Assembly (NCBI GenBank): GCA_002690995.1
Contig: NZGS01000103.1
Location: forward strand, 2,280-66,279
Direction: 5' to 3'
Source of the DNA: Rhodospirillaceae bacterium
GTDB taxonomy: Bacteria; Pseudomonadota; Alphaproteobacteria; Thalassobaculales; Thalassobaculaceae
DNA: 64,000 bases
The notes beneath the pieces were generated by a model that ran no database searches, was not told the DNA's origin, and saw nothing but the letters and a program-made list of their open reading frames with translations. The translations under genes and the position numbers were made by a program. Positions 1 through 64,000 of this stretch are shown one piece after another; positions within the stretch are counted from its first letter, which is position 1, and every line of letters begins with the position of its first letter.

Positions 1-751
1 CATTTGTACCAAACAACCAACAGCAGCCACAGTTACCCTGATCCCATGAAGGACCGCACACTGGTACGTTGTATTGGTTGTGTTTATTGGTATAGGAGAG
101 TTTATCTTGATAGGCCAAAGGGATTATTATATTGGGGATAGAAATTGGTTTTGCACGTGATATCAAAGGCGAGTCTACCGCCGGCAAAAATGGATTGTAT
201 CCTAAGCGGTATCGTTGTGTTGTGTCCGTGGCCCGTTCGGATGCTGCAACATTTTTTCTCGACACCGCATTGAATGCATTTTCAGGTTGAAATACGTCAA
301 AAGGGGAGAGTTCGGAGGAGTATTGTTTTAGCGAATCCTTATTATACTGCAGATTCATACTATCACAGAAGAAAGCATCCTGAAATAGTTCCGATGGTCT
401 TGATGTCATGTAAATGGCGAAAAACCCTCTGTTTCCCCACTGTTGGCCCCAGGAGTTTTTTAAGATCCAATACTTTTTATCATCAAGTGTGCCATATCCA
501 ACTAAAAGTACTTCATGATTCGCTTGAATGGTATTCCCGTCTAGATTTATTTTATTCGTAAGAATAAACTGACCAGGATTATCCGAAGGATTTGTGATAT
601 CAACATCAAAATTTAAGACATTGATGGACACCGCAATCGGACCTTTGGAATATAGTATTTTCTGTATTATGTCATTTGAATCCATTTCCGGTTCCCTGTC
701 GAATACAATTATAGGAAAATCAGCATCTGCAATATTTTGTATCAGCGACAT
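1..751 (-). CDS. papain-like (C1 family) cysteine protease, partial, runs off the left edge
   Basis: This ORF is absent from the ORF track because it has no stop inside the window. My hand translation of the minus strand from the ATG at 751-749 stays open to base 1: [108 protein letters not shown]. It carries both the His/Asn-lobe motifs (NH-x-VLLVGYG, YWI-x-KNSWG) and the Cys-lobe motif (QG-x-CG-x-CW). Confidence 0.7.
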
Positions 752-771
752 TTTTTATTACTAATAAAAAA
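751..771 (-). terminator. AT-only hairpin about 33 nt downstream of the FtsH-like gene stop
   Basis: TTTTTTATTA-C-TAATAAAAAA is a perfect 10-nt inverted repeat. It is low complexity, so support is weak. Confidence 0.3.
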
Positions 772-803
772 ATTAAAAATTGTTTAATACATTCTCCAGG
801 TTT

Positions 804-2363
804 TCATAAGGTAATTATAAGATCAGTGGTTGGATACAACATTTTGGCAATCCGGACATTTTCCATGATTTGTTCCCTGTCCATTGTTTTTTTCCGCACT
901 AATGTATTTGCCAACCACAGAAGCATCGATTTATTTCTCAAAAGAAGCTTTCGTACCTCGATAGCACAATCTTCGACAAGGTTTTGAATTTGTTTGTCTG
1001 CCAAGAGCTTTACCTGCTCACTCAAAAGCGAATGAATCGGGCGTGGAACCATCCCATGATCCAGGACCATCTCTTTTGCCAGCGTCGTAGCACGAATCGA
1101 GTCATCCAGAGCCCCGGTTGAACTCTCTTCATCAAAAAGAATCTCTTCGGCAATTTTCCCAGCCAGGAATATCATTATTTTTTCCCGGAGATACGTTTTC
1201 GAATACAAACCTTTTCGATTTGGAACAAAATACGTATATCCTAGAGAACCATGCCCACAGCTATCAATTGTTATTTTGGACGGAGGCTCATGTAAGGTCG
1301 AGAATAGTCCCATGAGTAAATGGCCACATTCATGGATGGCAACCCGTTGCTGCAAATCGTAAGTTAACACCGCATTCGATGTGGTAGTACCAAGGATAAT
1401 ATTATCCCGAGTTCTATCCACCATTGAAACCGTATCCACAGTTTTATTGTGACGCAATGCCCATAAACTTACTTCGTTCAAGACATTTTCAATATCAGCA
1501 CCGGACAGTCCTTCCGTGGAGGCGATCATCTCCTCCGTCGTTATTTGAATGGGCTTCCGAATCCGATGGAGATCAATAATTTCTTTTCGGGTTGCTTCAT
1601 CAGGATGTGGAACATGCACAATTTTATCAAAACGACCGGAACGAAGTAAAGCGGGATCCAACATATCCTTCCGGTTCGTAGCACCAATAATAAATACATG
1701 TTTCATTTTCTCGCGGTCGAAGCCGTCCATCAATACCAACAGCTGATTTAACGTTTGAAATCGTTCAATACTGGCCCCTTCATCGGACGTACTTCTTTTC
1801 GCTCCAATCGAATCGAGTTCATCAATGAAAATAATACAAGGTTGATTTTTTGTAGCAAGTTCAAAAACTTCCCGTACCCTCTGTGCGCCAACCCCGACAT
1901 ACTTTTCATTAAATTCAGCACCGGAAAGGCTAAGAAAATTAAATCCACATTCACCGGCAAAACACCGTGCGAGCAACGTTTTTCCATTTCCAGGTGGTCC
2001 TTCCAGGAGCATCCCTTTCGGTGTTCGTATATTATATCCATCATATAGATCCCGTGAAAGGAGCAATTCTTTCACCTGGTGTAACTCGTTCTTGATTTCC
2101 TGGTACCCCCCAATATGTGAAAAATTTACGGTAATGTCATTCTCAAAATTCCATTTCTCCGTGTTTTTTGGCTTTCCAAAAAGGGATTGGGGGTCAATCA
2201 ACACAATCGGCGTTGTCGTGTTGTTGGGCACCGCTTTACTTTGAATTTCCTGACGGTTCTTAATGGCCTGTTTTTTTATTCGATCGAGGTACGATTCATA
2301 GGGTGTCATTTGAAAACAATGTGCGACCATGATAAAAGAAGAAAGCAATACAATTCGCCACAT
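804..2363 (-). CDS. FtsH-like AAA+ ATPase / zinc metalloprotease, paralog 1
   Basis: Walker A is GPPGNGKT and Walker B is IIFIDELD. The second region of homology ([19 protein letters not shown]) is present, as is the HEXXH zinc site (HECGH). There is a single N-terminal hydrophobic segment, MWRIVLLSSFIMVAHCF. Confidence 0.9.
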   Translation of the reverse strand: MWRIVLLSSFIMVAHCFQMTPYESYLDRIKKQAIKNRQEIQSKAVPNNTTTPIVLIDPQSLFGKPKNTEKWNFENDITVNFSHIGGYQEIKNELHQVKELLLSRDLYDGYNIRTPKGMLLEGPPGNGKTLLARCFAGECGFNFLSLSGAEFNEKYVGVGAQRVREVFELATKNQPCIIFIDELDSIGAKRSTSDEGASIERFQTLNQLLVLMDGFDREKMKHVFIIGATNRKDMLDPALLRSGRFDKIVHVPHPDEATRKEIIDLHRIRKPIQITTEEMIASTEGLSGADIENVLNEVSLWALRHNKTVDTVSMVDRTRDNIILGTTTSNAVLTYDLQQRVAIHECGHLLMGLFSTLHEPPSKITIDSCGHGSLGYTYFVPNRKGLYSKTYLREKIMIFLAGKIAEEILFDEESSTGALDDSIRATTLAKEMVLDHGMVPRPIHSLLSEQVKLLADKQIQNLVEDCAIEVRKLLLRNKSMLLWLANTLVRKKTMDREQIMENVRIAKMLYPTTDLIITL

Positions 2364-2393
2364 AGTTATTTTTTGTATAAAAAAAATATGACT

Positions 2394-2669
2394 TTAAATG
2401 ATTGAATGGGCGTCTAACTTTATTTTGTAAACTAAGGTGAACAATCGAATGCCAACCGAAATTCCACAACCCATCATCAAATACAACGAGCCCACCAAGT
2501 GCGCATGGATGAAAACAAAACCAGATGCTACAATCCCCATTACCAGAGTACTTGTCGAAATATCATTGGCGAGTTTTGTACGATACATTTTCATGATTTG
2601 CGGGATAAACATAATTGCAGAGATACCACCTCCTAAAAAACCTGTCGTTTCAGCAATGTAATAATTCAT
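2394..2669 (-). CDS. PQ-loop (SWEET/MtN3-type) three-helix membrane protein
   Basis: The 91-aa product has three hydrophobic helices. The PQ motif lies at the end of helix 1 (AIMFIPQIMKMYRTK). Confidence 0.65.
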   Translation of the reverse strand: MNYYIAETTGFLGGGISAIMFIPQIMKMYRTKLANDISTSTLVMGIVASGFVFIHAHLVGSLYLMMGCGISVGIRLFTLVYKIKLDAHSII

Positions 2670-2750
2670 TTTAAGGTTTTAAATCAAGGACAGATATTCA
2701 TTTTTTCCTTCCAAAAATATAGTTTTTTAATTTCCGTCATATTTATAAAT

Positions 2751-3425
2751 ATGGAACAGTTTTATGCAGGATTTGTATCTGGAGTATTCCAAACCGTGAT
2801 TGGTCATCCATTTGATACTTTGAAAGTATGGAGCCAAAATTACGCAAAACTCAAACCACCAAAAACCACATTGACCAATCTGTTCAAAGGGGTTCACTAT
2901 CCTTTATTACAAGCTCCTTTCCTCACGGGGATCAGTTTTGGCGTGTATGGCAAAATTTATGAAAAGACAAAAAATACATATATCGCTGGATCTTTCACAG
3001 GAGTAGTTAGCTCTGTGGTCGACACCCCGATCGATTTTTATAAAATTGAAAGCCAGCAACAGAAAACAACAATCAATAACTCTTGGCTCTATTCCTTTCG
3101 ATTTTGGCATGTCGTCCTAATGCGTGCGGTTCCTTCCTGTGCACTGTATTATTCCACATATCATAACATGCGCGAACTGGAAGTACCAATCCTTTTCTCT
3201 GGAGGGATAGCTGGATTATGTTCATGGACTCTCACCTATCCTTTGGATACCATAAAGACGAAAATACAAACTGGTTTAACCACAAGTATCCGACAAGCCA
3301 TCGAAGAAGGCAATTTGTGGAAGGGTTTGTCGTTTGCAGCGATTCGCGCCGTTATTGCGAATGCGGTTGGCTTTTATGTATATGAACAAACATTGCGCCT
3401 ACAAACTGATCAATATTCGAAATGA
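2751..3425 (+). CDS. mitochondrial carrier family (SLC25) protein, unusually short
   Basis: There are three P-x-[DE]-x-x-[KR] carrier signatures: HPFDTLKVW, TPIDFYKIE and YPLDTIKTK. The product is only 224 aa. Confidence 0.85.
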   Translation: MEQFYAGFVSGVFQTVIGHPFDTLKVWSQNYAKLKPPKTTLTNLFKGVHYPLLQAPFLTGISFGVYGKIYEKTKNTYIAGSFTGVVSSVVDTPIDFYKIESQQQKTTINNSWLYSFRFWHVVLMRAVPSCALYYSTYHNMRELEVPILFSGGIAGLCSWTLTYPLDTIKTKIQTGLTTSIRQAIEEGNLWKGLSFAAIRAVIANAVGFYVYEQTLRLQTDQYSK

Positions 3426-3465
3426 TTATCAATCGCAAATTATACTGAAAAAGATTTCACTATGC

Positions 3466-3507
3466 GTTTTTCTTTCGAAAGACCATTTTATCAAACGAAA
3501 GAAAAAC
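3466..3507 (+). terminator. hairpin 40 nt downstream of the carrier gene stop
   Basis: GTTTTTCTTTCG (3466-3477) and CGAAAGAAAAAC (3496-3507) are perfect 12-nt reverse complements separated by an 18-nt loop. Confidence 0.5.
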
Positions 3508-3579
3508 TTGTAAAAATGAAAGACAAAAATAATTAAAAAATTTCCAACAACTGTATTATTACAGGTCCAAAAAAGGCCA

Positions 3580-3981
3580 ATGAAATTAGATTATTCTTCC
3601 TTTAACAAAGAGTCGATGCGAAAACAATTGATTCTACAAAGAAACCGATTACTTTTTCAAAAACAAAAAGACGTACATACTCTTCAATATTTACTTTGGT
3701 ATAATTATTTTACGAAACCCATCTATACCCAAAAGAAGAGTTGTATTGATGCCATTGAAATATTAGCAAAATTGATGCATAATCCCTCGCAACCGACCAC
3801 ATTTTTTTCCAATGGAGATTTACGGCATGGAGAAATTTTAATTAAACCTGCTGTACAAAATAACTTTGTACAGGTCCGTTTGCCAAAACAAACGAAAGAA
3901 GGTTCTCTTGTCTCATGTCGACCTCAGGAAGGAGAATATCTTTCCCTGCTTTATGAGACATTGCGAGTATTACCAATATGA
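3580..3981 (+). CDS. hypothetical protein
   Basis: This 133-aa ORF occupies its own space. No motif was recognised. Confidence 0.4.
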   Translation: MKLDYSSFNKESMRKQLILQRNRLLFQKQKDVHTLQYLLWYNYFTKPIYTQKKSCIDAIEILAKLMHNPSQPTTFFSNGDLRHGEILIKPAVQNNFVQVRLPKQTKEGSLVSCRPQEGEYLSLLYETLRVLPI

Positions 3982-3990
3982 AAGTGCAAA

Positions 3991-4635
3991 TCAACCCTTT
4001 TGGTTATACAGGGACCGTTGATCATGCCGCTTCATATTGCATATGTGACACTTCCAACCCAAAAATTTATGGGTAACCGGATCATGATCTCGATGCCATC
4101 CGCGTCGATGCTCACGATTACAAGAGGGACAAATGTCACCAGACCGTGGTCGCGGAGGTATATTTTCATGTTCCCTTTGCAAAGTATTTTGACGTTCATC
4201 GTTCAACGTTTTCTCACACGTTTTGCAAATTGCGTTTAACCGAATATAATATCCATTCTTGTCAACACGATTTCTATAAAATCGAAAATTTTCGTGCGAC
4301 TGATGTGTCAGACATTCTCGACATTCCATCAGACTAGTGGGATATCCTTTCGAAAAAATAACTTCCAATGCGCTGTGCTCCTCTGAGTCGAGGATTTCTC
4401 TCGCCAAATCACCCATCTTGAATGTTTTTATCGTAGAAAGACCAAACAGCTTGGGATTTTCAGTATGAGAATTATAAGCATGACACAACCGTCTGAGGCG
4501 ATCTTCATCAGCCGACGAAGGACACTTTTGTAGTTGTTCCATTAGATGACTGAATAATTCCTCCTTTCGTTTTTCAGAATCAACACCGATCATTTGGACT
4601 ACTGAAAGATAAAACAAAACTTCAATTTTTATCAA
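3991..4635 (-). CDS. endonuclease VII-like (HNH/EndoVII fold) protein
   Basis: The C-terminal block CPSCNREHRRGWHRDHDPVTHKFLGWKCHICN fits the endonuclease VII pattern C-x2-C ... DHD-x2-T-x-K-x2-G-x2-C-x2-CN. The true start is probably the ATG at 4593 (MIGVDSEK), 29 nt below an AAAAATTGA motif. Confidence 0.5.
   Translation of the reverse strand: MIKIEVLFYLSVVQMIGVDSEKRKEELFSHLMEQLQKCPSSADEDRLRRLCHAYNSHTENPKLFGLSTIKTFKMGDLAREILDSEEHSALEVIFSKGYPTSLMECRECLTHQSHENFRFYRNRVDKNGYYIRLNAICKTCEKTLNDERQNTLQREHENIPPRPRSGDICPSCNREHRRGWHRDHDPVTHKFLGWKCHICNMKRHDQRSLYNQKG
4622..4630 (-). promoter_or_regulatory. AAAAATTGA early-promoter-type motif
   Basis: The plus strand reads TCAATTTTT. It lies 29 nt upstream of the in-frame ATG at 4593. 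Confidence 0.5.
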
Positions 4636-4640
4636 CAGAA

Positions 4641-5471
4641 CTAAAAAACGAATTTGGGACCTTCATTTGCTGATTTCGGAGATTTCAAATGAGATAAGAA
4701 GACCTCATCCAAGTCGCGAGTTTTTGTACCGAGAAAATAATTGCTAGTGTCCACTCCTTTTGTACGCAAATAGGAGTCATCAATCAGTTCGTTCCCTTTA
4801 AACGTTAAAGGGTTTTCATGAAAAAGAATTTCTTCAATCACATGAACCATAATTCTCGGATCCACACATTCTTCGCGTGAACCAATGTTGCGAAGTCGCA
4901 AAGCGTCGGTCCAAAGCGGATATTTGGTCCAAACGCTATTACAGCTAATATTATGGTAGCGTAGAACTCTGGCCATCGATTTCATGTATGTTGTTTGTGC
5001 AAGTTTACTTTGCATATAAGGTGTGAGGTACCTCACTTTATCGTCAATTTTGTACGTAGGAGAGGTATATACTAGATGACCATAGTTTTTCTTTTGCATC
5101 TGGGGCAAGAAATGTTCCGTCAGCATGATTGGTGCAAGTGTGTTGATTTGGAATAACTTTTGCAAATTTTGGTCCTTTTCATGTGCTCGTAGCGATAGAT
5201 AGCCCGCGTTAAAGATAAGAATATTCGGCTGAAACCCAGATTTGTACACGTTTTCTACAAATCGTGGAAATTTTTCCGGTTCCTCCATTTTTAGAGCCAT
5301 TCCCCGTAAAGCCTTTTGATTATTAAATTCCTTCTCAATTTGCTTTGTCTTAAAGTGGTCCGTTCCTGTAAATATGACCGGGATTTGACGATGATAGAGT
5401 GCATCCACAATCTGCCTACCAACCCCACGTGTGCCACCAAAAACAATTGCTTGCATTATTTGTTTTTCCAT
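4641..5471 (-). CDS. short-chain dehydrogenase/reductase (SDR)
   Basis: The glycine-rich NAD(P) motif is FGGTRGVGRQI. The NAG motif (IFNAGY) and the catalytic Y-x3-K (YMQSK) are both present. Confidence 0.8.
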   Translation of the reverse strand: MEKQIMQAIVFGGTRGVGRQIVDALYHRQIPVIFTGTDHFKTKQIEKEFNNQKALRGMALKMEEPEKFPRFVENVYKSGFQPNILIFNAGYLSLRAHEKDQNLQKLFQINTLAPIMLTEHFLPQMQKKNYGHLVYTSPTYKIDDKVRYLTPYMQSKLAQTTYMKSMARVLRYHNISCNSVWTKYPLWTDALRLRNIGSREECVDPRIMVHVIEEILFHENPLTFKGNELIDDSYLRTKGVDTSNYFLGTKTRDLDEVFLSHLKSPKSANEGPKFVF

Positions 5472-5534
5472 ATGATGAAATAAACAAAAAAATCATTTTT
5501 TCATTTAAGAAAAGGAAATATTAAAAAAAAGGGA

Positions 5535-7097
5535 ATGAAGATTCAATATTTATCGCTACACGCTTTAATATGGTTTTATTGTGTAAACTCTTATCACATG
5601 TTCGATAACTTTTCGCATTTTTCCCACGCACAATCAAAAAATGGAACAAAAAAAAATTTTATTGAAACCATTTTAATCCCCCTGCCGTTCAAACCAGAGC
5701 AGTTTATGTCACCGAACGATGATTTCTCGGATACGTTCCATGTAAAGTCAAAACCTGACAAAACTTTTCAAGATATCGGAGGCTATAAAGATATTAAAGA
5801 CGAGCTTTTACAACTTCGAGATATTTTTGACAAAAAGGAAATTTATAAGGAATATCGATTACGGACTCCCCGAGGAATCCTCTTGGAGGGTCCACCCGGA
5901 AATGGCAAAACCCTTATGGCAAAATGTTTTGCAGGTGAGTGTGATTTTTCGTTCATTGCTAGTTCCGGATCGGAGTTTAATGAAAAATACGTTGGCGTTG
6001 GTGCTGCACGTATGCGGAAATTATTCGAGACTGCACGCAAAAATCAACCGGCCGTTATTTTTATTGACGAACTCGATGTAATTGGTTCCAAACGTGTCAT
6101 TTCGGAGGATGGAGGAGGGTCCGAAAAATATCAAACCTTGAATCAGCTCTTAGTTTTGATGGATGGATTCGATAGTGCGAAAGATGATATTTTTGTTATC
6201 GGTGCAACGAACCGGAAAGATGTCCTAGATGAAGCTCTCTTGCGCTCGGGTCGTTTTGATAAAACGATCCATGTTCCAAATCCAGATGCGGAAACACGTC
6301 GTGAAATTATTCGGATCCATAGCCGTTATAAACCTTTAGACCCAGCAATTGATATGGAGGATATGGTGGAATTAACCGGTGGATTATCCGGTGCTGATAT
6401 CGAAAATTTGTTCAATGAAGCCTGTCTTAAAAATATTCGAGAAAATAAAATTCCAGTCCGACTTTCTGATTTGGAAAATATTCGTGAACGCTTTTTAGTA
6501 GGATATACCGTTCGAAAAAAAAATATCAACTTGGAAATGCACGAACGAATTGCTCATCATGAAGTGGGTCATTTATTAGTAGCCATGGCATGTCCTGAAC
6601 ATGAAAAACCTACAAAAATAACCATTCAAACCCCTGGAGAAACAACCCTCGGATATACTCAGTTCATGATTAAAAATGAAGTATTTCTCTTTAATAAAAC
6701 CTATTTGTTTGCTAAAATTAAAACACTTCTCGGCGGGTTGGTCGCCGAAAAAATAATGTATGACGATAATATTTCATCCGGTGCCATTGATGATTTGGAA
6801 CGTGTCAAAAAAATTGCCAGTGATATGGTTTTGAAATATCACATGTCGACCAAAGATGTCTACGCTCATCATAGTGAAGAATATAAACGTTGCGCGGATC
6901 AGCAAATCCAAAAACTCATTTTGGATGCGAAACAATCCGTCACACAACTTCTTTCTGCAAATAAGAAACTACTATGTTTTCTTTCAAAAGAATTGCTCGA
7001 ACACAAAACCATTGAAAAAAAAAACCTACTCAAAACAATTGAACGAGGTCTACTTCAGCACCCCTCCAACGACTTTCCTAATCTACCTCCTCAATAA
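5535..7097 (+). CDS. FtsH-like AAA+ ATPase / zinc metalloprotease, paralog 2
   Basis: Motifs are [35 protein letters not shown] and HEVGH. Long identical runs are shared with paralog 1 ([31 protein letters not shown]). There is a single N-terminal hydrophobic segment. Confidence 0.9.
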
Positions 7098-8925
7098 TTG
7101 GCGAAGGAGCTTCATCCTGTCTCACTTTTTGATCGGGACCTGGAGCAAACGTTTTCAAAAATTCTTCTTGACGCTTGACGACCTCACCCTTCTCAAGTGT
7201 GAAGTCATTTAACCAATCTAACTCTTTTTGAAGTGCTTCCCTCGTTGAAGAAGAATCATCGGGAGGCAAAGATTTTATTTGTTGCAACAATAGCTCCTCA
7301 TACGACTGTCGCGCTTCTTGATTCTCTTTTGCAATTTTATCGGCCTGTTTAAATTCATCTGCGTCAGCAACCATTTGCTCAATCTGTTCCTTGGAAAGAC
7401 TGCGATCACCATTATTAATGGTTAAGGTTTTCTTCCCACCAGGCACATTTTCAACCTCTGCCGTAACATGTAAAATACCATCCGCGTCAATATCATAGGT
7501 CACATTAATTTTTGGTATTCCACGAGGCGATGGTGGAATATTTTCTAACGTAAACGTACCAAGAACATTATTGTCCTTGGCTTTGTAACGTTCTCCTTCC
7601 AATATTTTTATCGTTGCAGACGGTTGATTATCAGAATACGTCGAAAATGTTTGGGTCTTTCGTGCTGGTATAGTGGTACCCCTCTGAATCAAGACGGTAC
7701 AAACATCACCCGATGTCTCAATACCCAAAGATAATGGTGTACAATCCAATAACAAGATATTCTCCGTCATTTCTGACTGTATGCCAGCCAAAGCGGCCGC
7801 TTGAATTGTAGCACCGTAAGCCACACACTCGTCGGGATTCACACCAGAATTTAAATTTTTCCCAAAAAAATCCCGCAATAAAGCCTGGATTTTTGGAATA
7901 CGAGTCGTTCCTCCTACAAGAACAATCTCATCCACTTGTCCTTTGGAAATTTTCGCATCAAGAAGCACTTTTTGAACAGGATCCATGGTTCGCCGAAACA
8001 GTTCACTACACAAGTCCTCAAATTTCGCGCGAGTGATGGTGTACCCAAAATCAATTCCTTCATATAAAGCATCGACCTCGATAATCGCGCTCGTACTGCT
8101 ACTCAACGTTCGTTTTGCACGTTCACACGCCGTATGTAGACGAGCACGAACCTTTTTATTCTCATGTACCTTTTTACCAGGGTTTTTTTTATGAAATTCC
8201 TGTATGCAATATTCAACCAAAATACGATCGATATCTTCGCCACCCAAATGCGTATCACCTGCTGTGGCTTTGACTTCAAATACGCCATCGCTAATGTTTA
8301 GTAAAGAAATATCATGTGTACCACCACCACAATCAAAGACAAGGATATTTTTTTCTTCACCATCCTTCATTTTATCCAGACCGTAGGCAATGGATGCTGC
8401 CGTCGGTTCATTAATTATTCGCAAAACATTTAACCCCGCAATCACTCCCGCATCCTTTGTCGCCTGACGTTGTGCATCATTAAAATAGGCAGGTACCGTA
8501 ATAACACAATCCGTCACCGGAGATCCGGCATAGGCTTCTACAATATTCTTCATTTTCTCCAATATCATTGCAGAGATTTGTTCTGGACTAAAAACCTTCT
8601 TCTCATTTCTATATGTTACCTCCAACTGCGGTTTATCTTGCTCGTTTACAATCTTATACGGTAAAACCTTCATGTCCGTCAGCAACTTCCGGTCGGTCAT
8701 CGATTGTCCAATCAGACGCTTGACATCGTAGATTGTATTTTCAGGATTCTTGTTCCGATTTTGTTTTGCCGCTTCTCCAATCAAACGTTCTTCGCCAAAC
8801 GAAACCCAACTTGGCGTCGTACGATTTCCAGTCTCATTCGCAAGGATTTCCACCTTATTATTCTCGAAAATGCCAACACAACTATATGTTGTTCCTAAAT
8901 CGATACCACAAACAATTTTTGCCAT
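7078..8925 (-). CDS. Hsp70/DnaK-family chaperone, eukaryotic cytosolic type
   Basis: Hsp70 signature blocks [12 protein letters not shown] and DLGGGTFD-like ([11 protein letters not shown]) are present, and the C-terminus is IEEVD. I placed the start at [11 protein letters not shown] (ATG 8925) rather than at the ORF-track start 8973. Confidence 0.95.
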
Positions 8926-8960
8926 TTTTTTTTTTCTAAATCCAGGAAATACGATAAAAT

Positions 8961-8969
8961 TCAATTTTT
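8961..8969 (-). promoter_or_regulatory. AAAAATTGA early-promoter-type motif upstream of Hsp70
   Basis: The plus strand reads TCAATTTTT. It lies 36 nt upstream of the ATG at 8925. Confidence 0.55.
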
Positions 8970-8988
8970 GCATTTTTTCTTAACTAAA

Positions 8989-9921
8989 ATGAAAGTATTG
9001 GACGACTATATTCTAAACCCCTTCGGGTCGGGCAATTCATGCATTGATACGGTAAATGGTGAATGTCTTCGTGGCATTTCCTTGGAGGACTGTCATGCAA
9101 GATGCGAATCCTCGGACAATTGTCATTTAGGAATGTATATTAAACCACCATGGACAAAATCATATTGTTTACCGTTCAACACCATCGATTACCTGAATCG
9201 CCCCCTCGCGCGAATGCTGGTTCACAAACAAAACAAATCACAGTTCTCTACCGACAAAAACGTTGATATGCATCTGTTTTACAATGAAAAGATCTATCCA
9301 TCCCTTGTCGTGCCCCAAAAACTCATTCTGAATCATGCGATTTGTCATTTACAAGTTCGTAAAGATGGTACAACTTATTACGTCTCGAATCAACTTACCT
9401 TGTCAACTTCTATCCCCGCGATACCTTTTGTGTTTGGCTTGGGACAACATTCCTACATTCGTCTGATGAGTGGAACAAATTTGTTTTGGTCGAATTATGA
9501 TCGAACTGAAATTTTGACGTGTAATTTTAAAACCAAATCGTTCGAATGGAAGCCCGTCACCGCTCTCCCCGATGAGGAAAACCAATTTTGTGCGAAACAG
9601 AACAACCAACGATTCATTGACTATGATGATGATATTACATTAACAATGTCCCAAGGCGATACAATCTATTTTCTCAGTTTTGACCCAGAATTGAAGTTGT
9701 CTAAGCACAAGCCCAATCTTTCGATGCGATGGGTCAAAGCAGGTGAACCTGCTGCAGCCTCGATCGACGAAAATACCAAGATTATGGAAAACTACTTGGC
9801 ACAAATTTCAAACGAGAATCAATGTAATCATGCTCTCTATCTTACCATTATCGTTTTTGTCATTATATTTTTTTTGGTAATTTTTCTGTTATATAAATGG
9901 AAATGTATTCAACTTTTTTGA
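8989..9921 (+). CDS. hypothetical tail-anchored membrane protein with Cys-rich PAN/apple-like N-terminal region
   Basis: The N-terminal region is CIDTVNGECLRGISLEDCHARCESSDNCHLGMYIKPPWTKSYCLPF. The C-terminal helix is LYLTIIVFVIIFFLVIFLLY. The domain assignment is tentative. Confidence 0.4.
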   Translation: MKVLDDYILNPFGSGNSCIDTVNGECLRGISLEDCHARCESSDNCHLGMYIKPPWTKSYCLPFNTIDYLNRPLARMLVHKQNKSQFSTDKNVDMHLFYNEKIYPSLVVPQKLILNHAICHLQVRKDGTTYYVSNQLTLSTSIPAIPFVFGLGQHSYIRLMSGTNLFWSNYDRTEILTCNFKTKSFEWKPVTALPDEENQFCAKQNNQRFIDYDDDITLTMSQGDTIYFLSFDPELKLSKHKPNLSMRWVKAGEPAAASIDENTKIMENYLAQISNENQCNHALYLTIIVFVIIFFLVIFLLYKWKCIQLF

Positions 9922-10205
9922 AACTACCGTACATTTCGCAAGACCTCCTCCATTATCACATTATCCCCTATATTCCTGCGCTCGATTTGACGCCAACCAT
10001 ATTGAAACAACACAAATATCGTCTCCGACTCTACAACAAAATAAAAAGTCTGTGTCTTCTCGAACATCCAGATATACACAGGGACATTATGGAAAATTAT
10101 GATGGAACGACAAACTATACGTTTGATAACGAACATTTTTTTCTACATGTTCGTTATTCCATCAAGTCCAACCGAATCATGGACTATTTTTCAATTTCAT
10201 TCTAA
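9897..10205 (+). CDS. hypothetical protein (weak F-box-like N-terminus)
   Basis: This is a 102-aa ORF. LPYISQDLLHYHIIPYI loosely resembles an F-box start. Confidence 0.3.
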   Translation: MEMYSTFLKLPYISQDLLHYHIIPYIPALDLTPTILKQHKYRLRLYNKIKSLCLLEHPDIHRDIMENYDGTTNYTFDNEHFFLHVRYSIKSNRIMDYFSISF

Positions 10206-10816
10206 TTGTCTGGAATGATTAAAACCATTTCATTTTCATCCAAAATAAACGATACCCCATAATTTTGTGACACGTGGGACGATGTTGACGAATTGTGCTG
10301 TTGAAGAATTTTAACCTGTTTTCGATACGATCGTGTTATACGATACATTTCCTTGTTAAACCAACAATGACATTGTTCCCATGGTCTTGTGATGGTGTTG
10401 TAGTAATTCTCCAAGGCAGCCAATATTAATTCATTACCTACTTCAACCATGATAAACCCCGTAAAAATATACCGATAATTATAATGGTTCAGCCATGAAC
10501 TTACCAATACCACATCCTCTGTCAATAATGCCTCCAGGTTTTTGTCCACAGTTGCCTTGCAATCCACATATACCCCCCCGTTTTGAAAAAGATAATACAA
10601 GACGAACAAATTGGTACGATCGCCTTCTCGCTCAAAGGACCAAAATTTTTCCTCGATGTTTGAAAATCCGCATAAAGGATGGTTTCGAAAGTACTCAACC
10701 ATTCCTGGCTCATCGAATTTATGATATTGCCAATGTGGTAAAATATCCCGCCATATTCTTTCCGCAGGTGGCTCGAATGCAGAGGGACAAACCTGTACAA
10801 ACAACTTGGGTATCAT
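10202..10816 (-). CDS. glycosyltransferase, GT32/OCH1-like sugar-binding region
   Basis: The N-terminal segment is IPKLFVQV...W...LPHWQYHKFDE, followed by RTNLFVLYYLFQNGGVYVDCKA. This fits the pattern D-x2-R-x3-LY-x2-GG-x-Y-x-D. Confidence 0.55.
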   Translation of the reverse strand: MIPKLFVQVCPSAFEPPAERIWRDILPHWQYHKFDEPGMVEYFRNHPLCGFSNIEEKFWSFEREGDRTNLFVLYYLFQNGGVYVDCKATVDKNLEALLTEDVVLVSSWLNHYNYRYIFTGFIMVEVGNELILAALENYYNTITRPWEQCHCWFNKEMYRITRSYRKQVKILQQHNSSTSSHVSQNYGVSFILDENEMVLIIPDN

Positions 10817-11034
10817 TACATTTCTATACAGTGAAACTTTTCTTTATATCGGACAAAAATTTACAGGTGCAAAAAAAAAAGGACTCTCAAAAATTTTATT
10901 TAAAATACACATATTAAAAAACTTATTCGTTTTACTATTTTCTGTTTTTTCCAAAAAGACATATGAAAAAATTATTGAATTTAATCGATAAATTTTTCAG
11001 TGAACTAAAAAAAATTATATATTATAAATTTAAT

Positions 11035-11484
11035 ATGTATTATTTTGCTTATGGATCAAATATGGACACAACACATTTTTTTAAATTTATTTCTGAAGAT
11101 TGTACAGTAGTCATTGGTTCTTGTTATATCGATAATTATATTTTTAAGTATAGAAATATTAAAAGTATTAAATTACGATCAGGTGTTGCAAATATTGAAA
11201 AACGTATGAATTCAAAAACATATGGTGTCCTATATTTTTTAGATGACAATACAATGCTACAAAAATTAGATAAAAAGGAAGGATTTATTTCTGAATCTAA
11301 TAGTGAAAACATATATAATAAAATAACAGTGAAAGCAAAACTATTAAATAGTAATAAAGAAATTTTATGCTTTACTTATCAAATTAATGAAAATGTTTCA
11401 TTAGATGAACGTAAGCCTAGATTAGAGTATAGAATGCATAATTTACCAGAAAGTCATATTAAGAGAACTAATTATTTGTTTTGA
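11035..11484 (+). CDS. gamma-glutamyl cyclotransferase / AIG2-like protein
   Basis: The GGCT-fold pattern is present: MYYFAYGSNMD, then GVLYFLDDNTMLQKLDKKEG. The start was moved to ATG 11035. The gene is much more AT-rich than its neighbours. Confidence 0.6.
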   Translation: MYYFAYGSNMDTTHFFKFISEDCTVVIGSCYIDNYIFKYRNIKSIKLRSGVANIEKRMNSKTYGVLYFLDDNTMLQKLDKKEGFISESNSENIYNKITVKAKLLNSNKEILCFTYQINENVSLDERKPRLEYRMHNLPESHIKRTNYLF

Positions 11485-11518
11485 TTATAATTTTTCCGAT
11501 CTTCAAATCTGACCGTAT

Positions 11519-11953
11519 TTAAAAAAAATGCACATCGTCGCCGGTTCGAATGGACTCTTGTAACACTGACTGGAGATCCGAAATACCACGTAATGTTCTG
11601 CTACACAAAGAATCACGAACAGTCCGAAATGTTTTCATGAAGCGCTTTGTCTCATAGGACGTCATGGATCCTTGGTCCTCTATTGCTATAAATGGAAAAA
11701 ATCCTTCAAGGTCAAAACGCCAAAATTCCATTTGAAACTCTGGATAATTTAATTTTCGATATTGCTTGTCCTTTAATGTTTGAATTAAAATGTCAATCAT
11801 AACATTTTTCCCCTGCACTTCTGATTCCATTTCCAAATAATCTTTCAAAGCAATCAACAGGCTTGTATGAAGTTCTGTCATTGCTCCGTAGGAGCCACAT
11901 TTAACTGAGACATTGTTGCACGCAGCGTCAAGACCCATTTCTACATGATACAT
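11519..11953 (-). CDS. hypothetical protein
   Basis: This 144-aa ORF is unopposed. No motif was recognised. Confidence 0.4.
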   Translation of the reverse strand: MYHVEMGLDAACNNVSVKCGSYGAMTELHTSLLIALKDYLEMESEVQGKNVMIDILIQTLKDKQYRKLNYPEFQMEFWRFDLEGFFPFIAIEDQGSMTSYETKRFMKTFRTVRDSLCSRTLRGISDLQSVLQESIRTGDDVHFF

Positions 11954-12082
11954 TGTGTGATAAAGAGAAATATGGATAAAGAGAAATATAGTTTATAAAA
12001 AAGTTGGCTTGGAACATAATTAATCAAACCCTCTATACTTTTTTACAATTTTCAAATATAATCATTTTTTATAGGACAAGAA

Positions 12083-12403
12083 TTGATAAACATTATTTTT
12101 TTCGTAATAGTAAATATGCATTCCTTTTATATCGCCTCTGGATACATCGGTTCCTTCTTAATCTCCGTTGTTCTCATCCCACAAGTATACATTACGTTTA
12201 AAACGAAAGACGTTGAGGGTCTTTCATATACATTTCTTCTTTTGCGATGCGTTTCAGCAATCTTCTTTGCATTATACGCAACAGGCATTGTAATTGAGGA
12301 AAATGTTATTGATGGCGCACCGATTGTCATAGCGAACATACTTATTATCGTTTCTACCTTTATTCTATTATATGCGAAACATAAATTTAAAAAACAAAAG
12401 TAG
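12083..12403 (+). CDS. PQ-loop three-helix membrane protein, second copy
   Basis: The PQ motif SVVLIPQVYITFKTKDVEGLS lies after helix 1, and there are three hydrophobic helices. The start may be the ATG at 12116 (MHSFYIASG). Confidence 0.65.
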   Translation: MINIIFFVIVNMHSFYIASGYIGSFLISVVLIPQVYITFKTKDVEGLSYTFLLLRCVSAIFFALYATGIVIEENVIDGAPIVIANILIIVSTFILLYAKHKFKKQK

Positions 12404-12461
12404 AATTAATAAAGGAATTTCATGACTGGAAAATATGGAATAAGTGGTCCAATCGGATCAC

Positions 12462-13283
12462 CTATCTACCAGACCAGACTTTTACAAATGGTAGATCGTA
12501 TGCATCTTTTCGTTCAAATTGCAAATTCCAAGGGACATATTTGTGAATGTCACCAAATAATGTCTTGTTTACGCCGTCTTTTTGTAACATGCATGCAAGA
12601 ACTCTTTCAAACGAACACCGATTATATTTTGTAGTGATATGATTTAGTAATTTATAAAAATGATATTTATTATCCAGATAAACTAAATAATCATGGGTGA
12701 TAATACACATTGCTCCAAAGCATCCTTTCCATTGACTTTTGCTTTGGTAGAATTTTTTTAATGCAGGATCGTTGATAATATTTATGATTTTTGTTTCGTC
12801 CTTTATTTGATCCCAATCATGTCCGAAGCTCCATAGCATTTTGTAATTATCTACAGTTAAATCGACTTTTTTTTTTATAAACACCGAATCATGTATGATG
12901 AGCGCCGCTTTAAATTCCTTATTTGTCAGATAATAGTAGTACGGCAACAGTTCTCCCCTCCCTCGGAACTCCGCTTCTATTATTTTAGTTTTATATAATG
13001 GGTGATCGGTAACATATTCGGATTTACTCCCATCATCGATAAGAAGAATTTTATTTTCGGGGTATAACTTTCTAATGCAATCATAACAATATTTCCAATA
13101 TTTATCCGTTCTGGCACTGTTTACATGTCGTAGGATAATAAATCCAAAGTCGTCAATCTGATCGTTGGAACTTCCCACATCGCTTTTTCGATTACTCTGG
13201 TCGTCTTGTAAGTGTTTTTCCATTCTCTTACAATTAGATAAAAAATTTTTTTTTTGCAATCGGTGTCGGTGTTGATGAATCAA
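12462..13283 (-). CDS. putative nucleotide-sugar-dependent glycosyltransferase (GT-A-like)
   Basis: FIILRHVNSARTDKYWKYCYDCIRKLYPENKILLIDDGS resembles the N-terminal beta-alpha-beta plus DD-x-S of GT-A enzymes. The assignment is tentative. Confidence 0.45.
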   Translation of the reverse strand: MIHQHRHRLQKKNFLSNCKRMEKHLQDDQSNRKSDVGSSNDQIDDFGFIILRHVNSARTDKYWKYCYDCIRKLYPENKILLIDDGSKSEYVTDHPLYKTKIIEAEFRGRGELLPYYYYLTNKEFKAALIIHDSVFIKKKVDLTVDNYKMLWSFGHDWDQIKDETKIINIINDPALKKFYQSKSQWKGCFGAMCIITHDYLVYLDNKYHFYKLLNHITTKYNRCSFERVLACMLQKDGVNKTLFGDIHKYVPWNLQFERKDAYDLPFVKVWSGR

Positions 13284-13356
13284 AACCCCTTTTTAGACTA
13301 AAGAAAATTCCAAGCGTGATTCACAGACCAAGAAGGAGGGAAGATAGTACAAAATC

Positions 13357-13388
13357 AATGAAAACATGTATTTTTTCTTGTTTTCATT
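13357..13388 (-). terminator. hairpin about 90 nt downstream of the prolyl hydroxylase stop
   Basis: AATGAAAACA (13357-13366) and TGTTTTCATT (13379-13388) are perfect reverse complements with a 12-nt loop. Confidence 0.4.
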
Positions 13389-13476
13389 CGCTTTAGTTTT
13401 TTTATAAGGAAAAAAAATTATTTAATATTCCTATTTTACTATTATAGTGTCTTGATTGTTGTATTATGTGATTGTT

Positions 13477-14220
13477 TTAGGAGATGGAGTTTTCTCTAAA
13501 CCATTTTGTAATAATATATTTCTCACCTTGCAAAACCGGCAGACCTTCGTGAAGAGTATCATGGTTGATTTTCCCGTTTGGTAAAATGTTATACCAAACA
13601 ACGGCCATTCCTGTTATTGGTTTAATTTTTAGATTTAAACGTTCAAAATGTGTCTCTCCTCCAACAGTAACATCGTTAAGGTATATCATAAAGGTCCAAG
13701 AACGATTCCCTCCGCGAAAATACCTGTCCTTTGGAATTGTTGTGAATGCGTCAGTGTGAAGCTTAAATTGGTTACCCTTCTTATATCGTTGAATTTGAAA
13801 AGGCTCAGAAAACGAGTCAGATATATTGACAGCGTTACAAATTTTGGTGTTGATTGTATCCCAAAATGGATTTTGGGGAAGATTTCGTGGATGGCAGGTT
13901 GAACTTGAGCGAAAATTGGGATCTGCATATGTTGATGCTGAAAACAGACTCGACGTTTCAAAGTGCGGACCGGCAAGTTCAATAACTGTTCGGCATTCAG
14001 CTGAAGTAAGAAAGTTTTTTATGAAATAGATTTGAAAGTTTTTTACGGGGAAGAGGACTTTTGTCAAGTTAGGTACTCGGAAAATTCGATCTGCAATAAT
14101 CTGATTTGCATTGATTTTTGGAAATCTTTTTTTAAGTGTTTGTTTCAGAATTTCTAGATTAGAGCCGCGGGAGAGATTTGTATCAATCCAAACGAGCCAC
14201 GATTGAGGTAGTATAGACAT
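13477..14220 (-). CDS. prolyl 4-hydroxylase-like 2OG-Fe(II) oxygenase
   Basis: The H-x-D site is KLHTDAF and the distal His is TLHEGLPV. The 2OG-binding basic residue is in GEKYIITKW, and GGETHF precedes the jelly-roll core. Confidence 0.85.
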   Translation of the reverse strand: MSILPQSWLVWIDTNLSRGSNLEILKQTLKKRFPKINANQIIADRIFRVPNLTKVLFPVKNFQIYFIKNFLTSAECRTVIELAGPHFETSSLFSASTYADPNFRSSSTCHPRNLPQNPFWDTINTKICNAVNISDSFSEPFQIQRYKKGNQFKLHTDAFTTIPKDRYFRGGNRSWTFMIYLNDVTVGGETHFERLNLKIKPITGMAVVWYNILPNGKINHDTLHEGLPVLQGEKYIITKWFRENSIS

Positions 14221-14286
14221 CTTTTCTATAAAGAAGAGAAAATTTAATTTTGTGACGAAAAAAAAATTCCCTTATTTAGTATCTTT

Positions 14287-17200
14287 TTAATGTCGGAACG
14301 ATTTATCGTGTCTTTCCCAGTGTTCAACATAGCGGAAAGGACAAATATTGTGTTCACTATGAAGACAATACTCCAAAACGAATCCCTGTTTTTCAAGTTT
14401 CTTTTCCCATTCAAGTTTTTGATGAAAGCTAGAGACATTATTTCGTATTAATATATTTTCTACTTGCGAGAAATCGTCAATATCCTCTGCTAACAAAAGG
14501 TTATTTATAATTAATATACAAGGACTCTTGATATGAATCGGTGGTGCGGTATGAATCGTTGGATGGAAACCTTGGTGTTCCGCAAAGTTTCGAAAGGACT
14601 CGACAAATGGTGAATCACGCATGAAGGATATGATCTTTTTGTTCGCATTGAAGCAGTACAAAGAGCTGTTACCTACACCAATTTCGACGACATCTTTGTG
14701 CAGCGAGGTGAGATATTTTGCGAGCAGTTTTTCCCATTGTACATCTCTTGAAAAAAGGAAACTTTCGCTAGGCTTCCATGATGGCGGTGAAATGTGCGTT
14801 TTAGAGTAAATGGCGAAATCTTCATTTTCAAAATGTTTTTGAACACCGAAAAGATCAATGGAATTTTCTCCTTGCTTTTCTACGAGTAATATCCCCCCAG
14901 ATTGTAGCAAAAACATGGCATTATTCAGAATTACATTCTGTTTGGGCATTTGATTGACATATATAATGTCAAATTTATGACTTTTTTTGATCAATTGAAT
15001 CAAAGCATTCAAGGGAGCGTTTTTAAGGATTGTATGGTCGATCCATCGTTTTGCATTATATTCAAAAAAACAAGATGGCGATCCTTCGTTGACGATGGTG
15101 AGACGACAACCATTCACTTCTCGAAAAAAATAATCTGCCATGACACCCATTTCATCTTCTAATAACAATATCGAGGTATGACCGGGGCTGCCATGGATCA
15201 ATGATTGCAAGACGTTGCGGTCCTTATGTGTGATCATGGATTGACTTGAAAAAAAGGAGATTGAATCTGTCTGCAAGACGTTTCGGAAATGTTGCTCACG
15301 GACTTCCCAAGTCATAGATTCTGCCCAATCAAAATTACGTTGGACGTAGTCATTGCGATCAATATTCCCAGAAAATATCCCTTGGATGACACTGAGGGCG
15401 TTTTCCATCCAATTCAGAGTACGCGGATCACCTGGGATAATAATACCCCGGTTTCCAATTGAAGACGCCAGACCACAATCACCAGACGACACAACGAGAG
15501 TTCGTGATGCTGCCGCTTCCAATGCTGTCATGCAAAACGTTTCTTGAAACGTGCAAGGATATAACCAAATATCCGCTTTCCCCCAGGCATCATACAAGAC
15601 GTTTTTTCCAACAAAGCCGTGAAAAACAACATGGTATGCATGCAGTTCATCTTGGTGTTCTTTTATCCATGTTATTTCATTTTGGGCCCGGGACAAGGAA
15701 AAAGGATTGTCTAAATCCGAGTAGACATGCAAACTCACATCATGACTGAGACGATATATATCAGGCCACATTTTCAAAAGCACATATAATCCGCGATCGG
15801 GTGTGGAGGAGTAATGAAATCGCATGGGTACCTTTTCCTGTATTTTCAACAAGGATGACGGTACAGCAGGTTGTAATATTCTCAATTTTGTAGGACAAGG
15901 TATGTGGGGAGTAACATGCTGTTGTAGTTCTTTTGAAACACAGAATATTGTCTTTAATTTGAATCCGTCATGGAAATGATCAAAGTGGGTCACGAAATCA
16001 TGCAAAATCAAGTATACGTTCTCCACGTTTGGTGCCAGCATGGCCAACGATGAATAGGCCACACTTCGATTAATGATGCAGTATTGTATATAGTGTTCTC
16101 TGGCAAATTCAGCAAACGTCGGGAGAGGAGAATAAGTGACATTATGGTGCGAAACAATGGTGGAGCATTCGCAAAAAATTCGCAAATCATATTGTTTCGA
16201 ATTGGCCATGGTTTCTGCCAACTGAATAATAAAAGTTTCACTTCCTCCGATTCCTTTCTGATGGAGGTCTTTGCCTGTCCATGATGTCCATCCAAACGGT
16301 ACGATGAAGCAGACAATGGGTTTCTTGCATAGGTTTGGTCGATAAATTGGAACCAACCATTGATTTAGAATAACATGTAGCTGAGGAAACAAATAAATAG
16401 GAACATATAAATGTTTTTCAAGATGCCATTGTTGAATGATTGATTTGTGTTGTTCCAACAATTGACTAGCACGGATTGCATAGAGACTATCGCGAAAATG
16501 GAGTGCAAGACGTAAAACATAATGTGGAATATAAAAGTAATACATGGTTGGTTTGAAAAAGGAAGGTCCAGGTATTCCAATATCGAACGCAACTTTGAAA
16601 TATGAAAAGGCCTTGTTCCATTCATTGATTTCAAAATAGTAAATGCCCAGCATAAAATCAGATTCCGGTCGTGATGGATCAATTTGTTTCGCCAATTGAT
16701 AATATTTCTCAAAGACGTCCAAACCTGATTTTTCATGATTATGATGTATTCGTCCGAGCTCAAAAGCACAATTCCATCTTTCAATGAGACTTCCCTTATA
16801 TTTGATGGGCAGCCGCTTTTCGTAGTATTGAATGGCTTTTCCCCAATTTTGCAAAAAACGATTCAGTTCCCCAAGTTGAAACATAATTTTGTCATTATGC
16901 GGTTGATCTTGGAGATTTTTCTCAAGCATGGGGATTTCAAAATGTTTGTGTCGCTCAAGTGTCCTCTGAATCGATTCTTCGTCCAATGAATCTTCAATGT
17001 AGAAGTGTTCTTGGGGAATTCTTTCAATACTGTCTGTAGAGATATTTAACTCTTCGAGTATTTTTCCTTGGAACCGTAATTTCTGATAACTGGGAAAAAT
17101 TCGGCATGATAAAAAATGGGTGTCCGCCCGGTGTACATAATAAGAATAACAAGATGTATCATTTTGTGTACAGAGAGCCTCCAGTGTCTCTCGAAAGTTT

Positions 17201-17988
17201 CCATGAATTTTATAGGAATCATCCAAGACCATCGTGAACTTGTAAAACCCCTGACAACAGTCAAGGGCATAATTACGTGCCTGTTCAAAATTTTCAAAAT
17301 GGCAAAAGAACAAGGTTCCTTGTTTTTGATCAATCAATTCCTTCTCTATGACTTGAACAGTTGTGTCCGTACTTCCAGTGTCGACAATCGTCCAATGATC
17401 CACAAGATGTGCGTTATGAAGAATCATGTCTTTGAAGAGATCTCCTCCATTTTTGACAATCATGCACACTTCTACGAGGTTATCAAACAACACACTATTG
17501 TCGGTACATGGAAAAATGGCTTCAAATCCTGGACACCATGAACGTGGAAGGTACACATAAGTGTTTTCCTTTTCCCAAAAATATTCTTGCATATTGGGTG
17601 CCCACCATTGTTCTGGTGATAAATAGACACAGTTGTTTGAACCCGGAGGACAACGGCCCGTTAGATCCACAAACACATGGAAAAAATCTACATCGGTACC
17701 AGAACTGCGATGGACATTACTTACATGATGTATATTTTTATTTTCCTCGAGCGCCGCAACTTGTGGTATTGTAGACGAATTAAGTATGAAAATGTTGTCG
17801 TAGAATGGACTGAGCTCTATTCCGAGGAATCCTCCGAGATGGGGATGAGACAATAGCAGCGTATCAAAGGTACGATTACAGTTTAATTTTTTCAAGAATG
17901 CTGCATACCGTTCAAGATTTTCAGGTTTCTTTTCAAAAGTTTCATTTTCATCGACGCAATAAAATTTCTGATTCCATTCCACCTTCAT
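14287..17988 (-). CDS. 1233-aa multidomain glycan-building enzyme (GT2-like + TPR + GT1/GT4-like + methyltransferase-like)
   Basis: In N-to-C order: CMIVKNGGDLFKDMILHN...WTIVDTGSTDTT (GT2 type), then TPR-like helices (WGKAIQYYEKRL, EWNKAFSYFKVAF). Next come GIGGSETF...FQETFCMTALEAAASRTLVV (GT4 E-x7-E region) and FDIIYVNQ...LLQSGGILLVEK (class I methyltransferase-like tail). Confidence 0.75.
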   Translation of the reverse strand: MKVEWNQKFYCVDENETFEKKPENLERYAAFLKKLNCNRTFDTLLLSHPHLGGFLGIELSPFYDNIFILNSSTIPQVAALEENKNIHHVSNVHRSSGTDVDFFHVFVDLTGRCPPGSNNCVYLSPEQWWAPNMQEYFWEKENTYVYLPRSWCPGFEAIFPCTDNSVLFDNLVEVCMIVKNGGDLFKDMILHNAHLVDHWTIVDTGSTDTTVQVIEKELIDQKQGTLFFCHFENFEQARNYALDCCQGFYKFTMVLDDSYKIHGNFRETLEALCTQNDTSCYSYYVHRADTHFLSCRIFPSYQKLRFQGKILEELNISTDSIERIPQEHFYIEDSLDEESIQRTLERHKHFEIPMLEKNLQDQPHNDKIMFQLGELNRFLQNWGKAIQYYEKRLPIKYKGSLIERWNCAFELGRIHHNHEKSGLDVFEKYYQLAKQIDPSRPESDFMLGIYYFEINEWNKAFSYFKVAFDIGIPGPSFFKPTMYYFYIPHYVLRLALHFRDSLYAIRASQLLEQHKSIIQQWHLEKHLYVPIYLFPQLHVILNQWLVPIYRPNLCKKPIVCFIVPFGWTSWTGKDLHQKGIGGSETFIIQLAETMANSKQYDLRIFCECSTIVSHHNVTYSPLPTFAEFAREHYIQYCIINRSVAYSSLAMLAPNVENVYLILHDFVTHFDHFHDGFKLKTIFCVSKELQQHVTPHIPCPTKLRILQPAVPSSLLKIQEKVPMRFHYSSTPDRGLYVLLKMWPDIYRLSHDVSLHVYSDLDNPFSLSRAQNEITWIKEHQDELHAYHVVFHGFVGKNVLYDAWGKADIWLYPCTFQETFCMTALEAAASRTLVVSSGDCGLASSIGNRGIIIPGDPRTLNWMENALSVIQGIFSGNIDRNDYVQRNFDWAESMTWEVREQHFRNVLQTDSISFFSSQSMITHKDRNVLQSLIHGSPGHTSILLLEDEMGVMADYFFREVNGCRLTIVNEGSPSCFFEYNAKRWIDHTILKNAPLNALIQLIKKSHKFDIIYVNQMPKQNVILNNAMFLLQSGGILLVEKQGENSIDLFGVQKHFENEDFAIYSKTHISPPSWKPSESFLFSRDVQWEKLLAKYLTSLHKDVVEIGVGNSSLYCFNANKKIISFMRDSPFVESFRNFAEHQGFHPTIHTAPPIHIKSPCILIINNLLLAEDIDDFSQVENILIRNNVSSFHQKLEWEKKLEKQGFVLEYCLHSEHNICPFRYVEHWERHDKSFRH

Positions 17989-18024
17989 TTTCTTAAAAAA
18001 AAATGAATGTTTAAATAATTTAAC

Positions 18025-18453
18025 CTATTTCACCTCAAAATCATGTTCTAAAATGGAAGAAAGACATTGTTCCATGGAGAAATCGGTAGCATCAATGTCA
18101 TAATTTTTTTTGATGAGTTCTCGTAATTCAGCGATGGGGGTTTGTGAATATTTTTTTTTTACATAGGATCGTATGAGATGTATTTCCTCAGAGTTTTGTG
18201 TCAATTTTTCTTGTAGATCCTTCATTTGTTTTTGTCGAAAATTTGATTGTTGACGGGCGGTCAATTGACGCCATGGTTTTACTTGCTTGTTCATTTTTTT
18301 TTGATAGACTTTATAGTACTGAGACGTCGGATGGATTTGTTGCTTCGTGAGGTCGGTCCATAAGTCACGCAACTCATCTACCGATATTTGATAATTTGTG
18401 GCAACGTTTTCTAGAAAGGGGAAAATGGTTTCGTGGTTTACTTGATTCAACAT
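18025..18453 (-). CDS. hypothetical protein
   Basis: This 142-aa ORF is unopposed. No motif was recognised. Confidence 0.4.
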   Translation of the reverse strand: MLNQVNHETIFPFLENVATNYQISVDELRDLWTDLTKQQIHPTSQYYKVYQKKMNKQVKPWRQLTARQQSNFRQKQMKDLQEKLTQNSEEIHLIRSYVKKKYSQTPIAELRELIKKNYDIDATDFSMEQCLSSILEHDFEVK

Positions 18454-18499
18454 AAATATCTTTTATTATGATAAAAAATGCTATAAAAATTTCATTTTT

Positions 18500-37281: not shown

Positions 37282-38085
37282 TTAAATATAATTATTTTCA
37301 TCTTCAATCTGCTTCTTGCTTTTTATATATAAACTTATATTTCCTAAACTACCGATTTTGGATTGAATATGGAACGGCATATTTTTCTCAAAAATCAAAT
37401 TAATTTTATCGTTCAAACCTGAAATTTTCAAGATGCGAGAAATGTGCTCCGTCTCAAAGACATCCTCGAAAACATAATCGTTGTCATTGCTGTCTGAATC
37501 GCCGGGCAGAAATACTTCTCGGGAAAAGATGGCATCCACGTCGGAATAAAAACCAATTTGTTGTTTTGTGGCACGTATTTTCAAAGTGGTGGATATTGGA
37601 ATCATGTCTTTACACATTTTTGAAAATTCGTTTGAAAACACCAAAATCGAATTACAATATTTTTTTGGTAACTCAATTTGAAGATTCTCCAATGTCTGGA
37701 TAGTAATCATTGAAATCGTCTTACGATTCATGTCTTTCGGAATAATCTCAATGCCCAAATAATGAATATTATTCTCCTCAATGAAAAATACCAAAGAATC
37801 ACGCTTCTTTACCGATTTCAGCATGCGATAAAAATGATTCAAATTTATCCCAATATTAATACACTGATTCTCCACCTTTGTACTAAAATGAAAACCAAAA
37901 AAACTGTCGCTGTCCAATTTCAAATCAATTAATAGCTTTTGATTCGAGTCCATCATCCGTAATGTTAAACCTAATGGGGTTATCTGAAAACATGCCGTTT
38001 TCAATGTATGATGCAACAGTTCTATCAATGTTTTGATTACGTAAGCATCATTTGTCTTACATCGAAATAAATAATCAGTCGCCAT
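37282..38085 (-). CDS. PCNA-like sliding clamp, copy 1 (divergent)
   Basis: The 267-aa length and the N-terminal pattern (FRCKTNDAYVIKTLIELLHHTLKTACFQITPLGLTLRMMDSNQKLLIDLKL) are typical of PCNA domain 1. Confidence 0.7.
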   Translation of the reverse strand: MATDYLFRCKTNDAYVIKTLIELLHHTLKTACFQITPLGLTLRMMDSNQKLLIDLKLDSDSFFGFHFSTKVENQCINIGINLNHFYRMLKSVKKRDSLVFFIEENNIHYLGIEIIPKDMNRKTISMITIQTLENLQIELPKKYCNSILVFSNEFSKMCKDMIPISTTLKIRATKQQIGFYSDVDAIFSREVFLPGDSDSNDNDYVFEDVFETEHISRILKISGLNDKINLIFEKNMPFHIQSKIGSLGNISLYIKSKKQIEDENNYI

Positions 38086-38146
38086 TTTATTTATGACGTT
38101 TTTTTACTTTTAAATGTATATAAAGTTAAAATTTACCTTAATAAAC

Positions 38147-38872
38147 ATGAATTTGGAAATCGACTTTCGCGAACATAAATTGTTAGCACACATCGGAAAC
38201 ACACAAGAACTTGTGATCAAACCATTAGTACTTGGAGATTTTAGAATTTATACGGATACACATGAGATTTTAATCGAACGAAAAACATGGACTGATGTTC
38301 GAGCATCAATCCGTGATGGTCGTTTCAGGGAACAGCGCAGTCGTTTACTTTTATGGAGAAGCGAATCATCCGAAAGGCAAATCATTTATATTGTGGAAGG
38401 AAAATTCGACAAGGAATTTTTAATCGAGAAGCAAGCCATGTATCGTTTAATGATAGGATATTCTATTCCGTTGTTTTTTACCGAAATTATGGAAGAAACG
38501 TGGGAGACCGTTTCCTTTATCTCAAGATCTGATTCGGACAAATTCTTTCGAACGCGGTCCATTGAACAAGATCAAATTGAATCACGATTTAAAGGCGTCC
38601 ATAAAAAAAATTATGAAAATGCAAAGCTTTTCTTTTTGCAAATTCTCTTCTCCATCCGTGGAATTTCCAGTCCCATGGCTATCGCTATCGGAGAACATTT
38701 TCAAAGTTGTCACGAGTTCTTCAGACAATATCTGGATAATCCGCATGGACTCGAGCAAACCTTGTTGGATATTCGTTACGGAAACAAAGAGAAAAAATTA
38801 ACCAAATCAATTATCCAAAAGATTTTAAATTATCTTGGTTGTAATAAAAATGAAATTCTTTCAGAAATTTGA
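38147..38872 (+). CDS. ERCC4-type (XPF/Mus81-like) nuclease
   Basis: The ERCC4 core is LGDFRIY...ILIERKTWTDVRASIRDGRFREQRSRL (pattern GD ... ERK ... D ... R-x-x-Q). The start was moved to ATG 38147. Confidence 0.75.
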   Translation: MNLEIDFREHKLLAHIGNTQELVIKPLVLGDFRIYTDTHEILIERKTWTDVRASIRDGRFREQRSRLLLWRSESSERQIIYIVEGKFDKEFLIEKQAMYRLMIGYSIPLFFTEIMEETWETVSFISRSDSDKFFRTRSIEQDQIESRFKGVHKKNYENAKLFFLQILFSIRGISSPMAIAIGEHFQSCHEFFRQYLDNPHGLEQTLLDIRYGNKEKKLTKSIIQKILNYLGCNKNEILSEI

Positions 38873-39020
38873 AAATATTAAAACAGAAAGAATACTGGCG
38901 GAAATTTCATTGTTCCTCCTCATTATCTTTATAGTTTTCGTCAGCATTATAATTTTTAGGACCGAACCTATCTATGTCGATCCTGGAACATCCGATGACA
39001 GCTCGGAGAAAACATCGTAA
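38835..39020 (+). CDS. hypothetical small membrane protein
   Basis: There is one hydrophobic helix, ISLFLLIIFIVFVSIIIF. The start is uncertain. Confidence 0.3.
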   Translation: MVVIKMKFFQKFENIKTERILAEISLFLLIIFIVFVSIIIFRTEPIYVDPGTSDDSSEKTS

Positions 39021-39049
39021 TGTTTACATGTTGCTTCGATAATCCATCA

Positions 39050-39580
39050 TTATCCATAAACTTTATTACATGTCAACCCGCTTTTTGTCTGAAGCACACA
39101 CGCATCTTCCGATGGATCACATGTTACCGCAACCGTAAGTGTTTGTTCACTTGCAGTATAATTTAGTGCCAACCAATTGACATCATCCCCCGCAGATGGT
39201 GCCTGCCATACATAGCATTTTTCAGAACAAAGCAACAAGGCTGTAGGGTTCCCAACGGGACGGCAATTATTTGTGATATCAATGGTGACCGATATGGAAC
39301 TCTGACAAGATTCGGCGGGATCTTGTCCTGGTAGAATATTAAAAGTATACTTGTAATCCCCCGAATAGATACATTTTTGTTGTAAATCACTATTATCATC
39401 TAATGACAAGACAGTGAATTCTTGATATTTCGACTCTGAACATGATTTATCTCGAACGCATTCTTCGTCCCGCTCAAGTCCAATCTGTCGAAGGTTTCGC
39501 AATCGATTCTGGATATAAAAAGCAGTCTTTTGAAACTTCATCTTATGTTTCCCTAATAATAAGCAATATTTTATTTTCAA
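39050..39580 (-). CDS. hypothetical Cys-rich protein
   Basis: The 176-aa product has many Cys residues, suggesting a secreted or virion-surface type protein. No motif was recognised. Confidence 0.4.
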   Translation of the reverse strand: MKIKYCLLLGKHKMKFQKTAFYIQNRLRNLRQIGLERDEECVRDKSCSESKYQEFTVLSLDDNSDLQQKCIYSGDYKYTFNILPGQDPAESCQSSISVTIDITNNCRPVGNPTALLLCSEKCYVWQAPSAGDDVNWLALNYTASEQTLTVAVTCDPSEDACVLQTKSGLTCNKVYG

Positions 39581-39720
39581 TTTATTTTTTTCGAAAATGA
39601 ATCATTTCCTCACCACCACTCGTACGTTCATGTCGGTAAACAAATAATGAGATGCATGCAGTTTGATGAATAGTCCATTTTTAAAATTTTTAGAAAAAAA
39701 AAAATTATTGGATAGGTAAA

Positions 39721-40770
39721 ATGGGAAGAGAATCAACAAATGACACTTGGCGGGATAGTGGATCAAAGCTTGGTGCAAAAATTGGTGCGAACATTGCGAC
39801 CACGGCCTATCGGGCAAAAAGAAAAGCAGACAAAGTAACTCATCAACTGAATAAGCACATGAAAAAAGGTACGGAAAGCGCAAGGGTGAAGCAGAATGTC
39901 CGAATTTATAACATTCGATATGAAGTACAGATGCGTGAAATGAAGATTCTCTACTCTTCATGCCTTCATTGTATCGATCTCCTGAAAGCATATGAATCAT
40001 TATTAATCGATTGTGTGGAAAAGAAATTGATGGCTGGGAAAGGCATTTGTGCCGCCATCATAAGATTTGATAGTATCCGAGAAAGCGATTTGGAGGGTGC
40101 GAACAAGATTATTCACTTGTTAGATCGCATGCAAGCGAATCTCGAATTTATTAAAAACGTATTGAGAACGTATAAAAATTCTCCAGTTTTGTTAAGTAGA
40201 AATGATGAGGAGCAAGCCAAAATGTACGGAGGATATATTACCTCCATTAAAAAAGTAATTTATGAAGATGATAATGTGAAAATATTTGACTGGACCAAGT
40301 TGAAAACGAAAGACAGATTCAGAAACTTCCGGACGGTCGATGCACTCTTCGAAAAGCTTGCCAAAATAAAATTATCGGCAGTAGAAACATGCACTAATGC
40401 AGTGGACTGTATGTATGCCAATATCGCCCATTTTTGGAATCGGAGATTAAGACAAATAAACAATTTAACCGGGGGGGCCCTTGGTTATATCGCACAGCAA
40501 AACGTACCTGTTGCAAGACATGAACAAATATTCCAAGAACAGCTGAGAGATCATATCATACAACTTCGGAAAAAATATGAACGACAAGCGAATCAACAAT
40601 TTAGGAGGGAGAGGGAAAGATTGCAAAGAGAAAATGGAGCATTACTACCCCAACCTGTGTCCAGGGAAGAACGTAAGCGCCAACAACAAAGCAAGGGTCA
40701 ACAACAGCAAGATCAGCAAAATCAGCAGAAACAACAGCAACACTCACGACGTAAACGATCAAGTACATGA
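39721..40770 (+). CDS. hypothetical coiled, basic protein with Gln-rich tail
   Basis: The 349-aa product ends in QQQSKGQQQQDQQNQQKQQQHSRRKRSST. Confidence 0.45.
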   Translation: MGRESTNDTWRDSGSKLGAKIGANIATTAYRAKRKADKVTHQLNKHMKKGTESARVKQNVRIYNIRYEVQMREMKILYSSCLHCIDLLKAYESLLIDCVEKKLMAGKGICAAIIRFDSIRESDLEGANKIIHLLDRMQANLEFIKNVLRTYKNSPVLLSRNDEEQAKMYGGYITSIKKVIYEDDNVKIFDWTKLKTKDRFRNFRTVDALFEKLAKIKLSAVETCTNAVDCMYANIAHFWNRRLRQINNLTGGALGYIAQQNVPVARHEQIFQEQLRDHIIQLRKKYERQANQQFRRERERLQRENGALLPQPVSREERKRQQQSKGQQQQDQQNQQKQQQHSRRKRSST

Positions 40771-40823
40771 CAGCTAAATCCTTTTTATGATTGATTCATA
40801 TCTATTTTCGATCAAATTCGCTA

Positions 40824-40852
40824 TCCAACAGCACTACTACAATACTGTTGGA
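40824..40852. terminator. hairpin at the junction of convergent genes
   Basis: TCCAACAG (40824-40831) and CTGTTGGA (40845-40852) are reverse complements. The hairpin straddles the stop of the UXS gene. Confidence 0.35.
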
Positions 40853-41784
40853 TCAAGTTGTCGAAAATAATCAATCGTTTCAACCAATCCCTCTTTTAAC
40901 GATATTTCGGGTTGCCAACCATAGTCTCCATGAATTTTTGAAATGTCAGGACGGCGCTGTTTCGGATCATTGATAGGCAAAGGCTTTCCAATGAAAATAG
41001 AATTGGACTTTGTGAGCGAATGAATCGTTTCTGCTAAATGGTGGATTGTCAATTCATTGGGGTTTCCAACATTATAAGGTCCAGGATGTGGTCCGTCCAT
41101 CACTGCCATAATTCCTTTTACTGTATCGGAGACATAACAAAAACTTCTTGTTTGTTCCCCCTTTCCATAAATCGTAATCGGCTCAGAGTGTAAGCATTGC
41201 ATGATGAAATTGCTGACAACGCGACCATCATATGGATCCATATGAGGTCCATAGGTATTGAAAATACGGACGATGCGGATATCCACGCCATGCTGATGGT
41301 GATATTCCCGCATAATCGTTTCTGCACATCGTTTTCCTTCATCATAACAGGACCTTGGACCAATTGGATTCACGTTTCCCCAATAGTCCTCGTTTTGCGG
41401 AGACATTGTGGGGTCGCCATAAATTTCAGAAGTCGACGTAAGTAAAATTTTCGCACCGACACGTTTTGCAAGACCAAGCATGTTGATCGTTCCCACGACA
41501 TTTGTTTTTATTGTCTTTATGGGATTTAACTGATATGCTCGGGGTGATGCAGGACACGCCATGTGGTAGATTTCATCGACTTCAATATACAAAGGTAATG
41601 TTACGTCATGACGTATGAATTCAAAGTTTGGATTCTTGCGGAATTTAGTGATATTTTCCATACTTCCGGTAAAATTGTTGTCTACACAGATGATGTAATT
41701 GCTGGGATTGCGCAAAAGAGACGTGATTAAATGGTGTCCAATAAATCCAGTGCCACCCGTCACTAAAATACGTTTTTTCGTCAT
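40837..41784 (-). CDS. UXS: UDP-glucuronate decarboxylase (UDP-xylose synthase)
   Basis: The extended-SDR motif is [14 protein letters not shown] and the catalytic block is [21 protein letters not shown] is also present. The length is typical at 315 aa. Confidence 0.85.
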
Positions 41785-41854
41785 TTATCCATGAGACCTT
41801 TGTTTTCTTAAACTATATTTTTTGAACCATTCAAAAAATATTTGCCATCACACT

Positions 41855-42145
41855 TTAGGAGGAACTTACATTGTCTGCACGTTGCGCAGTATAACCTAAA
41901 TCGCAACGATTCGAAAAAAAGAAATTTTGAGGACAGCTAGTGCCATAGGCGAGAGCACTTTTTGGATATCGCACTTGGGCATCGTCGTAGGTTAGACTGT
42001 TTAACCCCTTCGAAGCGTGCACAGGAACTGGGACGGTTGGTGTGCTATATCCTTTGAACGGTATCCCCATGTTGGACAATCTGTTGTATGCGCCCAAACT
42101 GGAAAACTGTGTATGGTAGGAAGATAAATTTCCGTAACTTGCCAT
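41855..42145 (-). CDS. hypothetical protein
   Basis: This is a 96-aa ORF. No motif was recognised. Confidence 0.3.
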   Translation of the reverse strand: MASYGNLSSYHTQFSSLGAYNRLSNMGIPFKGYSTPTVPVPVHASKGLNSLTYDDAQVRYPKSALAYGTSCPQNFFFSNRCDLGYTAQRADNVSSS

Positions 42146-42169
42146 TTTTCTTTAAGGATTATTTTTTTT

Positions 42170-42982
42170 TTACAAAAAAAATTTTTCAAACAAATCGTTA
42201 TAGTTTTGAAAATTTCCAATTTGACTTGCTATGATTTGAAAACCTGTTGCATTCGTGAAGAAACGTTTTAATTCCTGAAAATTTGACATATTTGGGTCGA
42301 CATGGGCAAGTCCAAAATCAATAATGTATACATGAATATTGGATGAAAATCCATAATCTTTGTCCCCAATCAAAATATGGACTTTTTCGGGATTGTCGGA
42401 CTGTTCAAGCATGACATTTTCTTCATGTAAGTCCCCATGATGTATATGAAGAGTATCCATCAGATACATTTGCAGAATAATCGCTTGCGCAATTTTAAAG
42501 GCATGTTTCTGAAAGCGATCCCTTCGTCTGTCTTGATACTCTTGGAGCGTACGACGTACATACGGTAGAATAATATTCATGATCGGTCGATCATTCTCAA
42601 CAGAGACGAACGTAGTTAATATTTTCAGGGCGCGTACATTATGAACTTCTAAACTCCGTTGCACTAATTTGTTGATGTAAATTTCCTTAAAAACTGTAAA
42701 ATCCTTGGAATAAATGGAATTTGAAAGTGCATTTTGTTCGATCAGGTCATAATCTGCATTCGCCATCAAAATTTTCTTCCGGATGAAAGTTTTTTTATCT
42801 TGATGCCAGCCAACAAAAATATCAGAATTGATAAGTCCTTTGTTCATTCGAAACCATTTTATCCGGTTTTGGGTACAGATATCCAAAAATGCTTCGTGGT
42901 CTTCAACAGAATCAAACATGCGCTTTTTAAAATAAATCATATAAAAATAAATAATTATCAAAAAAAAATGAAGAGTTTCCAA
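42170..42982 (-). CDS. protein-kinase-like fold protein (Bud32/RIO/APH-like catalytic loop)
   Basis: The catalytic loop is HHGDLHEENVML and the metal-binding motif is IIDFGLAH. The true start may be an internal Met. Confidence 0.6.
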   Translation of the reverse strand: METLHFFLIIIYFYMIYFKKRMFDSVEDHEAFLDICTQNRIKWFRMNKGLINSDIFVGWHQDKKTFIRKKILMANADYDLIEQNALSNSIYSKDFTVFKEIYINKLVQRSLEVHNVRALKILTTFVSVENDRPIMNIILPYVRRTLQEYQDRRRDRFQKHAFKIAQAIILQMYLMDTLHIHHGDLHEENVMLEQSDNPEKVHILIGDKDYGFSSNIHVYIIDFGLAHVDPNMSNFQELKRFFTNATGFQIIASQIGNFQNYNDLFEKFFL

Positions 42983-43861
42983 AAGTTACGAATTTTGTAT
43001 TCGGTTCTTTATGTGATTTATTTAATTTACTTTCTATATAATTATTTAAAGGAAAAATACATTCTGCTACCTATTTACACGGAGTTCATTTCGACGGAGA
43101 CGATTGATGATGTAGAACGACAATTTCTTTCGAATGATGCTGGTGTAACCATATTTCATGCGCCTACGGGAACGCAGTTTGAAAATTGTTTGTTTGTCTT
43201 TAACAGTTGCCAAGGAAACTCAAATTTGAAATATATTCTGATGCGACAACTACAGGAGGCCTTTGACAAATTTACCATTGTGCAGGTAGAATATCCTGGC
43301 TACGGATTTTGCCCCCATTTTCCAATCTCCATTACGCAAATTCTTGCTGTCGTGGCGGAAACATTTGAGCTCATGATGAAAAACCATCAAGAGATTAAAA
43401 CGTTGGGCTTTTTTGGAGAACAGTTTGGTTCCTATGTTCAATCCCATATATATAATTACGCAAGTACACATCACCTACGAAAACCGGACTTTATCATTGA
43501 ATTGAATGGTATCACAAGCTTATTTGATTTCGCTTTGGCAGAGTATGATTTTCTATTATTTCCTGTGGAGTTTCCACTGTTGCAATGGCGTTCAAAAGAG
43601 TACGATTCCATTTCTGCTGGGACTCCATTTTTTATTCTTTTTACAGATGACACAAAACACGTTTTAGATTCACTAACATTTTTTTATCACATGAGTGAAA
43701 AATGCGAACATTGCCATTTGGTGCATTTAGAAGGGAAAAAGAGTTTTGGGTTTTTGTTACATGAAAACCAGGAAAAAATTGATAAGATTTACCATTTTGT
43801 GGAAAGTCATTGTAATAAAAAATCGAGCTCGAACCGAATGGTGTCAAATTCTGCACCTTGA
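42968..43861 (+). CDS. alpha/beta-hydrolase-fold protein with degenerate active site
   Basis: FNSCQGNSN stands where HGN-x-GN is expected, and VEYPGYGFC where Y-R-G-Y-G-x-S is expected. The nucleophile elbow reads GEQFG, with Gln in place of Ser. The start was moved to ATG 42968. Confidence 0.5.
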   Translation: MKSFQKLRILYSVLYVIYLIYFLYNYLKEKYILLPIYTEFISTETIDDVERQFLSNDAGVTIFHAPTGTQFENCLFVFNSCQGNSNLKYILMRQLQEAFDKFTIVQVEYPGYGFCPHFPISITQILAVVAETFELMMKNHQEIKTLGFFGEQFGSYVQSHIYNYASTHHLRKPDFIIELNGITSLFDFALAEYDFLLFPVEFPLLQWRSKEYDSISAGTPFFILFTDDTKHVLDSLTFFYHMSEKCEHCHLVHLEGKKSFGFLLHENQEKIDKIYHFVESHCNKKSSSNRMVSNSAP

Positions 43862-44181
43862 ATCGTCGCTTTTCGTTCACCGTCTTTATAGATAAAAAAA
43901 CTTGGGACAACACTGACGAGATCTTTGTGAAAGCTATATTCATCATCAATGTTGTCTTTGAGAAATTCAACAGGTGATTCTGTATATTCCGTTTTCAAAT
44001 GATCATATTCCGGCGCACATTCACGGCATGGCAAACACCATTCCGCCCACACATACACAATGATAATTCCGGAATGTTGAAAAAAGTTATGGAGTGTTAT
44101 TTTCTCCTCCTCAACATGTTTTTCAATCGGATGAAGATCAAGTCCATAAGAAATATCGACCATTGTTTCCTTTTTTACCAA
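43807..44181 (-). CDS. thioredoxin-fold protein
   Basis: The W-C-x-x-C active site is WAEWCLPCRE, followed by VPSFFIYKDG (cis-Pro region). Confidence 0.8.
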   Translation of the reverse strand: MVKKETMVDISYGLDLHPIEKHVEEEKITLHNFFQHSGIIIVYVWAEWCLPCRECAPEYDHLKTEYTESPVEFLKDNIDDEYSFHKDLVSVVPSFFIYKDGERKATIQGAEFDTIRFELDFLLQ

Positions 44182-44440
44182 TTAAAAACGGATCTTTTTA
44201 AATCATGAAGCTCCATGCTCTTCCTTCTGGGTCGAAGATTGGGGTTTACAGAATATTGCATTCGACAAAAATACAAGATCAAAGTTTTGCGGTCTAGTCG
44301 ATCGATGGTGAGCGGCAACTTCGTAGTAGTGGGTTCTTCTCTCGTAAAAAATAATTATATGGATAAAAAATAATTATTACAAAAAAAAGCTTGTGGATGT
44401 AAAAAATGAAGTTTTTTAATTATATTGTTTATTAAAAAAA

Positions 44441-47194
44441 ATGGACCCACTACATTCCTTCTTGAATGAATACAAAGTTCAAGATAAACACCCACATCGG
44501 ATTACGCATGTGACCATGGATCCCGTCGGACGTTTTTCAATTATCGATACACAGGATAAACGAAAGTTATTCTATCTGTATAATCGTGCAATCCAGTCGG
44601 GGGAAAAGGTTTCATTACTTGAGCTCCAAATCTATTCTCATATTCCGGTAATTGTGGATGTCGATTTGAAGGTGGATGCAGAAATGCTTTCCCCACCTTT
44701 GTATCATTTGGGTCACGTTCAGACGATTGTAAAAGCATTTCAGAAAATACTTCAGGAGATTGTGGTAGAGCTCGATCAGGAGGATCTAGTTTGTTTTTTA
44801 TTTGAAAAACCGGCGTATCACGAAATCGGCCGTGATGGGACACGATGGTTAAAGAATGGTTTTCATTTACATTTTCCTCAATTGTTTTTAAGTAGACAAA
44901 GTCAGGAGCATGTTTTACTACCGAAAGTTACAAATGAATTAAAGACCATTTTTCAGAACGATTCAACTTCCTTACCGGACTGTGTTTTACCGGGAAAGCT
45001 TATTGATACACAGATTGTCAAAAAGAAAGGATCACCATGGTTACTTTATGGTTCCTCAAAGAGTAAAAAACACAAACCCTATTTAATAACTCGTGGTTTT
45101 ACATGGCAAGGAGTTCCCGTAGAGCGATGGACCGATCTTTTGGTAGACTATCCAATTCACGCAAGTACCGATCATAGCGAGGAATATATACGTGGACATT
45201 TATCGGAGATTTTTTCAATTATTGCGACCGATGAAAAAAGTGATTTCTTTTACAAAACCTATCCGAATATTCAAAGACAAGATATTATGTCACAAGATCA
45301 AATTAATAATGGCGTCGTCAGCGAAGCGCTTCATAATCGGAACGAATCTGATGCAGAAGTAAATGAAACATTAATAGATGACTTACTCGAAATTCTCAAT
45401 GATATGAGTTATTCCTTTAATGACTGGATGTATATGGGCTGGATTTTGTTTAATATCTATCATGGTGATCGGAAAGGATTTGAAAAGTGGGACAAATTTT
45501 CCCAAAGATGCCCGGAAAAATATTCTCGCTCGACATGTCAACAGAAATGGAAAAAGATGGAAATGTCAAATATTACGGTTGGATCGTTGAAATATTTGGC
45601 CAAAGAGAAAAATGAAGAGCAATATGTGCTGGTCATGAACAAATTTTTAAAGCATCATTCGGACAAATCCTTGAAAACACAACAAATCTCTCATCATAAT
45701 CTTGCAACCTTGATGCATCTGATCTACGACAATGAGTTTGTCTGTTCGGATGTTGCAAAAAACCGTTGGTATCATTTCAACGGCAATGTTTGGGTGGCAA
45801 ACAATGACGGAGTGGGGTTGCGAAATCGAATATCCCGGCAATTTCGTGAAAAGTATCGTGAAGTAAACCTTCAACGAAATTTCGAGGAAATTCATGCGTT
45901 ATTAAAATCGTTTAAACCTAATGGCACGTCAGAGGAACTTTTGCGAAAAATTATACATAATGGCGAAAATAAGGAAGGATCTTTACAAGAAGCACAGAAT
46001 GAGGTAAAAAATTACATGAAAGTGATGGAGGGTTTAGAATCGGTACCTTTCAAGAAAAATTTAATGTGTGAGGCAAAAGATTTATTTTATGATGCAGAAT
46101 TTACAAAAAAATTGGATGCGAATAAAAAACTGATTGCTTTCCAGAATGGTGTGTATAATCTCGATACGTTTGAGTTTCGCAAGGGATATCCAAGCGATTA
46201 TATAAGTTTGTCGCTTCCATTTTCCTATAATCCAAATCTCACAATGGATCACCCTGAAGTCCGATTAGTCATTGACTTTTTTGAAAAAATATTTGTGAAT
46301 GAGTCCATTCGTAATTACTTTTTGGATCTCAATTGTTTCATTTTTGAAGGAGGCAATATTCACAAAACCATTCAAATTTGGACCGGAACAGGTGATAATG
46401 CAAAATCAGTTACTCAAAATTTAATTGAAAAGTTAATGGGTCCACTTTGCGTGAAACTACCAACATCTTTAATTGTTGGAAAGAGAACGCAATCCAGCAG
46501 TGCTTCCCCGGAGCTAGCACAGACGAGTGGTGTACGTTTTTGTTTTTTACAAGAGCCTTCCAAAAATGATGTCATGAATACTGGAATTTTGAAAGAATTA
46601 AGTGGTAATGATTCTTTTTATGCTCGTGCTCTTCATTCTGATCCAGTCGAGATTCAACCACAATTCAAACTTGCTTTAATTTGCAATGATCCCCCCAAAA
46701 CCGAGCAATCGGACCAAGCAACGTGGAATCGCGTTCGTGTCATTCCCTTTGAATCACATTTTTCTTCGAAAGCGCCAAGTTCTTTAGAGGAACAGAAAAA
46801 GAAAAAACAATTTCCGATTGATCGTCATTTTGATAAAAAAATCCCTTCGATGATTGAAGCACTTGCATATTTGTTTTTAGAACGATATAAAACATTAAAA
46901 GATCGTGAAATTTTTGAGCCGGATGAGGTTAAAGTCGCTACCGAAGCCTATCGAAACAAAAACGATCATTTTGGTCAGTTCTTAAGTGAATGTGTCAAAG
47001 ATGAAGAAGATGCAAGTATTTCGACTTCAGAATTATTCCGAGCTTTTGTCGAATGGTTCCGCGATGTCAAGCCGAATATGAAACTGCCTATTAAGGATGA
47101 ATTACAGGAGTATCTCGTTAAAAAATGGGGACGGCAAGAAGTTCGTCAAATCTGGAAACACAAAACCCTTATATTCCAAGACGAGGATGAATGA
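44441..47194 (+). CDS. D5-like primase-helicase (AEP primase + SF3 helicase)
   Basis: The N-terminal AEP motifs are VIVDVDLK and GFHLHFP. The C-terminal SF3 helicase has Walker A WTGTGDNAKS, Walker B-like FCFLQEP and motif C LICND. The product is 917 aa. Confidence 0.9.
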   Translation: MDPLHSFLNEYKVQDKHPHRITHVTMDPVGRFSIIDTQDKRKLFYLYNRAIQSGEKVSLLELQIYSHIPVIVDVDLKVDAEMLSPPLYHLGHVQTIVKAFQKILQEIVVELDQEDLVCFLFEKPAYHEIGRDGTRWLKNGFHLHFPQLFLSRQSQEHVLLPKVTNELKTIFQNDSTSLPDCVLPGKLIDTQIVKKKGSPWLLYGSSKSKKHKPYLITRGFTWQGVPVERWTDLLVDYPIHASTDHSEEYIRGHLSEIFSIIATDEKSDFFYKTYPNIQRQDIMSQDQINNGVVSEALHNRNESDAEVNETLIDDLLEILNDMSYSFNDWMYMGWILFNIYHGDRKGFEKWDKFSQRCPEKYSRSTCQQKWKKMEMSNITVGSLKYLAKEKNEEQYVLVMNKFLKHHSDKSLKTQQISHHNLATLMHLIYDNEFVCSDVAKNRWYHFNGNVWVANNDGVGLRNRISRQFREKYREVNLQRNFEEIHALLKSFKPNGTSEELLRKIIHNGENKEGSLQEAQNEVKNYMKVMEGLESVPFKKNLMCEAKDLFYDAEFTKKLDANKKLIAFQNGVYNLDTFEFRKGYPSDYISLSLPFSYNPNLTMDHPEVRLVIDFFEKIFVNESIRNYFLDLNCFIFEGGNIHKTIQIWTGTGDNAKSVTQNLIEKLMGPLCVKLPTSLIVGKRTQSSSASPELAQTSGVRFCFLQEPSKNDVMNTGILKELSGNDSFYARALHSDPVEIQPQFKLALICNDPPKTEQSDQATWNRVRVIPFESHFSSKAPSSLEEQKKKKQFPIDRHFDKKIPSMIEALAYLFLERYKTLKDREIFEPDEVKVATEAYRNKNDHFGQFLSECVKDEEDASISTSELFRAFVEWFRDVKPNMKLPIKDELQEYLVKKWGRQEVRQIWKHKTLIFQDEDE

Positions 47195-47242
47195 ACTTCT
47201 TTTTTTGTTTCTTGATTTAAAGTAACAAAGGTCTAAAATCAA

Positions 47243-48352
47243 ATGAAGTACTATTACGATACGAAAAACATGCGCTTCACGATGGAAAATAAACAGTATA
47301 GGCTTCATCTGGATGGAAGGGGTTGTTTTATGGGTACAGATTCGTTTGGCATTTACTTTACTCATCATGTCCAGATGCCGGTTAGTCCATTGTTTTTTGT
47401 TCCATCTTCGTGTGGATTGAAGGAGGACATTATCAAAGAATTTGGGATTACCTCTGTATATATTGGAGATGTTTCTCATCGTCCGAACTTTCGAAAAGTT
47501 GGATATGGAAAGGAGTGGAGTTTTGCAGAGGTTTTTCATGGCTTATATGATTCTAATGGTTGTCGTCGTTTTGGGATGAATTTGTCCAGATTTGACTTGC
47601 ATATTGGTTATTTCCAAGCGGATGTGAAACAAGGATTGGGATTCACAATCGAACTTGGGGATGGAAACTCCAAAACGCTGGAGTATGGATTGTTCGAAAA
47701 TGATCGACTGTGTACGGGAAAATGTTACAAACGTGATGATCACTCGATTCGTTGGTTCATCCGACAAAACTTTAAGATAGATGGTGTCTTATCCGATTTG
47801 AATTCTTCACGTCTTTACAAATGTGCGTTTTCGCAAGGGAAACGAGAAGGAGATTTAACGATTCATAATCGTCGATTCGAAATTCATGCATTGTATCATG
47901 AAAATAAATTGAATGGCAGATTCAATGTAAATTGTAAAAATTGGACGAAACATTTATTTTACAATAAAGGAATTTGTACCTATGGAAAAATTGTGTTTCC
48001 CAATAAAATGAAATTCATATTAAATGTCGAAAACGGTTCGGAGATAATTTCGACGATTCAATATCAATCACAATCCTATTCAGATCCAATGGATTTGATT
48101 CAAAATGTACCACATGCCTTTCTTTGTCCGATTTCATTGCAATGTATGAACCATCCGGTTTCGTCTAGTTCACTTCGTTTTTTCTATGATCGCCGGTCGT
48201 TACAAAATTGGCTTGAGAAAAGGCAAACGGAACCAATGACCAACATGAAGTTATCGTCCAAGAAAGTTTTTTTTAATTTCAATTTACAAGACCAAATTTA
48301 TGTATTTTTGAAAGATTATTTCATCTCTTTATCCGAAAGACAGTCAGGATAG
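47243..48352 (+). CDS. U-box domain protein
   Basis: The C-terminal U-box is VPHAFLCPISLQCMNHPVSSSSLRFFYDRRSLQNWLEKRQTEPMT. The upstream Gly/aromatic-rich repeats are loosely MORN-like. Confidence 0.7.
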   Translation: MKYYYDTKNMRFTMENKQYRLHLDGRGCFMGTDSFGIYFTHHVQMPVSPLFFVPSSCGLKEDIIKEFGITSVYIGDVSHRPNFRKVGYGKEWSFAEVFHGLYDSNGCRRFGMNLSRFDLHIGYFQADVKQGLGFTIELGDGNSKTLEYGLFENDRLCTGKCYKRDDHSIRWFIRQNFKIDGVLSDLNSSRLYKCAFSQGKREGDLTIHNRRFEIHALYHENKLNGRFNVNCKNWTKHLFYNKGICTYGKIVFPNKMKFILNVENGSEIISTIQYQSQSYSDPMDLIQNVPHAFLCPISLQCMNHPVSSSSLRFFYDRRSLQNWLEKRQTEPMTNMKLSSKKVFFNFNLQDQIYVFLKDYFISLSERQSG

Positions 48353-49584
48353 AAACTGGGATCGTCGAGATTGGTTTGGATCGTATCATACGATTTTTTA
48401 TAACTATCATTCAACGAATGATATTTGGAAGAGTATGGTTTAAACCCTGGAAAATTTTGAGTAAATGTGTAACAGCGATTGGAGAGATTTACATAGTCTT
48501 TGTTTAGGTTCCCGGATTTCCCAGGTGTTGAACCAGGGAGATAAGGTATTGCATCGTTTGTATTTGAAATGCGAAAGGTTTTATCCTTTAAAATCGCATC
48601 ATAGGTATTCGCGAAATCTTGATTTCCAACCATTGGGCTGGCGAATGCGTAAACGCACCGGACTTTCTTAAAGACCGATTCCATATGGAATGCGCAAAGT
48701 ATCGCTACCGCGGCACCCAAACTGTGACCACAAATAATATAATCATTAATAGTGGTGTTTTCGTTGACATAATCGTAGATAACATTACATATCGGTTTGC
48801 CACCCTCGTTTGTTTTACACCGATCACATAGAAGGAGTCCACAGGGAACTGGAGCGGCGGAACATTCTGTAATTCCAACAATTTTCCCAATCTGATTGGG
48901 ATAAAGAATACGACAGGTACCATCTTTGCATGTATCCGTACAAACGCAATTATTTTCTGTGATCTGTCCAGGTGTTGAGGCGTAAACATCGTACCAACCC
49001 TCTCCAACGCCACAGTTTTGTGGCAATTGCGAGTCATTGACTCCCACTAACGAATTCCTTTGTCCAAATTTTGATGCGGTCTTGTAGGCTGTAAGTTTCG
49101 AAGGGTATACTAGGTTAAAACTACTAGCATCAGTAGCCCATTCACCTAAATTTGATGTGCCTCGGAAACTAATGAATCCAGTGCTTGAATTTTTAATGCG
49201 AGCAATAATACCAAATGGTGTATAATACTGCATATTCAACAACGGCAGCGTGTTCAATCTATTGGAGATTTGTGTCTGCGAAAATAATATCTGTGGATCC
49301 TCTAATAGAAAATCAACGTCTATTTGTCGTACAATGTCACCCAAAATACGATTGACATTGGTCACTGAATCGACGTACAAGTCGTACACATAATTGATTG
49401 AATTTAAACAATTCAGGTAGTTTGTTTTATTAAAGTTATTTTCGTTTGGATCCAAAACCCATGTATCAACGGTATCATAATTCATCGCACTGAGAGTAAA
49501 CTTACGATTGATGAGGTATGCTAGGATTATCATACCAATAATGACTAATAATAACAAAACAATGAGCAGCTCCAAAATATTCAT
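48316..49584 (-). CDS. class 3 (triacylglycerol) lipase with N-terminal membrane anchor
   Basis: The nucleophile elbow is ICGHSLGAAVA, preceded by ISFRGTSNLGEW. The N-terminal helix is LLIVLLLLVIIGMIILAYLI. There is a Cys-rich insertion. Confidence 0.85.
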   Translation of the reverse strand: MNILELLIVLLLLVIIGMIILAYLINRKFTLSAMNYDTVDTWVLDPNENNFNKTNYLNCLNSINYVYDLYVDSVTNVNRILGDIVRQIDVDFLLEDPQILFSQTQISNRLNTLPLLNMQYYTPFGIIARIKNSSTGFISFRGTSNLGEWATDASSFNLVYPSKLTAYKTASKFGQRNSLVGVNDSQLPQNCGVGEGWYDVYASTPGQITENNCVCTDTCKDGTCRILYPNQIGKIVGITECSAAPVPCGLLLCDRCKTNEGGKPICNVIYDYVNENTTINDYIICGHSLGAAVAILCAFHMESVFKKVRCVYAFASPMVGNQDFANTYDAILKDKTFRISNTNDAIPYLPGSTPGKSGNLNKDYVNLSNRCYTFTQNFPGFKPYSSKYHSLNDSYKKSYDTIQTNLDDPSFYPDCLSDKEMK

Positions 49585-49627
49585 TTATGTAATAAATAAA
49601 AAAAAAAATATCGACTAATGTATAAAT

Positions 49628-51799
49628 ATGAAACCATTATATATTTTCCTAATTGTCTTTGTTCTCCTTGTTGTTTCGATTATTGGGATCACCGTGTACT
49701 TTCAGTACAAATCCCCTTACTGCGGAGATCAATTGAACAAAAAGAATTTCTTATGCAATTCGGCTACCGAAGAAAAATGTAATCCGACAAATACTGTGCA
49801 ATATTATGATGACATTGTGAGCGTCATTCGTTATATAATGATGAATTACGAAGCTCAGCGGACCAATGCGTTGAAAAACCCATTGGAAGCAGGCGAAAGT
49901 GGCGCAAGTGTCCCCAGGGCAACTTATGGCGTTTTTTACTTTGCGATATCCGAATTATTACGTGTAATGCCAACGGACTTTGGACAAAACTCGCTTTCCC
50001 CCTATGGATTTTCTTCCTTCTTTCCGATATATCCGACATGTATTTCCGATGTTGAGACCTTTTGCGCACAAATGTTTCCCAGTAACGAAAACTCGGAGGA
50101 TAATCCACAACAAAAGGGTCAAAGAAATTGTGAAAAGTTCCTCAATATTTTACAGAAGCGATATGCGTCAAGCGGTTGCCCCTTCCCTATTAAAGATGAT
50201 TCAAAAAACCTGTTCATTGGTGATCCAACTGTCTTTAATCAATTCGGTATGCTTGGATCGACTTCCATGGATATTGATTCTGGTATAATTATCCGTATTT
50301 GCTTGCCATTGCAGAATCCACCGAACAATCGATGTTGTGCAGATCCAAGTGGTACAGTATGTGTTGAGCAAGTATCATTGGCTCTTTCGTATTGGTCGTT
50401 CGCACTGTATAAAATGGAATCGATGGACGCTAGTGACATTTGTTACCCAAACTATCAAGTTAACGCAGCATCTCTTTGTGCCCCGCTAAACATGTACAAT
50501 GCTGTGGCAGAGGCCTATCGTAACACTGGTCAACGAAAAAATCCATTTCGGGATACCTTCAAGTTTGCGATTTTAATAAATTATTCCGATGCAGTCGACA
50601 AAAGAATGAGGTCCACCATAAATGACCAAACTAGTGCTTATTATGATTTTGACTTTGTCTATACGATGAAAATTCCATGTAGCGATGGTTCCTTACCATT
50701 TTCGAATGATCTTCCGAATCCGAATTCACTATCCTCCAAATCGACGTATTTCAATCCAGAAACAGATCGTTTTGGAATGATTTCTCGTCTCGTCGAAGAC
50801 CAGGAAAGAAGAGTCAATATTGCCGGATACACGGCATTGGATAGCTTTGTCAATATGCAAGAGAATACCCATTTCAGCGTGCAAATGTGGAAATATGATT
50901 TTACACCAACGGAATTATACCCTTTTCAACCGTTTCCTCCCCGTATGAATCCACCGGTAAACGAAAAGAAAACATATGGAAGTGAATTCCGAAAACTAAA
51001 AAATGCAGTTTTGAATCCATTGGAAAAAAATGCGTACATTATCAACCGATTAACAACGAGGAACAATCTTGTGAATATAACTGCACCGTTGTATCCACAA
51101 GTCCGTAATGGAAAGATTCCTTATCGGGGGGGATTTCAGGCAGTTCAAATGGCTGGCAATATGCAAGGTGACAACCCCGATGCCCAATATCGTCTTCAAC
51201 AGGCGGAGTGTATTGATGAGGATTCGGTGTTAATTTCGATCTGTGTTAATCATCAAACTTTGGGAAACTCCTATTATAATAGTTTAAACGTTACAGATGG
51301 ATATCAGGCATATGGTTTTTATGGGTACGATCCGGGACCGGGACACAGATATATCGTTTTCATGACTGGTAGAAAACCCGAAACTCTCAAAATGATTGAA
51401 AAGACCTTTCGATCTGGGATTGATACGGAAAATGTAGATATCCACTTTAAAACGATTATTACCGATAAAACACAAGCGTTTGGAATTCCTGCTTGTCATC
51501 CCGTTTTAATGATTGAGAGAATTTATCTGAATCCCCTGTATGCTTCAACTACGAATGGACGGATTTACAATATCAACGAGCTGGATAATTTAACTGATGA
51601 GAATGAAATCCATGACAGAATTCTTAGTCTCAGCAATGTCACCGGTCCAGAATTGGACTACTACATTGAACCATGTTATTACAAAATTACTCAAAATACG
51701 CGCTTGATTCTATTGATTCTGTATACAATGGTAGTTGTGATTTTCTTCGCCTTACTGCTCGGTTATTTTATCCATCGATACAGGTCACGACGTAAATAA
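49628..51799 (+). CDS. hypothetical large membrane protein
   Basis: The 723-aa product has hydrophobic helices at both ends (IFLIVFVLLVVSIIGITVY and LILLILYTMVVVIFFALLLGYFI) and many Cys residues. Confidence 0.45.
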   Translation: MKPLYIFLIVFVLLVVSIIGITVYFQYKSPYCGDQLNKKNFLCNSATEEKCNPTNTVQYYDDIVSVIRYIMMNYEAQRTNALKNPLEAGESGASVPRATYGVFYFAISELLRVMPTDFGQNSLSPYGFSSFFPIYPTCISDVETFCAQMFPSNENSEDNPQQKGQRNCEKFLNILQKRYASSGCPFPIKDDSKNLFIGDPTVFNQFGMLGSTSMDIDSGIIIRICLPLQNPPNNRCCADPSGTVCVEQVSLALSYWSFALYKMESMDASDICYPNYQVNAASLCAPLNMYNAVAEAYRNTGQRKNPFRDTFKFAILINYSDAVDKRMRSTINDQTSAYYDFDFVYTMKIPCSDGSLPFSNDLPNPNSLSSKSTYFNPETDRFGMISRLVEDQERRVNIAGYTALDSFVNMQENTHFSVQMWKYDFTPTELYPFQPFPPRMNPPVNEKKTYGSEFRKLKNAVLNPLEKNAYIINRLTTRNNLVNITAPLYPQVRNGKIPYRGGFQAVQMAGNMQGDNPDAQYRLQQAECIDEDSVLISICVNHQTLGNSYYNSLNVTDGYQAYGFYGYDPGPGHRYIVFMTGRKPETLKMIEKTFRSGIDTENVDIHFKTIITDKTQAFGIPACHPVLMIERIYLNPLYASTTNGRIYNINELDNLTDENEIHDRILSLSNVTGPELDYYIEPCYYKITQNTRLILLILYTMVVVIFFALLLGYFIHRYRSRRK

Positions 51800-51831
51800 A
51801 AATAAATTAAAAAAAAAACAATATACGATAA

Positions 51832-52221
51832 ATGAAAAATAACATTCTCTTTTATTTGGCAATATTACTGTGCATCATTGCGATTACCATGTGTATTCTA
51901 ACATTTATAAAAAAGCCAGATTATCCAGTATCAGACGACGATATGCAAGCTCTTCGAAATTTCAATGAGCTTTTCGTAAAAAATATTACAGTTGATACGG
52001 ACACGGACACCATCACGTTCCAGATACCGACAAACAATCTCTATATCGGAGCCGTTTTTGATGGAAACGATGACAGTGAAATTGATTATTTTTTGAAGCT
52101 GAACGCTGTCAATCCCGATGGTGATGAAACTGACACGTATGAGATTTTCTCGGTCAAAAATTTGAATGGTAGTGGTCAAACTTTTCGTTTCACATCTGAT
52201 AATAAGGTTTCGATCAGTTGA
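51832..52221 (+). CDS. hypothetical type II membrane protein
   Basis: The 129-aa product has the N-terminal helix LFYLAILLCIIAITMCILTFI. Confidence 0.4.
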   Translation: MKNNILFYLAILLCIIAITMCILTFIKKPDYPVSDDDMQALRNFNELFVKNITVDTDTDTITFQIPTNNLYIGAVFDGNDDSEIDYFLKLNAVNPDGDETDTYEIFSVKNLNGSGQTFRFTSDNKVSIS

Positions 52222-52265
52222 GTAACATAAAATTTGAATGCAAAAAAAAAAAAAATATAATATAA

Positions 52266-52784
52266 ATGAGCAGTTCTAAAGAATGGGTTGAAAACTATCT
52301 TGACTCGAGCGAAAACTTATCCTACAATGCCTACGTTGGTTGGAAAGAAACTTCCAGTGGAAACGTCGGCTTAGAAACCTTATTTTCCGTCGAAAATTTG
52401 AAAACAGTACAAACTACATTGGATCATGTGTTAAAAGATCTTCATCCACAGGGGAAACGTATTGTTGTCACCATACCACAAATTGCGAATGTAATGAGCA
52501 ACATCTATGAAAATACCTTACCAGGTCAAATTGCTGGTATCTACACACAATCTGTCATTCCACCCGCACATCCGCGTAATGATATTCAGGAAATCAATCA
52601 AAGGACAGTACAGGCAATATACAATCTGTTGTCAACCCAATTTGAAGTTGAAACAAATAATAAAAAATTAAGTATTTGGAATAGTGTATTGGGAGATTTT
52701 AACGAAAATGGCTTGCGCGCTCATCCACCCATCAAAACAAGAAATAAACATGCACAACGAATGGCATTCCATATGCGATACTAA
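52266..52784 (+). CDS. hypothetical protein
   Basis: This is a 172-aa ORF. No motif was recognised. Confidence 0.4.
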   Translation: MSSSKEWVENYLDSSENLSYNAYVGWKETSSGNVGLETLFSVENLKTVQTTLDHVLKDLHPQGKRIVVTIPQIANVMSNIYENTLPGQIAGIYTQSVIPPAHPRNDIQEINQRTVQAIYNLLSTQFEVETNNKKLSIWNSVLGDFNENGLRAHPPIKTRNKHAQRMAFHMRY

Positions 52785-52791
52785 AAATTGA
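52783..52791 (+). promoter_or_regulatory. AAAAATTGA early-promoter-type motif
   Basis: This is an exact nonamer 62 nt upstream of the ATG at 52854. Confidence 0.45.
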
Positions 52792-52853
52792 TTTCTTGGT
52801 AAATTTTCAAACTGAAAGCAAGATTAATCTTTGTTCTTATTTTTTGTTTATAA

Positions 52854-53225
52854 ATGTTCAACTTGCCAGAAGAACTGGTTCGATATATATACGAATTTGA
52901 TAATACGTATCGAGAAGTGTTTACCAAAGTGTTACATTCTCGTTATGAAATTTATCTAATGACTGATAACTTTCTAAATTTGCCATCATTTCGTCATAGT
53001 ACAAAATATTTTTTTATATTTGATGAATTTTCTGGTAAATCTTTTCTAACAAATAGTCTTCAAAATCCAACTTGGAAAACAACGATTCACACACACAAAA
53101 ATATAAAGAAAAAATACGATAACTTGCATCTTAAAAATTACAAGTCAAAAATGAAAACACTTTATACATTGAAGAAAGTATCAGATAATTTACAATATGA
53201 TATTCATAAACCGCTTTATTCATAA
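52854..53225 (+). CDS. hypothetical protein (weak F-box-like N-terminus)
   Basis: The product starts MFNLPEELVRYIYEFD and is 123 aa. Confidence 0.35.
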   Translation: MFNLPEELVRYIYEFDNTYREVFTKVLHSRYEIYLMTDNFLNLPSFRHSTKYFFIFDEFSGKSFLTNSLQNPTWKTTIHTHKNIKKKYDNLHLKNYKSKMKTLYTLKKVSDNLQYDIHKPLYS

Positions 53226-53254
53226 TCATATTCATAATCATATTCATAATCATA
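53219..53254. repeat. 12-bp tandem repeat, three copies
   Basis: TTCATAATCATA occurs three times. The repeat spans the stop codon of the preceding ORF and ends 24 nt before the PCNA start. Confidence 0.8.
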
Positions 53255-53278
53255 TTTATATTCAACTCTATAAATAGA

Positions 53279-54064
53279 ATGCCTTCCTTCCACTTAGTAT
53301 TTCAGGATGGACAACGATTCAAACAAATCGTTGATCTTTGCAAAGATATTGTACAAGATGTTTCTTTTCAAATTGAATCCTCGGGTATTTCGATGCAGGC
53401 AATGGATATGGCGCATGTTGCCTTGGTATCGTTTTTTATTCCAAAGCAGGATTTTGCGGAATATAATTTATTTGGAAAGGAAAACTTTGTCATTTCCACA
53501 TCCTTACGTAATTTGAATTTAATTTTAAAATCCTACAAACCAGGATATAAATTATCTTTTGCATTTAATGATAATGACAAACTACAAATTATCTACAATT
53601 ACCGTCCAAAAAATGTCGATCAAGATACGGATGAGCAGTATACCTGGTCCTTGCAATTGATTCACATGGAAAGCAACATGTTGCAAGTGCCTGAGGAAGA
53701 AAATGATGCTACGATTTTTATGGATAGTGCAGAATTCCATGAAATGCTCCGAAATATTGGTATATTTCACGATACCTTACTTGTTTCTATCCGCGGAAAA
53801 GTAGTGGAGTTTGAAACACGAGGTGATTTTGGAAATGTCGTTTTTTGCAAATCCTTTTCCAAAGAGACACTCCGTTCAAAAGTCTCCTTCCTACAACTTG
53901 GATATAGTATAAAATATTTATCTTGGTTTTCCAAAGCGTATCAGGTTGCAAAACAAGTTGAACTGAATCTTCAACGGGAAAGTCCAATGGAAATGCTTTA
54001 TCGCTTTGATGTAGACCATCCTGGTTTCATCCGATTTCATTTGGCACCAAAATTTGACGAATAA
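53279..54064 (+). CDS. PCNA sliding clamp, copy 2
   Basis: The N-terminus is FKQIVDLCKDIVQDVSFQIESSGISMQAMDMAHVALVSF. The length is canonical at 261 aa and the C-terminus is LAPKFDE. Confidence 0.85.
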   Translation: MPSFHLVFQDGQRFKQIVDLCKDIVQDVSFQIESSGISMQAMDMAHVALVSFFIPKQDFAEYNLFGKENFVISTSLRNLNLILKSYKPGYKLSFAFNDNDKLQIIYNYRPKNVDQDTDEQYTWSLQLIHMESNMLQVPEEENDATIFMDSAEFHEMLRNIGIFHDTLLVSIRGKVVEFETRGDFGNVVFCKSFSKETLRSKVSFLQLGYSIKYLSWFSKAYQVAKQVELNLQRESPMEMLYRFDVDHPGFIRFHLAPKFDE

Positions 54065-54136
54065 ATTATTCAAAAGATAATGACAACAGTCGTGATTTCG
54101 TATTTTTATCCCTGATTCGTAAAACGAAAAGGACTT

Positions 54137-54161
54137 TCAACGTTTTCTTGAAAAATGTTGA
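54137..54161 (+). terminator. hairpin downstream of PCNA copy 2
   Basis: TCAACGTTTT (54137-54146) pairs with AAAATGTTGA (54152-54161), with one G-U position and a 5-nt loop. Confidence 0.4.
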
Positions 54162-54170
54162 ATAAATTTT

Positions 54171-54179
54171 AAAAATTGA
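54171..54179 (+). promoter_or_regulatory. AAAAATTGA early-promoter-type motif
   Basis: This is an exact nonamer 111 nt upstream of the ATG at 54291. Confidence 0.35.
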
Positions 54180-54290
54180 TAATTTTAAAAAGATATAAGA
54201 AAACGTAAAGTTGTTTCTTTATTTATATTAACAGACCAGTGTTTTATTCTCTCTTATTTATTTCTCTTTTATCTCTATAAAACGACAAAG

Positions 54291-54830
54291 ATGGAATGTG
54301 TCGTATGTTTCGAACCAACGCAGGTTCAAACAGAATGCAAACATCTCCTTTGCCATCCTTGTCAGAATTCCTTACAGAAAGCCGAATGTCCCTACTGTCG
54401 GCAAGTCATTCGGGTTTGGGATCATCAAGACATTAAGATGCCATTTTATTATTTTACAGAAATGTGCTATGAACATTACCGAAAAAATGTGACCTATCAT
54501 TGTTTAAAAATAGGTTCCGAAATTCCTGATGTTTTATCCGAAAACAATTGCTTTATTTTTCATAATCCATTTCATAATTGCCCATTTACTGAAAATTATG
54601 AAAAATTAATAACCGTACGTATCTTCAACCTCACCATCAACCGCCGAGCGATAAAGATTGAGTTTCAAACTCTGGGTTTGGACGCCGAACGAAATCGCCA
54701 TTACATGACAATTCGTTATGACGAACATGATTCAAATTCGTTCGCATATTGGGTTCGTCAAAACAAGAAAATCAGAAATTACTGGGATCAAGCAGTCCGC
54801 CAATATCAGGATTCCAGGGATGGACAATAG
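54291..54830 (+). CDS. RING-finger protein
   Basis: The C3HC4 pattern is CVVCFEPTQVQTECKHLLCHPCQNSLQKAECPYCRQ. Confidence 0.65.
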   Translation: MECVVCFEPTQVQTECKHLLCHPCQNSLQKAECPYCRQVIRVWDHQDIKMPFYYFTEMCYEHYRKNVTYHCLKIGSEIPDVLSENNCFIFHNPFHNCPFTENYEKLITVRIFNLTINRRAIKIEFQTLGLDAERNRHYMTIRYDEHDSNSFAYWVRQNKKIRNYWDQAVRQYQDSRDGQ

Positions 54831-56026
54831 TAAGAGGATAGTCGTTGACCATCATGCATGATTGGAAAATTTGGTACACGAACGTTATTCTCATAGACAT
54901 AGTTTATATTGACAAAATCTCCGCTGTCATTTCTTAAAAATAAATATTCCATTGATAAAATGTCATAAATTTGATTATCATTTCCAAAACATGGAATTTG
55001 AATTTCATTTCCAAATAAATCAACATTCTCCTCGTTTGGAATTGGTCTTTTTTTGCTTTCCTGGTAATTTATTTTCAAAATCTTGATAATCGAACTCCTA
55101 TGAAGGGAGGCTGAATTTATTTTGAATTTACTTGTAAGATACTCTGCCAAAAAGTTTGTCGCCACTAGTTTTAGCTTGTCCGCGTTACATGTTTCAAGAT
55201 AGTTTCGCAAATACATCCCTTGGCGAATATAACCATTTTCCGAAGAGGATGACGACCGGTTAAAGTGGAGAATCGGAACTACAAATTCTCTTGATCTCCT
55301 TGATGTACGATTACTAAAACTATTCTTATGAAACAAACGCCCCCCTGCACATGAAAATCCATCTTTGAACTTCCCTTCAAATATTAAATATTGCTGTTCC
55401 ATATCGAACAACTGTCCTTCTCCGTTCGGAAATCCATTTCGGAAGGAACCATCATAGACAAGCTTCCCATTGATAAAGAATCGCGCTCTTCCATGACAAG
55501 CGTCATTTCGGAAATCGCCTTCCAGATACGTTTCATTGCCATCAACGTAGTATATTCCTTTTCCGGACTTTAAATTGTTTTGGAATGCACCATGATAGAC
55601 AAGTCGACAGTCCTCGGTGTACTCCGAGCCTAAACCATGACGTTGATCCATTTTCCAATTTCCTTTATAGGTTCGAATCCCTCTTGACCAGGACTGGCCC
55701 TCACCATGACGTTTGTCCTTACGCCACTGACCTTCATAGATACGCGGATCACGATCAGGTTCTTCTATATTTAATCGTTGCAATAATTCCACCACTTCTT
55801 CATGTTGTGGATCATATTGCGTGCCAATTCCGTGACGCTCATTGCGGTAAAAAGATCCATGGTAGAATTTCTGTCCGTTTTCATAAAGCGTTCCAATGCC
55901 ATATTTTCCGTCTGGTCCGTACTTCCCCTGAAAATGCAAATTATTCGCCGCGTCGAGAAATTGTCCGTCGTAATAAGTTTTCTCTTTTCGAATTCGTTTC
56001 TTTCCAATAAATTTACAGTTTTCCAT
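54806..56026 (-). CDS. MORN-repeat protein
   Basis: There are multiple Y-x-G-x-[FW]-x-x-x-x-x-x-G-x-G units, for example YDGQFLDAANNLHFQGKY, YHGSFYRNERHGIGT, YEGQWRKDKRHGEGQ, YKGNWKMDQRHGLGS and YHGAFQNNLKSGKGI. Confidence 0.85.
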   Translation of the reverse strand: MENCKFIGKKRIRKEKTYYDGQFLDAANNLHFQGKYGPDGKYGIGTLYENGQKFYHGSFYRNERHGIGTQYDPQHEEVVELLQRLNIEEPDRDPRIYEGQWRKDKRHGEGQSWSRGIRTYKGNWKMDQRHGLGSEYTEDCRLVYHGAFQNNLKSGKGIYYVDGNETYLEGDFRNDACHGRARFFINGKLVYDGSFRNGFPNGEGQLFDMEQQYLIFEGKFKDGFSCAGGRLFHKNSFSNRTSRRSREFVVPILHFNRSSSSSENGYIRQGMYLRNYLETCNADKLKLVATNFLAEYLTSKFKINSASLHRSSIIKILKINYQESKKRPIPNEENVDLFGNEIQIPCFGNDNQIYDILSMEYLFLRNDSGDFVNINYVYENNVRVPNFPIMHDGQRLSSYYCPSLES

Positions 56027-56162
56027 ACTCTATTTTAAAATCTTTTTACTATTTGCACTTTTTTTGAAAAAATCATTTTTCAAAAATTCGTCAAAAAAAA
56101 ATTTTTTTCTCAATGAAAAATTTTTCAATTTATTCCATAAATATTTTTCCATATTCTCCAAG

Positions 56163-58298
56163 TTAATTCAAGACAGGAGCGACAAGGTCTTTGATAGCAA
56201 GACCCACATTTCTACCAATGGTACTATAATCCTTTTCGTCAAGATTTGCAAAACTGATCCGGAAACGCCACGGGGTGGTGCCGAAACCAGAACCAGGTAA
56301 AAGAATAGTATTGTATTTCGCAACAAGATGGAACAAAAACTCGAGGTCTTCATATTCCTGTACTATGTACTTTGAGGCTCTTTCCCCAAAAATATTGCTG
56401 GTTATTTCTGGGATATTGATCAAGTCGTAGTAGTCGGTCCTGGTAGGTTTTATATTTACCTTGGTCTTCAACTGCGCATAAAAGCTCTGCATTCTTCTTC
56501 TTAAAATTTTCTTGATGGTATTTCGGTAAGGTTCTCCTTTCTTGCGGTCCATGATATCAAAGTAAAGCATAATCGATAGCAGAGTTTGCTGAGGCGTTGA
56601 GAGACCACCAACATGCGCTTGGGAAATCAGACGACTATCAAAGACAACTCGTTCCATGAACGATAATGTAGATGGATGAAGAGTCACAGTTTCATAACGC
56701 TTCTCCAATACTTTTTTGTACTTCTGAGGGAGACCCTTCAAGATATTATTGATGCGATTATTTTTGGCAACCATACATAATCCTAAACGCCATCCGGTTG
56801 TTCCAAAATATTTACTGACTGAGTATACCGTAATCGTATTTAAAGGACACGACAACATGAAAGAATTGTATTGGTCGGAAAAACCTGCATACACATTGTC
56901 CGAAAGGATAATTAGATCCATGCGTTCCGTGTTTACAATGTGGCCGATACGATCAACATTTTCTTTCGAAAGTGAAAAGGCAGCGGGGTTAGAAGGATTT
57001 ACCATAAAAAGAGCCTTGATACTTTTATCCTTGAGTTTATCAATCTCGGAATCATCAAGGGAGTAGTCATTGTCCGGATTGCACTTCAACTCTACAATCT
57101 CAAGATTATAGTCGGAAAGACGAGGCATTTCCAGATAGGGACTAAAGATTGGTGTCACAAGAGCAATCTTATCCCTCGGAAGCAATATGTAGTTCTTTTG
57201 CAATGTGTTAAATATATAGAGAATGGCAGCTGCTGCACCTTCGGTGGCAAAACATTCAAAATCGTTAGCGTTCATTTTTGTACCAGGTTCATTTCCCATA
57301 GCTGCTGTCATGGCAAGATTGTAGAAAAACTCTTGTGCGACAAGTGATAAATGAGGCTGAATTTGCGGAGGAGAAGGATAGACACATCCAAGAGCAGATT
57401 GTACAACATCAAGCATAATTGTATCTACATGGTGCTTCTCTGCCTTTGCACGCTTGGTAAGATACTTGAGATAGCCTTTAAAAAAAGAACGTTCCTTCTT
57501 GCCCCACCTGGAACTTTGATTTAATAAAACTTTGTAGTAATTATGTCGTCCTTTAACGGGATATGTTGCAATATCTGTTGCAACCGGCGTTGCGATCGAC
57601 ATGGCGGCTTTTTGTAATTCGGCGAACACATTCCTGCAGAACGAATTGTAAAAATTAGGGTTACCTCGACCGGCGTCAAGTGCATTGCGTCCTGCCATTT
57701 GAATCAATTTAGAATTAAGCTCAAATGGAGAGAGGACGTCAAGTTTTTCAAATAATGGCTTCGGTATCCTTTTGACCATTGATCTGAGACCTTCTTGTTG
57801 AATAATAAACGGAAATTGTTGCTTTCTAAAAAAAAGGATGTGGATGTGGAAATAGGGGACACGATTTCCATGTATGAGAATAAATACATAATCTTTTTTT
57901 TTTAAAGCTTGTTCGATCTGCTCTGCGACGTATTTCCACAATTCCTTCTTTTGTTTGAGCGAAGCACCTTCACAAAATAGGCGAAAATGCGCAAAATTTT
58001 TTCCTGCCTTTGGTATGGGCACAACCAAAATATCAGATTCAGAAGGATTTGCAAAATGTGTTGCATATTTTTTTCCTTCCTTTTCTGCTTTGTTAATGTG
58101 TTCTCGGTATGTAGTGAAATCCTGTTTCGTTGGGAGTCGACCGGTTTTCTTCCAAATTTGTTTATAGGTAGTATTTTTTTTTCTATCACAGCATGATGTT
58201 TCAAAATAAAACCCATTCCTCTTGGACAATGTAGACTGTGGAGTATCCGGAAAATCTCTCCCATTTTTCCATTGAGAAAGTTTTTTGGACCATTGCAT
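56163..58298 (-). CDS. PLP-dependent class I/II aminotransferase-fold enzyme (aspartate 4-decarboxylase-like) with about 190-aa N-terminal HIT-like extension
   Basis: The C-terminal roughly 520 aa carry NALDAGRGNPNF, MVNPSNPAAF, SVSKYFGTTGWRLG (PLP lysine) and LPGSGFG. The N-terminal part carries ILVVPIPKAG and HGNRVPYFHIHILF. Confidence 0.75.
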   Translation of the reverse strand: MQWSKKLSQWKNGRDFPDTPQSTLSKRNGFYFETSCCDRKKNTTYKQIWKKTGRLPTKQDFTTYREHINKAEKEGKKYATHFANPSESDILVVPIPKAGKNFAHFRLFCEGASLKQKKELWKYVAEQIEQALKKKDYVFILIHGNRVPYFHIHILFFRKQQFPFIIQQEGLRSMVKRIPKPLFEKLDVLSPFELNSKLIQMAGRNALDAGRGNPNFYNSFCRNVFAELQKAAMSIATPVATDIATYPVKGRHNYYKVLLNQSSRWGKKERSFFKGYLKYLTKRAKAEKHHVDTIMLDVVQSALGCVYPSPPQIQPHLSLVAQEFFYNLAMTAAMGNEPGTKMNANDFECFATEGAAAAILYIFNTLQKNYILLPRDKIALVTPIFSPYLEMPRLSDYNLEIVELKCNPDNDYSLDDSEIDKLKDKSIKALFMVNPSNPAAFSLSKENVDRIGHIVNTERMDLIILSDNVYAGFSDQYNSFMLSCPLNTITVYSVSKYFGTTGWRLGLCMVAKNNRINNILKGLPQKYKKVLEKRYETVTLHPSTLSFMERVVFDSRLISQAHVGGLSTPQQTLLSIMLYFDIMDRKKGEPYRNTIKKILRRRMQSFYAQLKTKVNIKPTRTDYYDLINIPEITSNIFGERASKYIVQEYEDLEFLFHLVAKYNTILLPGSGFGTTPWRFRISFANLDEKDYSTIGRNVGLAIKDLVAPVLN

Positions 58299-58435
58299 TT
58301 ATCGTACAGTAAAAAAAATTATTTATGAACAAATCGTAGTGTATATCTGTTAATTTCCCAAAAAAAAAAATAGTATCGATGTCAAAGTGAAGACAATCAA
58401 AAAACAAAAAAATATTGAAAAGTATGATATAAAAC

Positions 58436-59251
58436 ATGAAACCAAATCCATATTTGGATATAGTGCCCATCAGTCTCATGCTTGTAGTCCTCCTACTGGT
58501 TTCCGTCTTTGTTCGTACTCGAGTCCTTCCACAAGTAGAACTGCCTTATTTTCAAACGATGCAAGAATTCGAGAATAGTCCTTGGAGAGATTATTATTTA
58601 AACGTGTATGGCAATCTTCCAACGACGCCTCCAAATCCTGCAGATCTATGGATGATTTACACGAAAATATATAACAAGGTATTCAAAACCAATTTAAAAA
58701 CCTCGATTTACTCCATAATTTGTCCTTCACGACAAAATGAGTTGTATTCCAACATGTCTCGTACGAACGATATACCAGAAACAATATGGTTATACAAAAA
58801 GCCGCCCTATCAACCGTTGCCTTCCAACAGTTGGGTGGAAATATCACATTGTGCAAACAAAGTTGCAAAAAATCGTGAAAAAGTAGGTGCATGGTATTAT
58901 TATGCACCTGGATCGGGCGTATATTTGAATTTAGGAAAAACCAAAGTGTATCAAAAACATCCTAACGCTGTCAAAGATATACTAAAGGAAACGTGCTTCG
59001 ATTCCGAATGCGATAAATTTTATCCAAAGTTATTCAAAACAGCCAAAGAACAAGGGTATGATACTATACAATTTTTGAATCACAATGATATGCGGTGCGG
59101 CAACACTGCCATTGAAATTGTCGATACGGCCGGTGTTGGAACCTTTGCCTGTGGTGACTCAAAACAAGGAAAATTTAAAACTGGGTATGAGGCGACACTC
59201 CCATGCGTTTGTGATAACAAAAAATTATGCTCGAATTGCGGAATGAAATGA
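58436..59251 (+). CDS. hypothetical type II membrane protein, Cys-rich C-terminus
   Basis: The 271-aa product has the N-terminal helix IVPISLMLVVLLLVSVFV. Confidence 0.4.
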   Translation: MKPNPYLDIVPISLMLVVLLLVSVFVRTRVLPQVELPYFQTMQEFENSPWRDYYLNVYGNLPTTPPNPADLWMIYTKIYNKVFKTNLKTSIYSIICPSRQNELYSNMSRTNDIPETIWLYKKPPYQPLPSNSWVEISHCANKVAKNREKVGAWYYYAPGSGVYLNLGKTKVYQKHPNAVKDILKETCFDSECDKFYPKLFKTAKEQGYDTIQFLNHNDMRCGNTAIEIVDTAGVGTFACGDSKQGKFKTGYEATLPCVCDNKKLCSNCGMK

Positions 59252-59320
59252 AATGAATTAAATATAAAAGTAAAATAAATTTATGGTTCGAGTTTACAAT
59301 TGAAACGAATGCGGTTTACC

Positions 59321-59917
59321 TTATTTGAAGATAATTACGGTTTTTTCATTTTCCCAAAGATACATATTTGCGAGTAGAAATCCTTTTCGGTTGCGTAGTG
59401 GAAATTCAAAATTCTTTCGAAGCAAGGATTGAATATAAGGAAAATCTTCATCACGATATCGTAAGATGATCATCCCCTCGTCATCTAGTAAAGGATATGT
59501 ATTTTCCAACATTCTCTGAATATTTACATATTCAGAGATTTGAATTACTTGGAGATTATGTTCCATTGCTTCCGCGCCTTTTTCGATATCACGGCAAGAA
59601 AAAAAAGTATGACTATATTTCTGACGGGCTGCATTGATTGCACTTTGATTTTTGTCAATACCAACGACTTGCAAATCTGGAAATAGACTTTGCAAACGAC
59701 ATGTGGAATCCCCTGTATAACAGTTCACATCTAGACCTAATCCACCTTGAAATCGTTCGACCAATCGGGGCAAAATTGGTGTCAAGGACGAACGCAATTC
59801 GGTCATTTTCTCAATCGGATTCGCGACCAAGAAAAGCGGAAAGAACTTTGGAAAAATTTTCATATTGCTACAAAGAAATAGATTAAAAAGTAGTTTTATA
59901 AGATGAATAATAATCAA
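59321..59917 (-). CDS. class I SAM-dependent methyltransferase
   Basis: Motif I-like is GLDVNCYTGDSTCRL and motif II-like is QVVGIDKNQSAINAA. The start may be the internal MKIFPK. Confidence 0.6.
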   Translation of the reverse strand: MIIIHLIKLLFNLFLCSNMKIFPKFFPLFLVANPIEKMTELRSSLTPILPRLVERFQGGLGLDVNCYTGDSTCRLQSLFPDLQVVGIDKNQSAINAARQKYSHTFFSCRDIEKGAEAMEHNLQVIQISEYVNIQRMLENTYPLLDDEGMIILRYRDEDFPYIQSLLRKNFEFPLRNRKGFLLANMYLWENEKTVIIFK

Positions 59918-59959
59918 TATAGGCGTAATCTTGATAATTTGTGAAAATGTTTAAAAATA

Positions 59960-59968
59960 TCAATTTTT
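59960..59968 (-). promoter_or_regulatory. AAAAATTGA early-promoter-type motif
   Basis: The plus strand reads TCAATTTTT. It lies 43 nt upstream of the first ATG (59917) of the methyltransferase ORF. Confidence 0.45.
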
Positions 59969-60065
59969 AAAATTATATTATGTTTTTTTTAATTTGGAAG
60001 ACATTCGGACGTCGGAATCCTTACTTTCCCAAAGAAACTATTTTTTTATTTCATCTGTCTTATAA

Positions 60066-60830
60066 ATGATATGTTATATATGTCGTAATGATGTCGTGCT
60101 CCCGGTTGAACTTATTTGTTTTCCTTGTTTTTCAGTAAACGAGGTGCACTGTAACTCCTATGTACGAATGTGTTTATCATGTGCTATCGAATATTTACAA
60201 CTGAATCGCGGCTATTTCGATCGTGATTTTACTAGGAAATGTTTGACATGTCATGAAACTGTATTTCTCAGTTTGCTTCATTTTAACAACGCCGTAAAAT
60301 TTGACTTTCAGATTATAAAAGAAGATGCAAAAGTCATTGAATGTCCATTTTGTTTTGAATTTCAAGGAAATATGATGTCTGTGTTTCATCATCTAAAAGA
60401 CTGTTCAGAATATTTTTATGAATGTGCATGTAAAAAAATAATTCCTTCCCGAAAAATGTTACGATCGCATCATTTTAATTGTCCCCAACATAAACATTGT
60501 ATGACCTGTGATACTTTTATTCCTGTTCAGCAATATGCACAACATCAGCGCCATAACCACAACACCATTCCTTGCGTTCATTGTCAAGAATATTTATCAT
60601 TAGAGGATTTATTTGAACATGAATATTATTGTCCAGAGAGAATGGTGGAATGTTTTGTTTGTAAAGAAAAAATTGCTAATAAAAATTTGAAGGATCATTA
60701 TTCTTCCCATGAACTGGGACTATTGGAAAAAATACAGGATACAAAGTCGACCCTTGCGAAGCTTCTGGATGAATTGGTATTGATTCAAAACTTTCGCAAA
60801 AATGTCCTTGAAATTAATCTTCTCCATTAA
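60066..60830 (+). CDS. zinc-finger protein (RING-like plus TRAF-type fingers)
   Basis: The N-terminus is CYICRNDVV...CFPCF...CLSC. It is followed by repeated C-x2-C ... H-x3-[CH] units (ECPFCFEF..HHLKDC, HCMTCDTF..HQRHNH, PCVHCQEY..FEHEYYC, ECFVCKEK..DHYSSH). Confidence 0.6.
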   Translation: MICYICRNDVVLPVELICFPCFSVNEVHCNSYVRMCLSCAIEYLQLNRGYFDRDFTRKCLTCHETVFLSLLHFNNAVKFDFQIIKEDAKVIECPFCFEFQGNMMSVFHHLKDCSEYFYECACKKIIPSRKMLRSHHFNCPQHKHCMTCDTFIPVQQYAQHQRHNHNTIPCVHCQEYLSLEDLFEHEYYCPERMVECFVCKEKIANKNLKDHYSSHELGLLEKIQDTKSTLAKLLDELVLIQNFRKNVLEINLLH

Positions 60831-61324
60831 CATTCCTCCTCGTCCCCATCAAACATGAACTCATCTTCCTCATCAATATTACCTTCCTCGTTATCAGAAT
60901 CATTTGTTTCAAAAGTTGTGCGATCATCAATATAATCATCCTCTGCAAATTGCAATATATTATCAAATGTCACGGGTTTGTCCACTTCTGGTAGGCTACT
61001 TGGTGCCGTTCCATATTTATTTTTTTCGTCAACGGACATGGTTTTCCATTGCTGTGACACTTGCTTACTCAATTCACCAAAGCTTAATTGTGAATTTGTC
61101 GCTGATAATTCCTCTCGGCGAATTGCAAAAAAATGCTGGTACGCCGTTTTCGGCTTTTTCTTTTTTGCCTCTGTAGAACGTACCTCCTTACGAACCATTC
61201 CTTGCCATAAACGATCCAATGTTTCCGCTTGAACGGTGGGATACTCCAAAAGGATTGTCTTTTGATACTGGCTAATATAACGAGAAATTACTAAATTTAT
61301 CTCAGTCTCCATTTTTATATCCAT
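60827..61324 (-). CDS. HMG-box DNA-binding protein with acidic tail
   Basis: The HMG box is KKKPKTAYQHFFAIRREELSATNSQLSFGELSKQVSQQWKTMSVDEKNKY. The C-terminus is DSDNEEGNIDEEDEFMFDGDEEEC. Confidence 0.8.
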   Translation of the reverse strand: MDIKMETEINLVISRYISQYQKTILLEYPTVQAETLDRLWQGMVRKEVRSTEAKKKKPKTAYQHFFAIRREELSATNSQLSFGELSKQVSQQWKTMSVDEKNKYGTAPSSLPEVDKPVTFDNILQFAEDDYIDDRTTFETNDSDNEEGNIDEEDEFMFDGDEEEC

Positions 61325-62149
61325 TTGTTTTTTGATACATGTTCATTTTTTGAAAAAATGAATTTCCCTCTTTATATTTTTGTTTTGAAAATGCTTCTTC
61401 TTGAGGAAAAGAATCGGCATGAACGAGATTCGCAGATTTTCTTTTTTGAAGATTCTCATGTTTACCAATACCAAAACAGAACGTTTATCTCTGTTACAAC
61501 GGTCATTCATTCGCTTTTTGAACCTTTCAATGAAGATGATGCAATACAGCGCATTCTGACTTCGACAAATCCCTCCAGTAAATATAAACACAAATCTTTT
61601 CAAGATATTCGAAATATGTGGGCGGAACAAAAAGAAGCGTCGTTGTCTGCGGGATTACATTTGCAAAAAGATATTGAAAATTTTTACAATCACGAATCTA
61701 TCATAAATTCCTCACCGGAATACCAATATTTTCTAAATTTCGTTCGAGATCATCATCATTTGATTCCTTATCGAACGGAATGGAAAATATTTGACGAGGA
61801 CTATGATATTGCTGGTACGATCGATATGTGTTATGTCGACAAGGGTTTTCTTACCATTTACGATTGGAAACGGGTGCGGAACATTTCCAGAGAAAATAAA
61901 TTTCAAAAATTCGCAATCAAAAAGAAACTGTCTCATTTGCCCGATAATAACTTTACACATTATGCACTACAACTAAATCTTTATCGGTTCATTCTTGAAA
62001 GAAAATATGGTAAAGTTGTCCAGAAGATGTTTCTTGTTGTACTCCATCCCGAAAATCAAAATGAGGATTACATATTAGTTCCAATTCCTACCATGCGCAA
62101 AGAGATTAAAATTATTTTAAACGATTTAAAAAAACAATGTTCTAAATAA
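61325..62149 (+). CDS. PD-(D/E)XK (RecB/Cas4-like) exonuclease
   Basis: IAGTIDMCYVDKGFLTIYDWKRV fits D ... (D/E)-x-K, followed by YALQLNLY (Q-x3-Y). The true start is probably internal (MNFPLY at 61358 or MLLLEE at 61391). Confidence 0.65.
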   Translation: MFFDTCSFFEKMNFPLYIFVLKMLLLEEKNRHERDSQIFFFEDSHVYQYQNRTFISVTTVIHSLFEPFNEDDAIQRILTSTNPSSKYKHKSFQDIRNMWAEQKEASLSAGLHLQKDIENFYNHESIINSSPEYQYFLNFVRDHHHLIPYRTEWKIFDEDYDIAGTIDMCYVDKGFLTIYDWKRVRNISRENKFQKFAIKKKLSHLPDNNFTHYALQLNLYRFILERKYGKVVQKMFLVVLHPENQNEDYILVPIPTMRKEIKIILNDLKKQCSK

Positions 62150-62151
62150 AC

Positions 62152-63726
62152 ATGGAATCCTATCAGAATGCAATCGTCGACGAAATGGTAAAAAGGGAAC
62201 GTGGTAAACAGATTCATCAGAATAATGAAATATATTCAAAGGTCGGTATATTGGGAATACCGAACGGAGTCGGACGCAAAAAGATAATCATTGATTTGAT
62301 TCAACGGGATGCCATGAAATGGTCGAATGGTCCGTTTATATTTTCCAGTTATGAAAATATATATAACCAAGGTATTATTTTTCGAAAAAACAATTTTCAA
62401 TGTTCGAAACGAAAGGTCAATTTAATTGTATGCCATCGTTATTTACTACCGAGTTGGGTGGACCATTTGAAAGAACACAATGTATCCTACCACCTATACA
62501 AAAATCATTCAAGAATTGAGAATTGGGCTAGCATCTCGGTGATTCTTTTGCGACATTCGTTGCTTCAAACATTTTTGGAACGACATTTTTGTAGAATTGC
62601 CGTCCAACGTATCATTCTGTATAATCCGCAATATTTCCTGCTAAAAAAGTTTACCTTTCTTTTATATGGATTTGCATGGATTGTTTTGGACAATCCAAAA
62701 TGGATATTGTCCTCTGTTCAAAAACATTTCTGTCATAATTTCGTCCCCGTCAATATTGATTATTACATTTTTAGGCAATTGAATATAACGAGACCATTTA
62801 ACGACGCGGAACGTCCTATTCTCCATCAGAAATGTTTGTACAAATGTCAAAAAGAAATCTTTCTTATATTGAAAGATTCAATCTCTAGTGAATTATATGA
62901 TTTATTAGAGCGAGGAAAAATTGAGGAGGTTCTCGCTGCGTTTGGCAGCCAGTTGCATTGTCGCAACATTTACAAGCACATTCTTGATGATTATCAAAAT
63001 AAACTCGATGCAATTGAATTGAAGATTATGAGATACGAGGAGCTCGGATTGACCCAAAAAATTTTAAATTTCCAGGAAAAACGTCATTCACTCGTGGAAC
63101 GAATGACTTCCTTCAAAAGACGAATTATGAATTTCACCCTCGATAATGCTTGTGTAATTTGCAATGGTCAGATGAAAGACGTGGTATTGCTACATTGCTG
63201 TCAAAATGTTCTTTGTGGAAACTGTATTTTAAAACTTGTGCATTTGGGACAAGCATGTCCATATTGTCGGAAAAAATTGTTAAATGATTCCATTACCATG
63301 CTGGATGAAACAATTTTTTCGGAGAATCCAAATCCTGTTGTTGCGCCCACGATGAATCCTCCTCTTTTATCGAGGCAAGAGCAACTGCTTCGCATCTTAG
63401 ACTCTATTGGTGACGAATCATGTCTTTTGTATGTCCCAAATCGCGAATCCATTGAAATGTTCATGGAGGACAAGGGATGCGCGAATTATAGAATATTTCA
63501 AGGACGTTATCTTGAAAAAAAATTAATGATTGAAAGTCTAAAACAGTCCCAATTTCAGTATCTGTTTGTAATGGATCATCTCGAACTCTTGGGATTCAAG
63601 TTTCCCCATCTACATAATTTTATTTCCTTTATTCCCCTGAAGATGGAATTAGAAAATTTTTTCCTCCACAAATTTTATGGAGAACATCGTGAATCCATCA
63701 TCCATATTCATTTATTTCATTTTTGA
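62152..63726 (+). CDS. RING-finger protein with degenerate helicase-like N-terminal region
   Basis: The C3HC4 RING is CVICNGQMKDVVLLHCCQNVLCGNCILKLVHLGQACPYCRKK, embedded in a 524-aa protein. The layout is reminiscent of Rad5/16-type SNF2-RING proteins, but I could not find ATPase motifs. Confidence 0.5.
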   Translation: MESYQNAIVDEMVKRERGKQIHQNNEIYSKVGILGIPNGVGRKKIIIDLIQRDAMKWSNGPFIFSSYENIYNQGIIFRKNNFQCSKRKVNLIVCHRYLLPSWVDHLKEHNVSYHLYKNHSRIENWASISVILLRHSLLQTFLERHFCRIAVQRIILYNPQYFLLKKFTFLLYGFAWIVLDNPKWILSSVQKHFCHNFVPVNIDYYIFRQLNITRPFNDAERPILHQKCLYKCQKEIFLILKDSISSELYDLLERGKIEEVLAAFGSQLHCRNIYKHILDDYQNKLDAIELKIMRYEELGLTQKILNFQEKRHSLVERMTSFKRRIMNFTLDNACVICNGQMKDVVLLHCCQNVLCGNCILKLVHLGQACPYCRKKLLNDSITMLDETIFSENPNPVVAPTMNPPLLSRQEQLLRILDSIGDESCLLYVPNRESIEMFMEDKGCANYRIFQGRYLEKKLMIESLKQSQFQYLFVMDHLELLGFKFPHLHNFISFIPLKMELENFFLHKFYGEHRESIIHIHLFHF

Positions 63727-64000
63727 CAATCTTTACAAAACTTTATATGATTTTCGAAATTGTCTAGGGCTTCGGCCTTTGTTTTCTCCTGAACATTTTG
63801 AAACATCCATTCGGAGAAAAATCGTGCGATCCATTTATGAAGCTGTCGTATGCCCGCGTCACTACTTGTCGGCATGTAATAGGGCGTCCTGGATCTCCCA
63901 TGGTAAATCTCCTGTTGGTGAACCAAATAATCGTCAGTATTGAAAAATGTATTAGTAAACTCATGTTGTTCTCTTCTCTCACTGGTGGTAAAATTTTTTT
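63717..64000 (-). CDS. C-terminal fragment of a gene entering from the right edge (possibly a PaO/Tic55-type oxygenase C-terminal domain)
   Basis: My hand translation is open from base 64000 to the stop at 63717: ..RREQHEFTNTFFNTDDYLVHQQEIYHGRSRTPYYMPTSSDAGIRQLHKWIARFFSEWM... The D-x-x-L-x-x-Q-E and P-T-x-x-D ... W spacing recalls the PaO domain. Support is weak. Confidence 0.35.
   Translation of the reverse strand, partial: KNFTTSERREQHEFTNTFFNTDDYLVHQQEIYHGRSRTPYYMPTSSDAGIRQLHKWIARFFSEWMFQNVQEKTKAEALDNFENHIKFCKDCQK

Follow-up and report, generated by a model that had tools for sequence, protein, structure and literature searches.

The window analysed here, 64,000 nucleotides of a contig deposited as a Rhodospirillaceae MAG, comes from a marine giant virus misfiled as a bacterium, and it encodes two FtsH proteins, FtsH_A and FtsH_B. 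We show that they belong to a viral FtsH clade in which the AAA+ unfoldase and M41 zinc-protease core persists, whereas two parts of cellular FtsH, its periplasmic domain and its second transmembrane (TM) helix, have been lost. The signal-peptide-like start of both proteins suggests that the virus may send them into a compartment of its host, possibly the chloroplast of an alga.

Two divergent FtsH paralogs in a giant-virus contig

FtsH_A (positions 804–2363, minus strand, 519 aa) and FtsH_B (5535–7097, plus strand, 520 aa) were read as competent proteases in a preliminary description of this DNA, and both open reading frames proved to be real. In Pfam searches, FtsH_A matches AAA with 141.8 bits (2.2e-41) and Peptidase_M41 with 105.1 bits (5.3e-30), and FtsH_B matches the same families with 137.5 bits (4.7e-40) and 111.9 bits (4.6e-32), all above the gathering cut-offs; an AAA_lid_3 match is also found in FtsH_B. 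Both carry Walker A (GPPGNGKT), Walker B (IIFIDE/VIFIDE), the pore loop YVG, the SRH/Arg-finger region (TNRKD..RSGRFD) and the zinc site (HECGH/HEVGH). The third zinc ligand is an Asp (D420 in FtsH_B numbering) that all sequences of a 34-member alignment share and that lines up with the Asp of Thermotoga FtsH. Across 177 viral FtsH family members the catalytic motifs are kept in 96–100%, with Walker A reading GPPGNGKT in 100%. An AlphaFold2 model of FtsH_A (mean pLDDT 71) had FtsH, AFG3L2, YME1 or FtsHi chains as all 50 of its top 50 PDB matches. Domains, motifs and fold thus place the proteins in the FtsH/M41 family rather than with katanin or p97 and confirm both as AAA+/M41 proteases of FtsH type, intact and complete in their catalytic motifs; both copies look catalytically competent.

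The two proteins are 49% identical over 438 aa. Long identical stretches between them had been taken to imply duplication within this lineage, and identical stretches do exist, as motifs: the longest run is 14 aa, in a family-wide motif, and 16 nt at the DNA level. Such invariant motifs are uninformative on recent duplication. FtsH_A and FtsH_B fall in different sub-branches of the tree, with orthologs of each in other viruses, so the duplication is old and predates the lineage of the window. Orthologs of FtsH_B are 90% identical in L247, 75% in L003 and 66% in L001/L005. Both genes are under strong purifying selection, with dN/dS of 0.04–0.05 (0.04 for FtsH_A against its L247 ortholog, 0.045 for FtsH_B). 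Three Tara/ENA assemblies and the NCBI MAG each arrived independently at the gene order with both copies, and because these agree, the copies are not assembly duplicates.

FtsH relatives are encoded on at least 588 IMG/VR viral contigs and at least 516 metagenome contigs, and the family occurs very widely across marine and freshwater metagenomes. FtsH is also a single-copy core gene in prasinoviruses (PMC5769502). The gene is common in giant viruses, not rare, and the earlier view of it as an unusual viral gene does not hold; two copies within reach of each other were seen in no virus other than this one and a close relative. A tree of 178 viral and 27 bacterial sequences splits the two groups at 100% bootstrap, with FtsH_A and FtsH_B on the viral side, which shows that giant-virus FtsH forms one large clade apart from the sampled bacterial FtsH. 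Identity to any sampled bacterial FtsH is only 35–41%, and the donor is not obvious.

The NCBI annotation describes the contig as a Rhodospirillaceae MAG, FtsH_B as 'cell division protein FtsH' and the adjacent Hsp70 as 'DnaK', labels that would favour a true Rhodospirillaceae FtsH. Against this, and against an assembly duplication or a decaying duplicate, stand the giant-virus hallmarks of the window (a D5-type primase-helicase with an AEP_C962R domain, two PCNAs, an RNR small subunit, and ERCC4, RING and U-box proteins), the placement of both proteins in the viral clade, their divergence with at most 16 identical nt in a row, the purifying selection on each and the same gene order in independent assemblies. 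These observations refute such readings, to which we attach next to no probability.

Genes around the FtsH paralogs

Pfam matches bore out the PQ-loop, carrier, SDR and Hsp70 neighbours named in the preliminary description. Directly upstream of FtsH_A, on the same strand and 30 bp away, lies a gene (2394–2669, minus strand) for a single-repeat PQ-loop/SemiSWEET-like protein of 91 aa with three TM segments (Pfam PQ-loop 30.9 bits, cut-off 22; weak SemiSWEET_2 match; dN/dS 0.06). The same arrangement occurs in L247, L248, L002/L250/L336/L337 and L091/L331/L332, making it a conserved gene pair of several lineages and at least three genomic contexts. A second small PQ-loop/SemiSWEET-like ORF (12116–12403, plus strand, 95 aa) matches the PQ-loop profile in hmmsearch at 2.6e-6 and, in NCBIfam, SemiSWEET_2 (38 bits) and the lysosomal cystine transporter family (26 bits). 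Immediately downstream of FtsH_A is the 5' part of a papain-family (Peptidase_C1) gene that runs past the window edge (1–751, minus strand; tblastn 66% to the L247 gene); it holds the same position in L247 and L248, and the full 405-aa gene is found in L338.

Between the FtsH genes lie a short Mito_carr-family protein of 224 aa (2751–3425, plus strand; Pfam 1.2e-26 over two matched stretches), for which the sole ortholog found at the corresponding position is that of L247 (79%), and two conserved ORFs, orf133 (3580–3981, plus strand; orthologs in L247, 79%, and L003, 49%) and the Cys/His-rich orf214 (3991–4635, minus strand; L247, 73%, and L003, 50%), neither of which had a match in Pfam or NCBIfam. 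They are followed by an SDR gene (4641–5471, minus strand; Pfam adh_short 3.7e-22), which is divergent from FtsH_B, adjoins it in L003, L004 and L247, and lies about 10 kb off in L001/L005. On the other side of FtsH_B is a cytosolic-type Hsp70 of 615 aa ending in IEEVD (7078–8925, minus strand; Pfam HSP70 9.6e-220); the two genes are convergent and their 3' ends overlap by 20 nt. We take the true Hsp70 start to be 8925 because the upstream extension is unconserved while the EEVD/DEVD end is conserved. Hsp70 adjoins FtsH_B in L001, L003–L006 and L247. This adjacency is limited to close relatives (Hsp70 76–87% identical), where general synteny is kept too, and Hsp70 was within 10 kb of FtsH at none of about 160 more distant loci.

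The block had been proposed to act as one module for membrane-protein quality control or organelle remodelling; comparison among relatives did not support a module of this extent. All seven genes are conserved only in one close relative, L247, the linkage of the carrier and the SDR to FtsH is inconsistent, and the Hsp70, being of the cytosolic EEVD type without a presequence, may not share a compartment with the FtsH proteins.

Loss of the anchor and a signal-like presequence

FtsH_A begins with a short signal-peptide-like segment (2316–2363, minus strand; MWRIVLLSSFIMVAHC|FQ) that ends in a small residue followed by Phe, and FtsH_B with 19 weakly hydrophobic residues (5535–5591, plus strand) that end in a small residue followed by Tyr (|YH). 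The best 19-residue Kyte-Doolittle mean is 1.42 for FtsH_A, below the TM threshold, and 0.82 for FtsH_B; the single hydrophobic segment of each is real, but too short and weak for a TM helix. The FtsH_A junction is conserved among A-clade orthologs, and FtsH_B orthologs read ...IHG|FQ and ...IFS|FQ. Profile searches and hydropathy analysis of the two proteins for an FtsH_ext domain and a second TM found neither, and their TIGR01241 match begins at profile position 146–154 of 598.

The same architecture extends across the family, nearly every member of which opens with Met and one or two basic residues; a short run of hydrophobic residues, a small residue and Phe or Tyr come next. The h-region has a median of 9 residues, and just 3 of 169 members have one of 18 or more. 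Hydropathy over 19 residues has a median of 1.32, and a second TM was flagged in 3 of 169 members, all of them artefacts. Under a rule of our own, with identical criteria for both sets, 125 of 177 family members have a signal-peptide-like N-terminus versus 114 of 1446 same-locus control genes; among these, a small|aromatic junction is present in 98 of 125 (~78%) versus 29 of 114. The initial impression of a targeting segment rather than a canonical anchor is thereby strengthened. The charge of the N-flank averages +2.0, with that of the C-flank equal or lower in 75% of members. Past the junction the sequence is basic and poor in acidic residues (K+R 15%, D+E 6%, versus 14% D+E in the catalytic body). 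N-x-S/T sequons are 1.4-fold enriched in the N-terminal region only, and a partly conserved N-F-T/S sequon stands just ahead of the AAA domain in 83 of 177 members.

A presequence of this type is also found on 9 of 10 PhoH genes near FtsH and on 7 of 7 PhoH genes from GVMAG contigs or large AT-rich contigs; only 4 of the 56 other PhoH proteins listed, mostly phage-like, have a hydrophobic N-terminal core (KD8 ≥ 1.6). The same presequence begins a virus-encoded Chloroa_b-bind protein in L333 (MKFLSLLIPIATIFQVSA|YQIPTIRSIGSTKPLPNF), the gene of which adjoins a PQ-loop gene 64% identical to that of the window; only this one gene serves as light-harvesting (LHC) calibrator, and it belongs to a related virus, not to that of the window. 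The LeuA-like and DHDPS proteins of the window's virus, enzymes of plastid-pathway type, are without a presequence.

By definition (PMC4329603), a bipartite signal joins an ER signal peptide to a transit peptide that is hydroxylated, acid-poor and net-positive, and has Phe at position +1. The ASAFind matrix, used without SignalP gating, failed to separate the FtsH family, 90% of which passed, from controls, 66% of which passed too. The first acidic residue after the junction comes as early as +7 in FtsH_A and +5 in FtsH_B; the LHC calibrator has none before +19, and PhoH none before +18 to +32. The spacer before the conserved motif has a median of 5 residues in the subclade of the window versus 33, and the N-terminal region measures 107 aa versus 191 aa. 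The post-junction regions of FtsH_A and FtsH_B would make poor transit peptides. The presequence points to export from the cytosol, most likely as a bipartite complex-plastid signal, which we infer with less confidence for FtsH_A and FtsH_B.

Possible sites of action and related systems

Our tentative explanation, plausible though short of probable, is that signal-peptide or bipartite targeting delivers anchorless viral FtsH for proteolysis in an organelle during infection. The N-terminus would act as an ER-type signal peptide and move the catalytic body out of the cytosol, unlike canonical FtsH, which works on the cytosolic membrane face. The aromatic residue right after the predicted cleavage site would fit a bipartite signal-plus-transit peptide of the kind used by algae with four-membrane (red-lineage) plastids, as would the shared presequence on giant-virus PhoH and the viral light-harvesting protein. 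In the target compartment, soluble or partner-tethered hexamers (of A, of B, mixed, or mixed with host FtsH) may reshape organelle protein turnover by ATP-dependent proteolysis. FtsH_A probably works or is co-expressed with the upstream PQ-loop protein, and the adjacency of FtsH_B and Hsp70 is probably inherited synteny. Organelle remodelling is a live possibility, by way of a targeting signal and not of a gene neighbourhood.

An ordinary cleavable signal peptide, with no plastid involved, would instead make the FtsH proteins soluble ATP-dependent proteases that are secreted, packaged or active in a lumen, whether of the ER, the nuclear envelope or virus-factory membranes. The signal-peptide geometry agrees with this, the sequon enrichment fits residence in the ER lumen equally well, the partly conserved N-F-T/S sequon points the same way, FtsH_A and FtsH_B turn acidic soon after the junction and offer a transit peptide little space, and the breadth of the family across marine and freshwater metagenomes is likewise in its favour. 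Torsins are a precedent for a possible lumenal AAA+ protein. However, a purely secretory route leaves unexplained both the junctional Phe/Tyr in most signal-peptide-like members and the common presequence on a light-harvesting protein and on PhoH, a bacterial-type cytosolic ATPase; moreover, we know of no FtsH-type protease from the ER lumen. We consider it rather unlikely, if deserving of some weight.

We regard as improbable an uncleaved anchor that would tether the proteases to ER or viral membranes with their catalytic domains facing the cytosol, where they would cooperate in quality control with the cytosolic Hsp70 encoded next to FtsH_B and with two kinds of membrane protein, PQ-loop and carrier. 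Canonical FtsH is sited in this way, an EEVD-type Hsp70 gene converges on FtsH_B in all close relatives, and the three-TM partner of FtsH_A is a potential tether. The best profile-profile alignment, an hhalign match spanning 11 columns, pairs the viral Y..L..LN motif with the first FtsH_ext helix of bacteria and hints at descent from TM1 and the start of FtsH_ext, but falls short of significance (E 0.11). Aromatic residues are common at the outer end of TM1 in bacterial FtsH also, so the viral junction could have been inherited as an interface feature, which tells against reading it as the +1 Phe of a bipartite signal. Yet the hydrophobic run is shorter than a bilayer requires, and the flank charges favour a cytosolic N-terminus, with the catalytic body across the membrane from it. 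The restriction of the Hsp70 adjacency to syntenic close relatives, and of the full block to one of them, also argues against such cooperation.

Like the two proteins described here, prasinovirus FtsH is an AAA+/M41 FtsH homolog encoded by a large DNA virus of marine algae; compared by description only, it is single-copy, whereas the window's virus has two divergent paralogs. For OtV5 ORF 013r, an 'FtsH2 metalloendopeptidase', a chloroplast role in photosystem II repair was proposed by its authors as speculative (PMC2386258). Prasinoviruses infect green algae with primary plastids, yet carry FtsH too, which counts against a complex-plastid signal. Relatives of the window's virus encode an RNA polymerase subunit, whereas prasinoviruses are not known to carry RNA polymerase. 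In the literature searched, we found no account of an anchorless signal-peptide architecture or a PQ-loop pairing for viral FtsH.

Bacterial FtsH (E. coli, Thermotoga maritima and Aquifex aeolicus) likewise joins one AAA+ module and M41 in a single chain and was matched in one stretch over both domains at 275–307 bits. Catalytic residues and fold are common to both, and for the protease domain alone the best PDB matches are bacterial FtsH, ahead of AFG3L2, YME1 and FtsH12. The two-helix anchor and the periplasmic FtsH_ext are absent from the viral proteins, which score 407 and 429 bits against an NCBIfam equivalog cut-off of 600. YME1 (i-AAA) and AFG3L2 (m-AAA) belong to the same FtsH/M41 superfamily and match in fold, with protease-domain scores of 40.6 and 48.8 bits versus 57–68 bits for bacterial FtsH. 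YME1 has a single membrane segment and its catalytic domains lie on the side facing away from the matrix; this segment is a true TM helix, accompanied by a matrix-side N-domain, whereas viral FtsH has only the short signal-like segment.

The 'ASAFAP' presequences of red-lineage complex plastids resemble the viral ones in their signal peptide, aromatic +1 residue and net-positive, acid-poor stretch, and host thylakoid FtsH and apicoplast FtsH1 are among the nuclear-encoded plastid proteins with bipartite presequences. In contrast to those host proteins, the presequences here are virus-encoded, their transit-peptide part is weak in FtsH_A and FtsH_B, and the mature protein would be anchorless. 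Cyanophage psbA and hli and phage PhoH share the concept of virus-carried, host-type genes for organelle or photosynthesis maintenance, by which host physiology is to be sustained or redirected while infection lasts. Marine phages commonly encode PhoH (many phage-like matches). Phage proteins act in the compartment where they are made, whereas the PhoH and FtsH of giant viruses have acquired presequences at their N-termini; most phage-like PhoH proteins are without one (hydrophobic core in 4 of 56).

Two FtsH paralogs on a giant-virus contig

The contig is giant-virus DNA that ended up in a bacterial MAG through binning. Its proteins have exact entries at NCBI under 'MAG: Rhodospirillaceae bacterium' (MAI14401.1-MAI14408.1), where FtsH_A (804-2363, minus strand) is annotated as hypothetical, FtsH_B (5535-7097, plus strand) as cell division protein FtsH, and the Hsp70, which is of eukaryote type, as DnaK. 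The giant-virus genes in the window encode a D5-type primase-helicase with an AEP_C962R domain, an RNR small subunit, ERCC4, and RING and U-box proteins. The window also holds two PCNA homologs (37282-38085, minus strand; 53279-54064, plus strand) and a heliorhodopsin (26648-27691, plus strand). A further heliorhodopsin is found on a related contig (L005:16443-17903, minus strand), and PolB, topoisomerase II and an RNA polymerase subunit are also encoded on related contigs. The mimivirid early-promoter octamer AAAATTGA shows no enrichment (16 copies observed versus 22 expected), and there are no tRNAs in the window. Giant-virus DNA mislabelled in this way ('cell division protein FtsH', 'DnaK', a bacterial genome) would mislead automated analyses. 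Elsewhere in the window, a 711 aa protein (56163-58298, minus strand) fuses DUF6940 to a class I/II aminotransferase domain. Contig L338, from the same virus, extends past the left edge of the window and carries a cluster of amino-acid-biosynthesis type (L338:17166-21224) with LeuA/homocitrate-synthase-like, DAP-epimerase-like (a faint Pfam match) and DHDPS genes.

FtsH is the main protease for membrane-protein quality control and photosystem repair in bacteria, mitochondria and plastids. FtsH_A (519 aa) and FtsH_B (520 aa) each contain an AAA and a Peptidase_M41 domain, with Pfam AAA scores of 141.8 and 137.5 bits (cut-off 21.2) and Peptidase_M41 scores of 105.1 and 111.9 bits (cut-off 29.9), respectively. 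Both keep the Walker A motif GPPGNGKT, Walker B and the arginine-finger region TNRKD..RSGRFD, AAA motifs that are conserved in 96-100% of the 177 members of their family. The pore-1 loop YVG is located at residue 155 of FtsH_A and residue 152 of FtsH_B, and all family members (100%) show the corresponding pattern [FYW][VI]G[VI]G. The HEXXH zinc site reads HECGH and HEVGH in the two paralogs, and the third zinc ligand, Asp420, is invariant in a 34-member alignment and pairs with the Asp of Thermotoga FtsH. All of the 50 best Foldseek matches in the PDB to an AF2 model of FtsH_A (mean pLDDT 71) were FtsH, AFG3L2, YME1 or FtsHi chains, with E-values from 4e-35 to 5e-26, in keeping with the two-domain FtsH fold.

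In the whole-protein PDB search, p97/VCP ranked first only because each of its two AAA domains scores; the FtsH chains match as a single stretch spanning both domains. The protease domain alone matched bacterial FtsH best (57-68 bits), followed by AFG3L2 (48.8), Thermus FtsH (44), YME1 (40.6) and plastid FtsH12 (37.7), a ranking that is the only substitute here for a phylogeny with mitochondrial and plastid FtsH. The NCBIfam bacterial FtsH equivalog TIGR01241 was the top match for both proteins (407.5 bits for FtsH_A and 429.2 bits for FtsH_B, below the 600-bit cut-off). Its alignment to each begins at profile position 146-154 of 598, indicating that the N-terminal membrane module is missing, and FtsH_ext (PF06480) gave no Pfam match in either protein. 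An additional C-terminal motif, [YFH]P[ST]xD[FLI], follows the canonical last helix (approximately residues 509-515 in FtsH_A and 508-514 in FtsH_B) and is kept in their subclade.

The two proteins are 49% identical across 438 residues. Their longest run of identity is 14 residues, in a motif that is invariant family-wide, and at the DNA level it is 16 nucleotides. Relative to the orthologs in the close relative L247 (82% identical for FtsH_A, 90% for FtsH_B), dN/dS is approximately 0.04 for FtsH_A and 0.045 for FtsH_B, with dS near saturation. The same gene order with both copies is found in three independent Tara/ENA assemblies (contigs of 70, 34 and 5 kb), and the pair is thus not an assembly duplicate. 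Taken together, the motifs, Pfam matches, fold, selection and independent assemblies confirm the preliminary description of both ORFs as real AAA+/M41 paralogs. In a neighbor-joining tree, they share one 37-member subclade (99% support) on separate sub-branches, FtsH_A within an 18-member clade (95%) that has a 5-member core (99%) and FtsH_B within a 4-member clade (100%), and orthologs of each sub-branch are present on other contigs. The duplication arose within the viral family and is older than several viral lineages, and the recent, lineage-specific event that had been supposed is not supported. Two nearby FtsH copies (flank of up to 10 kb) occur only in the window's virus and L247 among approximately 170 viral loci. 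One JGI sample yields both an A-type and a B-type contig, which is consistent with, though no proof of, unlinked copies of both paralogs in a more distant relative.

FtsH_A and FtsH_B are thus ancient paralogs, both intact, in a large FtsH clade that is anchorless and specific to giant viruses. Relatives are encoded on at least 588 IMG/VR contigs, many of which are giant-virus MAGs, and on at least 516 metagenome contigs, and FtsH is a single-copy core gene of prasinoviruses (PMC5769502); viral FtsH is therefore not the rarity it was first taken for. A neighbor-joining tree of 205 sequences and 427 columns, restricted to viral and bacterial FtsH, split 178 viral from 27 bacterial FtsH with 100% bootstrap. 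Bacterial FtsH sampled across many phyla reach only 35-41% identity to the viral proteins, and no donor stands out. These data show that giant viruses possess a large monophyletic FtsH clade of their own, without a membrane anchor. Proteins of approximately 880 aa from Dependentiae and Actinobacteria, the top cellular matches, were rejected as evidence of origin, since they have a tandem AAA-AAA-M41 architecture in which the AAA domain was counted twice. Such tandem variants among the protein matches are P0008, P0010, P0013, P0027 and P0054 (Dependentiae/Babeliae), and P0079 and P0089 (Actinobacteria).

Genes adjoining the two paralogs

L247 alone conserves the full order Hsp70, FtsH_B, SDR, orf, orf, Mito_carr, PQ-loop, FtsH_A, Peptidase_C1, and just two sub-pairs recur more widely. 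The coherent seven-gene module of the preliminary description is not supported. FtsH_B and Hsp70 (start at 8925) are convergent genes that overlap by 20 nt in the window. This pair is present in all B-clade loci (L001, L003-L006 and L247). These loci come from close relatives, which have 76-87% Hsp70 identity and have kept synteny elsewhere too, and no Hsp70 was found within 10 kb of FtsH at more distant loci. The Hsp70 is without a presequence and has the C-terminus IEEVD/IDEVD of the cytosolic type.

The partner gene of FtsH_A encodes a small PQ-loop membrane protein (91-94 aa, single repeat, SemiSWEET-like). It immediately precedes A-type FtsH in the same orientation, with a gap of approximately 0 to 117 bp, in the window, L247, L248, L002/L250/L336/L337 and L091/L331/L332, at FtsH identities down to 49% and in at least three distinct genomic settings. 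Exceptions exist: L087/L088 carry an A-clade FtsH but no PQ-loop gene, and L333 and L335 carry a PQ-loop gene with no FtsH adjoining. In the window, the product of this gene (2394-2669) has the PQ-loop repeat and three TM segments, scoring 30.9 bits against the PQ-loop Pfam profile (cut-off 22), and matches SemiSWEET_2 at 31 bits, below the 80-bit cut-off. The PQ motif 'MFIPQI' is invariant in a 6-member alignment. The subfamily is small (16 strong clusters) and evolves under purifying selection (dN/dS 0.06), and a reciprocal search in IMG/VR returned no relatives. The window contains a second PQ-loop/SemiSWEET-like ORF of 95 aa (12116-12403, plus strand); thus, the virus has two single-bundle PQ-loop genes alongside its two FtsH genes.

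Mitochondrial carriers are usually approximately 300 aa long with three repeats. The Mito_carr protein in the window (2751-3425, plus strand) has only 224 aa and two Pfam-matched repeats, a size that is kept in L247 (226 aa). Downstream of FtsH_A is a papain-family peptidase (1-751 in the window, minus strand; L247:7559-8773, L248:7994-9184 and L338:11613-12830), which appears to be circularly permuted, with the His/Asn half (...NSWG) preceding the catalytic Cys half (QGNCGSCWLFG). It is without a signal peptide, and has a C-terminal TM helix and a basic tail at its end. On giant-virus contigs, a 104 aa ORF adjoining the PQ-loop gene (L091:6681-6995 and L333:4590-4904, both minus strand) matches Pfam Cytochrom_C and by eye (…KIFKQKCSQCHT…) resembles a mitochondrial-type cytochrome c.

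N-termini of viral FtsH, PhoH and a light-harvesting protein

The standard FtsH module, two TM helices and FtsH_ext, is absent from FtsH_A and FtsH_B, each of which has one weak hydrophobic segment. The best 19-residue hydropathy is 1.42 for FtsH_A and 0.82 for FtsH_B, neither of which is TM-grade. No second TM appears across the 169-177 dereplicated family members, whose apolar run is short (median 9 residues) and reaches 18 or more in only 3 of them. The N-terminal pattern opens with Met and one or two basic residues, continues with a short stretch of hydrophobic residues and closes with a small residue followed by Phe or Tyr. The junction between the last two (marked by a slash) reads ...VAHC/FQMTP in FtsH_A, ...CVNS/YHMF in FtsH_B, and ...VVG/FQTN and ...IHG/FQAF in orthologs. 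Signal peptides were called by our own rule (short h-region, basic n-region, small residues at -1/-3), with strict criteria that were identical for family and control genes. A signal-peptide-like N-terminus was called in 125 of 177 FtsH family members versus 114 of 1446 other genes of the same loci (odds ratio 28), and among these the small/aromatic junction, a predicted cleavage site, is present in 98/125 family members versus 29/114 controls (odds ratio 10.6), comparisons in which p-values overstate independence because the family members share kinship. The earlier suspicion that the segment resembles a targeting peptide is supported. The ASAFind matrix, applied without SignalP gating over a range of candidate sites, gave no separation, with passes for 90% of the family versus 66% of controls. 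Aromatic residues are common at the outer end of TM1 in bacterial FtsH too, and the viral junction could therefore be an inherited feature. Equating the viral N-terminal motif with TM1 and the first helix of FtsH_ext was rejected, as the hhalign match is not significant (E 0.11 over 11 columns). A conserved helix motif, Y..Y[LI]..L, lies downstream of the junction, and in many members is lengthened to ...LNS.N[IV]T.

A scan of the other genes at FtsH loci for the N-terminal pattern singled out PhoH-like ATPases. The presequence is present in 9 of 10 distinct PhoH proteins near FtsH, such as ...LSLSCS/FLRIQAFHSPLSRH, and consists of a predicted signal peptide followed by Phe and by a basic stretch with few acidic residues. 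Giant-virus PhoH proteins with an N-terminal extension are encoded at L078:4118-5125, L123:4220-5224, L125:671-1681, L156:822-1835, L159:3969-4928, L083:5920-6726, L132:3240-3878 and L038:1-802, and on L251-L257; in L156 and L159, PhoH lies within 70 bp of FtsH. A separate scan found the presequence in 7/7 PhoH proteins encoded on giant-virus MAGs or on large AT-rich contigs, while most of the other, mostly phage-like PhoH proteins have a hydrophilic N-terminus, and of the 56 listed a hydrophobic core (KD8 ≥ 1.6) is seen in only 4. The presequence is absent from enzymes of plastid-pathway type (LeuA-like, DHDPS), which limits the plastid reading, from the DAP-epimerase-like ORF of L338, and from other neighbouring enzymes (amine oxidase, Rieske/VanA_C, aldo-keto reductase and acyl-CoA dehydrogenase).

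On contig L333, the PQ-loop gene (64% identity to that of the window) is directly followed by a virus-encoded chlorophyll a/b-binding (LHC-type) protein (L333:5408-5935, plus strand), for which a search in IMG/VR returned no relatives. Its N-terminus, MKFLSLLIPIATIFQVSA/YQIPTIRSIGSTKPLPNF (YQIPTIRS... past the junction), looks bipartite. Light-harvesting proteins must get to the thylakoid. In algae whose complex plastids are of the red lineage, proteins bound for the plastid have a transit peptide behind an ER signal peptide; the transit peptide typically has Phe first, is hydroxylated, contains few acidic residues and has a net positive charge (PMC4329603). The viral LHC protein can therefore be taken as an internal positive control, a calibrator consisting of one gene from a related virus. 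At the level of sequence, FtsH and PhoH share the predicted N-terminal architecture of this protein, and the FtsH clade appears to have gained a signal-type presequence common to viral PhoH and the viral light-harvesting protein.

Possible destinations of the viral proteases

Acting as a signal peptide, the N-terminus would carry the protease out of the cytosol. We tentatively favor the reading that the FtsH presequence is a bipartite complex-plastid signal. Across the whole family, the 30 residues past the junction are basic and acid-poor (K+R 15%, D+E 6%), as would suit a transit peptide. FtsH_A and FtsH_B themselves are the weakest cases: the first acidic residue past the junction is at +7 and +5, respectively, versus +19 in the LHC protein and +18 to +32 in PhoH, their net charge past the junction is only +1 to +2, and their subclade has almost no variable spacer ahead of the conserved motif. 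These features, together with a 1.4-fold enrichment of sequons that is confined to the N-terminal region, could point to simple residence of the viral FtsH in the ER lumen, which we consider unlikely given the architecture shared with the LHC protein.

A cytosol-facing anchor, with FtsH cooperating with Hsp70, would draw on the pairing of FtsH_B with an Hsp70 of cytosolic type. The flanking charges, which average +2.0 on the N-terminal side, with the C-flank charge no higher than that of the N-flank in 75% of cases, speak against it, as they favor an N-terminus that stays in the cytosol and a catalytic body beyond the membrane. We regard this anchor as improbable, the hydrophobic segments being short of TM grade and the Hsp70 pairing confined to close relatives.

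The bipartite plastid signal can be extended to a wider scenario, which we hold to be rather doubtful. Giant viruses of algae with four-membrane (red-lineage) plastids would encode a small set of anchorless FtsH, PhoH and LHC proteins with bipartite signals that is imported into the host plastid, as a viral share of the plastid proteome. In the window's virus, the protease part would have undergone duplication and diversification, with one copy coupled to a small PQ-loop membrane protein.

Together, the viral clade, its missing anchor and its signal-type presequence turn a bare 'viral FtsH' annotation into a testable idea, that of ATP-dependent machines which the viruses would deliver to a compartment of the host, possibly through the four membranes around a complex plastid. 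If true, this would be a new way for viruses to take over organelles, and the presequence could act as a host-range sequence marker for uncultured giant viruses.

Our literature search found no account of FtsH in giant viruses other than prasinoviruses, and no named prasinovirus isolates were among the FtsH matches listed or the 10 clusters looked up. For the prasinovirus FtsH, a role in the chloroplast has been proposed, speculatively only (PMC2386258).

What the first reader, a model, noticed from the sequence alone, without database searches (positions are those of the whole stretch)
56163..58298. Aspartate-4-decarboxylase-like PLP enzyme fused to a HIT-like N-terminal domain
Roughly the C-terminal 520 residues carry the class I aminotransferase hallmarks (NPSNP, SVSK with the PLP lysine) and GRGNPNF. 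I associate GRGNPNF with the aspartate aminotransferase / L-aspartate beta-decarboxylase subgroup, an enzyme type that is rare outside bacteria. The first roughly 190 residues are an extra domain whose segments ILVVPIPKAG and HGNRVPYFHIHILF resemble a histidine-triad (HIT) nucleotide hydrolase/transferase, with the first His replaced by Tyr. I do not know of a described HIT-PLP fusion. It might couple nucleotide (adenylyl) chemistry with amino-acid decarboxylation or transamination.
Basis: partly seen in the sequence, partly recalled or inferred. Interest (0 to 1): 0.6.

Follow-up and report, generated by a model that had tools for sequence, protein, structure and literature searches.

The report
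Giant-virus HIT-like domain fused to aspartate decarboxylase
A marine giant virus, wrongly filed inside a bacterial genome bin, encodes one 711-residue protein that joins a divergent histidine-triad-like domain (Pfam DUF6940) to a complete aspartate 4-decarboxylase; the fusion is real but was found in this virus only, and whether the two halves work together is unknown.

Summary
Window 56163-58298 (-) is one uninterrupted 711-codon ORF with an in-frame stop directly before its ATG.

- **AsdA domain.** Residues ~189-704 pass both NCBIfam equivalog cut-offs for aspartate 4-decarboxylase. They align end to end with solved AsdA structures and keep all hallmark residues.
- **N-terminal domain.** Residues 1-~160 are Pfam DUF6940. 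A confident AlphaFold model (pLDDT 90) matches HIT-superfamily structures almost exclusively (GalT, HINT, FHIT, DcpS). A profile-profile alignment (92.9%; controls <=0.4%) puts Y149-x-H151-x-H153 on the H-x-H-x-H triad. The family consensus is Y-x-H-x-R, and only the middle, nucleophile-position His is invariant.
- **The fusion is real.** Contigs from two independent marine metagenome studies bridge the junction with no differences.
- **The fusion is lineage-specific.** 35 other giant-virus AsdA loci and 18 DUF6940 loci lack it. Elsewhere DUF6940 is fused to a kinase, Cu/Zn-SOD and other partners.
- **A second link.** The virus's second DUF6940 copy lies directly upstream of its only other class I/II PLP enzyme (aminotransferase-DapB).

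The contig is giant-virus DNA binned with a 42%-GC bacterium. New domain architecture, moderate interest.

The parts
56163..58298 (-). Whole fusion ORF: 711 codons plus TAA stop (56163-56165)
   Evidence: An in-frame stop lies directly upstream at 58299-58301.
58299..58435 (-). A/T-rich upstream spacer, the likely promoter region of the fusion gene
   Evidence: The 50 nt before the ATG are 78% A/T. The median for 337 gene starts of this virus is 80%; for internal ATGs it is 62%.
57819..58298 (-). N-terminal DUF6940 domain (res 1-160) with a HIT-like fold
   Evidence: Pfam PF22086, 71-74 bits against a 27-bit cut-off. AF2 model pLDDT 90.3. HIT-superfamily structural matches. hhalign to HIT 92.9%.
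58002..58031 (-). ILVVPIPKAG strand (res 90-99), holding the family-invariant P94 and near-invariant P96
   Evidence: Aligns with the 'HvLViPK' strand of HIT proteins. Conservation.
57834..57854 (-). Y149-F-H151-I-H153-I-L155, the counterpart of the H-x-H-x-H-x-x histidine triad
   Evidence: hhalign register. H151 is invariant in 60 family members. Position 153 is Arg in >=90% of them but His here.
57735..57818 (-). Linker and fusion junction (res 161-188), containing Met174 (57777-57779)
   Evidence: Res 167-178 have pLDDT <50. Homology to the paralog ends near res 170. Homology to unfused viral AsdA begins at VKRIPK, res 175. Independent contigs bridge the junction.
56166..57734 (-). Aspartate 4-decarboxylase (AsdA) domain, res 189-711
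   Evidence: NF006755 507.7 bits, TIGR03801 465.8 bits. PDB 2zy2/3fdd E ~1e-97 over chain residues 10-514.
57666..57668 (-). R211 in GRGNPNF, aligned with Arg37 of solved bacterial AsdA
   Evidence: Alignment; position.
56811..56813 (-). K496 in S-V-S-K-Y-F-G, the PLP Schiff-base lysine
   Evidence: Aligned to SFSKYFG of 2zy2; position.
56259..56261 (-). R680 in R-I-S-F-A-N-L, the C-terminal substrate-carboxylate arginine of class I aminotransferase-fold enzymes
   Evidence: Aligned to R-A-S-L-A-N-L of 2zy2. Invariant in 20 viral AsdA sequences.

Best explanation
This is a genuine, lineage-specific in-frame gene fusion in a marine giant virus (phylum Nucleocytoviricota). The C-terminal ~520 residues are a complete aspartate 4-decarboxylase. 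It most likely converts L-aspartate to L-alanine plus CO2 with PLP, like the unfused AsdA genes that are widespread in related giant-virus MAGs. The N-terminal ~160 residues are a DUF6940 domain. The work here shows that DUF6940 is a divergent member of the HIT (histidine triad) superfamily. It keeps the nucleophile-position His (H151), but the family motif is Y-x-H-x-R, read Y-x-H-x-H in this copy.

The fusion most likely arose by a deletion. That deletion removed the ~21-residue tail of a DUF6940 gene, the spacer, and the ~20-residue basic leader that unfused viral AsdA proteins carry. The two domains are left joined by a ~28-residue flexible linker.

Inferred, not shown: the HIT-like domain is a nucleotide- or phosphate-binding module, probably a hydrolase or transferase. 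It works as a portable accessory domain, since in other giant viruses it is fused to a kinase, Cu/Zn-SOD, a helicase domain and DUF5771. It is probably not a dedicated catalytic partner of AsdA.
For: ORF and motifs. AsdA identity: equivalog HMMs above cut-off; full-length alignment to solved AsdA with R37, PLP-Lys and C-terminal Arg equivalents conserved; 186 of 198 columns that are >=90% conserved in 19 viral relatives are retained. It is the only AsdA in the assembly.

N-domain: Pfam DUF6940; AF2 pLDDT 90.3. Foldseek's top rows are GalT/HINT/FHIT at probability 0.9-0.99. VIA-align ranks 1-27 are all HIT-superfamily, with Z 8.4 (GalT, 148 aa) and Z 8.2 (HIT, rmsd 2.3 A over 93 aa) at the top. 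hhalign gives 92.9%, E 3.7e-7, with the triad in register; controls score <=0.4%. 14 of 15 invariant or near-invariant family positions are kept.

Fusion real: independent contigs bridge the junction; the start context is typical of this virus's genes.

Fusion derived and unique: the nearest AsdA relatives (79-50% identity) are 523-602 codons stop-to-stop and have no DUF6940 within 4 kb. No other fused form appeared in a region-restricted search of 5.8 billion proteins or among 150 DUF6940 cluster representatives. A stand-alone paralog, 60% identical, lies on contig C67 of the same virus.

Promiscuous fusions of DUF6940.

Giant-virus origin: C962R-type primase, HSP70 and PCNA in the window; a separate low-GC tetranucleotide cluster of ~17 contigs; relatives lie on GVMAG contigs.
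Against: No expression or protein evidence exists, so the fusion protein has not been shown to be made or active. The canonical H-x-H-x-H motif is incomplete, and no Pfam HIT model matches at E <= 1, so catalytic competence of the N-domain is inferred only. This copy departs from the family at the near-invariant Arg153 and lacks the PKYY motif, which could mean relaxed constraint. Structural Z-scores of 6-8 are in a range the tool calls 'middling'; the case rests on the uniformity of the hits plus the profile alignment. The fusion is known from one viral population only, so purifying selection on the fused state cannot be assessed. The adjacency of the second DUF6940 copy to another PLP enzyme argues against the 'independent module' part of the statement.
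Confidence: 0.8

Rival explanations
1. The two halves are functionally coupled. In this virus the HIT-like domain is a dedicated partner of fold-type-I PLP enzymes that act on aspartate-family amino acids. It might sense or hydrolyse a nucleotide or acyl-nucleotide that controls the PLP enzyme, or supply its substrate. The fusion would then be a 'Rosetta stone' for that partnership.
For: The virus has two DUF6940 copies and, by the TIGR03801 scan, two class I/II aminotransferase-fold genes on its contigs. Each DUF6940 copy lies directly 5' of one of them on the same strand: fused to AsdA on C121, and ~500 nt upstream of an aminotransferase-DapB fusion on C67. With ~377 genes in the viral contigs, the second adjacency has a chance expectation of well under 1%. 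Independent assemblies of the same virus reproduce the C67 arrangement.
Against: The pairing is not seen elsewhere: 0 of 18 other DUF6940 loci have an AsdA or aminotransferase within 5 kb, and 0 of 35 AsdA loci have DUF6940 within 4 kb. DUF6940 is fused to unrelated enzymes in other viruses. The linker is predicted to be disordered. No known chemistry links HIT enzymes to AsdA. Assigning C67 and C121 to one virus rests on composition only.
Confidence: 0.12
2. The fusion is a recent, neutral or mildly harmful accident, and the functional products are effectively separate. AsdA is made from the internal Met174 through an internal promoter or leaky scanning, and the DUF6940 part is on its way to decay.
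For: Met174 lies one residue before the point where homology to unfused AsdA starts. The 50 nt before it are 68% A/T, above the median for internal ATGs (62%). This DUF6940 copy carries R153H and has lost the PKYY motif. An intact stand-alone paralog exists.
Against: With no stop codon, translation from ATG-1 must give the fusion, and ATG-1 has the typical gene-start context (78% A/T). The fused copy keeps 14 of 15 conserved positions, including invariant P94 and H151, after diverging 40% from its paralog, which argues for continued selection. The 68% A/T before Met174 is below the 25th percentile (72%) of real gene starts.
Confidence: 0.1
3. The N-domain is a non-catalytic HIT-fold scaffold, for example an oligomerisation, localisation or virion-packaging module, that giant viruses attach to diverse enzymes.
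For: Fusion partners are diverse: kinase, Cu/Zn-SOD, helicase C-terminal domain, DUF5771 and proteins with no Pfam match. The triad is incomplete in the whole family. In this protein it replaces the basic N-terminal leader that unfused viral AsdA proteins carry.
Against: Family-wide invariance of the His at exactly the HIT nucleophile position, a near-invariant Arg two residues later, and a conserved H-G and P-x-P around the predicted active-site strands are what a working ligand-binding or catalytic site would show.
Confidence: 0.3

Closest known systems
Bacterial L-aspartate 4(beta)-decarboxylase AsdA (PDB 2ZY2-2ZY5 Alcaligenes, 3FDD Pseudomonas; TIGR03801 / NF006755)
   Same: Colinear over the whole enzyme (chain residues 10-514, E ~1e-97). 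It shares GRGNPNF with the Arg37 equivalent, the YP-x-PP motif, NPSNP, D-x-V-Y, the S-x-S-K-Y-F-G PLP lysine and the C-terminal R-x-S-x-A-N.
   Different: It carries a ~170-residue N-terminal HIT-like domain and linker that no solved or bacterial AsdA has. It belongs to a giant-virus clade only distantly similar to the bacterial enzymes (tblastn matches of 32% identity in the 'phages' collection; no identity to the solved structures was computed). Oligomeric state (dodecamer in bacteria, from my own knowledge) and activity are untested.
Unfused giant-virus AsdA genes on GVMAG and marine metagenome contigs (e.g. P0003-P0013, 79-80% identical; L050-L062)
   Same: Same enzyme clade; 186 of 198 highly conserved columns are shared; same kind of genome.
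   Different: Those proteins are 523-602 aa and start with a ~20-residue highly basic leader (MSTRKHGKKRDRK...). Here a DUF6940 domain replaces the leader. Gene neighbourhoods are not syntenic with the window.
Pfam DUF6940 (PF22086), mostly stand-alone 160-200-aa giant-virus proteins, including the paralog at G000:C67:20115-20702
   Same: Above the gathering score. W3, W10, G13, P20, T34, F82, L91, P94, P96, F108, W121, G144, V147 and H151 are retained. 60% identical to the paralog.
   Different: Arg153 is replaced by His, the PKYY motif is lost, the C-terminal tail is replaced by AsdA, and it is the only member found fused to a PLP enzyme.
HIT superfamily (HINT/FHIT branch, Pfam PF01230; GalT branch, e.g. 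PDB 1HXQ, 6K5Z; DcpS; aprataxin)
   Same: Alpha+beta HIT fold. The 'LVIP' strand and the motif strand are in register, and the His at the nucleophile position is conserved. The whole 1-168 model superposes on a GalT half-domain (Z 8.4 over 148 residues).
   Different: The motif is Y-x-H-x-R/H rather than H-x-H-x-H (HINT/FHIT) or H-x-H-x-Q (GalT; this motif is from my own knowledge). No Pfam HIT model matches. There is an extra ~60-residue N-terminal segment. Substrate and activity are unknown.

Membership tests
Aspartate 4-decarboxylase (AsdA, TIGR03801 / NF006755) | Score above the curated equivalog cut-off, with full-length coverage of the model | tested here: met
   NF006755: 507.7 bits (cut-off 321), model positions 6-519 of 530. 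TIGR03801: 465.8 bits (cut-off 435.1), positions 1-516 of 521. The next family scores 90 bits.
Aspartate 4-decarboxylase (AsdA, TIGR03801 / NF006755) | PLP Schiff-base lysine, plus the Asp and Asn that hold the cofactor in class I aminotransferase-fold enzymes | tested here: met
   K496 in SVSKYFG, D467/Y470 in SDNVY and NPSNP 434-438 all align with the same motifs of 2zy2.
Aspartate 4-decarboxylase (AsdA, TIGR03801 / NF006755) | N-terminal GRGNPNF arginine (Arg37 of solved AsdA) and C-terminal carboxylate-binding arginine | tested here: met
   R211 and R680 align with the corresponding Arg of 2zy2 and are invariant in 20 viral homologs. Their roles are from my recollection of the AsdA structure papers and were not re-read here.
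Aspartate 4-decarboxylase (AsdA, TIGR03801 / NF006755) | Catalyses Asp -> Ala + CO2; dodecameric assembly | not testable with these tools
   Needs enzyme assay and SEC-MALS or cryo-EM.
Pfam DUF6940 (PF22086) | HMM score above the gathering threshold | tested here: met
   71.2 bits (whole protein) and 74.2 bits (res 1-200) against a 27-bit cut-off, model positions 2-154 of 168.
Pfam DUF6940 (PF22086) | Family-invariant and near-invariant residues (P94, H151; W3, W10, G13, P20, T34, F82, L91, P96, F108, W121, G144, V147, R153) | tested here: inconclusive
   14 of 15 are present. Near-invariant Arg153 is His in this copy, and the consensus PKYY is absent.
HIT superfamily | HIT alpha+beta fold | tested here: met
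   AF2 model pLDDT 90.3. Foldseek's top rows are GalT, HINT2 and FHIT at probability 0.9-0.99, E from 6e-3. VIA-align ranks 1-27 are all HIT-superfamily, Z 8.4-4.0.
HIT superfamily | Sequence-profile relationship to bona fide HIT proteins | tested here: met
   hhalign of the 60-sequence DUF6940 profile against 23 bacterial PF01230 proteins: probability 92.9%, E 3.7e-7, 77 columns. An unrelated profile and reversed or shuffled controls score <=0.4%.
HIT superfamily | Complete histidine triad H-phi-H-phi-H-phi-phi | tested here: not met
   The window reads Y149-F-H151-I-H153-I-L; the family consensus is Y-L-H-V-R-I. Only the middle His is invariant.
HIT superfamily | Match to the Pfam HIT model PF01230 | tested here: not met
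   No HIT-clan family is listed for res 1-200 at E <= 1.
HIT superfamily | Nucleotide binding and a covalent nucleotidyl-His intermediate | not testable with these tools
   Needs biochemistry (H151A mutant, nucleotide soaking).

The most novel reading that the evidence does not exclude
DUF6940 is a previously unrecognised HIT-superfamily enzyme of giant viruses that, in this lineage, has been recruited as a dedicated partner of PLP enzymes of aspartate-family metabolism. It is fused to AsdA at one locus and paired with an aminotransferase-DapB fusion at another. Nucleotide or acyl-nucleotide chemistry would then gate or feed viral reprogramming of host aspartate, alanine and diaminopimelate/lysine-type metabolism.
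Probability: 0.12. Interest if true: 0.7.

Novelty: new variant of a known kind. Interest (0 to 1): 0.45.

Why it matters
This work does three things.

First, it gives a structural and evolutionary identity to a Pfam 'domain of unknown function' that is confined, as far as sampled, to giant-virus sequences. DUF6940 is a HIT-superfamily domain with an altered Y-x-H-x-R motif. That suggests concrete substrates to test, such as nucleoside-monophosphate conjugates, cap analogues and dinucleoside polyphosphates.

Second, it shows that aspartate 4-decarboxylase, usually thought of as bacterial, is common in marine giant-virus MAGs. In one relative an asparaginase lies ~5 kb away. This points to viral manipulation of host Asn/Asp/Ala pools, which I did not find discussed in the searchable literature.

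Third, the fusion, together with the second DUF6940-PLP-enzyme pairing in the same virus, gives a testable lead for what DUF6940 does.

The limits are plain. The fusion is known from one viral population, nothing shows expression, and the most economical reading is an accessory domain joined by a flexible linker.

The finding also flags about 0.46 Mb of giant-virus DNA inside a bacterial species-representative MAG.

Tried and rejected
- **Sequence search of res 1-190 against PDB.** Only a chance hit turned up (adenovirus penton, E 0.48). The DUF6940 profile against PDB gave only gamma-butyrobetaine dioxygenase at E 0.18 over 50 residues. I rejected it: no HxD...H triad is conserved, and the fold searches disagree.
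- **ESM Atlas feature search.** It suggested relaxase/MobA-like clusters (0.90-0.92, ~150 shared features), and the structure rows had TM <0.4. This is within the tool's stated chance range and is contradicted by the Foldseek, VIA and hhalign results. Rejected.
- **Complex prediction, two copies of the N-domain.** 'No answer' (score 0.03 against a mark of 0.42). This is neither for nor against dimerisation.
- **Full-length AlphaFold run.** Not submitted. The domain-interface question therefore stays open.
- **Expression.** No RNA holder was listed for this stretch, so nothing can be said about expression.
- **Promoter word search.** Over 377 viral genes it gave only generic A/T-rich words and no sharp motif. 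Only A/T content could be compared.
- **Suspected tRNA in the C67 spacer.** ARAGORN found none, in L046 or in the window.
- **The search for related loci.** Smaller or closer alignments worked.
- **Conservation of the C67 pairing.** The only diverged relative (L098, 74% identity) is cut by its contig end 112 nt upstream of the gene, so this could not be tested.
- **Literature searches.** 'DUF6940'; 'aspartate 4-decarboxylase' + 'giant virus'; 'histidine triad' + 'Nucleocytoviricota'; and 'aspartate decarboxylase' + 'giant viruses' + 'metabolic genes' all returned nothing. The AsdA structure papers were not found in the library, so residue roles are from memory.
- **The 'phages' collection.** It holds only distant (32%) AsdA matches in unannotated records.
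Full report
**What is there.** Window 56163-58298 (minus strand) is a single 711-codon ORF. A TAA lies in frame immediately before the ATG, and no other Met occurs before residue 174. The 50 nt upstream are 78% A/T, typical of gene starts in this genome (median 80%, n=337; internal ATGs have a median of 62%).

**Whose genome.** The window is contig C121 of a 3.48-Mb, 154-contig assembly held as a prokaryote species representative (93.9% complete, 1.1% 'contamination'). About 17 contigs (0.46 Mb, GC 35-39%) form a separate tetranucleotide cluster from the 42%-GC majority. The window encodes a C962R-type primase-helicase, HSP70, PCNA, and RING and MORN proteins. Relatives of both domains lie on GVMAG contigs of IMG/VR. 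So this is giant-virus DNA binned with a bacterium. An earlier follow-up on the heliorhodopsin gene of this window reached the same conclusion.

**C-terminal part.** Residues ~184-704 exceed the curated equivalog cut-offs of both NCBIfam aspartate 4-decarboxylase models: 507.7 against 321 bits, and 465.8 against 435.1 bits. The next best family scores 90 bits. The domain aligns colinearly with the solved AsdA structures 2ZY2 and 3FDD (E ~1e-97, chain residues 10-514). The following are conserved:
- R211 in GRGNPNF (Arg37 of the solved enzyme)
- Y307 in YPSPP
- NPSNP
- D467-x-x-Y470
- the PLP lysine K496 in SVSKYFG
- R680 in R-I-S-F-A-N

It shares 186 of 198 columns that are >=90% conserved in 19 viral homologs. 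It is the only AsdA in the assembly. Its membership of the AsdA family is as firm as sequence can make it; activity is inferred.

**AsdA is common in giant viruses.** The nearest homologs (79-50% identity) are 523-602 aa proteins on contigs with NCLDV-type content: Eco57I-type methyltransferase, PIF1, SNase, PolB, P11_C and DUF5760. 31 IMG/VR loci carry a homolog, most of them GVMAGs. The unfused viral proteins begin with a ~20-residue strongly basic leader followed by VKRIPK...LSPFELN. On one contig an asparaginase lies ~5 kb from AsdA.

**N-terminal part.** Residues 3-153 match Pfam DUF6940 (71-74 bits, cut-off 27). No HIT-clan model matches.

An exhaustive search of 1.8 billion cluster representatives finds 214 DUF6940 clusters. 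Most are stand-alone proteins of 160-200 aa. Some are fused to a protein kinase, Cu/Zn-SOD, DUF5771 or a helicase C-terminal domain.

A 60-sequence alignment shows invariant P94 and H151, and near-invariant W3, W10, G13, P20, T34, F82, L91, P96, F108, W121, G144, V147 and R153. The motif consensus is V-P-Y-L-H-V-R-I...P-K-Y-Y. The window's copy keeps 14 of these 15 positions. It has His at 153 and lacks PKYY.

AlphaFold2 with this alignment gives pLDDT 90.3 and pTM 0.86, with residues 167-178 disordered. The fold comparisons agree with each other:
- Foldseek against the PDB returns GalT, ADP-glucose phosphorylase, HINT2 and FHIT at probability 0.9-0.99 (E from 6e-3).
- The Foldseek-independent VIA-align search of 48,161 chains puts HIT-superfamily entries in all of ranks 1-27. 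The top entries are GalT (Z 8.4 over 148 residues) and a HIT protein (Z 8.2, rmsd 2.3 A over 93 residues). DcpS, aprataxin, Ap4A phosphorylase and DUF4931 follow.

Because these Z values are moderate, I tested the relationship by sequence profiles. I extracted 23 PF01230 proteins from bacterial genomes and aligned them as a profile to the DUF6940 profile. The result was 92.9% probability, E 3.7e-7, over 77 columns. An unrelated profile and reversed or column-shuffled HIT profiles gave <=0.4%.

The alignment places 'iLViP-P' on the HIT 'HvLViPK' strand, and V-P-Y-L-H-V-R-I on V-P-H-x-H-x-H-phi. That gives Tyr149 = first His, H151 = middle (nucleophilic) His, and position 153 = third His. The qualification is that the family as a whole has Arg at the third position, and this copy has reverted to His.

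**The fusion.** Homology to the stand-alone paralog (60% identity; G000:C67:20115-20702) runs to about residue 170. Homology to unfused AsdA starts at residue 175. Only ~4 residues are of unclear origin. A simple deletion would produce this, by removing the tail of an upstream DUF6940 gene, the spacer and the AsdA leader.

Contigs from two other marine metagenome studies bridge the junction without a single difference (X4 57749-58058; X5 57655-57852), and the probable source run covers the whole gene. The full 711-aa protein is already present in public protein collections.

The fusion was found nowhere else:
- 0 of 35 giant-virus AsdA loci have a DUF6940 match within 4 kb or an extended reading frame, and 0 of 18 DUF6940 loci have an AsdA or aminotransferase within 5 kb.
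- A region-restricted search of 5.8 billion proteins for long proteins carrying this N-domain returned only the window's own entry.

All close AsdA relatives are unfused, so the fused state is derived.

**An unexpected second link.** On C67 the stand-alone DUF6940 paralog is followed, ~500 nt downstream on the same strand, by a 608-aa ORF. That ORF combines a class I/II aminotransferase domain (E 1e-33) with DapB N- and C-terminal domains. By the TIGR03801 scan, AsdA and this gene are the only aminotransferase-fold genes on the virus-like contigs, and each is directly preceded by one of the only two DUF6940 copies.

With ~377 genes in these contigs, a chance adjacency is unlikely, well under 1% by a rough count. 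Independent assemblies of the same virus reproduce the arrangement. It could not be tested in a diverged relative, and it is absent around DUF6940 genes of other viruses.

I therefore keep 'functional coupling with PLP enzymes' as a minority hypothesis (~12%) rather than the main reading.

**How it most likely works.**
- *Shown:* a two-domain protein with a flexible linker, an intact AsdA catalytic apparatus, and a HIT-fold domain that keeps the nucleophile-position His.
- *Inferred:* the AsdA moiety decarboxylates L-aspartate to L-alanine in the infected cell, as in the unfused viral clade. The HIT-like domain binds, and probably hydrolyses or transfers, a nucleoside-monophosphate-containing ligand. 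It behaves as a portable accessory module.
- *Unknown:* whether it regulates, localises or merely accompanies AsdA.

**Verdict.** The item is a new domain architecture built from known kinds, found in a single viral population. Added value comes from assigning DUF6940 to the HIT superfamily and from the unreported giant-virus AsdA clade. Interest is moderate (0.45).

Noticed in passing
G000:C67:21207-23033 (+) = L046:4208-6034: A 608-aa giant-virus ORF fuses a class I/II PLP aminotransferase domain (res 15-351) to dihydrodipicolinate reductase DapB N- and C-terminal domains (res 406-586). This is a possible two-step diaminopimelate/lysine-type module, unusual for a virus. It lies directly downstream of the stand-alone DUF6940 paralog (C67:20115-20702). 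A 74%-identical relative is on GVMAG-M-3300025880-17 (L098).
   Followed up: partly
G000 contigs C4, C12, C35, C52, C53, C67, C76, C85, C92, C111, C118, C121, C123, C131, C145, C147, C148: About 0.46 Mb of GC 35-39% giant-virus contigs are binned into a 42%-GC bacterial MAG that serves as a species representative. Marker-based contamination (1.14%) does not detect them.
   Followed up: partly
P0124, P0126, P0137, P0192 (DUF6940 family members): DUF6940 is fused N-terminally to a protein kinase (698 aa), Cu/Zn superoxide dismutase (352 aa) and DUF5771, and sits before a helicase C-terminal domain. Several other members carry it C-terminally after regions with no Pfam match. It is a promiscuous giant-virus domain.
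   Followed up: partly
L035:15205-16398 (ncbi GCA_003359175.1 PVMK01121438.1): An asparaginase gene lies ~5 kb from an unfused viral AsdA on a contig that also carries PolB, DHFR, UCH and RING genes. This suggests an Asn -> Asp -> Ala route in some giant viruses. The window's own virus contigs have no asparaginase; the only one in the assembly is on bacterial contig C133.
   Followed up: partly
P0003, P0005, P0014, P0034 N-termini; L001:6001-6070: Unfused giant-virus AsdA proteins share a ~20-residue Lys/Arg-rich N-terminal leader that bacterial AsdA lacks and that DUF6940 replaces here. It could be a localisation or nucleic-acid-binding tail.
   Followed up: no
L078:3860-5604 (IMGVR_UViG_3300008470_000080): The AsdA homolog there is split into two overlapping reading frames (3860-4996 and 4882-5604), so it looks like a frameshifted or broken copy.
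   Followed up: no
L046:3704-4207 (G000:C67:20703-21206): The ~500-nt spacer between the DUF6940 paralog and the aminotransferase-DapB gene is unusually long for this virus. It has a locally GC-richer core, no ORF over 63 codons and no tRNA.
   Followed up: partly
window 58436-59251 (+) and 59321-59917 (-): The genes flanking the fusion's upstream side are a 271-aa Cys-rich ORF with no Pfam match and a small SAM-methyltransferase-like ORF. Downstream is a 406-aa MORN-repeat protein (54806-56026). None is syntenic with the neighbourhoods of unfused viral AsdA genes.
   Followed up: no
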